A stretch of DNA of 60,958 bases, the filler included. It is 12 parts of 12 records of this genome, joined end to end, with 100 filler letters (N's around TTAATTAATTAA, not from the genome) between each part and the next. Parts side by side here need not be neighbours in the genome. Positions count along the whole stretch, not along the records: positions 17,082 to 22,376 come from SRR15195285_6395; 11 more parts are not named here. One strand, written 5' to 3'. Within the stretch, counting starts at the first letter, position 1; each line of letters begins with the position of its first letter. The position numbers and the translations under genes were made by a program. This document shows, one piece after another, positions 1 to 60,958 of the stretch. The notes under the pieces were generated by a model, which was not told the origin of the DNA, searched no databases, and was given only the letters and a program-made list of their open reading frames with translations.

Positions 1-1
1 C

Positions 2-2335
2 TGCACGACTTTTCACTCCGTAGGTAGAGGCAGTCCTGCTGCGAAGGCGTGCAAGGAAATGGCTCGGGGCGCCTGCTACGGTTGGGTCTTAGAAAAAGTA
101 GAGGGCGTCTCAGTGACAAGAATGTCGTTTGATGATGTACTATCTCTCATTCAGAAAACCACGAAGCGTCCGATGCAGCTGAGCCTGAGACCTCCATGCT
201 TTCTCAGTGTGCCGCTGAAGCCGCTGCTTAATGAGGATGGCACAGATATCGCAGACAGCGAACTAGCAACAGAAGGCCAAGATGAGAAGGGCCTGGGCGG
301 TTACTTCTTCAACAGCCTGATGCACGGGTTCTACCGCACGGTGCGTGAGACGACTCTACGGACTGGATATCACGGTGGTACGCGAATTGCTGGAGTACTC
401 GCAGCAGGCAGTTTCGTCGAAGTGATTGAGAGTCGTGTCAACTCGATGGGACACACGCGAATGCTTTGCATCAGCCTGGGAGGAGATGACAACGACGAAG
501 GAAAAGGCGTACAAGGCTGGGCGAGCCTGTACGCGCGTGATGGTCACCGGCTGCTCCGTGAACAGAACGCGCAGGAGATGAGGGATCGAGACCACATGGA
601 ACACAACGCGTTCTTGATTGAGGAACGATCAAGCCAGCGTGAGCAGACGAAGGCGGCGAACCATCTCCAGGCGCGAAAGATGGCTGGTCAGAACCCGCTT
701 GAGATGCGAATGTGCACTGCAGCGGCTAATGGGGATGCAGGTTGGGTCTTGGAACAGCTTCAACAAGGGGCGACTGCCGACTGCTTGGATTCGAGCGGCT
801 GTACGCCCATGATGCGGGCGGCTGAGAACGGTCACGCCGAAGTTCTGAAGGCGATGTGGCAATACGGGGTTGACCAGCAAAAGCACCTACTGCTGAACGA
901 AGTTGGCGAGGGTGGAACGGCGTTGGCGATGGCTACGACAAACGGACACCACATAGCCGCTGCAACGTTGCTGAGATATCGAGCTGATCCACTGGTCACT
1001 GATGGAAACGGGATCAGGCCAATCGATATCGCTCGAAAGATGCAGAATGATAAGCTTCTACGAATGCTTCAGGAGGCCTCAAACAGTGCAAAAATAGACC
1101 TGTCGCGACGACACGCGAAGGAATCGGTCCGAATGGCGGCGATGCACACCTTCACTCCGCAAATAATGCGGCAGGTCGCTGAGGCTTGTGATGACCTTCA
1201 TGCGGCGGTCTTTTCTGGCAACGTTCGTGCCACGATAAATGCGATCGGCACGCTGCAAAGTTTGGATAGCACGAATGGCATCAATCGTCCTGATAAAAGG
1301 GGCAGCATTCCCTTGGCTAAAGCTGCAGGGGCTGGCAAATGTGCAGTTGTCGGCCTCCTTCTGGCACACAAGGCCACAGTGGATGCGCCCAACGCATATG
1401 GCGAGACCGCTCTGTCGATCGCGTGCTCAAATGGACAGGTTGCTGCTGCCGGTTTGCTTCTGCGAGCTGGTGCAGATCCGAGTCGTGCCCTGCACAGCTT
1501 ATCTAGACACCTGACAAGCGTCCATTTAGCCAATCCGAGACTCTCATATAATCGACAGCATATGGCACTCGATAAGGAAAAGGCGGGTGGTGCTGGTTGT
1601 CAGCTGCTTCTTCACAAAGCATTTCTGGCGAGGAACGTTGTACAGTCCAACCATAAAATTGGCAGGAAGCCCACAGGAATTTCGCCAATCAATGTCGATG
1701 CATGGACCGGCGGCGGCATCCCTGGTGATGAGATGTCAGTCAAACGCAATGGTGTGCCCGGTCCAATCATCCAGACCAACCCCGCTGCGCTTGCGCTGGA
1801 CGGACAAGCGGCAGTCAACGACCACGCTATCAACAACGGCGCTGGTCAGCAACCACTAACTAGCTCAACGTCGACCAAGAAGAGAGGCCTGCGACGGCGT
1901 GCTGCTCCGGCTGCGGACCAACTTCCTGACACGAGTGCTGACCTGTCAGTGGTCGCTGAGGTCACCGAGCAGACCGAAAATCCTCTGGCTTCTTCGTACA
2001 CGAACAGCAGCGTTGCCTCACCGATAGCAGACGGCCACACGTTTGACGTGGAAGAGGCCGTTCTTTCTTCGAAGAAAACACGAGGCAAGAAGTGGACAGG
2101 AGGACTCAAGCGCCGACGCAAGGAAGCAGGAAAATCCGACAATGGGCAGCAGCCAGGAGGGTTGGTTGACACAGAGGAGTACTCCCCTCTGCCTCACGAC
2201 GGCTCCAGCGCCGTGGTGGGTCAAAGCAGTGCAGTAGATGGAGCGGACGAACTTGCAGCTATCGAAATCCCTAATGACGACGACTTCGAGCTCGGTGACG
2301 ACAGTACAGCGGAGCAGATAGGGGACTTACTGTAG
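2..2335 (+). CDS. PDZ + SH3-like + ankyrin-repeat protein, 5'-truncated by window edge
   Basis: Frame of ORF 59..2335 is open back to nt 2 (…GRGSPAAKACKEM…VEGVSVTRMSFDDVLSLI, PDZ-like). SH3-like segment (FVEVIE…GWASL); ankyrin repeats (GCTPMMRAAENGH, GTALAMATTNGH, GETALSIACSNGQ); disordered acidic tail. Confidence 0.75.
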   Translation, partial: CTTFHSVGRGSPAAKACKEMARGACYGWVLEKVEGVSVTRMSFDDVLSLIQKTTKRPMQLSLRPPCFLSVPLKPLLNEDGTDIADSELATEGQDEKGLGGYFFNSLMHGFYRTVRETTLRTGYHGGTRIAGVLAAGSFVEVIESRVNSMGHTRMLCISLGGDDNDEGKGVQGWASLYARDGHRLLREQNAQEMRDRDHMEHNAFLIEERSSQREQTKAANHLQARKMAGQNPLEMRMCTAAANGDAGWVLEQLQQGATADCLDSSGCTPMMRAAENGHAEVLKAMWQYGVDQQKHLLLNEVGEGGTALAMATTNGHHIAAATLLRYRADPLVTDGNGIRPIDIARKMQNDKLLRMLQEASNSAKIDLSRRHAKESVRMAAMHTFTPQIMRQVAEACDDLHAAVFSGNVRATINAIGTLQSLDSTNGINRPDKRGSIPLAKAAGAGKCAVVGLLLAHKATVDAPNAYGETALSIACSNGQVAAAGLLLRAGADPSRALHSLSRHLTSVHLANPRLSYNRQHMALDKEKAGGAGCQLLLHKAFLARNVVQSNHKIGRKPTGISPINVDAWTGGGIPGDEMSVKRNGVPGPIIQTNPAALALDGQAAVNDHAINNGAGQQPLTSSTSTKKRGLRRRAAPAADQLPDTSADLSVVAEVTEQTENPLASSYTNSSVASPIADGHTFDVEEAVLSSKKTRGKKWTGGLKRRRKEAGKSDNGQQPGGLVDTEEYSPLPHDGSSAVVGQSSAVDGADELAAIEIPNDDDFELGDDSTAEQIGDLL

Positions 2336-2481
2336 CCAGAGTGCGTGCTCGCATGCCTTATGCCGCCAGATGCACTGTGGTGTACTGCTGTGCAGCATGC
2401 TGGCCAAATGAAATTGAGATTTTGTTGAAACCTTCTCCCGAAACAATCCCAATCCGAATGCAATCCGAATGCAATATGCTA

Positions 2482-3321
2482 TTACCCTTTCAGGTAGGAG
2501 TACGGGCCAACAGACCTTCTCCCAAAGCGCACTGGCGGCTGAGGGGCGCCCGCTATTAAATTGTAGGACGAGTTTTTCATCCGATCCGAGTTCGCAGTCC
2601 ATCGCTTTCCTGGTCGGGCGAAATTTACACTTGCGACTTCTTTGTCCGCCTTCTGGCTGTAGTCCGCAAATAGGACGTCATCCAGACAGCCTGATCCGTC
2701 GGGTCGGGGCTTCAAGGCCGCGATGGGGGGACTCCCTTCTTCCTTCGGCCGCTGGCCTCCTTGCGGTGTGTATAGTCGCGCTGCTGCCCCTGCCTCAGCA
2801 CCACCTAGCAGCGAGAGGGACGCCGATGAATGGCCAGCCACGGGGCGTCCCTGAATGACATTGGTATCCTGTTGCCGGTAGCCTGCTGCGTTTGTCGACA
2901 TCCACTGTGGCTGATCTGGCTCCACAGAGCGGCTGCGCCGGTGTCCTGCAGCAGGTCGTTGCGGCAGCGGATCAAGTTTTGCGCCATAATTTGAGTGGAT
3001 GATGTCGCCGACGTGGCCTGATCCATTTTCGCGCTGTTGCGCTGCCCTCTGGTCGCTGCCTCGCAGGCTTGCAGGGATAGTTGACTCGTATCGTGCTTTG
3101 TCGACCGCGGGGTCTCGGTCGCCGAAGATCTTGCCAGTGGGAGAGAAACGCGACAGCTCGGAGGAATTGATGCCGCCGGGAGGGATCGCGCGGGTATTTG
3201 TTGGGGGCTTGATCGTCGATCGGGTGTTTGATTCCCATTTTGCAGCCTCACCCTCTCCTGGGTCTACCTGCCACGGGGCGAGCCCCTTGTACTTCGGCCC
3301 GGCGAACGGGTCATGGACCAT
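2482..3321 (-). CDS. Hypothetical low-complexity protein, possibly ciliary microtubule-inner-protein-like
   Basis: Probable ATG at 3321 (MVHDPF…) in ORF 2482..3423; repeated [WY]-x-[ST] motifs and a C-terminal YNLIAG; no globular domain seen. Confidence 0.5.
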   Translation of the reverse strand: MVHDPFAGPKYKGLAPWQVDPGEGEAAKWESNTRSTIKPPTNTRAIPPGGINSSELSRFSPTGKIFGDRDPAVDKARYESTIPASLRGSDQRAAQQRENGSGHVGDIIHSNYGAKLDPLPQRPAAGHRRSRSVEPDQPQWMSTNAAGYRQQDTNVIQGRPVAGHSSASLSLLGGAEAGAAARLYTPQGGQRPKEEGSPPIAALKPRPDGSGCLDDVLFADYSQKADKEVASVNFARPGKRWTANSDRMKNSSYNLIAGAPQPPVRFGRRSVGPYSYLKG

Positions 3322-3613
3322 GGGTAAATACCTTAGAGGACTATGCACTGGCCTGTCTGCCGCAGCAACCCTTCCTGCGCCCGCGATTACATGCCGCTGC
3401 CCGCCCGCTGTCACGACCAGCACTGGCGTGGAAAGTTCTCTCTGCTCTCGCTCGGTTTAGCACGCCCGAACCACTTCCCGCCCACCTTCCTCGCCAGCCT
3501 GCCACGTCGCTCGGACAGCGTCCTCGGCGAACAGAGCACAGCGGGTGCGGAGGGCAGAGGAGAGCCCAGTGTAGTCAGTCAGTCGCCGCTGCTGCTGCTG
3601 CCGCTGCTGCTGC

Positions 3614-3713
3614 NNNNNNNNNNNNNNNNNNNNNNNNNNNNNNNNNNNNNNNNNNNNTTAATTAATTAANNNNNNNNNNNNNNNNNNNNNNNNNNNNNNN
3701 NNNNNNNNNNNNN
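3614..3713. other. Artificial contig spacer
   Basis: 44N-TTAATTAATTAA-44N. Confidence 0.98.
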
Positions 3714-5091
3714 TGCCTCTCTGCCTCTCTGCCTGTCTCTGGATTCCCCTCTCTCTATATATATCTCTGCAGCTGTCTCTCTGTCCCTCTGTGTCTACCG
3801 CCATACAAACGCCTCCACAGCGAGCTGAGCAGTGACCGGACGGACATCTCAACCAACGGCAAATGAGTGGTCGGGACGCCACGCACCGCCACGCAGATCC
3901 CAAACAGGGCCACGAGCTGCACCTTCAGCCGGCGCGTCATCCTCCCCCACGCTCGCTGCCGCTGAGATGTGTCGTACTTCAACGGTGTACGCTGGAGAGT
4001 GTCCGCTATCTACCGTGGTTTTAGCCGGATCTGCAAGCCACCTGGCTGTCAGTGCGGTATTTTCTCAGTTTAATGCCCAGATATGTACGAGATTGTAACA
4101 GGTTTTTTTTGCCCCTAAAATTTTCAGAATGGTAGGAATTCCTACTGAAATTTGCGGTATTCTGAGTACAGTTGGCTCGGATCACTTCGGGTGCGCTGCT
4201 TGCGTTTGTGGATTAGTACTGACATTAGGGGTGTTTTCTTCGAACGAACACCCCGCTGTGAATGGCCGCCGGACCATGGAATTGCAGGGCTGCCTGCTGC
4301 TGGAATTCTCATGCATACACAATCGAGCGCCGGGGTATTCTAGTTTTCAATTATTTTTCAGTCTGTACTGAAAAATGGTACCATTTTGTACATGGAGTAG
4401 TCAGGCTCATCCAGTCCTCACGTGCAGTCATCAGAATCACCGTAATTTCAGTACAATTCGAAAATCATCAACAATACATATCGCAGTCTGTCACCTTACG
4501 ATTTCTCGGTACGAATGTCACAGGCTGCTGGGTTGGATTCTTATGGAGTACATAGAACCCACTGATAAATGACGCACACTCCACGGACCGCCCCGATCTG
4601 CAGTCTTTTTTTTCGCATACATCACTGATATTAGTGGTGTTCTGAATCCTGACCCAGCCTGTGCAGACTTCACAGCCAGTATCGAGTCGTGCGTAATACC
4701 TAAACGTGCACAGTCGAGAAATCCCACTAAGCATCGCGGTGGCACTGCTCTGACCGCCTCGAGATCGCGGTGATTGCTCACGAAATTCCCCCTAAAATTC
4801 GCTGTATTTTGAACAGAAATTTTGAAAACTGAAAATGAATCGATCGGAGTCGTCGCCGCGTTTTCAATCACACCATACTATTGACTGTGGCGGTGGAAAT
4901 ACGGCCGGAAAATAAAACGTTTGTAGTCGTGGCGATCGGCTGGACGACGCAGAGAGTATGGGACGGACCAGCTGGCGGGTCACAGTGGCGTGGTGTAGAC
5001 GCAGGGATGGAGCCCTGTCGCCGCAGCCTGTGGTTCGGCGAGGGTGAGGCATGGCGGCGTGTTGAACGGGCAGTGGTCCGCCAGCCCATCA

Positions 5092-7731
5092 ATGGCAGCG
5101 TGGTGGGACGGGCTGGTACAAGTGAGCTCCGATGCCACGCAGTTGGAGCGGCTGCAGGCGCTGCGCGCAGCGGTGGCGGCCACAGCCAACGGGCGCGAGG
5201 GCGACGTAGACGCAGCCTGTCGGAAGTTGCTCATCGCGCTGCAGCAGCGAAGGGCGGACGGGACGGCCAGCGATGCGGTTCCGTACGCCGCTGTTGCTGA
5301 CCCGCTGGCGGAATCGACGAGCAGTGCTGCGCGATCCACCCTGCCTGCATGCGCTGGGGCGACGGAGCGGCACCAGTGGGCATGGTGTGATGCGGCTGTA
5401 AGTAACGCAGCGCAACCCAGCTACACTGACGAGCTGGCCAGGCCAAGCGCTGCAGAGGCGAATAGCACAGAGGCGAATCCCCGCGCGGTACCTGTTCGCC
5501 GAACTGCTGAGCTGCTCATCGGTGTTCTCGACGCGTGTGGACGTTCCGACGGGACTGGACCCAGCCAGCGCGATTCAAAAGAGCCGCTTCCAAACAAGCA
5601 CAACACCAGCGGCGGAATGTGCTGCGTACGGTATGGCAGTGGCATAGCCCCTTGTGTAATTGAGCAGCCGCGGCCCGAGCTGCGCGGCGCTTTGGTGTGG
5701 GTCCCCTGCTGGAACGTTGTCCGCCCGGCAGCAGTACGTGGGCAAAGAGACACTGTTGCGTCGTCCTCCTCATCGTGCTCGTGCGCACCAGCTTATATTG
5801 AAATACGTGACTTAGTGGTACTACGGGGCCGTCCCGCCAGTGATTGCAAGGACATGACGCCGATTCCAACTGTAGTATCAGTTGCGGCCTTGGAGCACAT
5901 GGAGAGTCAGCGTCGCCGAAGTACGTTGGCCCGTGTGCCTGCAATTGCTGTTCTTCCTTGCTTCTTTCTGCGTCAAGATCTGACGATCCGCCTGCCTGCA
6001 GAACGACGAGTGCACGAGGATGTGTCAGCGTTGCCCAGCGCGGGTGTAAGCCTCGTTGGGTATCTCACCGCCATCAGTCCGGTGCTATCGTTACGCAGCA
6101 ACGGTGCCGAACGCCAGGCCTTCTACGCGCATGTGGCAGATTCGCCGCCCTCCTCGTGCGGAGGACGAAGTGAGCTGATGGACACGGTTGCAGTGCTATT
6201 TGATGGCCCCGATGCAGCTGGCTGGCGGGCATTCTTGCAGTCACCGGCAAGCGAAATCAGAATCTGCATTACCGGGCTGTCTCGGACGCGGTTCCAAACC
6301 ACATCCATCAACCAACGGCTACTAGTCACATCTCCGAGCACGGCTGTCCGCACAGTTGAAAAAGAAGAGGCTATCGGTCTCTCAGCCACCGAACATTTGG
6401 GCAAAACGGCTAGTGGACCTCTCACCGAGGGGCGAGTACTGCCGGTACAACTGACAATGGATTTCTCACCTGCGACGGGCGCACCATTCAGTACTGAAGG
6501 GAGAGTGCTGCTGGTGACCTACCATGCCACGGTGGGGCATTACCGAGGGGACGGTGTCTGGGATATTTTGAACAGCAGCAGCAACACTGCAGATATAACA
6601 GCGCCAGTACAGCTATTTTTGGCGCAATGGTCGCGCAACGTGCTAGGTTTACGATACGGTGCTTCAATAATTGTACACAACGCACACCCTGTATATGGTA
6701 GGCGAGGCGATGTTGTGTGTGGTCTGGCGGCTTCAATCTACACATCTGTCGATGTTGTCACGTTTTCAACAACAGATTCACCTGCTCGCGTTCCAGGTGC
6801 AAGTTGTCTGTGGAAGTGGTACTGGCGTCACATGGTATGGGATGAGGTCATGTGGCTCATGTCCGAAGCATTGCCTCAATGCGACCGCAAATTTCGTGGG
6901 TTATGGAGTCGGGCAAAGCTACTCGCAGGTAGAAGTAAGGCCAGCACTGATCCTCTGTTGATGTACATGCTGCGATCGTTCGAGCGCAGCAGAGAACGGA
7001 TTGTTCACAGTGGTGCAGCTGGTCGATCAGACACAAAGTCTGCCGCCCAATGCTTGAAGCCAGAAGTGGGAGGTGACGTGACAAGTTTTTTTGCACAAGG
7101 TCTCGCGACTTGTCGACAGATGGATGGCAACACGCAGTATCCACGTGGTGGTGGCTGGGACCACAGGCCTTATATCGTAACAATGGCTCAGCTGGTAGTT
7201 GTCGCAGAAGCCATGGCTGCTGCAGTAGATTCTGAAAGGCAACAGAGTGGAGGTGATCTTGGCTGGGGGTATCGGCGCCTGAGTGCAGAGAAAGTGAAGC
7301 AGGCCTTGTCAGTTGTCGTAAGAGGCAAGTCCTCTGCGTGCGCCGATGCGCCACGCACACCGTCACTGGAGCCTCTGATTATCGGCAGATTGTGCGGGCA
7401 TGGAGTCACGGGAGGAATTATACTGACCGATGCTACCGGTCGAGTACCAGTGATATTTGATGGAACCAGTGAGCTGGAAGCCTGTCACTCTGAGCAGCTA
7501 TGGCTAGTGGGTTCGTTGTCGTTAGTAGTAGAGTATGCCCCTTCGTCAGCAACGCCGCTGACATGGTACTATGCGCTAGACTTTCCGTCGGCAACGTGTC
7601 TGTTTCAACGGCAGACTGGTGTGGCAGATGCCCGCGCTCAGCCTGCGTTTCCTTTTTCTAGCTGTGGCGACAGTGCTGCTGCAACAGCGAAGTCATCATC
7701 ACATGCAGCAGCAGCAGCAGCAGCAGCAGCA
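5092..7731 (+). CDS. CTC1: CST complex subunit CTC1-like (tandem OB folds), 3'-truncated
   Basis: Ordered motifs like animal/plant CTC1: LVWVPCWNVV…YIEI; SLVGYLTAISP; VAVLFDG…WRAFL…ITGL; LVTYHATV…VQLFL…GLRYGASIIVHNAH…VDVVTFS; LIIGRL…GGIILTDATGRVPVI. Runs into the (GCA)n tract at the contig end. Confidence 0.7.
7705..7731 (+). repeat. (GCA)n microsatellite at contig end
   Basis: Direct reading; encodes poly-Ala in the CTC1 frame. Confidence 0.9.
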
Positions 7732-7831
7732 NNNNNNNNNNNNNNNNNNNNNNNNNNNNNNNNNNNNNNNNNNNNTTAATTAATTAANNNNNNNNNNNNN
7801 NNNNNNNNNNNNNNNNNNNNNNNNNNNNNNN
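7732..7831. other. Artificial contig spacer
   Basis: 44N-TTAATTAATTAA-44N. Confidence 0.98.
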
Positions 7832-7954
7832 TGCTGCTGCTGCTGCTGCTCCTGCTCCTGCCCCTGCTGCGGGGGTGGGTGGCTGCTGCTGCCCCTGCTG
7901 AGGGTCTTTAGCGCTCGAGGCCAGACCTCGGGGGGTGGCAGGAGGCGGGGGTTG

Positions 7955-10246
7955 ATGGCGGCCTCCAGCGCCCAGCAGGACATCTTCGCTGCGCTGCGCG
8001 GCGGCGTGCGCTTCAAGTCGCAGGGATCGAACCGCTCCCGAGGCGCGCCGAAGAAGCGGAGTGCGGATGGCGGCAGCAGGTGAGCCCCTTGCTCTGCTCT
8101 GCGCTGCGTGGCCAGTGGTGCAGAGCTGGTGATTTGAGAGGCGCTGAAGCTTTTCCGTCGATGCGCGGTACTCGCTGAGCTTCTTGCTTTGGTGTCTGTG
8201 GCAGCAGCACCGAGAGGGAAGCGCCGAAGCCGCCGGCGTTCCACAGCCACGCGCACAGCGCGGAAGACCTGAACAGGCTGCGCAACGCACGGAAGATCAA
8301 GGTTAGCGGCGCAGACGCGCCCTCTATTCTGCCCGACCTCGCCGCGCTCGCGGCGGTGCCGGGCTGCCCGCAGCAGCTCCTCGATAACATCACCGCGATG
8401 GGCTGGACGACGCTCACGGACACGCAGATGCAGTCCATCCCGACACTGCTCGACGACCGCGACGTCCTCAGCTGTGCGCCCACTGGCTCCGGCAAGACGG
8501 GCGCCTTCGCGATACCGCTGCTGGTACGGTTGATGCGCGGGGAGCCGCGCCCCGGGACAGAGAGCAGCCCGCGTGCCATCATACTCGCACCGACGCGCGA
8601 GCTCGCGGCGCAGATCGCGCGCGAGACTGCGCGGCTGGCGAAGGATACGGGGATCGCGGTAAGGGCACTCGCCAAGGAAGACGACTCCTCGGTCTTCGCG
8701 GACTGTGATGTCCTCGTGAGCACACCTCTGCGTCTCTCGGCACTCGTGAGCGCACGGGCGGGCAGGCGGCTAGCGGCAGTCGAGATGGTGGTGGTGCGTC
8801 CATATAGCGCATAGCGAGCTCTCGCCCCTTGCCTCCCACCGTTTATATCGAGCGCGAGATGACGATCACAACCTCTATCTTAGGACACCTTAGTAAGGGC
8901 TCTCGCAAAGGACGCGGCATCCGCTCCTCTGCCTCCCTAATGTTAACAATTTCGTTATACACCTGATCCCGCTCTTCGGCGACGCCCCCCATAGGATTGC
9001 CACTGCCGGCCCTGTGCGGCGCGCCTCGCTCACGTGGACGCTGTTGCACGCTCGCAGCTAGACGAGGGTGACAAGCTGCTTGAGGCGGGCGAAGATGCAG
9101 TGTTCTTGCAGCAAGTTGACACGATCATCGATGCGTGCGGGCCAGCTGACGGCCTCGCCACGAAGATCAAAAAGGAGCAGGAAAGCAAGAAGCTGGACAA
9201 GAAGGCGAAGAAAAAGCAGGCTGAGGCGGAGGCACAACAGCGCGCTGCAAACCGGGTGCAGCGCTGCCTGTTCTCTGCAACACTCCCGCCGGCGGTGGAG
9301 GAGCTGGCGCGTTCGTTCCTGATCGATCCGCTCAGAATCACCGTTGGGCTGCGCAACGGGGCCACCACCACCATCAAGCAGAGGCTGAAGTACGTCGGAC
9401 GAGAAGGCGGCAAGCTGCTAGCAATGCGCCAGCTGCTGATGGAGGGCCTTCGCCCACCAATTTTGGTCTTTGTGCAGTCCAAAGATCGCGCTGGTGAGCT
9501 GCTTGAGGAGCTGCGAATGCGCGGATGGAAGGCGGACGCTATTCACTCGGGTCTGACGCAGGAAGCTCGGGACCGCGCAATGCAACGCGTCCGCCTCGGC
9601 GAGCTATGGGCACTAGTATGCACGGAGGTCCTAGCACGCGGCATCGACCTGAAGCACGTGCAGACGGTGGTAAACTACGATTTCCCACAAACGATGGTCT
9701 CGTATGTACACCGAATTGGTCGGACAGGTCGAGCAGGCAGAGACGGGCAGGCGATTACGTTCTTCACGGACGATGACAAAGAACAGATACGATCCGTCGC
9801 CCAGGTGAGACACACATACTTCACATCTGCCCAGACCCACCCTCAACGAGGACGACATACATATACGCTTACTAGATGATGACAAACATACAATAATACC
9901 ATCTTTCGGGACTGACTTCTGGGTTGATCCCCTCACTTGATGCATAAAATGTTTCGGCTGATACCACACCACCGGCGCGCCTTGCCTTCGTAGTGCCCAC
10001 CAACGGTTGCCTGACACTTCGCTGCTGCCATCTTCTCAGGTGATGAAGGATGCGGGCATGCCCGTGGAGCCGTGGATGCTTGAGGCGCCAAAGATAACAA
10101 AGAAGCGGCGACGAGAGCTAGCAAAAAGGCCTATCAGGCGCAAACCTGTCATCGATGGAAGGTCCGAAAGAAAAAGAGCACGAGTGCCGAAAGCGGCGAG
10201 GCCGGTCGATGCTGGCGACGACGACGGTGACGACGATGATGCTTAG
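7955..10246 (+). CDS. DDX52: DEAD-box RNA helicase DDX52/ROK1; exons 7955-8079, 8205-8793, 9058-9804, 10040-10246
   Basis: N-terminal DIFAALRGGVRF and LRNARKIKVSG; Q motif; APTGSGKT; PTRELAAQ; DEGD; SAT; PPILVFVQSKDRA; HRIGRTGRAG; VMKDAGMPVEPWM. GT-AG introns with matching phases. Confidence 0.9.
8850..8974 (+). ncRNA. Intronic box C/D snoRNA, U58/SNORD58-like
   Basis: In DDX52 intron 2. Box C ATGACGA 8859-8865, box D CTGA 8963-8966, terminal stem GAGCG/CGCTC, guide ATCTTAGGACACCT (8877-8890) complementary to conserved LSU rRNA AGGTGTCCTAAG. Confidence 0.75.
9871..9965 (+). ncRNA. Intronic box C/D snoRNA, snR39B/SNORD2-like
   Basis: In DDX52 intron 3. Box C ATGATGA 9876-9882, guide ACCATCTTTCGGG 9898-9910, D' CTGA 9912-9915, C'-like TTGATGC near 9937, box D CTGA 9958-9961. 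Guide is complementary to LSU rRNA CCCGAAAGATGGT. Confidence 0.85.
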
Positions 10247-10444
10247 GGTCGCGCCGAGCTCAGCATGCAGACACGCAAGACAAGTGGGCCACTGTGGCGC
10301 GAACGAGTACCATATCGTGTAGCTTGGTACTACTAGCAATGGTGCCAGCGCTACACACTCGATTTGCAGAGACTTTTTTGCATTTTGCCAACGCACACTG
10401 GGCGGCTGGCCAAGTCACAGACGTACAGCGCTGCTTGGGCCGTA

Positions 10445-13344
10445 TCAAAAAGGCAGTCGCCAGCGCTCATCAATTGTGGAGATACACAGGTAGAAAATGA
10501 AAATTCCGTATGTCACCAAATAGCCAATGCCAATCATCGGCGTCAGTTTCATCCGGGTCGTGCCCAGCGCTGCACGAGCACACCAACGCGCGCGAGTGAG
10601 CAGTGAACGGTTGTGGTACTAGTAAATCAGTTGCTCCGCCATACAATCACGCAGGCATCAGGCATGCCGGCGGCATCGTTTGCATTAGCCTGTGACTTAC
10701 CAAGTAGAAATAGGGTCAGCACACCGACAAGGATCAGGCATGAGCCGAAAATGTTTCCTTTGTTGACATGATAGCACATCCGAGGCTGCGCGCGCCAAAC
10801 CATCTCTCAGCCAACCACAAATGCAACCACTGTAGGCCCATTGGGGTCATACGGCGCCAACGCGGCTACCACAGGGGTACAAACAGGGACCTGCGCTGGA
10901 CGCACCTGCACGGCTGCGGGCACTCCCGGATTGGCCGGATCTTCATCGCAGTTCGGCCGTATAATTGTTCCGACCATCCACGGGAAGCCAAGCGCGATGA
11001 AAATGTTGAAGGTGTTTGACCCGAATGCGTTTGATACTGCCATGTTGCCCAGACCCTGTCACACGCCCCACGCATCAAAGCGCACAGCACCGTTCTTAGA
11101 TTTTCCATCAAAGTTGCTCGTCATTAGAGCACTTGGCTATGCGTTGCCCACCTGCCGTGCCACGAGTACGGAGGCGAACAGGTTGGGTAGAGAGGTTCCA
11201 GCCGCTGTCACCGTCAACCCCATCAAATCTTCAGGCACCCCTGCGAGGCAGCCGACCTTCTCTGCGGCCATCATCATGCCGTCCGCGAGAAGCGCTAGAT
11301 ACAACACTGCGATAATCATCGTGGCAGGATAGTAGTTGGTCCACCGCACACGCCTGTCGCACCAACACAAGGACCCTGTCAAATTCGGCATCGCTCCAGC
11401 AAAGCAACAGCTTATGAGGTTTGCGACGCACCGAACGTCAGGGATTGTCATGTAAAAGGCTACCAGCATCGGAAAGGTGCATATGTAGAGGATTCTTCTG
11501 CCGGAGGTATCCGGCCACGCGAGCACCGTCGGGTGCTCCTCCATTGCTTGCTGCTGCTCAGCCAGCTGTTGCAGACTTGATTCGCGCAGAATGTCTTCAA
11601 CCTTCATTTCCAGCTTTTCGACCCAAGCCTCGGCCATTTCAGGCTTTTGCGCCTTGAACGTGAAGGTTTCGCTGGGGGTGATAAGCTCGAACTCCGTGGG
11701 AGTAGTTCTTTTGACACCGGTGGCTGACTTAATCGGGATGGAACGGCTGCTGGTTCTGCCTGCAAAGAGCGGGTTTTTGCAGTAGCGCAGCTCAGTGGGC
11801 TTGCTAACCTTCGTATTCGGATCTACTTCGTCATCCGTCAGGATAAACCAGCGGCGCTGCCATTTGGAGCCGCTCATCCGAATCTTGGTATAGTATCGGC
11901 TTGATTTAAACAGAAACCCATGCATCAAGACCTGGCCGTACTCAAAACCGAACATACTGCCGTCCATCGTGACTCGTTGCTGCTGCCGGCTGCTCACGGT
12001 TGACTGCGAGCGTTCGCTATCCTCAAGGAACGGCTGCTCCAGACCCCCCGTCTGAGAATGGTCGCCCGACTTGATCGGGCAGAACATCTTGACAAGGAAT
12101 CCGTACTGCGCGCACACCACAACGTATCCACCATATCCAGAGACGAGGAGGATGCCTTCCCAGAACTGTACTTCTTCGTCCCACAGTACGAAGATGAGCA
12201 GGAAAAGGGAGCCCATGAAGAAGCCGACCTCCCGGATCAACGGGCGCCAGTCCAGCATCAGCCCTGCGCTGCCTGTGAACAAGCAAACAGCCCCGACGAT
12301 AACGAGAATGTTGAACAGCTCCGAGCCGACGACCGTGCCCGCTCCGACGGCCGAGCTATCCATCACTCCAATCAGGGACGCGAACATTTCGGGAGACGAC
12401 GCACCAGCCGCCATGAACGTTGCGCCAGCAATATCGTCAGACATTTTGAGCTTCTCGCACAGAACGTTGAGCGACGGCACGAAGTATTCTTCACAGACTA
12501 TCGCGAGCCCGACGAACATGTAGAACATCGCGATTCCACAGAACAGCATAACCCCGAATCCCTGCGCCCCTTCGCAGCAGCAGTCGACCATTTGTTCCTG
12601 CTCGGCGTCTGCCGCAGTCACCGGATCGCCGGGCCTGATTGCTAGGCTATTATCCGAGCAGACCGCTGAGCATTGCTTTTGCGCGGGCGGTGCGGGGTGC
12701 ACGGGGGGCTCGGGCTCGGGCTGGGGCTCGGGCTCGGGGGGGCCTGCGCATCCCAGCGGCCATTCTGGCAGCTCCCATGTACTCGTCAACTGTTCCGTGC
12801 CGTCAACTGTTGACTTTGACACTTCCCCCAGACTCTTCACTGAGCCACCCTTAAGGGTCAGTATGAACTCGTCCTTGCTGCTCTCCTGGTCTTTGAGATC
12901 AAACTCGTACTGGTAGCGGATCTTCAGCTCTCCACCTGGCATCCGCATCGCACTCATGCCGCACTTCGACTCGAAGCCAGTCTGACATTTCTTGTCGCTG
13001 GTTCCCACCCCGGTACAGGTGCCGCCGACAAACTGCACAGCCGTGCAGTTCGGCGGCGATGGTTGCCCTTCGGCCGGCGGCGACGGCTGCGTGCACCCTT
13101 CGCAATGCAAGGATCCCGCTGGATCTCCCTGCTGGTCGGCGCCGCTGTCGAGCGGCTGGCAGATGCTCACCACATACTGCTCGTCCCCGCCGTCGCTCAA
13201 ATTATACGCCGTCCCCACGAGCGAGTCCAGACAGTACCCCGCGCACTTACAGCTCGCCACATCGCAAGGCTCCCACTCACCGCCCTGCCCCCGCGCTTCC
13301 TCCACGAGCACCACCACCGCCACCAGCCCCGCCCACACCCTCAT
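10445..13344 (-). CDS. K+-dependent Na+/Ca2+ exchanger (NCKX/SLC24-like) with Cys-rich ectodomain and a PH domain in the central loop; introns about 11354-11431, 11056-11151, 10786-10905, 10570-10700
   Basis: Alpha-1 repeat DIAGATFMAAGASSPE…GTVVGSELFNIL; alpha-2 repeat GLTVTAAGTSLPN…GNMAVSNAFGSNTFNI; last exon KLTPMIGIGYLVTYGIF…stop 10445; PH signature HGFLFK…WQRRWFIL…AEAWVEKL. Confidence 0.88.
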
Positions 13345-13420
13345 CCCCCCCTCCCCGCCCCCCCACGCAGCGCTCCTTCAACTCCTAGCTCCTTCAACTC
13401 CACACCCGCATCCCCCCAGC

Positions 13421-13520
13421 NNNNNNNNNNNNNNNNNNNNNNNNNNNNNNNNNNNNNNNNNNNNTTAATTAATTAANNNNNNNNNNNNNNNNNNNNNNNN
13501 NNNNNNNNNNNNNNNNNNNN
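13421..13520. other. Artificial contig spacer
   Basis: 44N-TTAATTAATTAA-44N. Confidence 0.98.
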
Positions 13521-14048
13521 CAGCACCAGCACCAGCACCAGCACCAGCATCACCAGCTTGACCACAGTACGACCAGTAGAGACGTGGCAGACACTAGTAC
13601 AGCTGTCGACGACAACTTGCATTTCAACTTCCCGTATACTCTCAAATTTCTGCAGTGGGAAACAGTACGGAGAATGATTGGTGGCACTGGCAAAGGTGTC
13701 ATACAGCAGTCTGGCTCATCTCTGCCGGAGGAGCAACAGCTGCATCACCCACAGCATGCTATGTCGCCGCCTCATAATCGTGCTAAATCAATCCGTCCAC
13801 AGTCTGCATGTGCCTCGAAGAATCAGCAACAACGTCTTAAACGGCTGATACGGCGGCCAGCATCTGCGGAGCCTACTCAACTGCAACTGCGAAGCAGGCG
13901 AGGCCCAGTGAGCAGACGCTCTGGTGTACACATGGTTTCGTTGAGCGAGGCGAATCGCAACAGCGTGGTGGTGCACTCGTATGGTACTGCTGGTCGCCCT
14001 CATAGACAGTCCACCCCGGGTTGGAGAACACAGAATGCAGTGGTCTAA
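13521..14048 (+). CDS. Possible 3' end of an unknown gene starting in a (QH)n tract
   Basis: Frame is open from the contig start ((CAGCAC)n) to the stop at 14048; no recognisable domain. Confidence 0.3.
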   Translation, partial: QHQHQHQHQHHQLDHSTTSRDVADTSTAVDDNLHFNFPYTLKFLQWETVRRMIGGTGKGVIQQSGSSLPEEQQLHHPQHAMSPPHNRAKSIRPQSACASKNQQQRLKRLIRRPASAEPTQLQLRSRRGPVSRRSGVHMVSLSEANRNSVVVHSYGTAGRPHRQSTPGWRTQNAVV

Positions 14049-14156
14049 CGGAGTAGTATGTCGCACTCGTACGCACGCACAATCATGTGCACGAAAAAGG
14101 ACATTTACTCATCAGCTGCTCAATTCAACAACTCAACATGGCAGCTCAATTTGTTG

Positions 14157-16981
14157 CTATCTGGCTTGCGTTCGATGGTAGCCTGCATTTCCTTGGACTG
14201 CTGCCATTACACGCCGCCTCTGTTCATCCGTCATGTCCGTTGCTTCCAGGCCTTTGACCCCTAGCTCCGTGGCTAAGGCTTGTAACAACGACGTGCATGC
14301 CGTACGCATCGCTCCGTCAGGGTCTTCGACCAACCGGACAGCCCTGGGCAGCACATGTTTCGTGATCAGCTGAGGCTTTTGCCTATACACGGTCGGTACG
14401 ATTGCTGCGGTCTTCTCTACAATAGCTGCCTTGGCCCGGGGGTTGCCAAACGCAATCACGTTTGCAAAGTACTGGACAAGTGACGTGTTGTCGACGTTAT
14501 CGATGAGACTGTCAAGGACATTCATCGTCGTATTCCGCACGCTCGCATTCGCCGAGCCGATTTGCTGGCTAAGGACGGGGATAAGCGTGTTCAGTACAAC
14601 TTCCAGCGAGTCTTTCAGCACGGGAACCATGCGCTCCAATGAACTCAACGCCAGAAGCAACACCTTTGAATTGCCATCGGCCATCCGCAAAGTTAGATGG
14701 TCGAAAATTGTCTGTAGCTTCGGCCCACATTCTACAGGATACTTCAAAACCAAGTCGACCAGCTCAGTCACCGCAGTATGGCGTACTCTCCAGTCGTTGG
14801 CGCTCATGCTGGCGTAACGCTGATCCATCCCCTCCAGCTCTGGGATCTCCTTCGTTGCGCGCGTTGCAGTGCTCACAGATCTCCGCGGCACCCGCCTTGG
14901 ATTTCGCCCCTTATCGCGCCCGTCACCGTGTACAGTGAGCGCTTGCAGTGATTCTTCGGCGCCGTCGGTGGCAGCGGTAGCCGATGGCACGCCTTTACCA
15001 GGGCAGGCGCCAGCAGAAGCAGTCAAGCGCCCGACTTGCCCGCGCTTGCCTGACTCCTTCAGGCGACTTGATCTTGGCCCGAAAGACCTGGTCGTGACTC
15101 CAAAACTTTCCACCCCTTGCGCCCGCCCTTGAGCCGCGACTTCGAGTACCTTGCGGCAGGAAGCCTCAGGCGACACAAGTGCGTTGCACTTGCGCTCAAA
15201 TTCTACGGCGTTGTAGAGGCGCGACAGCTTGTATAGCGCTCGCTTGCCGTGTGCGCGACACTCTGGCGAGCTGTCCTGAGCAAAAGCTGCGAGACCTGGA
15301 AACAATCTGTCTGTCTCACGAAACTGGACCAGTTTGTCGCCCTCTTTGTCGATCAGGGACTCTAGATGAAGTGCAGCTTTCGTGCGCAGCTGTGCATTCC
15401 TACTGTTTCCTCCAGCAAGCAGGGCAACCATGGCTGGCCTGGGTCCAGCATGGCTCACCATGGCGTGCAAAGCGTTGTCTGATGCTTCGCAGATGAATCC
15501 ATTCGTCTCGCATGCACGTTTCATCAACACAGGTACTGCTGTGTCAATAACACTATCCATCTGTTTCTTCAAAAACAGAAACATATCGTGAAGTCCCAGC
15601 AACGCGTTGCGGGACACTTGAGATCGCAAGTTCTGAGCCAGATGGAGCATGCTGGCTCCGAGCTCGGTAGAAATGCCGCTGATCGTCTCTGGATGATGCT
15701 TTGCTAAGCGTCGCACGTCGTCTATTCCTTCGTACATGAGGCTCCAATCATCTGACTTCAACTTCTGCGCAACTGACCGGGCGGCTTGCACGCTTGCATC
15801 CATCGGTGTTAGATCCTCAGTCGACAGCAACTCGACTGGCCGAGAGCCGATATCAATCGCACTCTTGCCGGCTGATCTTGATGGCGACATAGGCTCCTCG
15901 CAGTCCAACTGTTTGGAAGACGTTTTGACAGGCGTCGATTTCTTCAGAATTCCCGGTCGTCGGTTCGCAGACCCTTCACGCCGTCCATGTCGAGGGGCAC
16001 TGCCTTGGCCATTTGAGATTGAGCTCGAAGCCGAGGATAAGTCGCGGCGACCACGGGTCGGAGTTGACTGCTGTAGCAAGCCCAACTTGTCGTCGTATCC
16101 ACCGTTGTGGCTACCAGTATCTGCAGCAGCTCTACTCGACGACGCGGAGCTAGGTGCGGACACAGGCGCAGAGCCGACCTGGCCACGCTCTTCGGCGGCA
16201 CGTCGCCTCCGTCTATGGGGAGAACCGACGATCTCCGCTTGCTCAGCTTTTTCCCACCATGGCACGTCGTCAGCACGAGCCTCAGGATCCTCCAAGTAGC
16301 CTGCACCTGTCGGCATGCGATCGTCTGCCGCGAGTGGCTTGTAGCCACTGCCTGTTGGCACGCGTTCATCTGAAGTCGGTAAACCACGGTCCGTTGGGAT
16401 ATTCTCGTCACTTGGAGCACCGTAGGCTGAACCTGTTGGCGTCCGTTCGTTTGAATCGGCTGGCACTGCATCTGGAAGCCACAATCTGACCTTGTCACCT
16501 TTTCGTGGAGATGCGCCGGCGCTTGTTTCACTGGGGTCAGCTGCGCGCAAGGGCATCGCAGTTGGGTGTGCCGGAGGCGCAGCTGCTGGGTCCGCAACTC
16601 CTTCTTGCCGGAATATCCTAGGGCTATGTGACAGATTGGGAGATGACGGTGACCCAAAGCGTTGACCGGGGCTGTTTTCGTACAGCATCTGCGCCGATCG
16701 GTGTCCACCCGTTGGAGAATCAGCTGGATGACGCATGGGTGAAGGTGGATCCATAAGGTCACCCATTGTGGGGGCATCTCCTTTATCCCACCAGCGCTCT
16801 TCCTGATCGTCGTACTCTGGTTGCGGCAACGTCTGGTAGGCATCGTTCTGCTGCCAGTGACTCTGTGGTGCATGCCCACCAGCCTGCTGATAATGCTGCT
16901 GTTGGTACTCTGGTTGGTAGTGTTGCTGTTGGTGCTGTGGGTGTTGCTGATAGTACTGCTGCTGCTGCTGCTGCTGCTGCT
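14157..16981 (-). CDS. TOG-array protein (TOGARAM/crescerin or CLASP-like), two C-terminal TOG domains, 5'-truncated
   Basis: HEAT/TOG motifs LKSDDW…VRRLAKHH…NLRSQVSRNAL…TNGFI and ANDWRVRH…DGNSKV. Frame stays open upstream of 16829 through a Q/H/Y-rich tract to the contig end. Confidence 0.8.
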
Positions 16982-17081
16982 NNNNNNNNNNNNNNNNNNN
17001 NNNNNNNNNNNNNNNNNNNNNNNNNTTAATTAATTAANNNNNNNNNNNNNNNNNNNNNNNNNNNNNNNNNNNNNNNNNNNN
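16982..17081. other. Artificial contig spacer
   Basis: 44N-TTAATTAATTAA-44N. Confidence 0.98.
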
Positions 17082-17212
17082 GTCTCTTGATTTCCCTATG
17101 AATACAATCGATGTACCCCCTTACCCGCCTTACCGCAGTGCAACTTTATTCTCCCGCGGGGCGCGCCGCGGGTCTGTGCGCGCCGCGCGGGGCGATATTT
17201 ACGTACCGTAAT

Positions 17213-20149
17213 ATGCTGGCGCTGCTGCTGGCGCTGCTGTTGCCGTGGTTGCAGGTCGCGGAACCCGCTGGGCCCGCCGCGTCGCCATCACCGCACCTAC
17301 TGGACGTGATTGTGTTCGGCAACGGCAACTCTGAGGCAGCTCACGACCTCAATGCGAGCGGCATGGATGCCACGCAGCGCGGTGATGGAACCCCGAGACG
17401 TTCGCAGTGCCGCAGGCCATCGTCGTGTCGGAGTGGCTGGTCGTCGGAGTCAGTGGTGACTTTTCACATGCGGGTAGACCCAGATGTGCAGAACTACTTC
17501 ACGGTTAAATTTGATGGCTCCGAGAAATCGGTGCGAACCGTCGTCCGCGCTGCCAGACACGCTGCTGCTCTGAGTTGATCCGAGCCATTTCGCCGTTGAC
17601 CCGCAGGCCTCGACAATGGCGACAATTTTGAACGAATCTTTTGGTGGCCGTATTTCAGACGGTGGGTACCCACCAGAGATAGGCATGTGCTTTGGAACAG
17701 GAGACGGAGTCTCGGAAACTCATTGCGCTGATCCAGTATTCGATGGCCGGTGGCAGTATTCCACCATGCTCCTGCCGATGCATCTCACGGACGGAAACAA
17801 GGAGACCAAGTTGACACTGACGACACTGGAGGGCCACTCGATGCAGTCGCTCTTTCGAGGCTACACTCACACGTCAGCGATGGTTCCTCTTCCTGCAGAA
17901 GAGCACCCACCACCCCCGCCGCCAGCAGCGCCACCGATGCCGCGCCCACCGTCGTCTAGCGCTAGTCAATTCGAGTATCTGCTCGATCAGGTGGACGGTG
18001 GGGTGGAACAGGTTATGGCCAGGCAACTCTGGGGACCAACCTGGGATGCTGCAGTAGCTGCAGATCCGTCCAAGAGCGTCCTCACTGGAGGGCTTTGGCC
18101 CCACACTATTGAGGCAGTGAATTTTACAGTGCTGTCAAAAGACCACATTAAAGATGAGTGCGCAGGGGCTTCGACCGGGAGCAACAACAACGGGTTTCGT
18201 GGTCTGGAAGTCATGGCACGCGCATATCACTTGAACAGCAGCAAGTTTCACTTGTCTTCGGACGTTCTGGCTCGCATCGTGGCGGGCGTAGATTATTTTG
18301 GGCTTGCCCAAGGCCTCAACGGCGGATTCGACCCACGCCCTCGATTGTCTGTCGGCTGGATTGGTGCTCCGAATCGGAAAAATGGTAGTGGCTGTTTGGA
18401 GGGGTACGGCCACATGGGTTTTTCTGCTGCAGTTGACTTGGTTGCCGAGGTGGTCAGCAATGAGACACTCTCGGAAATGGTGGACGCAGATGATACCGGT
18501 CAGAAGACCTTGACGCGACGGGATTCATGGGCACGTCTGTTGGTCAACTCGCGCGACTACCTGCAGTGGAATCGTGGCCATGCGCCGAACCAGGACCTTG
18601 CGGACATCCTGGCAGCTCAAATTGCTGACCATGGTCTCGGCAAGATTGCCCCGTCTTGCCGCATCTCGCGCGAAGCTATGCTTCGCGGAGTGAAGCAGGC
18701 CGTTGGCATTCTGCAGCAACCAGCCGATGGGTGGCCGTACAAGCCGCCTCCTGGGTACGGGCCCGTCAGTTCAACCAATCCTGGGTACTGGTTTTCGAAA
18801 GAAGGCATCTCAATGGAGCCAAATACAAATGTGAACGGTGGCTACTCCCACGGATATGTGAGACTGATTCGCAGGGGGCCGTCTACTGTGCGTTTGAACC
18901 CTGTTTTTCGATTTGACCATGTGCATGTCACGACCACATGTGCGCAGGGCGATGAAGAATGGGCACTTGGATGGCTAGCCAAGCTGGTGGACGATGATGA
19001 TGTCACCGAACTTGCGCGCCTTCATGTCCAGAACTTCGGACGATTTCGCTACGAGGATAACTGCCAGACGAACATTTCTGCAGCAGATGCCAGCATGGTG
19101 ACCTCGCGGTGCATGCGGTTGGAGTCGGTGATCACCTGGGTGAGATTCCATTTTCTACCAGCCTTCTCAATTGAATCGCTGCTGAACCCGAGTCTCCATG
19201 CTACTAACAAGCAACATCGTATCACGTTGCTGCATTCTGCGCGCTCGCGCAGAGACACAACAAAAATCCAGGTTCAATTAGTTACGGCGGAGGCGACCCA
19301 GGGGCGTTCGTAGCACTCATCGCGCAGGAGCCGACATCTATCCGACTCGCGCAGCTGCGGATTCAGCATGCACAGGTGTACGCACTCGATGTAAAATCCG
19401 ATGCGGCAACCCTCTCTCCGCACTGGCCAGATCTGTTGGCCGAATCGATGAGTGCGTACCCTTCACTTGCCCCACTTTCTCTCAGCCGAAGCATCAGTTC
19501 TATTGTGATTGTGGCCACTGTGCATAAGACCTACTGGCGGAGAGGTGCGGCGTCTGCGCTGACATCTATGCTAACCAGCTACTGTGCTCCTGCTGCAGTT
19601 TGGTTGGAGAATTTCAATCAGCTGGCTGCGCTACCTCCGACAAGCTTCCGTCTCCCGATGGAGAATGACGCACCAGACTTTGCTTGGGTAGACGTGCAGG
19701 CAGGCGCGGTGGCCGTCAAGCATGCTGGAGTGAGATTGTTTGCTTCGCTGCAGTGGAGGCACGGCTATCGGAACCCGCATGGGCCGCGGGTCCCGTCAAA
19801 CGTCGCGCTCAATAACGTGAGCCGGGTGCACTACACTGTGCTCGGGGGAGGGGATGGCATCTCCCAGGTGGTGGGCTCAGTCGACCATATCATCAACGTG
19901 CAGATGCAGTGGATGAAGGGCGCAAACGCTGGGTGGTCGAGGCTATACGCAACGGAGCCAATCGGTGACTTCGTCATCGCGATGAATGGGGCACCCAACG
20001 AGACGCTTCAATGGCCTCTGCCCCCAAGCTACGTGGGGCGGGACGCAGTGGATCTGATCAGCGGTCGCAAGCATTGTGACCTGGGCGCGGCGGCACCAGT
20101 CGGACCATCTACAGCGGTGGTGCTGTGGAAGACGCGATGCTTGGGCTGA
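17213..20149 (+). CDS. Secreted bacterial-like hypothetical protein, possibly glycan-active; introns 17531-17606, 18858-18947, 19140-19252, 19452-19598
   Basis: Signal peptide MLALLLALLLPWLQVA; LDVIVFGNGNSEAAH…VDPDVQNYFTVKF; phase-consistent GT-AG introns join three ORFs (…ITW|RHNKNPG…). Confidence 0.65.
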
Positions 20150-20492
20150 GCCGCATATTGCGCTCGGCCTGATTGTGTCTCGTTTGGTGCGCTTGCGTCA
20201 CCACATCAGGCACTTATCTGAGCTGTGGACGCCTCTGAACATGGTTCTGAACGTGGTTCTAGAATTTCATCCTTACACCTCGATATTTTGAACCGTACTA
20301 GATCTACCAGGCAGTACATCACCGGTACATGGAGTATGACACTGTTGTAGCTACATTGTAGACAGGTATACAACACGATATCATCATAAGATAAACAGTC
20401 TTCAGTTAATTACGTGGCCCGGCCGGCATGCCTTAGTAGCATAGGGCGCGCTCTGGAGCATTAGCAGAGCTACAGCAACGCACACGGGCGAT

Positions 20493-22376
20493 TCACTCCG
20501 TATCTCCTGTATCACCCTGCGATGGTTCCGGTTCTTCGTCGGAGCCATGTCCCCAATTTATTGGGTTGGCTATGTTCAAATCTTCGTCCTCCTCGTCTGA
20601 CCCCATGAGTGGGTTGGATATCTTCATCGCTTGCACATCCCCTGACTTCGCGTTCTTTGACTTCGCTTTCTTTGGTTGCGTCCAAGGCTTAACCTTCTTG
20701 ACCATTATCTGCTCAATGATCAGCTCGATTACCGCGCCCAAGGTGTCATCGTCGTCGTCAGCCTCATCGAGTTTGCGCTGCTCTATACCGGCTTCCCTTG
20801 CCCTCTGTTTGAGGGTTGACAGCTTCTCGACGCTGAGGTCCTGGCGCATCTTCCGATAAGCCGCCTCTTTCATCATCTTGATCCTGTCAAAGAACTGGTC
20901 TACAGTTGGCATCATCAAGCCCAGCTCCATTCGTGCCTTCTCTACCGCCTCATTCGGGTCCAAGGGACAGCCAGTCTTTCGCTCGCAAAGCGAGTATAAC
21001 ACTTCGTGGAAGTTAAATTCGGCATCAGGGCTAATCATGTTCATGTCCTTGGTGATGTACGTGTACTTAGGATCTCTTTCCTTCGAGTTCGCGGTCACCA
21101 GATACCGACTTAGCGTCCCTCCCGGACGCTCCGGTAGTCTGAGCGAGTGCGGGTCGATTGGCTGCTCCCCCGCCTCGGGCTCGTAGCCCAAGGCGCGGCA
21201 GTTAGATCGTACACCGCCAACGCGCGGGAGCTGTCCAGTCACGGGGTCCCTTTCTCCATCCTCATCCTCGACACCATTGATGAATTCATCCCACTTGGAA
21301 AACTTGATGGAACCCGTACCTTGGTTATCATACTTTTGCCACTCCCGACAGAAATCGTCCAAGTCACATCGTGTGATTTCCAGCCCGTCCGACTCCCACA
21401 GTTCCATGTAGCGGCCGAGCACGATGTCAATGAAGAGAGTAATCATCGTAAATTCCATGAGAATCCAGAACACAAGGAAGTACACATGAGCCTGCGCAGG
21501 GTCACCACAGGTGCCATCCGCTTCGCTGCACTGCGCAACCGGACGCGTCTCCTGGACCATGCATGCATGCAGCACACATGTAAACTTGTCGCCGGTTGAT
21601 ATGCCAAACAATGTTAGCATTGCTGTCGGCACGTCTTGAAAGTTCTGGTCTTCGGTTAGGCAACCGTGTAGCCGTACTTGCCCAAACAGATTCATGCCGA
21701 CCACGCCGAACATATACAAAACAATGCAGACAAAGAACACAACATTGCCGATGGCAGGCATAGCATCCGTGAACGTGTCCAAGATGAGCTTCAAGCTTTC
21801 CACCCGCTTGCTGAACTTGAGGACCCGGCTGACCCGTCCAACGACCCGCGCAATGCGGAGTAGACGGAAAGTTGATGCGTCCATCTTGCTACGCAAGTCC
21901 GTCACATCGAGAAAGTACTCGAACCAGCTAACGAATACAACAAAAGCATCGAACCGATTCCACTTGAAGCCATCCTCGAAGTTGTCAGCCCAGTAGTCGC
22001 GCCAGGTGAAGGCCCAGATTTTAGCAACCATCTCACCCGTAAATACAAGCGTGCACATAAAGTTTAGACTTTCGTAAAAGTAGTACCATTCCACAGGCTC
22101 ACCTTCGTACGGCATGGCGAGGACAGCCACGTTGAAGACAATTGCACCGATCATAGCCAGTTCGAAAATTGGATTCGTTACGATCGCAAAGACCGGCACT
22201 CGATCGGCGCGCTTGGCTTCATATGACACCCAAGGCTTGACTTGGGCAAGTACTCTCATCGTGTTCAGCCAGTCTATTTGGCTTTTGGTGAAGTCCGGTG
22301 TCTTGGCCTTCTTGAGTTTGGTGTACTTCGTGAAGATCACCCCAACGTACAGATTGTAGAGGAACAAGCTGTGGAT
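20493..22376 (-). CDS. Four-domain voltage-gated Ca2+/Na+ channel: III-IV linker, domain IV and C-terminal tail (5'-truncated)
   Basis: LNLYVGVI-type IIIS6 end; WNRFDAFVV; S4 FRLLRIARVVGRVSRVLK; GMNLFG; pore LFGISTGDKF; EF-hand-like FCREWQKYDNQGTGSI. Confidence 0.88.
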   Translation of the reverse strand: MHSLFLYNLYVGVIFTKYTKLKKAKTPDFTKSQIDWLNTMRVLAQVKPWVSYEAKRADRVPVFAIVTNPIFELAMIGAIVFNVAVLAMPYEGEPVEWYYFYESLNFMCTLVFTGEMVAKIWAFTWRDYWADNFEDGFKWNRFDAFVVFVSWFEYFLDVTDLRSKMDASTFRLLRIARVVGRVSRVLKFSKRVESLKLILDTFTDAMPAIGNVVFFVCIVLYMFGVVGMNLFGQVRLHGCLTEDQNFQDVPTAMLTLFGISTGDKFTCVLHACMVQETRPVAQCSEADGTCGDPAQAHVYFLVFWILMEFTMITLFIDIVLGRYMELWESDGLEITRCDLDDFCREWQKYDNQGTGSIKFSKWDEFINGVEDEDGERDPVTGQLPRVGGVRSNCRALGYEPEAGEQPIDPHSLRLPERPGGTLSRYLVTANSKERDPKYTYITKDMNMISPDAEFNFHEVLYSLCERKTGCPLDPNEAVEKARMELGLMMPTVDQFFDRIKMMKEAAYRKMRQDLSVEKLSTLKQRAREAGIEQRKLDEADDDDDTLGAVIELIIEQIMVKKVKPWTQPKKAKSKNAKSGDVQAMKISNPLMGSDEEDEDLNIANPINWGHGSDEEPEPSQGDTGDTE

Positions 22377-22476
22377 NNNNNNNNNNNNNNNNNNNNNNNN
22401 NNNNNNNNNNNNNNNNNNNNTTAATTAATTAANNNNNNNNNNNNNNNNNNNNNNNNNNNNNNNNNNNNNNNNNNNN
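22377..22476. other. Artificial contig spacer
   Basis: 44N-TTAATTAATTAA-44N. Confidence 0.98.
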
Positions 22477-23153
22477 CCTTCAGGCGCTTGAGGAATTGAC
22501 CCGCTCGGGAAGAGTTCAGGGCCGTCGAATCCATCTCGTCTGACTTCAATATCACGAAACATCAGCCGACATACATGGTGCAAACAGCCACCTTCCACCC
22601 TCGGTGAGCGCCTCCCTGTCGTCGAGCGCGTCGCGCTTCACCTGCGCCACAAGCACGACAACGCCAAGATGGGCTAGATGTTCAAGATGAAGGTGCTGAT
22701 GAGCACTAGTCCGTCGAACCGTACATTGGCAGAAACATATCCAAAGCCTCCGTGTGCAAGACGTGGGTAGAACTCCAGCCGCTGTGCAATTCAATTCTTT
22801 CATGATTCGTGCCACACAACAGCGGAGCAGTTCAAGTTGAACGAGAGCATACGGGCCGTATCCCCTCTATCAACCGGTGGCGGGGGTGGTAGGGTGGCGA
22901 CAAGAGTACTTTGCTACCTGTCTGGTACAGTACTAGATGTACTTTATCTAGAATGCTACTACTAGTATATGCAGCATTTCAAAATTGAGCGGATACATTC
23001 GAATAAAATGGTATGATACACGCGCGGCCCGGCGCGCCCGAGAGTGCCTAGATTGGAAGTGATGCGATGCGCCACGAAGCCATCGTGTGTGCTGAGTTGC
23101 ACGCACCTTCAAAGATACTAGCACCACTATGCGTTTGCTGAAGCACGGCACAG

Positions 23154-26100
23154 CTACACGTCGTCATCGAACCAACTCATGTTAAGCTGGATGTACTGCG
23201 CGCTGCGCCATGACTTCGTTCCGCATGGTTCAGTTTTGCATGCACGGTAGTGCGTGAAGTGTACGCGATCGTCGTCGACAAAAATTGAGCAGTAAGAATG
23301 CTCCAGTACAGCTTGTCCAGTGTATTGGAGATTGCGGTAGCCATACCATGATGAGCCCCCATCGGATGATATCTGCGCTGCTAGCATGTACCGCGTTCCG
23401 TACAATGTTTGATCAGGATCAAAGTGCGGACCGGTGACGAGTAGTAGTCGATTATCTGGCAGTCGAGCTAGGTTTGGAGGGGCCATCGGGTGGCGCATCA
23501 ACGTGTTGAGGTGAACGGGATTGCTCCAGGTGCTACCAAAGTCTGTGGACCGACTCTGTCCGAGCCAACCAGTCGAAGTGCGGCCTACCATCAGCAATTC
23601 ACCTTGTCCAGCTTTGGCTTTTACAGTAGTAGCTTCTGAATCTTGCCCTGCTCCAACCTCGACAAATGACGCCTCAAGGAACCCTTCATTGGTCGACCCT
23701 CGAAATGGATGCGCGTCGGCGCCACTTAGTCTCAAACAAGCAGGAGAGCGCTGCCACGACGATCCCTGATCGTCGCTGTAAAATACCAAGGTGCACAGCT
23801 TTCCGTTGTTGGCAGCCATAGTTTCATTTGCTTTGACGTGTACAGTCACAAGTAATCGGCCGTTCGAGAGCATACGTAGACGGTCGTGCGCTCCGGTCAT
23901 GTAAATGTAGCTGTCGTCCGTCAAGCGTTGCTCCTGCCCAAAGCTCTTTCCGCCATCAGTACTGCGTCTTGTCACACGCCAGGCAGTGGACTGTGTGCCG
24001 CTGCGGGAGCTTACAAAGTAGGAGATCAGAATGTGCCCACGTGCAATGACCACGGCCCCAACATTCGCACGCCCTTTCCCGTCTGCTGGCGTAAGTTGTA
24101 CAGCGTTGTCGCTCCAGCTTGCCCCGTCGTCTCGACTACTCTGATAAACAATTACAGATTCGCCAAGGTCGCCATGATTGCCCAACCATCGCCCGTAAAA
24201 GTAGAACAGCATGTTGCCGTCTCGGACGATAGTACCTTCGCCAGACCTTGGGTATGTTGCGTTGCTGGTCGCTATTGGAGATCCCAGTGGAGTCGTGTCG
24301 ACGACCAAAGTGCGTTCGCTAACCACCCGCGAGCACTGCAGCTTTGGCAACGGGGGTGGTGATGGTCCGGGTTGGTTGTGCAAGAGTCCAGACGTACTGC
24401 TGTGCTTCGTAATATGCTGGCAGTCGGTGCTTCCGTATAGTTCGCAGTCTCCGTGCTGAACTATGCTGTCCCATGACCATGCAGCGCATGACGCAACTCC
24501 TCCCCATGCACGCGAATAGTTTGTGCACCGAGCGCAGCACTCAGAAGCAGTGGCAGTGAAGTGGTGCTCGTGCTCCAGAATTTTAGCACAGCCGGCGAGT
24601 TGCACACCACGTAGAAACGAAGCTGTGGTGCAGTTGCCGGTGTAGTTGGCTTCACGCGGAGGCAGTGGAGGAGTTGCAGCACCGTCACAGAGCCGCAGCG
24701 TATAATTCCTCGAATCGAGCAGTCCACCAACGTCAAATCGTCGAGCTGATGCAGGCAACATGCCCACAGTCAGCCATTCGCCATCATACTGCATCTGTAC
24801 GCTGGTCGTATTCCATGCGCTGGCCGCCCACTGCAGCTCAATACTGCTGCTGCTGCTGGTTCTTGCATGCACCGTGGGCGGGACAGATTCTGTGCGTGAC
24901 AACGCGCTCGACCTGGGAGATTCAGCCATGGCCGCCTCCTCCAGCTCCTCCATCACCTCCACCCCCTCCTCCGCCACCTCCGCCTTCTGGAAGGGCTGCA
25001 ACATGGTGTAGCAGTAGTCGATTGGACACCACAGAATGGTCCCGTTCGATCCAGCTCCGCAGTCGTTGGGATTGTGCCCAGCGAACGGATCGAAGCTAGC
25101 ACACTGCGGTCGATCAGGCACGGGGAAGCTAATGTTTCGACATGTGCTAGTATGTGGAGCTGCACAACCGCAAAAAGATGCGTAAGATTGACATACAGTG
25201 CAGCAAATTGACTGACAAATCTGCAAAACACAAGACCACCAGTGGGGAGCGCACTGCAGCAAGGCCACGCCTCTGTAACACCGGTCGTTAGCGCCACGGG
25301 TTGATTCTGTGCGTTCAGTACCACGTGAGGCCGCTCCCTACGGCTGAGAATTTTCGGACTCTCTCCAACAACTTCGACTCTGTTGGTGTACACCTTGTCG
25401 CTGTTCCCACTCCAGTGCCATCCGCCGTCAATACTCCAGTAATGGTGGCCAAACGGATCTCCCCAGCCACCGCCATGAAGCACTGCATGCAGAACGTCAT
25501 GGTCGCCAGTTGCTGACCGATCAATCCACAGCATCGGATCTTCTCCAAGACCGTAGTGAACCGGATGCCACTTGTAATCAGACAAGTTTCTCCAGTGACC
25601 TGCTCGAAGCATGCCTAGTCCAGGACGACCGAGGCAGACTAACGAGCTGTTAGAGCGTATAATGCAAGCTAGATTAGTGTCTCCTTTGCCCTTCGATGGC
25701 ACCAGCACAGGCTTGCTCCATGGTCCTTCAGGTTTCCTCGCCCAGGACATACGCGTCGAGAGTGGGGCACAGCGCTTTTCACATGGGCATTGCACCGCAT
25801 TTAAGTCCCACGGACACGACGTACCATTTTGTCCACAAGTAAGGGGTAGCGAGCACTGGCTACCGGGATCTTCCCCCGCATTCGTTGTGAAAAACATCAC
25901 CCACTCTCCAGTCGGTGCACGGCTGACAGTTGGTTCGTGTGCAAACACTGGCTGTGCAGTGTCCTGCCGAATAAAGTTCCACTTGCCTGGAGCAGCAGTT
26001 GCATGGACTACCCTGCTGTTGCTGCGCCATGATTTAATGCCTACGGAATTTGTCATCTCTGCCGCAAACATGTGGTAGGTTCCTGCTTCATCCAACAGAA

Positions 26101-26383
26101 CTGAGCCGCCCCACGAGCTAGTCTGCTCGCCTGTGATGGTGTCGACAGTCCGCAGGCCCACCCCAGTCGTTGGGTCTAGGGGTGCAAAATTGAACGTCTC
26201 GCATCTGTGACCCGCGAATTGGTGGCGACAGACACAGCGCCCAGCCACACACTGCCCGAAGTACGAGCAGTCTGCCTCGGTCTCACAGCCAGTTGGCGCA
26301 TGCTGCTTGGTCCGCACGGTGCCTGCTCCAGATGCCGTCCAGCTGCACAGCAGCAGCTGTAGGCTCGAGGACAGCCACACCAT
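23154..26383 (-). CDS. Secreted multidomain glycoside hydrolase-like protein: EGF, GH43-like beta-propeller, FN3, PAN/apple, BNR/Asp-box sialidase-like propeller; intron 25160-25254
   Basis: Signal peptide from ATG 26383; CSYFGQCVAGRCVC; SSWGGSV…YHMF…FAHEP…EDP…RRERP…DYCYTMLQPF; a phase-1 intron joins the two ORFs; five S-x-D-x-G-x-[ST]-[WF] Asp boxes. Confidence 0.75.
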
Positions 26384-26495
26384 GTCCCCCTGTGTGACAG
26401 CTCGCGCACGTAGAAGTAAACCGAAGTCGATGTACGCGACGGTCACAGCCCGGCGCGCGATGCGCCGTGCACGTCCCTGTTAAAACACCGATGAC

Positions 26496-26595
26496 NNNNN
26501 NNNNNNNNNNNNNNNNNNNNNNNNNNNNNNNNNNNNNNNTTAATTAATTAANNNNNNNNNNNNNNNNNNNNNNNNNNNNNNNNNNNNNNNNNNNN
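26496..26595. other. Artificial contig spacer
   Basis: 44N-TTAATTAATTAA-44N. Confidence 0.98.
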
Positions 26596-27016
26596 GCATG
26601 CTTCAATTTCATAGGAAATTCAGTAGAGAATCATCAGGGCGTCGCCAGGGTGTAGGATCCTACTGAGAATCGACCTGGATTGTGGATAGAAGAAATTCTG
26701 ATTTCTCTTGACCGTTCCGCTCCGCCGAACGTTGAGAGGCGACGATGGCGATGGGCATGAACATGGCGATGGCGGTGGTGGTGATGGGCGTCATCCCATA
26801 GCCGTGAGTGGGGCTGCTCGGCGCTGCTCTCCCTGTGCGTGTGCTAGATCTGGTACTGTGGCAGGATCTCTCTGTGTGGGGGGTGGGGCTCATACGCTGT
26901 GGTTTGGCGCCGCAGGGTCGGAAGGGACCGGGGCGCCCTTGGTGCTCGGCGGCGTTGGCGTGCGGCTCAGGGTCGGGGCTGGGCTGGGGGGGCGGTGGCT
27001 CTCCATGCAGGTGGTG

Positions 27017-29936
27017 ATGTCGGCCGAAACGTTGCTCGGCGGCCACAAGGATCGCTTTGATGCGGGGCTACGGGCGTTGCAGGGCGGGAAGAAGGCGGGC
27101 CCGCGGGAGCTCCAACGCATCCGTGAACGAGAGGTGGGTGTGCTATACCGCATACGCTATGTGCTGTGCCCCCCCTCCCCCTCCCTCTCTCTCGCATGCG
27201 CGGCCACACATGCTCCTCCCGCTGCGCTAGCTGTCCTTTCCATCGGGTTGCTGACGGGTGGGCACATCGCTGCCGCAGAATGAACGCTATCATGAAATTG
27301 AGCAGGCGCGGCAACGCGAAAAGGAGCGGGAGGAGCGCAACCGAGCTCGCGCGATGGCCAAGCTGACCGCTGCAAAGATGGCGGCGGAGACAGAAGCAGA
27401 GAAACAGCGCGAGCGGGAGCTGGCGGAATCGATGGGTATCGACGTCGACGCCGCGAACGAAAAAGAGCTTGCGGCGGCGATGGCCGGCCTGGGTATGAAG
27501 CCAGTCCAGACGGGACGCGCCCCACTACAGGGCATGGTCGAATCGGCACCGCGGGTCGACGTCGGCGACTTTGCAGCCAAGCGCGCGGCTGCGCTAGCCA
27601 AAGCGAAGATGCTCCGCGAGGAGCAGGGGGGCATCGGCGTGACGGTGAGTATGGGCGCGCGAGCGCCGGGGATCGGGAGTGACGCTGTAGGCGGAGACTG
27701 GGGCCGCTATGAGCGCGGGGAGACGCGCCAATCCACGGCGTCGCCCAAGCCTGTCAGGAGCGAGCCGAAGCGACTCATCGCTCCGAGAGGCGAAGAGCGC
27801 AGCACTCGCACCAGCCCGCGCACGGCCAAGCGCCAGAGTGCTGCGGCCGCCAAGGCAGCCTCTCAGATAGCGGATGCTAGGAGCATCCTTGCGCTGGACC
27901 CTTACGACAAAGAGGCCTCAGCCACTCTCAAGGCAGCCCAGGCAGTGCTTGAGCGCAGTGATACTCAGCCGGATGATGGTGTCACTGAGGCGTGGGGAGC
28001 CACTGATACAGCCAGCGTGCGCAAGCAGCGCCGAGTTGACAAGCGGGAGCGTCGCAAGAAACGCGAAAGACGTGGCAGCGGTCTGCGCGCTGGATCACAG
28101 TCCATGCCAATCCTTCCCTCTATGGCTTCGGAAGCGGACGATGTGGGTGAAGCCCAGGTTGCCCAAGCCTACGGCGGTTCGCCGAAGTCATCCGGCGGGA
28201 AGTCTCGGGCAAGAAAGCGAGAGCTGAAAGCTGCAAAAAAAGCCGCCGCTGTCGATTCGGCAGCGGCGGCTGCCGCGGCGCAACAGGCGAAGCTGGCGGG
28301 TGTAGCGGCGGCTGAGGCAGCAGCTACACGTTCACCGAAGCCGCAGCGTTCCGTGTTCGCTTCACGAGAGGAGCTAGAAGCCATGAAGCTCTCGGAGCTA
28401 CGCAGGCACGCCTTGCAGACAGCTGTAGATGAGGACCTATGCGAGGCAGCCCTGGATAGTGATGATCCGAAAGCAGAGATGGTAACGGTTGTGCTCGCGC
28501 ACACGGATGCCATCCACGCGAAGGAAGATGCAGCAATTCAAGCATGGCAGGACGCGGAGGACCGTTTGGAGGCGGAGCGGCGGGTACAGATGGAGATGGA
28601 GGCAGAGGCTGAAATGGCGGCTGAGCTGGCTGCAGAGGCAGCGCGTGAAGCTGCTGCACAGGAAAGAGCGCGACAGGAAGCCGAGGAGGCAGAACGTCGC
28701 CGGGCGGAAGCAGCCGCGGTAGAGGCATCGATGAAAGCACGTCGTGCCGAAGACCTGGAGCGGTTGCGGGCGATGAAACTGTCAGGTCTTCGGCGTCATG
28801 GTGTGGAAAGCGGCCTAGACGAGAGCCAGTTGGAGATTGCATTGGATGCCGAGGACCCAAAAGCAGCAATCGTAGAGATTCTCATCGATCAGCTTGACAA
28901 GGAATACGCAAGAGCAGCCGAGCTACAACGACAAAACTCCAGAGTCGAAAAGGAGTCAGGTACAGGAGGAAAAGCCATAGGAGCGCAGCGGTCAGGCGGC
29001 AAGGGTGATAGACGGAGGAAACAAAAGCAGCAGGCACCAAAGCAAAATCAAGCCACGGCTGGGCGTGCGCGGAGTTACAGTCCTGAATCGAGTATGGGAT
29101 CGCCAGTCCAGGATTGTAGTCACGGCGACGCAGACGAACCTGATCAGACGGAAAAGGAGTACCAGCCACGACGTCGGCAACCGTCTATGCAGCCCCAGGC
29201 TGCACGAGTCAAGACAGCGTTGTCCCCCCGTGTGCTTGAGGCCCGGCAGGAAAAAAGGAGGGAAAGGGAAAGAGAGAAAGAGCTTGCCAGGCGGAAGGCT
29301 GCGGCGACCGGATCGGGGCGTGGTGCTGGCGGTGCAATTCCGTTCAACCCGCCACATAGACTACCGACACGGACAATGCCCGAGGAAGACGAGAAACAGG
29401 AGCGCGAGGATGTCGGTGGTAGAGAGAACGCGAGCGATATCTCAGCAGCACGCGCCACTGCCAAGGCTGGAGCGGCCGTGACGATGACGGGGCAGGCTGC
29501 AAAAGGAGACTCCACTGCAGCCATGCGGAAAAAGCGCATGGCTGAGGTGCAGGCACGTCTTCAGGCAGAGGAGGTGAATCGCCAGTCACGATACCGCAAG
29601 GACAAGCAGCAGGGGACGTCGTCGCCGGTAGTGAAGCAGCGTGGTCATGGGCGTGCTGTAAGCTTTGGCAACGTGGAGCAGGCCACTAGCTCTAGCAGCG
29701 ATGAGGGAGCCCATGACAAAGACGAGCACGAGGGCGGCGGCGGTGATTCAGACCAACGTAGACCTTTCGTTGAAATCAAGCCTCGGCCAAAGCGAAATGC
29801 TGTAGAAGAGGTGCGACGTTACATGCAGGAGCGCGGGCCTGTCCAAAGCAGCTCTCGCACGATGTATGATGAGATCCTTCGGGAAGCCAGGGCGCTGGAG
29901 AAGATGCTGAATGACGATGATGTTGTCATATGCTGA
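27017..29936 (+). CDS. Charged coiled-coil/disordered protein with two copies of a ~40-aa helical module; intron 27134-27278
   Basis: 892-aa ORF plus a phase-0 upstream exon (…RIRERE|NERYHEIEQ); start codon uncertain (27005 or 27017). Confidence 0.7.
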
Positions 29937-29992
29937 TGATGTTGTCTCGATGCCAAAATGATGAAACTTCATCAATTTTGCTCTCTACGCTG

Positions 29993-31409
29993 TCATTTTG
30001 CCAACACGAAATCACGAAAGTAGGCCGGGCACACGTGTGGCACATCCCTACAGGTTTCGTGTCCTGCTCCCGCAACTCTCAAGATTGTCAAGTTCCCAAC
30101 CTGTCGTGTAGACCCCCAGGGTGAAGTACTAGTAGGTGTATTCGCAGGCATCCAAGGGTGCAGCGGTGCGGCCACCAGCGCAGCTTGTCCGTCCCATTTC
30201 ATCGCCCGTGTCCAGGCATCAAGTGCCAGGTAGTTGTAGTGCAAGTCCAGTTCACCACTGTACAGGAGCACTCGAACGGTCGGATGGTCGTTCACAATCG
30301 ATTCCATCGCCCAACGATACGATCGCACAAGATCCAGGTTGAACCGCGGATAAACGGTTGAGTTGAAGCAGCTCCAGACGGAAGAAGCGTTTTCCGCGCG
30401 TAGTGTGCGTTTTGTGGCATCGCTGCGAAAGAAGCTCAGGTACTCCGGCGGGTTGCCAACGAATGGCGTTGTCGCTGGAGCCCATCAACAGGGGCCGAAT
30501 CAATACGGCTAGCAGACAGAATAAATTATTATTGCCTGGACAATCGATGATATCGTGTGAGTGGAGCGCACCATGAATGTTCAGATTGTCTGGAGTTGGA
30601 CAGTATGACGAGAGCGCCCAGCATTCGTCATTCGCAGCACTCCAGTTGCCCTGTAGCAGCGCCCGCTTGCAACCGAACCTATACTGACGGTTGAAGCGTG
30701 CCAAGGTCGTAGCATTTATCAGCTTGTTTTCGTGCAAGAACTCGCCCCATGTCGGGATCTGCGTCAGAGGATCGATCAGCCCATTGCCCATTGCTATCCC
30801 ACGCAGCGTGAGTGGCAATGTTCCTTCAAGAACGAGCTTGGCTACTACGGGCAAATACTGCCCGGCCGCTGAGTACCCCATGATGTAGAACTCCCACGTG
30901 ATCTCACTTTCACGTGACTGCTGTCGGAGCCACGTACCCAGGAACGAGACGATGCGGCGGGCTGTCTGATTTGCAGTGACTGCCACCGGCTGCTCGCCAC
31001 CACTATAGCCTGCGCCCTCCCACTCGTCCAGGTACAGGATGTCAAGCCCGAGTTGGCCAGGTATCGAATTCGGGTTTTCGACTAGGGTGCCATTTTCGAG
31101 GAGGCACGGCCCAGCTTGGTAGGTCGCGTCGCGCGCGCCAGCGCCCCCAGGACCACCGATAAGCCACAGCAGAAGCGGGACCTGCTGCTTCTCGCCCACA
31201 CTAATGGCACCCGTGGCCCGGCCATGCGGAAAGTGCCACCACCACACGCTGCTCGTTTCGCTGCTTCGGTCGTCGTCCTCCTCCTCCTCCAGCACGAGGA
31301 AGCCACTCTTACTAGCACTTGCTGCAACACAGCTGGGCAGTGTGGTCGCCCGGGAAAGCGTCGTGGCTACGAGCGCCAACACTGCGGCTGCCAGCAGCGC
31401 CGGCTGCAT
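29993..31409 (-). CDS. Serine carboxypeptidase, peptidase S10 family; intron 30475-30571
   Basis: Signal peptide; PLLLWLIGGPG; GPC; FYIMGYSAAGQY; GIAMGNGLIDP; VLLYSGELD; VAGAGH (Ser/Asp/His triad present). Confidence 0.85.
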
Positions 31410-31673
31410 ATATGTCCGCAAAGATGTATGTAATTGCATTGATCGTCGGTACGCGCGTGTACGCGAGCGCCACCATCACCATGCACCAGCGCTCATCAGT
31501 CAAGTTGGCCGCCACCGCCGCGCGCGCGACGAGACGGCGACGACGCGATGAGAGCCGAGATCTGCATTAGTCGAGAGACTGCGCGAGCAGTGCCCAGATT
31601 GTAAGGTCGTTGAGTCTGGGTGCTTAAAACTCGTATAACAAATGGAGGAGCTGGAGGGATATGGTTCGTGAGG

Positions 31674-31773
31674 NNNNNNNNNNNNNNNNNNNNNNNNNNN
31701 NNNNNNNNNNNNNNNNNTTAATTAATTAANNNNNNNNNNNNNNNNNNNNNNNNNNNNNNNNNNNNNNNNNNNN
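31674..31773. other. Artificial contig spacer
   Basis: 44N-TTAATTAATTAA-44N. Confidence 0.98.
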
Positions 31774-31847
31774 GGGTGTGGGAAGCTTACTGTAAGCGTT
31801 AAGGGCTCTGGACAGCGACCAGCAGCCCCATACGTCGACAGGATAGG

Positions 31848-32840
31848 ATGGCCGTTCGCTACCTCCTCACGCTCGGCGCGCTCGTGGGCGTTGCCCACGC
31901 ACAGGACGCCTGCACCATCGCCGCCTCGGCAGTGTTCGAGCCCTGCTGCCCGGGGGGCGGTGGGGGCGCCACTGCGTGCTTCTACACCTCAACGACGTAT
32001 ACTGAGATGTGCGGTATTGGCGAGTGTACCGAGGCGCTCAACGCCGCCGACAGGGCGTGCCAAGGCGTGGCCGATAGCAACCCTGTCGCACAGGCGTACC
32101 AGGCGCTGCGCCTCGCAGTTAGCTGCGCGGGCCTTGATGACCCGTGTGTCGAATCTGTCCAGGACACTATGAACACCTGCCAACTCTCTTCGGCGCTGGA
32201 AGGCGATCCAGACGCGTTGATGAGCGCAGCAGCAGTGGTGTGCACGGAGCCTACCTGCGTCAGTCAGCTGCAACAGCAGGTCCAGCAGTGCAGTGGCGCG
32301 CAGGACTTCAGCACGGCACTCGCGGTCGGGATGTTCGGCTCGATCTTGGCGACTTGCGATGGCGCCGCCGGCGCTGCAACCGCGCTCACATGCAGCGACC
32401 AGCAGATGGAGCTGCTGATGAGCACGTGTTACACAGATCAGGGGCAGCCCAACTGCCCGGCGTGCCTGCCGATGCTCAGCACTATGGTGGGCACCTGTCC
32501 CGCTTCGTTCGCGGCGGGCCCCGCGAGCGACCTCAGCGTCATGTGCGGGATGGCGGTCGCTGGCCAGTGCAACGACATCGCTGACAGTGCGACGGCCGTC
32601 ACGACCACCTGCTGCGACGAGCCCACGGAAGACTGCACCTCGGGCATGCCCGCGTCGTGTAACGAAGGCTGCGCGCGGGTGTTCATTCCATTCATGAACG
32701 ACTGTGGGTCTATGCTCGGCCCACAGGAAGCTCTGTTTGGAAACCTGCTCCGCCAGTGTCAGGCGGCATGCCCGACCTGCCCTACCGGAGGAAATGGAGA
32801 CGTTCGTCCCCCTCCGGGTGGTCGTGGTGGTGGACACTGA
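31848..32840 (+). CDS. Secreted Cys-rich repeat protein (330 aa)
   Basis: Signal peptide MAVRYLLTLGALVGVAHA; tandem Cys-spaced helical units; single exon. Confidence 0.8.
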   Translation: MAVRYLLTLGALVGVAHAQDACTIAASAVFEPCCPGGGGGATACFYTSTTYTEMCGIGECTEALNAADRACQGVADSNPVAQAYQALRLAVSCAGLDDPCVESVQDTMNTCQLSSALEGDPDALMSAAAVVCTEPTCVSQLQQQVQQCSGAQDFSTALAVGMFGSILATCDGAAGAATALTCSDQQMELLMSTCYTDQGQPNCPACLPMLSTMVGTCPASFAAGPASDLSVMCGMAVAGQCNDIADSATAVTTTCCDEPTEDCTSGMPASCNEGCARVFIPFMNDCGSMLGPQEALFGNLLRQCQAACPTCPTGGNGDVRPPPGGRGGGH

Positions 32841-33057
32841 TTGTTGCGGGAACAGTGGTGCTCGAGGCATAGCCGAGACTTGGAGCTGTGTGCCACAAAT
32901 CGATTTGCAGTCCGGCCGGTGTGCGCAATGAACACGCAGTGTGCGAGCTACTAGTAGCGTGCTCCACCCCCCTACACCTACAAACCTGTGCCGCCAGCCT
33001 CGCTCATTACTTCGGTACGTTCTACATTATGAGTACCGATGCTCATATGCGTGATGG

Positions 33058-35700
33058 TCAGGCGCCGCCAGCGTCTGCCCCCGCTGCTTCTAAGTAGGGC
33101 AGCAGCCTCTGCCTCCAGCGCTCGTCCCTCTCCTGCATCACCTTCTGTAGCGCCTGGATCTTTTCGTCTCTCCTGCCAATCTTCGCGCGCAGTGCCGTCT
33201 CCTTGAACTGGTGTCCGGCTGATGCCATTTTTGCCGCGCTCAGTTGAGCGTGTACACTCTTCAGCTCCGCAGCGTGCTGATCCTCCAGCTTCTTGCGCGC
33301 TTGTTTCTCCCTGCACAGATCCGATTGCAGAGCATGAGCTGAGCAAGAAGTCACAGAAAGTACACCCAAGCTAGAATAGGGCGGGGTGTGTGCGTGGTGG
33401 CGGCGGTGGGGGCTGGGGGGGAGGGGTACTCGCACTCACCGCTCTTGCGCCACCTCGAGACTCATTCTCTCTGCTTTGATCTTTTCCTGCTCCCGCTGTC
33501 GCCCCTCCTCGCTTTCACGCACTCTGCTGTTCAACGTTTGGCACTTGACCTCCAGCGTGCGATTGGTGTCCCGCAGCTCCGCAGCCTCCGCTTCCAGAGC
33601 TTCAGTATCGACCGCCACAGATGCTGCCTGTGCTTGCAATTGTGCCGCCATCTTGTCTGTCTTAGCCTGCAGTGCCTTGTTATCTTCAGCCTGCTTCTTA
33701 ACCTGTGCCGCAAGCTGCGTCGCCTTCTCCTCCTGCTCTACAGTTGAAGCCTCCGCTGCCACCAGCGCACGCTCCAGGGTCCGGGTTCTACTGGTTGACT
33801 CCCCGGCATCCCGTTCTTTTTCTGATAGCCCCTGCTCCAGCCGTTGCACCTTGCGCTCAAGTTTGCTCACTTCAGCATCCTTCGTCCGTGTCGCTCCCTC
33901 CATCTCTGCGATCTGGGCGACCAGACGCTGGCGCTCTGCCTCACGCGTTTTCTGCAGCGCTGCCGTGCGCTCCGCAAGCCGTTCCAGGTGCTCAAGGCTG
34001 GCGTGGTGGTCGCTCTCAGTGCTAAGCGACAAATCCTCCTCTTCAGAGGTCTCCGATAGACTGAAATCCTCTTTGCTGAACGATCGGGCAGGAACGGCGG
34101 AAGACAACGAAGGACGCACTGGTGGCGATTTCGCTGTTTTGAGCTGCGAATAGAAGTCCTGGAGCTGCGCCGGCTTTGGAGACCCGCGCGCTGGTGCCGC
34201 ACTGGTTCGTTTTGCAGACACCTCGAGCTCTTCGTCTGCCTGCATCTGAATGACCTGCGCACGGGGCGACAACGGCCCCGCTGGACGCGGTGCTGAGGCC
34301 ACTAGCATTTCATCTGCTTGCTGCTGACTGATGACTCGATCTGGCAATGCTGCTGACCCTGAGATCCTGCCAGCTGGAGACTCCGACTCCGGCTCCGGCT
34401 CTCTCACCACATCAAGCTCGACGGTCGCACCAGGGAGTGTCACTGCTGCCAGCAACGCGGTCACTTCACTATACGTGTTCACCGGTTTACTATCCACGCA
34501 CCGCAATGTGTCACCCACCCGGATACCTGCAACCGCTGCGGACCCACTGCCCTCCAACTTGATCACAGCGCAATTTTCGTCGACGGCAAATCCGAATCCG
34601 GACGGTTTCCGCTGCAATCGAATCTGTTCAACCTTCTTACCATCCGACCATCCCACAAGCTTCGCTGATTGTTTGGTCTCGTCGAAAAGCTCGTCTTCAT
34701 TTCCGAGGCCAAGCAACTCATAAATCTCCTCTTCTTCCAGCGGTTCGACGTAATTGGAGGGAAAATCGCCCTCTCGCTTGTCCAGGTCGTCATAGCGAAA
34801 TCCTTTCCACCAAGTTTTCGCAGGGTCTTGCATCGTCACGACTACTAGATCACCGGAGGTGAGGGCCAGGTCGGTCGTGCGAGCTGGCACGAAGTCGTGC
34901 ACTGCCTCCCACAGATCTGCCGCCGTAACGTCTGTGATTGGAGCCTCGCCATCCCCCTGCACCAAAGTGATGTCGTCCCGTGCGCCTGTGTCGCCCTCAG
35001 GTTCGCTGCCCGGTAGCGCTTTCGCATCGTCACTGTCCACATCCATGTCATCAACATGTACGAATGCCTGGAACTCGTCGCCTGGTTCCAACCCTTCGGG
35101 AATCTCAACCTCGATCACGGTCCCGTCCGGCAGCGTGCACTGCATCGTTGTTCCGTCGATGTCCTCGGGGACAGTCAGGTCCAGCTCAATCCCTCCCTTG
35201 TCTCCATCCTCGACCTCGTCCTCGTCCTCACCTGCGGGTTCGACCGGCTGGCTAGTTGTGCTTGGCTGCACATGCTGCCTCCGCGCTGGTTCTTTCGGTT
35301 GTCTAGCTGCGCAGCACATGAAACCCCCCTGCTTGCGCTTGCGCTCGGGCTTCGGGCGTGACGGAGCCGCAGCGCGCGGGGGCGGCGGTGCCTCGGAGAC
35401 CACATCGTCATCAGCCGCATCCGACATCTCAGGCGGGACACCCTCATCGTCGAGCTCCGGCTCCGGATCGGGCTCGTCGCCCGCCTCCGCCGCCGCCTCC
35501 TCCGTCTCCCCCCGGGCGGGCGTGGGCGGCATCACCTCCCAGTCATCCCCGGCCGTCGGAGGCGCTCCCGGACGAACCGGGCTCTCCGCCCAGCCCTCCC
35601 CTTCCAGCGTGGCGCCTCCTCCCCCACCCATCGAGAGGTCCGCCGTGGCCAAGCCCTGTGCAAACGAGGCGTCGCTGCCCTGCGGCCGGTCGGCCGACAT
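33058..35700 (-). CDS. SH3 + PDZ + coiled-coil scaffold protein; intron 33311-33439
   Basis: SH3 AVHDF…DLAL…WWKG…GDFPSNYVE; PDZ RKPSGFGFAV…GIRVGD; small VPE…IPEGLEPGDEF beta motif; C-terminal heptads continue in the last exon. Confidence 0.8.
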
Positions 35701-35816
35701 ATGTGACGGTCGGCGTTGGGCTTCAGCACACCTGCGTACACAGCACGAGCTGCAGTAGCGTGCGTCTGCCCTGGGCGTACACCCGCGCTTGCTCCTGCGT
35801 CTGGTAGGCAGGTCGT

Positions 35817-35916
35817 NNNNNNNNNNNNNNNNNNNNNNNNNNNNNNNNNNNNNNNNNNNNTTAATTAATTAANNNNNNNNNNNNNNNNNNNNNNNNNNNN
35901 NNNNNNNNNNNNNNNN
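35817..35916. other. Artificial contig spacer
   Basis: 44N-TTAATTAATTAA-44N. Confidence 0.98.
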
Positions 35917-35964
35917 TCACCACGAAATCACCCTCCTCGTGTGGGGAGGGTGATTTCGTGGTGA
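35917..35964. repeat. Perfect 20-bp inverted repeat (hairpin) at contig start
   Basis: TCACCACGAAATCACCCTCC-tcgtgtgg-GGAGGGTGATTTCGTGGTGA. Confidence 0.95.
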
Positions 35965-36757
35965 CTTCGGCGTAGTAGGTCGGGGCACACAGCGTAAGTT
36001 AGCCGTAGCCATCCACGGCCCATCGGTTCGACCGCACCTACCCAGTTGATTCCTAGTGGGCGGCGGCCCGTGCTTCCTCGTCCTGAGCTTCTGCTGTAGC
36101 GACGTGTGGGTGCTCAATGCTTGCACTCACTGCTCATGCACCGAAAAGCATCGCCTCCAAGCGCCCAGCCCGCGGCAGTACTCCCCAGCGCTAGCCAGCC
36201 GCGGTCAAATTTTTCAACTTTTCACCGCCCACCGCGGACACAGGGGCTGCATGCAGGCCAAATCCACAGTCTCATTCAGGTGCCCCCTGGGGGCACCTAA
36301 TTCGGGGACTCTAGCTAGCCGATACGTGTACGGCAGGATTTGACTGGGGAACCTCCCTACTAGTACTATCTCTTTGTCCCACAATTTCGCACAATGATCA
36401 TTGATCAAATGTCCGGATGTCGGTTTGGGGGTTTGCGGGGTACGTCCGTCTCGGTGACCCGCAATCCCGCGCGTGCGTGCACCAGCTGCATGCCGCGGCA
36501 CCATGCATGCAGCGCGCGGGCCGCGCGCGGCGCGCGGCGCGGCACGCGGGCGAGGCTTGAACGCGGTGCTATATAGCAGCGCCAGTAGGGCTAGCTGCTC
36601 GTGGAGGGCTCGCGTGCGCCAAGAGGGGTGGAGACAGTTGTCACCGAGACACAGTGCTGGGCCAGCGATACAAGGTGTGTGTGGCGGCAGCAGCGGCGAG
36701 GCGCTGGGTCGCTGGTGGTTCTCGAGTGTGACTGTCGCGCTAGGCGGGCGAACGCCG

Positions 36758-38318
36758 ATGGCGGCGGAAGCCAAACAAGTCGTCGAGCCCGACCCAGCCG
36801 CGTTGGTCCGTAGCTATTAATCGCACGCCTGCACGCGCACCATTAGTCGCACGCTTGCACGCGCACCATGCACAGAACCAAGCTGACAGCGTAATTGCTG
36901 CACAGTTTAAATACAACGTCGCTGACCAGACCTTCCAGAACCGCGGCCACGTGCACCCAAACGAGGACCGTGTGCTGACCTGCCCCGATGTTGGCGGGAC
37001 TGGCATAGTTCTCGCGTGTGCCATCGACGGCCACGGCGGCCACACGACGGCACAGCTGACGAAGGATAGACTTGTGGACACGCTTATCGCAACAGAGGGA
37101 TGGCAGGCCGAGCCACGCGACCTCGAGGCAGCAATCACGCAGACTTTTGCAGTGCTGGACGAGGCCGGTCGAGATGCCGGCAAGGATGGCGCCTGCTGCG
37201 TATGCGCCCTTATAGACGGCGCGAAGCTGCTGGTCGGCTGGGTCGGTGACAGCGCCGCAGCACTGCTAGAAGATGGCAAGTGTGTGTGTCTTACACGCGA
37301 TCATCATCCCGACGATCCTGCTGAACAGGCTCGCATGGAGGCGGCGGGCTGCGAGAACGCTCGCGGGCCTGATGGGAAAATGCGCTCCTATGGTATCCTT
37401 GCTGTATCGCGTGCTCTTGGCGATGCCGTGCAGAGAGGCCCGGGTTCAGCGGTGATCGCCGTGCCTGAATTCGCCCATCATAAACTGACGGTCAAGGCAG
37501 AGATGCTGGTGCTCGGTTCCGATGGTGTGTTTGAGACGCTTGGCGCCGAAAAAGTTATAGCTCTTGCACACAAGAACCGCTCGATGAGTGCCAAAGGAAT
37601 CGCGAGGAAGATCGCTCGCACCGCTACGATGGACAAGAACAACTATGATGACACCACAGCGGTGGTGGTACGGCTGCACGGCGACGAGGGAGCGATGCCC
37701 GGCCTCTGCCAGGCCGCTGAAGCCCTAGAGACGCACATGCAGATGTGGCGGACGGCTGAGCAGATAGCATTCTCGTTCCAGCTGCCACATCTAGAGGGCG
37801 GCGAGTCGATTAATCATCACGCGTTGAGCCCCGCGTCGCGGCTGCAGGACGCCGCACTGATAGCAAAGCAACGAGCCGCCATTGAGGCCCAGGAAGCCAT
37901 TGAGGCCGCGGAAGCAGATCTCATAGCGGCGCAGCACCAGGCCCTTGGCCGTGGTAGACGTCGTGCGAACAGTACTTTCGTCTCATCAATGGAGGCAGCG
38001 ACCATCAGCGAGCCGCCAACTTTGCTGGGACACGATGGAGCCCCGATTCGACACGACGCGATGCCAGCGCTGGTTGAGCAGGATGCGACGCGCGAACCGG
38101 AGCCGGAGCCAGGGCCGGAGCTGGAGCCGGAGTCGGAGCCAGAGCGAGAGTCCGAGCACGAGCCTGAAGAGCAAGGCGACGATGACCATTGGGCACCAAC
38201 CCCTTCAGACCTCGGCTTTCACCCTCCACCACATGTGGGGCATGTTCATGTCATCACGGGCGACTCAGACGTGCTGGTTGGACCTGCCGCGCCAATACCC
38301 ACGCCAGACTCGGAGTGA
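36758..38318 (+). CDS. PP2C/PPM family protein phosphatase; intron 36806-36905
   Basis: NEDR, DGHGG, WVGDS, LTRDHHP, LAVSRALGD, LGSDGV, DDTT; Glu/Pro-rich tail. Confidence 0.9.
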
Positions 38319-38446
38319 ATGAGCTCGCAGTTGGCGTATCGTATGGAGTGTGCAGAACTCCTGAAAGCAAACCTGAACCTAACAAACACAAGATTGGGCG
38401 TTCATTCTCGCTCCAAGTGGACTTTACAGCCATAGATATGCACTCA

Positions 38447-38940
38447 TTATGGAGACGTCGTCCTTTCTGCCTGCCTCACATCACTTGCCACGAGCACACC
38501 TGTGACGACTCCAGCGATTGGAAGGTGTCCCGCACAGCTCGGACTCGCATTGACAGCCACAGCATGGCCAGTGACCTGATGATGAACTGGTTGCTGCATC
38601 CGCTGCATCTGCATGGCATTTTGCTGGTCCATGGCAGCAGGCCGCAGGCTCATCCCAACGGATTGCATCTCGAGTTCCGCGTCCAACTGCCTCGCCTCGG
38701 CTCGTTTTCCACAAGCCAATGCAGCCGCCATGAACACAACAAACCCGACAGTCACCAGCACGCTGCGATGCAGCAGCGCAACGCGCGCGCATCAGCTGCT
38801 GTCAGCTGCTGTCAGCGCCACCCGAGCGGACAACTTATCAAAAGAGAACGCACGCAACGGCCATCCCGGAGTCATCCGACCGTTCTTGCACCCGTCGGTG
38901 GGCAACGGCCTTGCTGAAGTCGTCAAATCCAACCCAACAC
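38447..38940 (-). CDS. Probable 3' exons of a single-pass membrane protein
   Basis: Hydrophobic LVTVGFVVFMAAALAC followed by a Q/M-rich tail; candidate upstream exon WVGFDDFSK… ending at a GTGCGT donor. Exon structure not resolved. Confidence 0.35.
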
Positions 38941-39115
38941 ACCAGCGACGTCAGTGACACAGCCAGCACGAGCCGACCTCGACAGCAAACTGCCCAGCTG
39001 ATCCGTTCCCTGCTATCTAGAGCGTCCGACGAAACGGGAGATCTCTCCTCTCTCCCCAACACTCTCTCACACAGTGTGCTTCGTGAGCCAAATGGAGATT
39101 GACATCTGCAGCGAC

Positions 39116-39215
39116 NNNNNNNNNNNNNNNNNNNNNNNNNNNNNNNNNNNNNNNNNNNNTTAATTAATTAANNNNNNNNNNNNNNNNNNNNNNNNNNNNN
39201 NNNNNNNNNNNNNNN
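39116..39215. other. Artificial contig spacer
   Basis: 44N-TTAATTAATTAA-44N. Confidence 0.98.
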
Positions 39216-39309
39216 TCGTCCGTGCGCCCGCGGGCCGGCCACGCCACCGCTCCGGCGTCGCCCGATGCCCTGTCGGCGCGTCACGGCGCGCCCCTTGTAG
39301 TAGGCATCG

Positions 39310-42079
39310 ATGGCACTGGTGCATCGCTTCACGTTGCTAATCGTGTCAGTCCGCATGGCTCGCGCCGCCCACGAGTTGCAGGGCCTGACGCTGGAGCGCT
39401 ACAATAATTCGCAGGCACTCGGCGCTCCTGACAGCATCAGCACCACCGCCGGCAACGGCGCGAACGTGCGGCTCGAGCACCCGGACGGCGCGCTATCGCT
39501 GCGGCTCCAGGGCACCTGGACGCCGCACAGCGGTGGGAACTTCGTGCTGCACTGTGGATGCCACAGCGATGACCACCTGTTTCTTTGGGTCGATGACCAC
39601 ATGATGTGCGACACGCAGAGCTGGACAGGCTGGCAGGGGCCAGCACGCGGTCCCGCCTCTATCCCGCTGGCCGCTAACAAGCCAGTCTATCTGCGTGCCC
39701 ACCTTCACCGCGCTCGAGACCGTCCACTCGTTCCAGTCACGGTGAATATTTCGCTGAACGTCTCAGGCGAGCTGCGGCCGATCCCGCCCAGCGAGCTCAG
39801 CCCGGTCGTGCCGTCGCTGCAGAGAAAGCGCATGGAGATGCAGCGCGGCCTGCTCACTGGCTGGAACAGTTGGTGGTCCACGATCGGCGCGAAGGCAGGC
39901 TTCAGAGGTGGCATGCTCGCGGTAGCGCTTTTGCCGGAAAGCTTCGCCTTGACGATGGTGCTCTGCCAGCTCTCCAGTGGTACGTGCCTTAGCGAGTCTA
40001 CAGTGGCAGGGACGCTGACGGGTCCACACCGTGTCCGACCGGGCATCAAGAGCGTAGACGGCAGCTACGCGGAGCTTTGGGCGCCAGCACCGGGGGGGCT
40101 GAACGTCTCGTTACAATGGAGTGCAATCGTTCAAAAGGGAGAGGACAGCATTGCACTGCTAATAAGGCCACTACCGAACAGCACCCAACCTGGGCTCAAC
40201 CTCTCGGACTGGGCATTGGCGGTGACAGGACGATTCATCTGCTGGAACGGCGAGCAGGGGCTATGCTCTGCGGGTAGCGTCTCGGCCAATGTCACTGCGG
40301 TCACCGGTCGGGCAGTTGGGTTGCGCTCCGTGACTGCAACTGGTAGCAGCACCCCGATCAACCCAGTAGGCCTCAATATCTCGATGGACGAGCACGTGCA
40401 CCCAGCGGTGATTTACTCGCTAGCGCAACCGGTTGCAATTTGCGCATCCACCTCCGCCACTGCCTCTGCATGCCTGCTGCACGATGTGTCCAAACACATG
40501 ACTAGCGTACGCGCGGCTGAAATTGCGACATACGCCAAGCGTGGTGTGGGGTTGGCCCAGAGCGTGGAGGCGATGCAAGCCGTCTTGATGTGGAATGTAA
40601 TTTGGAACCCGTCGGAGTCCGGTCCTTGGGCAAACGTCGACCGTGGCTGGGGACAACCGTACTGTATGTTCGACTGGGATAATTTGTTTGCGAGCTACAT
40701 GCTCAGCCTCGACGCGAAGGAGCTCGCGGTTTCGAATCTAATTCAGATTATCAAAGCTCGAGTGATGGATGGGTTTGTTCCCGGCTACTCAAAAGGCATT
40801 GAGAAGACACGCGACAAGACCGAGCCGCCAATCGGTTCCAAGGTCGTGCACGAAATCTACAAGAGGCACGGCAACGATGTGCTGTGGGTAGTGGAGTTGC
40901 TCTTCAACGATCTACTTGGCTGGCATGAGTGGTTCATTCGGCGGCGAACACTGCAACCGCTTGGACTGATCTGCCTTGGATCGGACCCGATCAACGTCTC
41001 CAGTGGATATGGTGACAGTAGCGTCGATCCAAATGACTGGAACGTCAATCAGATGCAGGGAGCGCGCTATGAATCCGGCCAGGACAACAGCCCACTTTAT
41101 GACGAAGGCCTGGTGCCTCTGTTCAACAACTATACGCACCACATGGAGATTTACGACGTGGGATTCAGCTCGATGTTTGTTATGGAGGCGCGTGCACTGG
41201 CTGATCTCGCCGCGTTGCTACCCAATCGCACGACAGAGCGGTGCGTCTGATGATTCTAACCCTAGCTGTGGTGCCCTACTGCTTAGTGGTCTGTGGATTT
41301 CATTTTGAGTCGCATCGGATTTTGTTGCGTAGGAGGACTCTGCTGCAGCGAGCGGACGCCATGGAGCAACTGATGAATGAATATCTTTGGGACTCCACGC
41401 GCGGGATCTTTGCAAATCGCGTGAAGCACAACGACTCGCTATCGCAGAAGATTGGCCCGACGAGCTTCTACCCCATGCAAGGGGGTTCAGCTTCGGTCGC
41501 ACAGGTACGTCTCCTGGTAGAGTTCAACTGGGTTGCGTGCGCCGCGATTCTGTCCGACAGAGCGTGACATATTGTGTACTGCAACAGGCGGAGGTAATGG
41601 TCACACGGTGGTTGAGCAATCGCAGCCGATTTTGCGTGAGCCCGGAGTGGCCGTTCGCCGGTCAAGACCCTGTGCGGACGGGCATGAATGATACGGACAT
41701 CTCGTGCTTTTGGGGTCTTCCAAGCATTAGCGCGGACGATGAATCATACTGTGATGGGAACAATGGCCATTGTGGCTACTGGCGCGGGCACACGTGGGGA
41801 CCATTGTCCATGTTGACGTACTGGGGCTTGAGCGATCCAGCTTACCAGAACTCCACCATCGTGAGCACCGCGCGCAAGGCGTTGGTGCGACAAATGCGCG
41901 AGATGTTGGGCGCGGTTTGGCGCGAGAGCCACCACGTCTGCGAGAACTATTCGCCATGGAAGCAGGACGTGCCAGCGTGCACGGGCGATCCTTTCTATCA
42001 CTGGGGTGGTCTGAACGCATTAATGAGTGTTTTGGAGTTGGAGTTGGAGTTGGAGACGGAACAACAACTTCTCGAGTGA
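39310..42079 (+). CDS. Secreted PA14 + (alpha/alpha)6 glycoside hydrolase, GH63/MGH1-like; introns 41241-41332, 41505-41587
   Basis: PA14-like SLRLQG…SDDHLFLWVDD; MFDWDNLF, DKTEPP, YESGQDNSP, YWRGHTW, VCENYSP, FYHWG. Confidence 0.8.
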
Positions 42080-42707
42080 TTGCGCTTTGTATTAGATACA
42101 ACTGGCACACCGAGACAACTATGTTGATGTGGTGAGACGCCTGCCGTTACTCTCATAGAATGACGACCAGCGTTAGCCCGGGCGTATCATTATGAGGGTG
42201 ACAGCACCAATGTTGAGCATAAGGGCGGGCCCTTGCGCGAGAGCTAAAGGAGCTTCCAGGATTTGATAATCGATAGCCACACATTTTCGTCACCACATTG
42301 GCCGGCGCCAGCCCCAGCATCACGACAGCCGTTGCATGATGCTACATTTCGTGGTTGGTTGAGAAGTTTTCTTCTCGTTGTGAGCTAGATGACAACTGTG
42401 TCCAGATGTTCACAACGAGCCGCACTATGTTAGAATGAATACGGATTTGATGGGAATACCATTTTTCATTTAATCACTCTCTTCCTGCTTCCGTTTGCGG
42501 CGCACCCTTGCCTCTTTACTCTTCCTATAGCCATGTACAAGTCGGGTGTGCCTTGACCGGTAGCAATCTGCCACGCCCTTTGCTGCTCACGCCGGACGCA
42601 AGGAAGAGGATGCACATAGATACGAACATATGGAGATGACCTCGATACAAAAAAGCTCGTAGGGGAGCTGAGAACGCATGACGTGCACTTGCTGTAATTG
42701 GCTCGCG

Positions 42708-45700
42708 CTACGTGAAGTTGTGCTGCGTCACGTGAGGCTGTGGTTGGCTCGCGCCAGCAGTCCCTCCAACCAGTGCTGCCTTCGCATCGTTGATGCTCTT
42801 GATCCACTCGAGCGTCTCTTCTGCCGTGACACAGCGGAGGTGGAGGTTCCGCTCCGCCGTTCCGATGCGAAAGCAGTTCGGATCGTCCTGCACCGGAAGG
42901 ACCTCCGTGATCGTGCTGCGGCAGCAATAACCGTCGCATGGTTAACAGACGGTGTGCCCTCACGTACGGAGCACCGTAGTACATGCAGTTGCGGCTGCAT
43001 GGTCTGTGGGACGCGCCCAAGCCAGCAATTGCTACACTCACCGCAACGAAATGAGTCCTTTGAAAACACTGCCACGATAGTTTCGGCCACAGACGTCATA
43101 ATATGACAAGAATTTGTCTTGCAACACGAAAAAACGATGGTTCCAGTCGCTGCTGATGTAACCACCCGTTTTGATACGGAAAAACCCCTGCCGCTCTTTC
43201 AGCTTCTTTAGCGCACCTTGCCGCCGAGGCAACAGGGCTTGCAGGTGGCGAAGCCAATCGCCTGAGCGTCGAGCAAAAAGCACAGCACGCAACTGTAGCC
43301 ACAAGTGTGCATCGCATTGCCACACTGCTCTACGCCAGACAAAATGGAGACGTACCTAGCTCCTCTGGTGTCTCGGCCTCAAGCATGATCACCCGAGTGC
43401 CTACGTCGATCTGCATGTTCGTGCCTTTTTTTCCGTGGAGAACTATTTGTTCTATTCGGGCCATCGATATTCCTCCGCGCATCTCTGACCGGAGGTCGGT
43501 CTTGTAGCGATACCTAGATTCGCCATCCGGCACACGGCCATGATTTTAGAGCCTGTTATACCGGTAGCAGAACCACCTTGCCACGAAACGCATGTGCTGC
43601 AGCTACAAAGCACAACTCACCAAGAGAGCGAATGCTTGTCTAGAACAAACCAACGCGCCTGCCAACCCTTGAAAATCGACGGACTCTTCTTCTTCAGTAC
43701 GCCCTGGATTATAATCGGTTCCAGTCCGACCTCATGACCCAGCCCCAGGTCCTGAAAAACCACCCCACCTAGCTTTGCCACGCTAATATCACCAGCTTTT
43801 CCACGCGCACCACCGCCGCCAGTCGAACCACCAAACGTGTCTGAGTCGTGTGCGAGATCAAACTCTTGTTCCTTCTTGAGCAGCGCCACCTCGCGCATCC
43901 GCGCGACAATTTTTGGGTATTGGGTTTGCAGCAACTGAAAATTTTGAGCCTCGAGCATGAAGACTGTGCAGTCGGTTGTCGTGACTATACTCTTGCTCTG
44001 TGGTTCACGCAAAATTACGGCGGTATCGCCGACCAAGTCTCCTGCACCGACGGTGCCGATAACCTTGCGGTCATCGATCTCGGACACTATCTCTGCGCTA
44101 CCCTCCACTATGACTGCCATTTCTTTGCCACGATCCCCCTCGCGCAGTAGAGTTGTTTGCGCACCAACGTACTTGCACGTCATCATGGACACCAATCGAT
44201 CTAAAAAGTCGCCAGGGGCATCTCGCATCACTGCCACAAGCAAACATCACCAGTGGTGAGCAAAAGGCTCACATGTCAGAAAGCGCATCACTAGCAAGTG
44301 GCTGCGTACTCGGCATCCATTGAAGCTTTTCTCGTAGCTCCTTCACAGCCATCTGTGCGTCCTGCGCCGTGCGCAAGCCACGTATCGGCTGACCCGTGCT
44401 AGTAGTCATCCCGCCATGTTGCTGACCACCACCAGCGGTACCGATCGCCGCTCCGGCACCTCCGATCGAAATTGACAGGCCACCACCGCCGCTGTTGGCT
44501 CCTGCTGCTACTGATGATTGCAGTGATTGTCCACCATTGCCCCCAAGTGCCGTAGCACCGCTTGACATCCCGACACCATCCATCATGCCACCCATCATGC
44601 CACCCATCATTGGCATCGCACCCATTCCGACAGCATTTGCACCGGCACCGCCTCGAGGATCACCCATCGCAGCTTGCTGCATCTGGAGCATCACCTTCTT
44701 GGTCTGTTCGTGGGTTAGAAGTATCAGATCCTCGATGAAACCAGTCCTGATCGACATAGAGTTGTGCTTCACAGCCTCAAAACTCTGCGGGTACTTCTTG
44801 AATGCCGCGTCTAAGTCGCCGTTAGTCAGCACAAGAGCTCTGGCCTTGCCGACAGTTACGATATCCCCCTCCTGTCCCTGAGTTAGGGTCTCTGTTACTG
44901 ACAACAACTTGCTCTTGATCCCAAGCAGGCAGGCACCTTCAGTAAGCGTACGTATGCCAAGACCGTTCCGATCAAGCAGCTCGGCCTTGCCCTCCTCAAT
45001 GCAAAACAAAGCTTCCATGGCGTCAACATCCTTGTTAGAGACTGTCACGCCTCCAACCGCTTTCTTTTGTCCCCCCTTCCCAGATCCCGACCTGCCTGTG
45101 ATCGTTTCATTACTCTTATACTTCTTGTTCTGCATCGTAGCGACCAGGTCTTTCAGAAAAATCGCCTGCGTCCCGAAGAATATCTGCAGTCCCTCCAGCA
45201 TTTTCAACGTCCGCATCGTGTCAGTTTCTTCCTCAGTCATCTTCAGCACAGGCGCTGGAGGTGGCGCGCCCGGGGTTTCTCCCTCGCCATCTCCCTTTTG
45301 TTTCTTCTTCTTGTTCTTGTTTTTGCCTTTCTCCTTAGTCTTCTTCTCCTTTTCAGTCTTAGCCTCTGTTGCGAATGACCATGCGCTCAATTCTCCATCG
45401 CTGCTCACGGTTCTCATCTTTATCTGGTGGAATTTGGTATCAGCTGGGAGTTCACGCAGCGTGAACAATGTCTCGCTCGACCCTGTGCGCTCCAGGACAG
45501 TTTCTCCGCTGCCCTTCTTCTCCTTGACTGAGTACGAGATCTCATACTCTGCTATTTCCTGTGCTGTCCTTGGAGCTGTCCACGTCAGCGTAAACGACGT
45601 TGCTGTGGGTTCTGACACCTCAATCCCCGTTGGCGGGGGTATCTTGGCTTGCTTCTTACCTGCACGCTCGCCAGCCGTCTCAACTTCACCATCGTGTACC

Positions 45701-46734
45701 AGCTCCACATACGTTCTTGGCAGAAGGCCGACGGCCCCAGAAGCGGTCTTGCCTTCCCACCAGTCCCTACCCGCCTCGACTTGCTTGCGCAAGATGGTAA
45801 TCTCGTCGCCTTTGTTGAACTGCAACAGGCGTCCGTCCCCTTCCTGCCCCGCGTAGTCGTACAACGCTTTGTACACCTGCCCGCCGGGAGTGGACGATCC
45901 AGTGATCATCTGCCCTTTTCTTTGTTCCCCCTGCATTATGATAGTGGTCTTAATGGCTGGGTACTGCTCCAGGATGGCATGCAGATCTGTCGCAGCGAGG
46001 CGAAACGCACTCGTGGGCTGCTTCGCCCGCACTGAGGCAAGGCGTGTCTCACGAAACAGCACCGCCACCTCGCCGAAGAACTCGCCCGTCCGCAGTGATG
46101 CAATTACTGAATTGGTCTTTGTACTGATCATCTCTACGGCACCCTCGGCAATGAAGTACATCGAGTCGCCGACCTCGCCTTCGGTCACTATCCACGCGCC
46201 CTGTGGGAAAAAGTCTGAAGTAAGCCTGACCTGCAAGTCTTCAACCATGCGGGGTGGCATAGACTGAAACAGCGGCACTGCTTTGATGAAGTCCCGCTTG
46301 TTCATCCCCTTGCGTGGGGCCCCGTCGCCTACACCCTGTTCACCGCGTTGTTGCTGGTAGTACTGGTGCAGCCGGCTCGAGGCACCAGGGAACTGCTCCA
46401 CGGCCTCGTGGACATCCCGCCCGGTCACAACCAGCGCGACGACAGCCGCAACTGCTCGGCAGTTGCAGGACGCCCGCTGCCCTATCAGCGTCTCTTCGCC
46501 CACGATGGTCCGGGCACCGACCGCACCTAGCACCTGTCCGCTCGCGTCGACTCGCTGCGCGTGGCCGTCCAAGATGATCACGATCCCCTCGCCGCTGGAG
46601 GCCATCGTCTGCAGCATCTCGCCCGGCTGGAGCTGCGCGACGCGAGAACGTTGCTTGACGATGAGCTCGAGCATCGCCGGTGGCGAGCCCTCGAACATGG
46701 CGCTGGCCCGTATCGCCTCCATGCCAATCTGCAG
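42708..46734 (-). CDS. Multi-exon cyclic-nucleotide-binding scaffold: CNB-CNB-SH3-FN3-CNB(degenerate)-CNB-PH-PH, 5'-truncated
   Basis: CNB EGEVGDSMYFI…FFGEVA…RLASVRA; SH3 ALYDY…WWEG…GLLPRTYV; FN3; PH QGVLKK…WQARWFVL and WNHRFFVL…EWIKSI. Five ORF pieces are joined by GT-AG introns; stop at 42708. Confidence 0.8.
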
Positions 46735-46834
46735 NNNNNNNNNNNNNNNNNNNNNNNNNNNNNNNNNNNNNNNNNNNNTTAATTAATTAANNNNNNNNNN
46801 NNNNNNNNNNNNNNNNNNNNNNNNNNNNNNNNNN
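46735..46834. other. Artificial contig spacer
   Basis: 44N-TTAATTAATTAA-44N. Confidence 0.98.
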
Positions 46835-48322
46835 CAGTCAGTCCTTCGCATCTGGCCCTGATCCGGATGCAAGTATGAGTCTTACCTTAAGGTAAGGTAT
46901 TGCGTACTGTACATGTTGTACCAGGTACTAGTACATGTCCTGACCTTCCAGCAGGTAGAGGAGCTATACCCACGCAACACGTGGGGCGAGTACGTCCTGT
47001 GTAAGAACAAGAACACCTGTGTAGACGCCAAGAAGACCAACACCAATGTCGTGCGCTACGCCGGGAGCAGATGTGGCAGAGGAGCCGCGACTACATCAGG
47101 CGCAGGCGGGAGGAGGAGAGGCGCGGCACGAAGCAGCAGCAGGCGCAGGAGATGGCGAAGCCGATGAGCTTTACGCTGAAGATGTGATTTTAGTTGGAAG
47201 TTTGTTCATTGTCAGTCAACCTGTTACGGTCTTGATACAATGTGTCAGTCCTTGACCACAATAACCGGAAACCAACCTAACCGGCTCGAGTTCTTCGCTG
47301 ACCTACATTAAATGCCGTGCTCTCGGGCACGTACTTTAATGAGGCCGCTAGGAAATGCTCTTATATAACTTAATTTGTAGCTTGAAGGCTCACTTGTTGT
47401 GACGAGCCATTTTTGTCTAACTAATGACGCCACCGTCGCCACCACCACCACCGTCGCCATTGCCATCACCGTATTGTCACCTTGCCACCACCCTTTTGTC
47501 GCGTTCTCGCTCGCCGGATAGTATGATCCTACCCTAACACTCGCTGTCACCGGCGGCTACCTTAGGATAGCGAAACCTATCCCTGTCTACACGTACGTAC
47601 TAATGTATACTACGGTAATACGTCCTTGCAAGTATGTACCTGCAGTACGGTACGGTATCCTAACTATGAGTTCTCAGGATTGCACTGAGACACTCATAGA
47701 CCTAAGTATCATGTCCTAACTCTCTCACATGGTTAGACGAATCCCTAGCGATTTCAAGTGTAGTATCACATACGAATGCATTGGTACTCCCTGGTCAGAT
47801 GCTTTAGAATGGTTTAGAATGCAACGTCAACGTTCATTATGTTCCCCTCTCGCTGTGACCAATTATTTTGACAGTCTCAATCTTCTGCCTCGGCCTCCTC
47901 TGCCTCAGCGTATATCTCCGACTTGTCCACGGAGGGCCCACTGGCATTCAACCACCACAGACCCTATCACACGCAACACGTGACGGAGTACTAGTAGATC
48001 ACATTTGACCACCGCGGGGCTGGCCCGTGCTGAAGGGCTGAATTTACTGTAAGCTTCCTTACATTTTTGCAAGCTTTCTTACTGGTGCAGTAAGAGTCCC
48101 GAGGCACTAGCTAGGCTGACTGGAAGGTGAGAATTCGAATGCCTTCAGGTGCGTCGTATATCGTGTGTGCACATGACAAATGGACTGGCAACGCGCGCTC
48201 GCGCGCGAGCTGCGGTGCAAGTTGTCGCACAGACTCGAAAGTGGAAGAGGGGGAGGGGTACTAGTGCACAACGCGTTGCATTGATCGGTGACGGAAAGTC
48301 CCAGCACTGCCTTGAAGGCAGA

Positions 48323-51300
48323 TTAGCGCGGGATGTCGTGGTACAGGGTAGCATGTTCTTCCCCGTCGATCTCCACTTGGACGCAGGTCGCAACGTCGTC
48401 GGCGTCGTAGCTGCACACGCAGCGGTAACCTTCGCGTTCGGCATTCGCAGGATCGGCCGCATCTTGTTCGGTGCATGTGCCTGTCGCGCGCACCGTGCCA
48501 TGCGATGTGTAGCCCGGTTGTTCGACGAACTCGCTAGAGGAGGGCACGTCGACGCATTCGGTGCGGAACATGTCGTCCTGGGTGCACTCGCGCTCCTCCA
48601 GGTCGTCGATGTGGACGAGAGGACCGTTGGCGGTGCGCAGTTGATTGAGCTTAAAGTCGTTGCGCTGCTTGATCTCAACCCACTCGTCGTGCCTGACGGC
48701 CATGTTCTGGAAGTGCTCCAAGCGCTTCGCGTCGAGCTCGTTCTGCATCTGGCGCTGGTTCTCATGGAGCGAGCGGACAGTCTCCAGGTACGCCTCGGTG
48801 TTTGCCGTCTTCAGGCGGCGGCTCTCCTCGCGCATCTGCTGGATGGTGGTGGTGATACGGTCGCGCTTGCGGTGCAGCGCGTCGGCGGCTTTGGCCTGGT
48901 CCTCCGCAAGAGTCGCCATTTCGGCTTCGTTGCTCTTGATGAAGGTGTTGAGCTTGTCAACAACTGCGGCGTGTGCGTCTTGGATCTTGCTGTCGGAGAT
49001 GGCAAGGAAGTTAGCGTTCGCCTCGAGCTTCAGCTTGCTGATGTAGGCATCTTCGTTGCGCTCCTGCTCCATCATCGCTGTGTTGTACTCAACGAAACCG
49101 GCGCCTGGCTCGAACGAAGCATCAGTGACGTCCTCTCCCTGCGTCTCGCACGACCGTCCGTACCAACCGTCGTGGCAGACGCAGTATCCGTGATGGCAGA
49201 CACCGTGGCCGCTGCAGCCGTTGGCGCACCCGCCTGCGAACTGGACAGCAAAGTCCACCATGTCCGTTCCAAGCGGGATGTTGTCTGCGCTCAGCAGAAG
49301 CAGCTCGACGGTGTGAAGCACTCCGGCCTCCATGCCGTACACCTCGATGGCGCCAGTGTGGTCGCCCGCAGCAGTGTAGTAGAGGACGTTGGCTCCCTTG
49401 GCAGGGTAAGCCAGGCCGTCAACGTAGACGTGAACCTTCGAGTTGCTGGGGACGTCACTGATCGTGAACGGCACGATCACCTCGCGGTCGCCCGGGAGTG
49501 CGACTGTGCGGTCATCGCCAGAACAAGTGCCGCTGTCGGATGAGTACACACAGTACACGCTGGCGCTTGTGCACAGGGCCTCCTTCTCTGCGTCATCGGT
49601 CGCACCCCCAGTGGCGGTGTTGCACACGTTGTGGTCCGCAGAGATGGCAAGTTTCGGCTGGCCAGAGGATACCGAGAAGGCTTCGATCGAGCAGTCGTCT
49701 CCGAGGAACCCGTTGTCGCAGTAGCACGTGTTCTCCGCGGGGTCGGTGGAGGTGCCGATGCAGGAGCCGTGACCTGAGCACACCTCGAGGTCTCCCCCCA
49801 AGCGTGTTCCGGACTCACCCGGGCACACAGGGTAGGTGGTGTCTGTGTCGACGGTCAGCTGGTCGAGGTGCATCTCGAGGATTTGCGGCGTGATGGTGAT
49901 ATCTGCAGGTGCGTCGCCAGCGTTGAAGACGGAGATGTACACGAGCTTGTCTGAGAAAGTAAAGTGAGGGATCACCAGGTTTCCGGTCGTGGAATCTGTG
50001 TCAGAGCCACGCTCGAGCGAGGGGTACGGTTCGCGGCTGGAACCGTAGACGATGAGGTTGGATCCGCCGGTCACGTCAACTGTCACATCAACGTCGAGGT
50101 CCCATTCGTCTTGCTGCTGCTCGACCCAGGTCTGCGTGAGCTGCTCAGTCCAGTCAATGCCCCACGTGTCTGGGTCTGTGCCCAGATCACCGGTGCGGGA
50201 GCCAGCACCCGACCGCTCGGTAACGTACATTGCCTCATCAGCTGGGCCGACGTAGAGTTCGAAGAACATGTACGATTCCGGCGCGATGGTCGCGGTGGTG
50301 GCCGTGTCGTCCTGGAGCATCGAACCATGCACGATGCCAGTCACGCCGGCGTGACCAGGCTGGTGCTCGTGGAACAAGTACTCGGAAACACTGATTTCGT
50401 ACGATGAGTCTGGTGCGGTGCCGAGCACGCCGAGGAACACGTACTTGCCCGCTGGGTTGACATCAGAGTACGGAATGGTGATGTGGTATGTCCTGCCCAC
50501 ACCGAACTGGTTGTACGCAGTGCCATCGGCCAGGGCTTCCGTCATGCTGCCATCGGCCTGCTCCTCAAAGCACATGGTTGGACAGGCGTCGACCCCGGGA
50601 GCTGCGTGCACGTCACCGAACAGGTTGTCATGGCCCTGGGCGTCCTGCGTCGGTAGCTTGTACTTGCTTGTGTACAGCTCGATCTGCCCGTAGTGGAGGG
50701 TGAGCTCCACCGACAGGCCGTATGCTGCGGAGCTGAGTTCGACCTCGTAGTAGTTGAAGTTGTCAATCGAAACCACTGAGTACCGGCGGTCCTCGGCGTC
50801 TGCTTGGCTGACGAGGTGACCAGTGTCCGATAAGGCCACGGTCGGCTCCAAGAGGTTTGATTCGACCCGGTAGCGGTAGATCTTGGCCTCAATGGTGTAC
50901 TCGTTGTTGACCTGCTCGGCGCCGACAGCATACGCATGTGCTCCCTGCACGGACGCGAAGAGCATGCGTTCCTTGCTGCTGCCGGTGCTGCAATCGACGG
51001 GATTTCCGCCGACGGAGACACAGGTCTCGACCGTCTCTTCTGGACGGATAGTGTGCATGAGGCTGAGCTCGCCGACGTACGACGTGACCGTGGAGTCCGG
51101 GTAGATGGTGGCACAGTACTTCACGTCTGACCCGGTCTTAGAGATCACGACCGACCGACCGAGGATGCTCTGCGCCGTTGCGTCTCCGTCTGAGGCGGAT
51201 GCGACGGCCTCGCCGAACAGCGTCAGGGTGTCGCTCGTGTCGCCCGTAGTAATGGTGGCCGAGTTGGCGAAAATCGTGTCGGGGGAGGTGTGGGTCGTCC

Positions 51301-54300
51301 CGCCCAGCAGGTCGGGCAGGTCGTCGGAGAACAAGGAGCCGGTGCTGGCGCAGCCAGCACCAGTGCCGTCCGAGGAGCCGCCTACAGCGGCAGCGTTGAT
51401 GGCCCACGTGAAGTCTCCGTTGAGCCCCTTAAGGCTGACGCTGACGGTCACTTCGTTTGAGTAAGTGCATGCACCCTCCTCGTTACTCCCCTCCACCCGT
51501 GCATCGGGGCAGCTGGCTTTGCTTGTGTCAGCAGCAGCAGCGAAGGCGGCCGCACACGAGCCGTCTCCGCCCGTGCAAGTTGGTGCAGACTGAGTAAACG
51601 TTACCATACCGTACACGCCACCATTTCCGTCAAAGGAGGCAGTGGCGTACTCAGCGACACGCTCACCACCGTACGCGACGGCCGTGCAGTCGCTTCCGGT
51701 GCAGGATGCCAAGAGCTGGTCGCCGCCGCCGCTCTGGCTCTGTGCGCAGACCGCGCCGTTGTGGGCAGTCCAGAACCCTTCGTAAGAATCGGTCTTTCGC
51801 AGGCTGGACGGGAATCGCTCGATCTTGGATGTGAACACGTCAACGCATCCAAGCTGGCAGTTGACCTTGATCTCAACATCCACGTCGTTGGATGCCTTGG
51901 CGAAATAGTACTCGAAGAAGTCGTAGTACGGGGTTTTGATTTCGAACGCCTGCGGCTCGATGTTCTGAAGCTGGGTGCGGCGCAAGTCCTGCGAGCCAGC
52001 GACGGTGCTGCCGTCGGCGTAGCGCTCACCACGACCACGGGTGAACTCGCGGGTCGATGCGATGATGGCAAAGCGCGAGAAAGCGGCCTTGCCTTGTACG
52101 GCAGCGTAAAGACTCGTGGAGCCTTCCAGGTCGCTGTACGGGATCTCTACCAGAGCCCATGTCTGAATGCCTGTGTCGGCGCTGAAGTATGTGGAGTCCA
52201 TAGCTGCGTCTGGGACCTGCTCAGTGGACAAGTACAGATCAACCTCGCCTTCGTCGACACGCAAAATCACCTGTGCACTGTGGGTGTTCTCGTAGTAGAA
52301 CGTCTGGTAGAACTGGAACTCGCCGTCGATCACCGTCATGTCGGAACCGTCCCAGGATTCGTGGTCGCACATAGCCGGTATGTGGTAGGTGGCCTGGTCC
52401 CAGTACGCCGGGTCCCACGGGTCGGTACAGCCGCAGTACTGGACCTCGAATGACGTCTCCAGGGCAGTCTGGCCCCGAGTGTTGTAGCCGACTACGGCCA
52501 CCGTGAAAATAGGGGCCTCACCCGCGCTGTAAGTGCACCCAGTTGGGCACGTAGTCGAATCGCCGTGTGTAAAGCCTGTTTCGCAGTCCACCACTGCTGT
52601 GTCCGGATTAGTGTCCTCGACGCAGGAGTCCTCCGGGGTGGTGTATGCCGGAGAGTTTGAGCTGATTGATGGTAGCACAAACTCCATGACCGAGCAGTCC
52701 GTGGTCTTGCAGCGATCCGTAGCCCCTGCGCCAGCTTCGGCGATCACGCTGCCAAAGCTACGCGTGTCATGTGCGTTGACCTGGATGCCGTCCGGAAGCT
52801 GCCACTTGTAGAAAACGTTGGTGCCGCTGCTGGTTGCCACGAACCGTGTCGCTGAGCCGTCGGCGTAGATGCATGGCGGGGAGGTGTGCATCTTCAGGTC
52901 GGATACCTCAGCCTCGAGGGTCAAGAAGTACTCGGACTCCTGGGAGACCGGCGAGTCGCCAACTGAGTTCTGGAAGAGGATCGCGAACTTGTAGTAGGTG
53001 TCCTGCGACAGATGTTCCACAGTGAAGCTGCCAGCGTTGAGGTTCGCGAGGGATGATCCCTGGCCGTCCGTGACATCGATCTCGAGCCACTCGCCGCCGT
53101 CGACTCCCGACGGTAGCACTGTGTCGAGGGGACTCGAGAAGTAAGCGGTGCCGGTGCTGTCGTCGGTGAGGCTACCGCGCCGAGCCGGCTCCCAGCTGCC
53201 CCCTTGTGCTGCCGTGGTGCCAAGCACGCTGTAGCTGGATGCGAACAGCCGGAAGCCCGTTAGAGCAACCCCGCTGTCGTACGGGCAGGCAGTGGTGAGG
53301 GTGGCCTCATTCGGGAAATCGTTGGTCAAGCTTGTGTACGCCGCACTCGGCTGGGGCTCGGTGTCCTCTGCGCCGGGGCAGTATCCGCTGTCGATGTTCC
53401 AGGTGAGCGTGATTTGGGCCTCTGTGTGGCCGTTAGCCGTCTGCTCGCCGATCGAAGTGGCCATAGGCGGGTGCGGCTGCAGTGGAACGCCCAGGGTGGT
53501 GCCCGAAACTTCGGCCGAGGCTGCTGACTCGCCAGCAGAGTTGGTGGCTTGGACCTTGAAGTCGTATGTGGAGCTCGGATCGAGATCCGTCACCATGAAT
53601 GTGAGGTCGTAGCCGGTAGCACCGGAGGAGTCCAAGAGTCCATTGGTCCCGTCAGTCATCGGGTACATCGCCAGGCCTGTGGTGGGGTCCTTGAGCTCGG
53701 TGTAAGACCCACTGTCGCCACAGGACTCGGAGTTGGTGTGCTTGCACATCAGGATGCGGTAAGCGGTGACCGGAGAGCCAGCGCCGACGGTTTGGCATGT
53801 CTTTGCGGCGTCCGAGGTAGCGCAGTCACGGTCGTCCGAAGCGTCGCCTTCGACGCCAGAGCGCGGGGCTGTCTCATATGGAGAGGTGGACAGCGCGACA
53901 GTGCACTTCTGAGACGCGAGGTAGGTGGCCGCGTCTGGGCGCACGCCATTGCTGAGGTCGCTGGGTGCGCAGTCGTTGGTTCCGGTGGTGTCCGGGGTGT
54001 CGAATCCGATGGTAAGGGCAGTAGCGTCACTTTCCACGATCACTGGGGCAGCGGGGGTGTTGGGTACCGCGTGCGTGAGCAGGCCGTAACTCGCGGCCGA
54101 CCACTCGCCGAAACCGTCGTGGTTGCGGGCGCGGATGCGGAAGTAGTACACGGTAGCACCCTGCAGGCCCGGTAGCTCCTGCGTCGTGGTTGCGTCCTGT
54201 GCCACAGCGTTCAGGTAGCAGCCTTCACCGCTCACCAGACGTCCTACGGTGGCCCCGGAGCCCTCGCCTGCCGGGCATGCGTTCAAGCCGTCGAAGTCAA

Positions 54301-54576
54301 TGTCGGCGACCGTCGTGGCCACCGGAGCGGTGTCAATCACGCCGTCGCTGTCAGTGTCGGCGGCAGTGGACGAGCTGGAGGTGTAAGTGGCGGTGGTTGT
54401 GACCTGGATTTCATAGCCAAGGATCGGCCACTCCCAGTCGCCCCGGCCTGGCTCGAGCCAGTTGATGGTCGTTTCGCGGTGGCTGACTCCGGTGAAGTAG
54501 ATCGAACCGGCGTCCACCTGCTCCGGAACGGACGTACGCACCACGTACTCGTTGACCGGGCCGACCACGATGGTGG
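48323..54576 (-). CDS. Giant extracellular-type protein (>2080 aa, 5' exons missing): FN3 repeats, PKD-like, GCTD motif, PPC-like repeats, Cu/Zn-SOD-like fold, EGF, coiled coil
   Basis: FN3 YYFRIRARN/YDFKVQATN; PKD-like GTNVFYKW; PPC-like GEVDLYLS/GQIELYTS; EGF CSGHGSC/CSGHGVC; splice acceptor TTGCAG ending at 54577; strong C/G third-position bias. Confidence 0.85.
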
Positions 54577-54774
54577 CTGCAAGCAAGCACGAAACAGGGT
54601 GAGCGACAGGCACTCACGCACGCACGCACGCACACACACATACGCCGTCTTCGTTTTTCTGCTACTTGGGGTTTCATTCCCGCGAGCAGCTGTAAACCCA
54701 TAAGCCTTCCCACGCACACACCCAGAGAGAAAGAGCGCGCGCGCGAGAGAGAGAGAGAGAAAGAGAGAGAGAGA

Positions 54775-54874
54775 NNNNNNNNNNNNNNNNNNNNNNNNNN
54801 NNNNNNNNNNNNNNNNNNTTAATTAATTAANNNNNNNNNNNNNNNNNNNNNNNNNNNNNNNNNNNNNNNNNNNN
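54775..54874. other. Artificial contig spacer, flanked by (GA)n and G26 tracts
   Basis: 44N-TTAATTAATTAA-44N. Confidence 0.98.
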
Positions 54875-54967
54875 GGGGGGGGGGGGGGGGGGGGGGGGGG
54901 CACCAGGGGGATTGCCCCTGTGCTGTTTTCTCGTGTGCGTATGGCTGACATCGTGGTATCGCTGCAG

Positions 54968-55525
54968 GAGGGCACGTGGGCGGACGAGGGCACCCACCAC
55001 GCGAAGAAGAAGCTCGATATCTGGGATCACATGGCGATGGCCGTCGGACCTCGCCCCGACACTGTGACGAGCGACAACATTCGCTCGTCGCGCGCAGATG
55101 CGGACGTGCGCCTCTTCAACCCGGGTTCGCCCGTGGACCTGGAGACGAATGAGCCCCGTGAAGCGATCGTGCCGCAGACCACCGGCTGCAACCTGACCCC
55201 GACCGACTGCTACGATGTACGCCACCGCCTGCGTGTGCCTGTCTCCGCCGCGCCGTGTCTGTAGAAGCGGTGTGTGCTGTTCGGCTCACCTTCGAGGGTC
55301 CGCCGCGCGCAGGATACGTTTGACATTAAGTACTTCCAGCGCGACACCCGGGTCGTGCAGACCCTGGCGCTGTCCCAACGCCAAACGCTGCTCGCCTCGG
55401 GCGAGGAGGGTGCGGCGAAAGCCGCCTCCCCAACCTCTGGGATGCCGCCGAGGCCCCCCAGCTTCGGTCTGAAGGGCGTATGGAACGGACGCACTGCCAC
55501 GAACGGCCCGATGGACGGGTCTTGA
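54968..55525 (+). CDS. Possible mitochondrial complex I subunit B14.5a (NDUFA7-like), 5'-truncated; intron 55217-55312
   Basis: Spliced product VRLFNPGS…EAIVPQTT…DDTFDIKYFQRDTR resembles the plant/algal B14.5a core (R-x-x-x-P…EAIVP…Y-x-I-x-Y-x-x-RD-x-R) as I recall it. Confidence 0.5.
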
Positions 55526-55740
55526 ATCGACAGCCGCCACGCAGCTGAGCTGCTCGTGGAAGTGGCCACGGTAGTGCAGGGTGGTGTGCGGGGGGTAGTT
55601 TCTGTGCGGTGGCCCGGTGGGAGATAATAAGAACCAGTCGTTTCAAAGACAGACAGACATAGCCTGTTCCATACACAGCCGCGTACGCGGATCCTTTCCG
55701 CTCGTGTTATTGTGATGTTTCACCCAGCCGCGGCAGTCCT

Positions 55741-58700
55741 CTAGCTCCACAGTCCACTTATCATGATGCACTCCACAACGCGGTCGTCGGCGTCATTAAT
55801 GAAGATGTAGATCTGACAAGGCGCAAAAGATAGCCCCAGCGAGCGACATCACGCGACATCATCGTTAACGCGGGTGAAAGGAAACGCAGGCAGCACGAGG
55901 AAGCGCCATAATCGAGGTGCTTGTTGCTTACCTGCTCGACAGTCCCCGGAGCCTGCATCTGGAATCGTAGGTACATGTGCCGTCCTTCTCCAGGCGGTAT
56001 CTCCAGCTTATCCTCCTTCACACACCAAGAAACACAATCCGTAAGCAAAGCGAAGAATGACGCACAACAGGACCGACCAGGACCACCCAGTCAGCCTGTG
56101 TTACCACAACGAAGTGACAGAAACTTGGCCGCTGTGAGGCTGTGCCCATGCGTGTCCGGCTACTGCAATGCGCACCTCGAAATTCAGCAGGTCGGGTCTA
56201 TCAGTCCGGAGCAGGAAGGTTCTGACGTCACGGTAGGGATTCGTGTACAGGATCCGCATCTTCTTCTCTTTTGCGGAGAACTGTGGTGAGCGTGTACGAG
56301 CAACAGGCAGTACTGGTCAGTAGACTTTGCAGTGAGCAGACTTGTAAAACAGAGTAGTACGCACGAGAGCGGCTTCATATGTCCGCGCGACGTTCGGGTT
56401 CGGGACAGCAGCGGTCACCAACAGCCGGCGCAGCAGGCGCTCCGCTGAAGGTACAGCTGGGTCCACAACGCTCACCAGCCAGGAGCTGTTGCCCGTGACC
56501 ATTGGCTGTAGTGCCACGTTGATCTCAGCGCGCTGATCCGGCTCCAGGCTCATGGTGCCACCCTCCTGCGACCAAGCGGCAGCGGCAGCGTTCGTTGAGC
56601 AGATCTCAAAAATTGATCCGGAAAAATGTTCTCGCACACGCACCGGCAGTATCTTGAGCACAGTAGGCTGCGAAGAGCAGCAGCGAAGTCCCTCTCGCTT
56701 TCTGTCTTCTTTCGGTCCTGACAATGTTAGGATCTTTGATGTCGACTGGCCCATTGTCGCACGCAGCTCGTGCATGTCTAATGAGTGCACGACGATTTGC
56801 CACACTCCTGCAGGAGAACTGCGCAGTCTGTCACGATAGAGCACTAGATAAAAGATGGATGCAGTCGGCGCCTTCCCTGGCTTGTACCGCAAGTGCACGT
56901 CTGGACCGGGGCGAGCACCACTGCTCCCTGATGACGTCTGTATCCCTGTCTTCGTAATTTCAACCACTGCGTTCGGCTCAGTACAGTGCACGTACCACGA
57001 GCTGCCTGGCATCTGTCCTGGTGCGCGCCAAGCAGGGCACATATGCGGCGCGACAGGAATTCGAACTGCCATCTGCTCCTCTTGTGCTGCATGGAAGTGC
57101 AGCCGAGCATCGACCACGAATGGCTGCGGCACGACATCCAGCTTAAGCACCGAGAGTACTTGCTCGGTTGTCTCGCCTTCGGCGTTTGCGATCGGTGGTC
57201 CCCGCACTGTCAGCGTGAACTGCCGTGGCTTGGCTGCTGAAGCGCTTACCGCGAAGCCAGGCACGCCTTCGGGCATAGCATCAACGACATCGCCTTCAAC
57301 CGGCTGCGGTACCCGTCCACTTTGCTCGGAGCGTAGAGTAAATGGGATGTAGACCGTCTCCCTTGCGCCGAGATAGACCTCGCGTCCACCTGCAGCCATG
57401 AAGTTGCGTTCCAATGGAGAGCTCAAACCGTGTTTCTTCTTGAAGTAAGCCCATTCATCCACATCGGTCACGATCGCTAGCTCCTCGTCATCAAACTCCA
57501 AGGTGACGTTCAGATTGGTCGAGTAGGGGTTCTGGAAGACGTACTCGAAGAAGCTCGCCTCGCCAAATCGAGTCTGCAACCGCAGGGTACGCGTGAGAGA
57601 TTCCTTGAGTGACTTTGCGATTCGCAGCTGCCGCGTGCGTTCTCGCTCGATATTCATCTCCTGCATGCGTTCGACGCGCTCAATATCAATCTCTTCGCCG
57701 GTCTCCTTGCCCGCGTCCTTGTTGCGTGCTGCACGAGCTGCAGTGAGCTTGTGCAGCCGCGTTATTTTGCGCTCTTCATCCGAAACGACCTTGCCAGGTT
57801 CCACGCCTTGGCCTTTGCCTCCTGCATCTGCTGACGACGCATCGCTGACGAACGGGCTAGCACGAGCGCGATACCGCATCCGCCCTTCTGCAGTGGCATT
57901 AGCAACCACCCCACTAACGAGGTGGCCGGTGGTGATGTTGTCATCCTCCCGCACGCGTTTACCCAGCTCGGCGGCGGCGTCCATCGCCATCCGTCCAATG
58001 TTTGCCACAGCCAGCTGTAGTGTCCCAGTAGTAACGCCCCCACCCCCACCTGGAAGCCGCTCCGAGCGCACGTCCAACTGCATGGTTGATTCGACAGACG
58101 CCTGCCCCTGCCGCAAGAGCCCGGCGAGCTGAGCCTTCAGTGAGCCGATCGGCAGCAGGGCGTCTGCATCCCACATTTCAATGTGCAAGGCGCCGGTGCA
58201 CAAGTATGACGCCAGTCGGCGCGATTCAGCCACAGCAGTCTCGCCTCGCAGTTGCCCGCCTTTGACCGTGAAGCTGACCTTGACTCCCTTAGCATTCGCC
58301 GCCTCTGCCTCATCGGGTGAAGCTGCTGCCACATTCGTCTTCACGAATATGTGGGTTGCGTCCCCAGACTCATCTTCGATAGGTTGCATCGCAACAGTCT
58401 CTGTGACAGCTGGTGGGAAATGGTAGAATTGCACGACAAAATACACGTTCTTTGCAGTCCAGTCAGAGGTTGGTGTGAAACCCATGCACTGGAAAACCAG
58501 CTCGTTGTCTTGGAGCGTGTCCGACTCCTCTAACGACAAGTCCACCGGCGCGCTGATACGGCCGGACTGTGCTGGGCCTCCGCCTGCGTGCTCAGTATCA
58601 ACGATCTCGGGGACACCGGCATTGTACAGCTCTGCGCGCGCTGTGCGCGACACGGGCTCTGCGGGAGAAACTTCAAATTCCCCTCCCCCGATCTCGGCGT

Positions 58701-60870
58701 CCACGATTTTCATCATCTGCGTGCGAAGCTCTTCGGCCGTATTTGGCTCGGTCATCTTTGCTATTTCTCGCGGGATGCCGGCTGCAGTCGCCTCTGCAAT
58801 CTTCAAAGATCGCTCTTGCTCCTGGTAGTCGTGGGCCAGCTGCTCCTTCGTAGCCTCAAGCTTCGACAGCTGTTGTAGCAGATCCTCTTCTGCTTCGGCC
58901 TTCGCGCGGATCTGGGCGCTCAGTCGCACCACCTCGACCTGGGCATCAGAAATGTCACCTCCTACCCATGGAGCTCCTGAGAGCGAGGTCGACCGCTCAG
59001 TCTTGGGCACTATGTTCTCCTTCGCCGGTTCAGCGGCTGGCTCTGGAGCGGCCTCGTCGGCAGCTGGCTTGGATGCAAGCTCCGCGAGCGAGGCATCGCC
59101 AGGAGGCTGCACTGGTTTAAGCGGTTGCGAAGCGGCCGACTTCGCGCGCTCCTCTTCGGCGGCAAGCTTCTTCTGTAGCTGTGCGATTTGCGTCTGCTGC
59201 TCAACTACCTTAGCTTTCATTGCGGCTGTCATGTCGTCCGTCGCGTCTTCCGTGCCAGCACTGGCGGATACTGGGGCAGCATTCGCCACTGCATTTTCTG
59301 CAGGCGGTGGCGGGACATCGCCCACGAGCGTGAATTGGACGTTGATATTGTTGTTCGTCACCTGCGATGAGAGAGGCGGAGAGGCATCGCTTCGCGGTAA
59401 GATTGAGAGCAACCAACAAGCGGAACCAGCAGCGAGGAAGCGCACCTCTTCTTCAACCTCCAGATCTCCCCAGCTGACAGCAAGGCATCCGTCCGGCGCA
59501 GGCCTCGGTCCACGACTCAGCGGCCCGACACACTCCGACGTAGAGGGCGGTGTCACACCGGCGTCGCATGGGCAGGTGGTGATCCATCCAATGAGCAGTG
59601 TGGTGGCAGCAGCACTAGCGCCGGCGCTGGGGGTGTCAAGAGTCATTTGCAGCGAAATGATGACAGCAATGCCGGCGTCCAGTGGTACGTCGGTCAGCTC
59701 GGCGGGCTCATCAGCGACCAGGCTGTACCCTCCCGCCAATCCCTCCTTTTTCGTGAGGGCCACGCTGACCCGCGGCGCGATGTAGCAGTGGCCGTTGTGC
59801 ACGCCAACCAGCGCACGGGCCTTCGTCACTCCCTTGCTGTTAGCCCACACGTCCGGAGGTGTGACCGCCTTCAGATACTTCATCATCGCAGCGTCGAAGT
59901 CTTGCTTGGAGATGTCCGTTGACGTGCGGACGTCGATCGAGTCTGGCACCCCCGGAATGGCGAAGGCCAGGTCAGAGAGCTTGATCGTGCAGGTCGGCTT
60001 GACCGTGGGGGCACTCAGCGAACCGCCCAAGCCGGGCAGCCCGTCGCTGATGCCCACGATCTCGTTTTCGCGCAAGAACTTCTGGAACTGCGCCATTGCT
60101 GTGAGCGTTCGCACACGCAACCGCAGGGTGCAGTCGGGCAGCGCGTGCTCAGCAGGAGGCTGGTCATCAAACAGCAGGTAGCGCGGCGTGCCGGCGAACA
60201 TCGGGACCTCCACCTCGGGCCCGAAGGTGTCCCTGAGCTTGCCGGCGCCGTGTGGCGGGAAGAGCGGGGCGACGCCCCAGCCGACGGAGACCTCACCGCG
60301 CACGATCTCCACGACGATTTGGCAGGACGGACCGACCACGGTCGTGTGCAGCGCTACAGTCTGCGCGATCTCCAGGTCGGCCTTGCGCTTCGGCTCGTCC
60401 AAATGCGGCCACGCGAGCGGTGCCGACTCCCAAGTGCGCCCGAAGATCGACTTCGTGCCGCGGTCGTACAGCGACACGCGTGCCGAGAACATCGGAGCTG
60501 CCGCCTCCTGACACAGCAGGCACACGCAGCAGTGAGCAGAAAGCTGCACTGCAGCGCAGTGCAGTGCACTGTCCCCTTGCTCAACAGCACAGCAGCAGCG
60601 GCGGCAGCAGGAGCAGTGCAGGAGCGGCGGCAGCAGCAGCGGCAGCAAGGGGCAGCAGCGACAAGAGTACCGGAGCTAGCGATAGCGAGAGAGAGTGCAG
60701 AACACAGAGCACAGAGCACAGAGACAGCTGCAGGCGCTCGCTCTCGTCGCTTACCCCGTCCTGCGCGGGCAGCATCCCCGCCACGCTGCAGACCTCCACC
60801 GCATACGGCATGCTCGCCGGCGCCACAATACTCCCCGCATCCTCTGGCAGCGCCAGCACCGTGCGCTCAC
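55741..60870 (-). CDS. NPHP4: Nephrocystin-4 (ciliary transition zone), multi-exon, probably 5'-truncated
   Basis: FGRTW; GTPRYL; VGVHNG; YFVVQFYHFPP; IEMWDADALLPIG; FFEYVFQNPY; PQPFVVD; last exon IYIFINDADD…stop 55741. Introns include 60508-60754, 59362-59445, 56566-56643. Confidence 0.88.
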
Positions 60871-60958
60871 CTGCTCCGAAACACACATTTGCTCAGCTGC
60901 GTCGCGTCGGACAGAGGGCGACACACACACAGAGAGAAAGAGAGAGCTAGAGGGACAG

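Follow-up and report, generated by a model that had tools for sequence, protein, structure and literature searches.

An AT-rich stretch inside an intron of a helicase gene raises the question of whether a guide RNA for rRNA methylation is encoded there and, if so, to which family it belongs and whether it works. The locus lies on the plus strand, as do all of the features described below, of a DNA sequence of 60,958 nucleotides assembled from 12 parts and filler, which was analyzed as a whole and is referred to here as the window. The original prediction described an snR39B/SNORD2-like box C/D snoRNA nested in intron 3 of DDX52. In our assessment, positions 9871-9965 very probably encode an intron-borne box C/D snoRNA of the snR39B/SNORD2 type. 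Although genuine, the element is an ordinary representative of a family that occurs across eukaryotes, and the strongest support for this reading is the comparison with related organisms.

The host gene and its third intron

The host is a four-exon DDX52/ROK1 gene. Exon 1 (7955-8079) begins with the ATG at 7955 and was delimited by the reading frame and a GTGAGC donor at 8080, exon 2 (8205-8793) contains motif I (GSGKT) and the DEAD domain (Pfam DEAD, 4.4e-25), and exon 3 (9058-9804) contains the Helicase_C domain (Pfam Helicase_C, 6.9e-29), motif VI, and a motif II that reads DEGD instead of DEAD. Exon 4 (10040-10246) includes the stop codon, continues the frame, and is covered by RNA contigs. 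Intron 1 (8080-8204) was called from sequence only, without an RNA joint, while intron 2 (8794-9057; 264 nt, GT..AG) is supported by an X3 RNA contig that joins 8792 to 9057 (cut +1). The numbering of the snoRNA-bearing intron as the third therefore holds under a gene model in which introns 2 and 3 have RNA support. The best PDB match of the N-terminal domain was human DDX52 (3dkp, 94.6 bits), followed by DDX23 (76.2 bits), and all of the named proteins among the best 120 full-length matches were DDX52, ROK1, or RH57. Thus, the gene joins DEAD and Helicase_C domains and has DDX52/ROK1 as its nearest named relatives, in agreement with the predicted host.

Intron 3 (9805-10039; GTGAGA..CAG, phase 0) had been described as a long intron of 235 nt; the length was correct, but "long" is relative, since intron 2 of the same gene measures 264 nt. 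Contig 23 of X3 begins at 10037 after 15 letters that are unique to 9787-9801 and thus carries the spliced junction 9804|10040. Two other RNA contigs, X10 and X12, run through intron 3 and may be derived from pre-mRNA or DNA. The AT-rich island that drew attention to the locus was evident, with a G+C content of 41% for 9871-9965 versus 50% and 62% in the intron flanks and 57% in the window.

With regard to the organism, clustering at 90% identity groups the DDX52 fragment of the window with a protein that bears the label Picozoa sp., and we regard the source as an uncultured marine eukaryote that is Picozoa-like. Pfam scans of other ORFs in the window yielded no taxonomic marker, and the relatives of a CLASP-like ORF were all environmental proteins. 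Picozoa are described in PMC8599508 as uncultured, plastid-lacking, and placed near red algae. The host gene had been called unfamiliar from vertebrates and yeast, and published accounts agree: the counterpart in chicken and other vertebrates resides in intron 3 of EIF4A2, where it is kept in 84 of 109 vertebrates, and snR39b/SNORD2 is an independent gene in yeast and Plasmodium. No report of DDX52 as a snoRNA host gene was found among the papers listed by a literature search. A tblastn search with the three DDX52 exon translations against 121 sampled loci gave no match; among the metagenomic matches listed, none of the snoRNA homologues found elsewhere adjoined a DEAD-box gene. We consider DDX52 a new but unsurprising host.

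Boxes, guide, and predicted rRNA target

Four boxes were found in the sequence of intron 3 at the predicted places: box C (ATGATGA, 9876-9882), box D' (CTGA, 9912-9915, in the same register as in the RF00055 consensus), box C' (TGATGC, 9938-9943), and box D (CTGA, 9958-9961). The element therefore has a RUGAUGA box near its 5' end and a CUGA box near its 3' end. An alternative C' box (TTGATC, 9924-9929) is altered in the relative P0130, where TGATGC is kept (HLMH in translation). The four-box layout occurs once in the window, counting both strands. From the 5' splice site to the start of box C the distance is 71 nt, and from the end of box D to the 3' splice site it is 78 nt, spacings that fit splicing-dependent processing, for which the optimum is reportedly roughly 70 to 80 nt.

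The D' guide (9897-9910) comprises ACCATCTTTCGGG at 9898-9910, followed by an A and then by box D'. It can form 13 Watson-Crick pairs (9898-9910) and one G.U pair (9897) with the LSU rRNA sequence CCCGAAAGATGGTG, in line with the 13-nt antisense guide that had been proposed, and the duplex begins at position 2 upstream of D'. Reading upstream from D', the order is A, G, G, G, C, and thus the fifth nucleotide, C9907, lies opposite the G of CCCG, exactly where the D'+5 rule had been said to point. The element accordingly possesses both a D' and a C' box, together with a guide that exceeds 10 bp, adjoins D', and faces its target with the fifth nucleotide. The nucleotide concerned is the conserved LSU G of CCCGAAAGAUGG, and the equivalent site has been published as Gm805 in yeast 25S rRNA (guided by snR39b), 28S-G1457 in chicken, and 26S-Gm785 in Neurospora. 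The 14-bp duplex was found with 15 of 15 eukaryotic LSU fragments, which were chosen by the guide pattern itself, and the four target loci tested with Rfam were all LSU_rRNA_eukarya. We infer the target in the organism itself from these other eukaryotes.

The second guide region, upstream of box D (9944-9957), had no conserved complement of at least 9 bp in the 15 partial LSU fragments, which do not reach into the 3' third of LSU rRNA; its best matches were G.U-rich or confined to single loci. Two other complementarities were rejected. Positions 9870-9878 are complementary over 9 nt to conserved LSU sequence in 8 of the 15 loci, but this match was dropped because it was at chance level for the size of the search and overlapped box C. 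Visual inspection also suggested 8 bp of pairing between the guide and the beginning of exon 4, likewise at chance level. Among the sampled loci, none had a guide positioned for the adjacent Am site, and five loci on viral contigs that carried the guide looked like chance matches in coding DNA.

Conservation in relatives and family membership

Conservation was read from translated ORFs rather than from DNA. Among 27 clustered ORFs covering DDX52 exon 3, eight read past the exon far enough to reach the snoRNA; three of these were window-like, and the other five agreed in the translated snoRNA although the 5' flanks of their introns were dissimilar. The translation DDDKHTIIPSFGTD was present in P0129, P0265, P0268, and P0130, and P0249 contained MMTNIQ, with box C kept in the read-through tails of all five. 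P0129 was identical to the translation of 9875-9934 at 20 of 20 residues. The most distant relative, P0130 (80% exon identity), matched at 14 of 14 residues over 9875-9916 and at 13 of 17 over 9919-9969, with box D kept (RL + A..) and one codon changed in the D guide region, and its likeness spanned box C to box D and stopped just past box D. The block common to the relatives thus covers approximately 9876-9961, and the outer limits of the element (9871-9965) are those originally proposed. Related organisms keep the element, and they keep it in this very intron.

The string formed by the guide and D' corresponds to the consensus of Rfam RF00055 (clan CL00072), of Tetrahymena TtnuCD19, and of snR39. 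In the Hoeppner and Poole table (PMC3511168), RF00055/RF01299 (CL00072) stands for AtsnoR39BY (given as ~RF00055), human snR39B, and yeast SnR39B, and these RNAs are given as guides for one LSU Gm conserved in plants, human, and yeast; the family proposed for the element is therefore borne out by the literature. RF00055, named the "SNORD96 family," was also the best Rfam match, at 26.7 bits (E of 0.0042 on 281 nt and 0.91 over the whole window), and aligned box C, the spacer, the guide, and D' with high posterior probability, leaving the 3' half unaligned. This score is below the gathering score of 43, and at gathering thresholds Rfam returned no matches, so the Rfam check proposed with the original prediction did not come out in its favor at curated thresholds. 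Only the best member of clan CL00072 was listed, and hence a score for RF01299 is absent. We also built a model, R1, from 16 metagenomic homologues of the D' type, with the window excluded. R1 matched 9870-9964 at 40.7 bits (E of about 1e-6), compared with 12.6 bits for the runner-up in the window, and thus natural D'-type homologues recognize the element, although R1 left box D misaligned and its score therefore stems from the 5' half.

Among known systems, the element resembles vertebrate SNORD2/snR39B (chicken GGgCD34, RF01299), which is likewise a box C/D RNA with the guide upstream of D' (a "5' guide" in chicken) and shares the target, the conserved LSU G that precedes the U32/U51-guided A by two nucleotides (chicken 28S-G1457 and A1459). 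Vertebrate SNORD2 is also intronic in a DEAD-box helicase gene, but the hosts differ (intron 3 of EIF4A2 versus intron 3 of DDX52), and the positions within the helicase fold are presumably not homologous, the intron in the window lying close to the C terminus, past motif VI. The same site is addressed by yeast snR39b and by Neurospora CD47, and CD47 is also intronic; however, its guide lies upstream of box D rather than D', as it does in at least 44 of the sampled loci. Tetrahymena TtnuCD19 (RF02295) has an identical 20-nt string of guide and box, but in that RNA it is the 3' end that carries the guide, adjoining box D, and the element scored 28.3 bits with that model against a gathering score of 70. 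Many metagenomic members of the D' type have a second guide ending in TTCTGCAATT before box D, which is absent from the RNA of the window.

Proposed pathway, alternatives, and a second candidate

We propose that the snoRNA is transcribed within the DDX52/ROK1 pre-mRNA, that the spliced 235-nt intron would be debranched, and that exonucleases would trim it to the protein-bound C/D core, releasing a predicted RNA of roughly 90 nt. In the resulting snoRNP, the D' guide (9897-9910) would pair with LSU rRNA CCCGAAAGAUGGUG, and fibrillarin would 2'-O-methylate the G that faces C9907, the fifth nucleotide counted from D'; this G corresponds to the yeast 25S Gm805 site.

Conservation also bears on the alternative that the element is a decaying or nonfunctional copy, forming no stable snoRNP while a working copy lies elsewhere in the genome. 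In five relatives the boxes and the D' guide are the same as here even though the intron flanks have come to differ in both sequence and length, and the sole variant in the element among the contigs (9898 A>G) retains its pair as G.U. Several features would nonetheless suit decay. The short terminal stem that joins the 5' and 3' ends of such RNAs was not found: the sequences directly next to boxes C and D gave +2.1 kcal/mol and duplexes of the wider flanks were no better than shuffles, whereas the 16 metagenomic homologues have such a stem, with correctly registered pairing in 68.8% of cells. Moreover, the D guide is an orphan, the Rfam scores are under threshold, and the contigs over the snoRNA are all colinear with the intron, revealing no processed RNA, although assembled contigs show neither RNA ends nor abundance. 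Apart from these features, the stability of the snoRNA fold was not above that of shuffles (z of +0.69), which is usual for C/D RNAs but lends no weight to the snoRNA reading. SnoRNAs without a terminal stem reportedly exist. The element additionally lies in the sense orientation at a favorable distance from the 3' splice site, and its guide has no second copy within the 61-kb window. On balance, we find decay improbable and prefer a functional snoRNA.

We give marginally less weight still to the idea that the main role of the conserved block is a cis effect on the splicing or expression of DDX52, with guide activity being secondary. Human SNORD2, according to the abstract of PMC10324135, base-pairs with the intron that hosts it and conceals the branch point, but no significant pairing between the snoRNA and the rest of the intron was found here. 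Two RNA contigs keep intron 3, and a transcript that retained it would have its reading frame closed by the TGA within box C; the intron sequence around the block has diverged in relatives, however, and a cis role leaves a perfect 13-nt rRNA antisense in the right register unexplained. That short motifs merely happen to cluster in this AT-rich part of the intron can be excluded, because, despite boxes of just 4 to 7 nt each and the Rfam E value over the whole window, the 17-mer of guide and D' is unique there (allowing up to two mismatches, 0.02 matches would be expected), the layout appeared in 0 of 200 first-order Markov simulations, R1 gave an E of about 1e-6, and relatives keep the element.

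Besides the snoRNA in intron 3, the gene probably has another C/D RNA, an orphan, in intron 2. The candidate (8850-8974) has a variant C box (ATGACGA, 8859-8865), a D box (CTGA, 8963-8966), and a flanking stem in which 8850-8857 and 8967-8974 form seven of eight pairs; the window contains just one other arrangement of this type, and the candidate's blocks are kept in the read-through heads of P0128 and P0130. It was unmatched in Rfam, and no target was found in the partial LSU fragments. A parallel exists in the marine picoeukaryote Ostreococcus tauri, for which PMC7671301 describes Ot-CDsno90/91, one snoRNA in each of two consecutive introns of a protein-coding host; there, the host encodes a nucleoporin, the snoRNAs are different ones, and expression was shown, whereas the elements of the window are known from sequence. 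Tentatively, and with more doubt than conviction, DDX52/ROK1 may be a stable host of two snoRNAs in the Picozoa-like lineage, the one in intron 2 being lineage specific. If so, the supply of an SSU-processome helicase would be coupled to that of guides for LSU modification, and the host might be regulated in cis, as by SNORD2 in EIF4A2.

The finding leaves concepts unchanged, and its practical value lies in annotation; gene callers now translate the snoRNA as the tail of a helicase ORF. It adds a further case of host-gene turnover alongside strict guide conservation, which the "constrained drift" view predicts according to the abstract of PMC3511168, where orthologous snoRNAs are said to move between host genes. 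We found no publication on a Picozoa snoRNA, and this seems to be the first one described for the group. Overall, one of the most conserved ribose methylations of LSU rRNA has its guide kept there too, in yet another host gene.

The intron 3 element and its host gene

The candidate box C/D snoRNA (9871-9965, +) lies in a 235-nt phase 0 intron (GTGAGA..CAG; 9805-10039, +) between two exons, and its boxes were read directly from the sequence where the original prediction had placed them. On the plus strand, box C (ATGATGA, 9876-9882) is followed by a 15-nt spacer, the D' guide ACCATCTTTCGGG (9898-9910), one A, and box D' (CTGA, 9912-9915); a 22-nt spacer then leads to box C' (TGATGC, 9938-9943), a 14-nt D guide, and box D (CTGA, 9958-9961). 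Within the complement, CCCGAAAGATGGT, the G of CCCG faces C9907, the nucleotide 5 upstream of D', as the D'+5 rule had been said to indicate. The 17-mer of guide plus D' has no second match in the window (expected number, 0.02 even with two mismatches allowed), and the four-box layout occurs a single time, both strands counted together, and in none of 200 first-order Markov simulations. The AT-rich island was also real: 41% G+C in the element versus 50% and 62% in its intron flanks. Thus, the boxes in place, the unique 17-mer, the layout absent from simulations, and the low G+C content confirm the initial observation. The window's RNA has no terminal stem, unlike the D'-type metagenomic homologues described below.

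The D guide finishes with a 6-nt stretch (TTTCGG, 9952-9957) that duplicates the end of its D' counterpart, and position 5 of this stretch would face the A lying 2 nt beyond the target G, the register of the neighboring conserved Am. With only 6 contiguous pairs, this stretch is too short for a working guide, and the repeat may be a relic or chance. Environmental contigs carry two variants: 9898 A>G, which replaces A-U by G.U at the outermost Watson-Crick pair of the guide, and 9859 A>G, upstream of the snoRNA, which appears as T/A in cluster-mate tails.

The assignment of the host as DDX52 held. The exons encode DEAD and Helicase_C domains, human DDX52 was the top solved relative of the N-terminal domain (94.6 bits; DDX23, 76.2), and all named proteins in the best 120 full-length matches were DDX52, ROK1, or plant RH57 (~45-58% identity). 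The gene model (+; 555 residues) comprises exon 1 (7955-8079, ATG at 7955), intron 1 (8080-8204, placed from sequence without RNA support), exon 2 (8205-8793), intron 2 (8794-9057), exon 3 (9058-9804), and exon 4 (10040-10246, to the stop). A contig from the RNA run X3 confirmed intron 2 by joining 8792 to 9057. A second X3 contig starts at 10037 and is preceded by 15 letters found only at 9787-9801, corresponding to the spliced junction 9804|10040; therefore, intron 3 is spliced out in at least some transcripts. Contigs from two other RNA runs, X10 and X12, continue unspliced through intron 3 and may represent pre-mRNA or DNA. Helicase motif II (9058-9072, +) reads DEGD, not DEAD, as in all aligned relatives, and an N run read as an assembly gap (~7730-7831), with GCT/CTG-type triplet repeats on either side, lies just upstream of the DDX52 start.

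Conservation in environmental relatives

A protein search with exon 3 and its read-through tail returned environmental ORFs at 80-95% identity, in which the prokaryote-style gene call continues past the end of exon 3 into the intron. In total, there were 27 read-through proteins, 90% clusters included; 19 end too early in the intron, in its 5' part, to be informative, and 8 extend to the snoRNA. Three of these eight are window-like and show one difference among them, the 9859 variant. The other five have very different 5' intron flanks yet the same snoRNA in translation. Box C lies 64 nt from the splice site in P0129 and 37 nt in P0130, versus 71 nt in the window. P0129, P0265, P0268, and P0130 translate box C through D' as DDDKHTIIPSFGTD.., and P0249 reads box C and the spacer in a different frame (MMTNIQ). 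By tblastn, P0129 matched window 9875-9934 at 20/20 residues, and P0130 matched 9875-9916 at 14/14 and 9919-9969 at 13/17. In P0130, there is a small length change behind D', an alternative C' (9924-9929) is altered, and the D guide differs by one codon; this relative retains both box C' (HLMH) and box D, and the likeness stops just past box D. Because these residues are under no protein-level selection, their identity indicates near-identity of the RNA gene. As read from the relatives' translations, a conserved stretch bounded by boxes C and D amid a diverged intron is the decisive evidence.

P0249 is labeled Picozoa sp. and belongs to the window protein's own 90% cluster; therefore, the organism is a picozoan or a close relative. 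Our literature search found no paper combining Picozoa and snoRNA. In the window, the exon 3 read-through stops at the TGA in box C (9877-9879). Since prokaryote-style calls on the window and related contigs translate the snoRNA, public protein sets contain snoRNA-derived "tails."

Two C/D-plus-stem arrangements were found in the window, one of them (7638-7699, −) probably due to chance. The other is a candidate box C/D RNA in intron 2 (8850-8974, +). Its C box is a variant (ATGACGA, 8859-8865), its D box reads CTGA (8963-8966), and its flanking stem has 7/8 pairs (8850-8857 with 8967-8974). Blocks of it are conserved in translation in the read-through heads of P0128 and P0130 (LGHLSKGSR, 9/9; GRGIRS, 6/6; NVNN.VIHLI, 9/10 in P0130 and 8/10 in P0128), with unlike sequence past box D, and the start of the P0130 head, MMTT, indicates a canonical ATGATGA in that relative. 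This candidate had no Rfam match, and a target search found none.

Family assignment and homologues

Rfam gave no match to the element at gathering scores. Below threshold, the 281 nt around it matched RF00055 (clan CL00072; 26.7 bits, E 0.0042, or E 0.91 over the whole window), TtnuCD19 (28.3 bits), snoR29, and snR39; the best matches were all box C/D families with the guide-plus-D' string in common and in identical register. Elsewhere, a subthreshold match to the Pseudomonas sRNA P17 (28209-28271, +; 33.2 bits versus 45, E 0.0002), matched more weakly on the opposite strand, is probably a palindromic or low-complexity artifact.

In a table by Hoeppner and Poole (PMC3511168), AtsnoR39BY (~RF00055), human snR39B, and yeast SnR39B (RF01299, CL00072) share a single LSU Gm target, which plants, human, and yeast have in common, and the Am of snR39/59 and U51/U32 is placed two nucleotides downstream. 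In yeast, the sites are Gm805 (snR39b) and Am807 (snR39/snR59). The shared string and register, together with these ties of RF00055/CL00072 to LSU Gm guides, uphold the snR39B/SNORD2 identity. Chicken GGgCD34 also uses a 5' guide (28S-G1457) but resides in EIF4A2 intron 3 rather than DDX52 intron 3, whereas Neurospora CD47 is likewise intronic but targets 26S-Gm785 from its D guide, not D'. The snR39B-type gene is independent in yeast and Plasmodium, intronic in human, and clustered in Arabidopsis; the SNORD2-EIF4A2 pairing is stable within vertebrates (84/109 species), whereas Hoeppner and Poole describe host associations of ancient snoRNAs as unstable.

A metagenome scan with the 17-mer found at least 116 loci, which were classed by script with 5 viral-contig loci, some holding two matches. 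Among the matches listed (121 loci), at least 44 were snoRNA-like with the guide at box D, at least 20 had it at D' as in the window, at least 15 were rDNA antisense strands, and at least 45 were other, mostly chance matches in coding DNA; no DEAD-box gene lay beside the snoRNA. All four rDNA loci tested matched LSU_rRNA_eukarya, and 15/15 rDNA loci, themselves chosen by the guide pattern, pair with the window's D' guide over 14 bp. R1, a covariance model built from 16 D'-type homologues with the window excluded, scored 40.7 bits (E ~1e-6) at 9870-9964, the next window match reaching 12.6 bits; the 5' half supplies this score, box D being misaligned. In the homologues, the terminal stem covaries, and 68.8% of cells pair in the correct register. 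One homologue, on the GC-rich eukaryotic contig L026 (~383-465, −), lies ~33 nt past a GGTAAGT donor; the ORF upstream of it has tRNA-ligase anticodon-binding and DUF5915 domains, so the host gene there differs. In eight D'-type loci (L025, L038, L043, L047, L064, L096, L112, and L114), box D is preceded by a second guide that ends in TTCTGCAATT. We take this to be a SNORD96-type guide to 5.8S rRNA, which would account for how RF00055 came to be named; two copies stand in tandem in each of L038, L096, and L112.

Proposed function

Most likely, once the DDX52 intron has been spliced out, the RNA would be released from it and trimmed back to the ends that the snoRNP protects; the 78 nt from the end of box D to the 3' splice site is near the optimum for splicing-dependent snoRNA processing. 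Its role would then be to direct fibrillarin to the G that corresponds to yeast Gm805, judging from the LSU of other eukaryotes. The D guide is probably inactive or directed at some other target. The usual snoRNA hosts are broadly expressed and translation related, a pattern that DDX52 fits because ROK1/DDX52 is a ribosome biogenesis factor. Overall, the first reading of the element is supported as correct, and its significance is modest: on sequence grounds, a known snoRNA family gains a new member, which occupies a host gene not seen for it before and is conserved in a poorly known lineage.

Follow-up and report, generated by a model that had tools for sequence, protein, structure and literature searches.

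The window analysed here, a stretch of 60,958 nucleotides, consists of 12 short contigs with N spacers between them. On the minus strand of one contig lies an open reading frame (20493-22376) encoding the C-terminal part of a channel protein (P0001), namely domain IV and the tail, recognised through Ion_trans and PDB matches. The frame ends in a stop codon at 20493-20495, and its 5' end runs off the contig. Its Ion_trans domain (21408-22172, aa 69-323; Pfam E=2.3e-40) corresponds to repeat IV and is followed by a proximal C-terminal region (21198-21407, aa 324-393) that can be aligned to the C-terminal domains of Nav and Cav channels. Cav3.3 was the top PDB match (E=1.8e-58), with the best stretch falling on Cav3.3 repeat IV, and the alignments to Nav and Cav channels, Nav1.5 among them, extend to aa 393. 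The sequence, with an Ion_trans repeat and a proximal C-terminal domain, identifies the host protein as a voltage-gated cation channel of the four-domain type, its four-repeat layout being taken from homologues because the contig holds repeat IV only. A near-identical protein of 379 aa (P0235) is present in a public collection, and a search of metagenome contigs for channel orthologues returned one distant fragment, with 25% identity and without the tail.

Three copies of one module in the window

The channel tail carries a small module (20688-20858, minus strand; a 57-aa span, aa 507-563 of P0001), whose HMM-aligned core covers aa 509-556 (20709-20852). Two further copies are found in a protein of 893 aa encoded on the plus strand (27255-29936), a coiled-coil protein that is charged, rich in Ala, Glu and Arg, and without a Pfam family. 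Also on the plus strand and spanning 57 aa each, they are located at 28353-28523 (copy 1, HMM score 59.3 bits) and 28743-28913 (copy 2, 45.6 bits), 130 aa apart. The peptides quoted in the sequence-only reading, which had proposed three gap-free copies shared by the two proteins, start at 20825 on the minus strand, within the frame 20493-22376, and at 28386 and 28776 on the plus strand.

The three copies proved to be real. BLASTP aligned the channel copy without gaps to coiled-coil copy 2 (15/44 identities, 30/44 positives, E=3e-6) and to copy 1 (11/44 identities, E=0.010), these E-values being valid for a single pairwise comparison. We then scored the window with a family HMM built from 45 copies, none of them from the window. 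The channel tail reached 52.7 bits and the coiled-coil protein 45.1 bits, compared to a maximum of 6.6 bits among 2000 shuffled channel tails, 1162 of which were reported by hmmsearch. By this profile score, the channel tail segment is a true member of the module family. No fourth copy was found in a six-frame translation of the window with two HMMs. Both copies are kept in the relatives of the coiled-coil protein P0003, P0004 and P0094, and a distant relative retains the two modules without gaps, their identity (59% and 54%) exceeding that of the flanks (40-41%). A candidate assignment of coiled-coil copy 1 to DUF6887 (E=0.005) was rejected, as this family was matched in just 1 of 48 single modules.

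The module had also been placed roughly where such channels carry the IQ motif. As an approximate position in the tail this stands, but the motif itself is missing from the tail by regular expression. The IQ consensus used was [FILV]Qxxx[RK]Gxxx[RK]; its strict form had 0 matches in P0001, and the sole match of a loose form, at aa 186, falls within the Ion_trans domain. About 185 aa lie between the end of the Ion_trans domain and the start of the module, and about 115 aa separate the module from the stretch that aligns to the Nav/Cav C-terminal domain. The IQ position is, therefore, only roughly correct, since the module is distal and the tail contains no match to the IQ expression.

The module family and its hosts

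An exhaustive profile search retrieved 1492 cluster representatives at E<=1e-3, 453 of them at E<=1e-10 and 52 at E<=1e-30. Of the 244 proteins collected, 238 contained copies, 950 in total, with a copy number of one to nine and a median spacing of 64 aa. The typical form is an array of two to nine tandem copies, about 64 aa apart, joined by low-complexity Ala/Ser/Gly linkers. Copies are mostly located at protein ends, and large TIR-NB-ARC proteins bear arrays at both. Used alone, the channel copy (P0001 residues 520-582) yielded 38 candidates in a word-index search, 0 of them at E<=1, while the best score in the ESM Atlas for residues 125-300 of P0002 was 0.87, to unnamed clusters without taxa.

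Picozoa are marine protists of high abundance that have hardly been cultured, and most of what is known of them comes from single-cell genomes. Every match with a named source came from a Picozoa single-cell assembly, and the family appears to be hugely expanded in this group. The sequence-only reading had called the module high-copy, promiscuous and lineage-specific. The first two terms are borne out by the number of representative clusters and by the many unrelated architectures on which the module occurs. The third agrees with all source-named matches, but cannot be proven, as most matches are unnamed metagenome proteins. A clean match to a Pfam family, which would have counted against that reading, was absent, as 0 of 48 single modules reached a gathering score. 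At least 1492 sequence clusters without a Pfam name represent a sizeable annotation gap in Picozoa genomes and ocean metagenomes, and a family HMM would improve annotation immediately. Our literature search found no description of this module. In the main text of the Picozoa single-cell paper (PMC8599508), 'Pfam' is absent and 'repeat' has a single occurrence, where the methods speak of repeating steps.

Pfam searches identified TIR_2 in 29 of 155 module proteins and NB-ARC in 7, and in a second list of matches TIR_2 was present in 26 and NB-ARC in 16 of 86 proteins. SAM-type, WW and C2 domains were also detected on module hosts, as were cNMP-binding domains, a kinase with ankyrin repeats, zf-CCCH and, in the window, the voltage-gated channel. 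Protein P0002 starts with a region of SAM-like appearance, followed by seven modules and then by SAM (Pfam, aa 578-627) and TIR domains, whereas P0174, P0175 and P0176 combine TIR and NB-ARC. Many module hosts share the cores of SARM1-type SAM-TIR proteins and of TIR-NB-ARC (NLR-like) proteins. Such proteins are known with ARM, LRR, WD40 or TPR arrays; in the module hosts, by contrast, module arrays replace these or add to them, and may occupy both protein ends. This linkage to TIR and NB-ARC points to a new class of repeat in protist NLR-like proteins. Tandem arrays and the TIR/NB-ARC association, the usual form of the module, were absent from the sequence-only reading.

Sequence, predicted structure and possible fold relationships

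The consensus begins with a short lead-in helix (aLRaEL) and a basic helix (LsaLRKRAxxxG); next come a short acidic helix (eeLeeA) and, after a tight turn that is likewise acidic (DxDDPK), a hydrophobic helix (aALIELIL). Among 564 unique copies, conservation is strong at E7 (87%), R19 (89%), A20 (96%) and G24 (91%), and at the turn it reaches 94% for D35, 68% for D37 and 65% for D38. Charge is divided unevenly, with a mean of +2.6 over positions 1-25 and -6.0 over positions 26-48, giving a net -3.4 over 1-48, and this dipole is conserved. At the turn, the channel copy is atypical: it has TL in place of the P and K found in 63% and 65% of copies, respectively, and it contains a run of five Asp there.

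AlphaFold2 modelled the channel copy as a four-helix unit (pLDDT 91.4, pTM 0.74), with helices at residues 2-9, 13-22, 27-34 and 39-56. In a two-copy protein each copy folds, while confidence dips in the linker and the overall pTM is 0.46. The module is best explained as a domain of about 48 aa that folds on its own and has not been named.

In a wide structural search (VIA), for which the tool sets its noise mark at Z 8, all matches to the module model were below that mark. The nearest structure was the N-terminal domain of Rho (1a62_A residues 1-48; Z 7.6, rmsd 2.5 Å over 48 residues, 19% identity), with SAP, LEM and EndoVII entries at Z 4.5-6.5. These included the SAP domains of CDNF (Z 5.5), MANF (Z 5.0), Hcc-1 (Z 4.6) and FAN1, and the LEM domain of emerin (Z 5.2 and 4.5). 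Foldseek returned nothing at E<=1e-3 against PDB and BFVD; among the weak BFVD rows were a SAP protein of Pithovirus and a phage protein named 'Rho termination factor, N-terminal'. At the sequence level, Pfam Rho_N (PF07498) matched 7 of 155 multi-copy proteins at E<=1e-3, through summed weak matches, and SAP (PF02037) matched one of them (7.6e-9), somewhere in the protein. Rho_N positions 1-21 align to the basic helix of the module in P0128 (aa 68-88), a protein that exceeds the Rho_N whole-protein cut-off (27.7 vs 24.9 bits) with no single stretch over it. Among the 48 single modules, none of which reached a gathering score, the best E-values were 0.0037 for Rho_N and 0.19 for SAP, each in one module.

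Taken as weak signals, these matches suggest that the predicted fold resembles the helix-extended loop-helix (HeH) class (Rho N-terminal, SAP, LEM), small domains in which an extended loop connects two nearly parallel helices, with one extra helix inserted. The assignment is weak because hhalign of the family alignment against the E. coli Rho N-terminus gave a probability of 0.3%, itself a weak test with a single Rho sequence, and because the family profile found nothing better among all PDB chain sequences than an unrelated ParE toxin (E=0.32). An HeH/SAP/LEM-like character had been proposed from the sequence; it agrees with the Rho_N, SAP and LEM matches, but every structural match is under the noise mark. 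Compared to the Rho N-terminus, the module is acidic, tandem and eukaryotic, and it is found on TIR/NB-ARC proteins and a channel rather than on an OB-fold RNA-binding domain. With SAP and LEM it shares a small helix-loop-helix and a Leu-rich first helix ending near a conserved Gly. It differs from them in its net negative charge and its tandem arrays of up to nine copies and, when helix spacing is compared with the SAP consensus, in about 13 extra residues, forming a short helix, between the Gly and the last helix. A tblastn search of phages with the E. coli Rho N-terminus retrieved five Rho genes, too few for a Rho_N profile.

Membership of DUF5333 (PF17267) was considered and rejected: this family matched 18 of 155 proteins at E<=1e-3, yet only 1 of 48 single modules, at E=0.19. 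The matched stretches, of 34-39 residues, lie within or across module copies, and we treat the similarity as compositional or weak rather than as membership.

A possible docking role and its alternatives

The module may be an autonomous HeH-type domain for protein-protein docking, a reading to which we would give an even chance. Protein docking by an HeH-type fold has precedent, because the MANF/CDNF SAP and emerin LEM entries matched here are complexes with BiP and BAF, proteins that these domains bind. Each module would act as one docking unit, its basic and acidic halves forming a charge dipole, and tandem arrays would provide multivalency. Such arrays resemble strung beads and usually sit at either terminus of signalling proteins, above all of TIR and TIR-NB-ARC proteins; other proteins have single or double copies appended. 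The lone copy on the channel tail could serve as a docking tag at the end of the C-terminal domain, outside the gating machinery, and might tie the channel to module-binding or module-bearing partners such as coiled-coil-like scaffolds or TIR/NB-ARC assemblies. For the targeting or oligomerisation system that the sequence-only reading had suggested, a complex prediction of the channel module with coiled-coil module 2, run without controls or alignments, scored 0.00 and spoke neither for nor against. Against docking stand the deviant turn of the channel copy and the chance that the conserved charged residues do no more than stabilise a very small fold.

Several other functions are conceivable. 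Arrays of bead-like units of variable copy number, separated by low-complexity linkers and predicted with low confidence between copies, would suit a semi-flexible charged stalk that sets distances or solubility without a specific partner, with the channel copy, deviant at its turn, a neutral leftover of domain shuffling. Such a passive spacer, as well as a neutral origin of the channel copy, seems unlikely to us: charged positions of surface type (E7, R19, D35) are strongly conserved across the 564 unique copies, the distant coiled-coil relative retains both copies gap-free, and single or paired copies appear repeatedly on unrelated proteins. The module could instead bind nucleic acids, its basic helix and conserved Gly contacting DNA or RNA in the manner of SAP and HeH domains and of the Rho N-terminal region; in that case, TIR-NB-ARC proteins would detect nucleic acids through their arrays, and the channel tail, once cleaved, could have a nuclear function. 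The nearest fold is indeed the N-terminal part of the RNA-binding domain of Rho, with the SAP domains of Hcc-1 and FAN1 further down, the Pfam matches to Rho_N and SAP lean weakly the same way, and the motif R/K-K-R-A-x3-G, with R19, A20 and G24, is conserved. However, the module is acidic overall, most strongly in its second half, most of its hosts are signalling proteins of the cytoplasm or the membrane (channel, TIR, kinase, cNMP-binding), and the fold matches that suggest this role are all below the noise mark. We regard both the nucleic-acid contact and the sensing and nuclear roles derived from it as improbable.

A stronger form of docking would be a homotypic unit akin to the death fold, which nucleates filaments or signalosomes together with TIR and NB-ARC. 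The structural search placed the death domains (DD) of TNFR1 (Z 7.2), Fas (6.9) and RIPK1 (5.3), as well as FADD (6.0) and the 2of5 death-domain complex (6.0), among its matches, and Fas DD was the only structure in Foldseek rows with a probability >0.6. Usage is also analogous, in that a small helical module sits on immune-type signalling proteins and co-occurs with TIR, NB-ARC and SAM. Yet the superposition, which takes in all 57 residues, is a partial one of four helices (Z 5.1-7.2; Foldseek TMq 0.60-0.71), and these Z values too are below the noise mark. The death fold has six helices in about 85-90 aa, whereas the module fits four into 57 aa, or about 50 aa against about 90; six helices are impossible because the median repeat period is 64 aa. 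Neither Death, DED, CARD nor PYD appears in the Pfam tallies for the 155 proteins and 48 single modules, and such a unit is, in our view, quite improbable. The conserved D-x-D-D turn, flanked by acidic helices and extended to five Asp in the channel copy, could in principle form a loop binding Ca2+ or another metal and sensing ions at the mouth of the channel tail. The EF-hand consensus is a 12-residue Ca2+-binding loop between two helices, whereas about four residues make up the turn that links helices 3 and 4. No EF-hand family appears in the Pfam tables for the window proteins, the 155 proteins or the 48 modules, and most hosts have no link to Ca2+; we give ion sensing very little credence.

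Should the docking reading hold, the HeH fold would have been co-opted as a multivalent adaptor between proteins. That the module is present on a channel tail as well as on a kinase and a cNMP-binding protein suggests that excitability or second-messenger signalling has a docking code in common with immune-type assemblies. In a more specific version, which we think improbable, the module would be a lineage-specific homotypic adaptor linking channels, kinases and cNMP-binding proteins to the TIR/NB-ARC assemblies of Picozoa, used as animals use death folds or SAM domains. If this were true, a voltage-gated channel of the Ca2+/Na+ type would be physically coupled to an NLR-like machinery for defence or cell death, in an uncultured organism related to red algae.

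The three copies in the window

The window comprises 12 contigs, each of 3.2-7.9 kb with a GC content of 55-62%, with N spacers between them. An open frame at 20493-22376 (minus strand), whose 5′ end runs off its contig, codes for part of a four-domain voltage-gated cation channel, namely its repeat IV and C-terminal tail (Pfam Ion_trans at aa 69-323, E=2.3e-40). Among proteins of solved structure, its best relatives are Cav3.3 (E=1.8e-58), further Cav channels and Nav channels, and the Nav1.5 alignments extend to query residue 393. The frame contains a peptide that a sequence-only reading had aligned, without gaps, to two segments of a protein on a different contig, an Ala/Glu/Arg-rich coiled-coil protein of 893 aa (27255-29936, plus strand) in which no Pfam family was found. 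The three segments (20688-20858, minus strand; 28353-28523 and 28743-28913, plus strand) indeed align gapless, and the similarity among them is real. A BLASTP comparison of the channel segment with the whole coiled-coil frame returned exactly two matches, corresponding to the two copies, the better with 15 of 44 residues identical and 30 of 44 positive (E=3e-6) and the weaker with 11 of 44 identical (E=0.010). An HMM built from 45 copies, all from proteins other than those of the window, gave 52.7 bits for the channel tail and 45.1 bits for the coiled-coil protein; the top score among 2000 shuffled channel tails was 6.6. Neither the family HMM nor a three-copy HMM detected a fourth copy in the six-frame translation of the window.

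The module core in the channel (aa 509-556) begins ~185 aa past the end of Ion_trans and ~115 aa past the last residue that can be aligned with Nav/Cav tails; no IQ consensus was found in the tail. In the predicted model, the module's lead-in helix is formed by AAYRKMRQ, a basic stretch directly upstream of the core. Past the module, the C-terminus is first Lys-rich, then acidic, and probably disordered. The channel copy retains the core positions, with TL in place of the PK of most copies.

Upstream of the channel 3′ end, on the same contig and the opposite strand, two long frames (17574-19313 and 19208-20149, both plus) gave no Pfam match at E<=1e-3; as they overlap by ~100 nt in different reading frames, they could be a single gene with an intron or a frameshift. 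A serine carboxypeptidase gene (30252-31475, minus strand; Peptidase_S10, E=3.1e-30) adjoins the coiled-coil gene convergently. A TOG/CLASP-type microtubule regulator (CLASP_N, E=1.8e-16; CEP104-like TOG, E=1.3e-8) is encoded at 14160-16979 (minus strand), its Gln/His/Tyr-rich N-terminus running into the contig end.

Copy number, consensus and taxonomic source

Used by itself in a word-index search, the channel copy found no match, and the three-copy profile matched 12 longer proteins, of which several hold many copies in tandem. An exhaustive hmmsearch with that profile over 1.84 billion cluster representatives yielded 1492 proteins at E<=1e-3 (453 at <=1e-10 and 52 at <=1e-30), bearing out the high copy number anticipated from the sequence; the best 150 of the 1492 proteins mostly contain 2-9 matched stretches each. 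We counted 950 copies in 238 of 244 collected proteins, with 1 to 9 per protein and a median spacing of 64 aa (10th-90th percentile 56-87), these 244 being the best-scoring matches and hence biased towards multi-copy proteins. The consensus reads EAALRAELSALKLSALRKRARAAGVDEEALEEADDADDPKAALIELIL, followed by an Ala/Ser/Gly-rich linker. Across 564 unique ungapped copies, conservation is highest at L8 (98%), A20 (96%), D35 (94%), L16 (93%) and G24 (91%), followed by R19 (89%), E7 and L46 (87% each), A33 (86%) and L4 (85%). The mean charge of these copies is +2.6 over the first 25 positions and -6.0 over positions 26-48. The module is a small domain in its own right, and its charge dipole is conserved.

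All source-named matches come from single-cell assemblies. In a second match list, for which scoring was limited to the 8000 candidates with most words in common, the 16 EukProt-named rows come from eight assemblies and all carry a SAG or COSAG name; five of these assemblies (SAG22, SAG31, COSAG02, COSAG04 and COSAG06) have 'Picozoa_sp' EukProt accessions. The coiled-coil protein of the window shares its 90% cluster with a member from Picozoa sp. COSAG02; the window therefore derives from a picozoan or a very near relative of one. Judging from the source-named matches, the module is likely, though not certainly, confined to Picozoa, since most other matches are unnamed metagenome proteins, the 1492-match library carries no source names and the second search was limited to 8000 candidates.

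Host architectures

A Pfam scan covered 155 match proteins, leaving out four: P0001 (the channel), P0003 and P0009, all three being proteins of the window or almost identical to such proteins, and P0010, which nearly duplicates P0007. It retrieved TIR_2 in 29 proteins, DUF5333 in 18, NB-ARC and Rho_N in 7 each, WW in 2, C2, NACHT and SAP in 1 each, and several SAM-type families in 1-2 each. Among the 86 proteins of the second match list, the precomputed Pfam column gave TIR_2 in 26 and NB-ARC in 16. Additional hosts include a 1959-aa cNMP-binding protein with two copies near its C-terminus, a protein kinase with ankyrin repeats and two copies at its N-terminus, one zf-CCCH protein, one TPR protein and WW proteins. 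With the channel, this range upholds the promiscuity that the sequence-only reading had proposed.

Copies are found mainly at the ends of proteins. In three large TIR-NB-ARC proteins of 1748-1911 aa (P0174, P0175 and P0176; two from EukProt SAG/COSAG-named assemblies and one from JGI), 4-7 N-terminal and 2-5 C-terminal copies flank the TIR-NB-ARC core; such an arrangement is unusual in NLR-like proteins. P0002 has a SARM1-like layout, with a seemingly SAM-like N-terminal region, seven copies, SAM (aa 578-627) and TIR (aa 663-724). The module occurs in terminal, often multivalent arrays, with a preference for TIR, NB-ARC and SAM signalling proteins. P0094, which is distantly related to the coiled-coil protein, retains both copies gap-free at 59% and 54% identity, versus 40-41% in the flanks.

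Known families, predicted fold and putative role

The module does not fall cleanly into a known family: none of 48 single modules reached a Pfam gathering score, so the clean Pfam match that could have overturned the earlier proposal did not appear. The best single-module matches were Rho_N (E=0.0037), DUF6887 (0.0057) and SAP (0.19), in one of the 48 each. Weak Rho_N matches sum in multi-copy proteins, as in P0128 (27.7 bits versus a whole-protein cut-off of 24.9), where Rho_N positions 1-21 align to the module's basic helix. Searched with a profile, the full set of PDB chain sequences gave a best E of 0.32, and hhalign of the module profile against the E. coli Rho N-terminus a probability of 0.3%.

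An AlphaFold2 model of the channel copy, from a 48-sequence alignment, was confident (mean pLDDT 91.4, pTM 0.74); its 57-aa span contains four helices, at residues 2-9, 13-22, 27-34 and 39-56. Foldseek found no match at E<=1e-3 in PDB, where Fas death domains (TMq 0.60-0.71) made up the only rows with probability >0.6, nor any at that threshold in BFVD. A wide VIA structure search placed the Rho N-terminal domain 1a62_A at the top (Z 7.6, rmsd 2.5 Å, 48 aligned), and two groups recurred in its 50 rows. One is of HeH type (T4 endonuclease VII C-terminus, Z 6.5; CDNF SAP, 5.5; emerin LEM, 5.2 and 4.5; MANF SAP, 5.0; FAN1 residues 463-509, 5.0; Hcc-1 SAP, 4.6) and the other comprises death folds (TNFR1, 7.2; Fas, 6.9; FADD, 6.0; the 2of5 death-domain complex, 6.0; RIPK1, 5.3; p84, 5.1; ankyrin-G, 5.1; vFLIP, 4.5); as all values are below 8, a range that can reflect merely a common helical arrangement, neither is established. 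The HeH/SAP/LEM-like start initially suggested agrees with these weak structural rows and with the weak Rho_N matches. All weak sequence signals point towards Rho_N and SAP and none towards death folds, and four helices in ~50 aa rule out a six-helix death fold. Our reading, on this predicted model, is therefore of an HeH-class domain into which a short helix has been inserted. The model of the two-copy protein P0127 (19-sequence alignment; pLDDT ~84-92 for each copy, dips in the linker, pTM 0.46) fits independent beads rather than a rigid solenoid.

We infer that the module is a protein-docking bead. Tandem arrays would act as multivalent platforms, and the single channel-tail copy would tether the channel to partners carrying or binding the module. 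The fold class offers a precedent for docking in the SAP-BiP and LEM-BAF complexes, which are among the module's structural neighbours. Alternatively, though less probably, the module could polymerise as a death-fold-like unit, a reading for which the death-fold rows above speak and against which the helix count does; it could bind nucleic acid or metal, or be a passive spacer. Full-text literature searches returned no description of the repeat, nor did a term search in passages of the Picozoa single-cell genome paper (PMC8599508). We regard the module as an unnamed HeH-like family that is expanded, acidic and arranged in tandem, and that has acquired new partners.

The DUF5333 (PF17267) matches in the 18 module-bearing proteins, at E<=1e-3, run through 34-39-residue stretches within the repeats, and in P0176 and P0182 the score for this family lies above its cut-off for whole proteins. 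Eukaryotic module proteins may therefore be wrongly labelled DUF5333 or Rho_N by automatic annotation.
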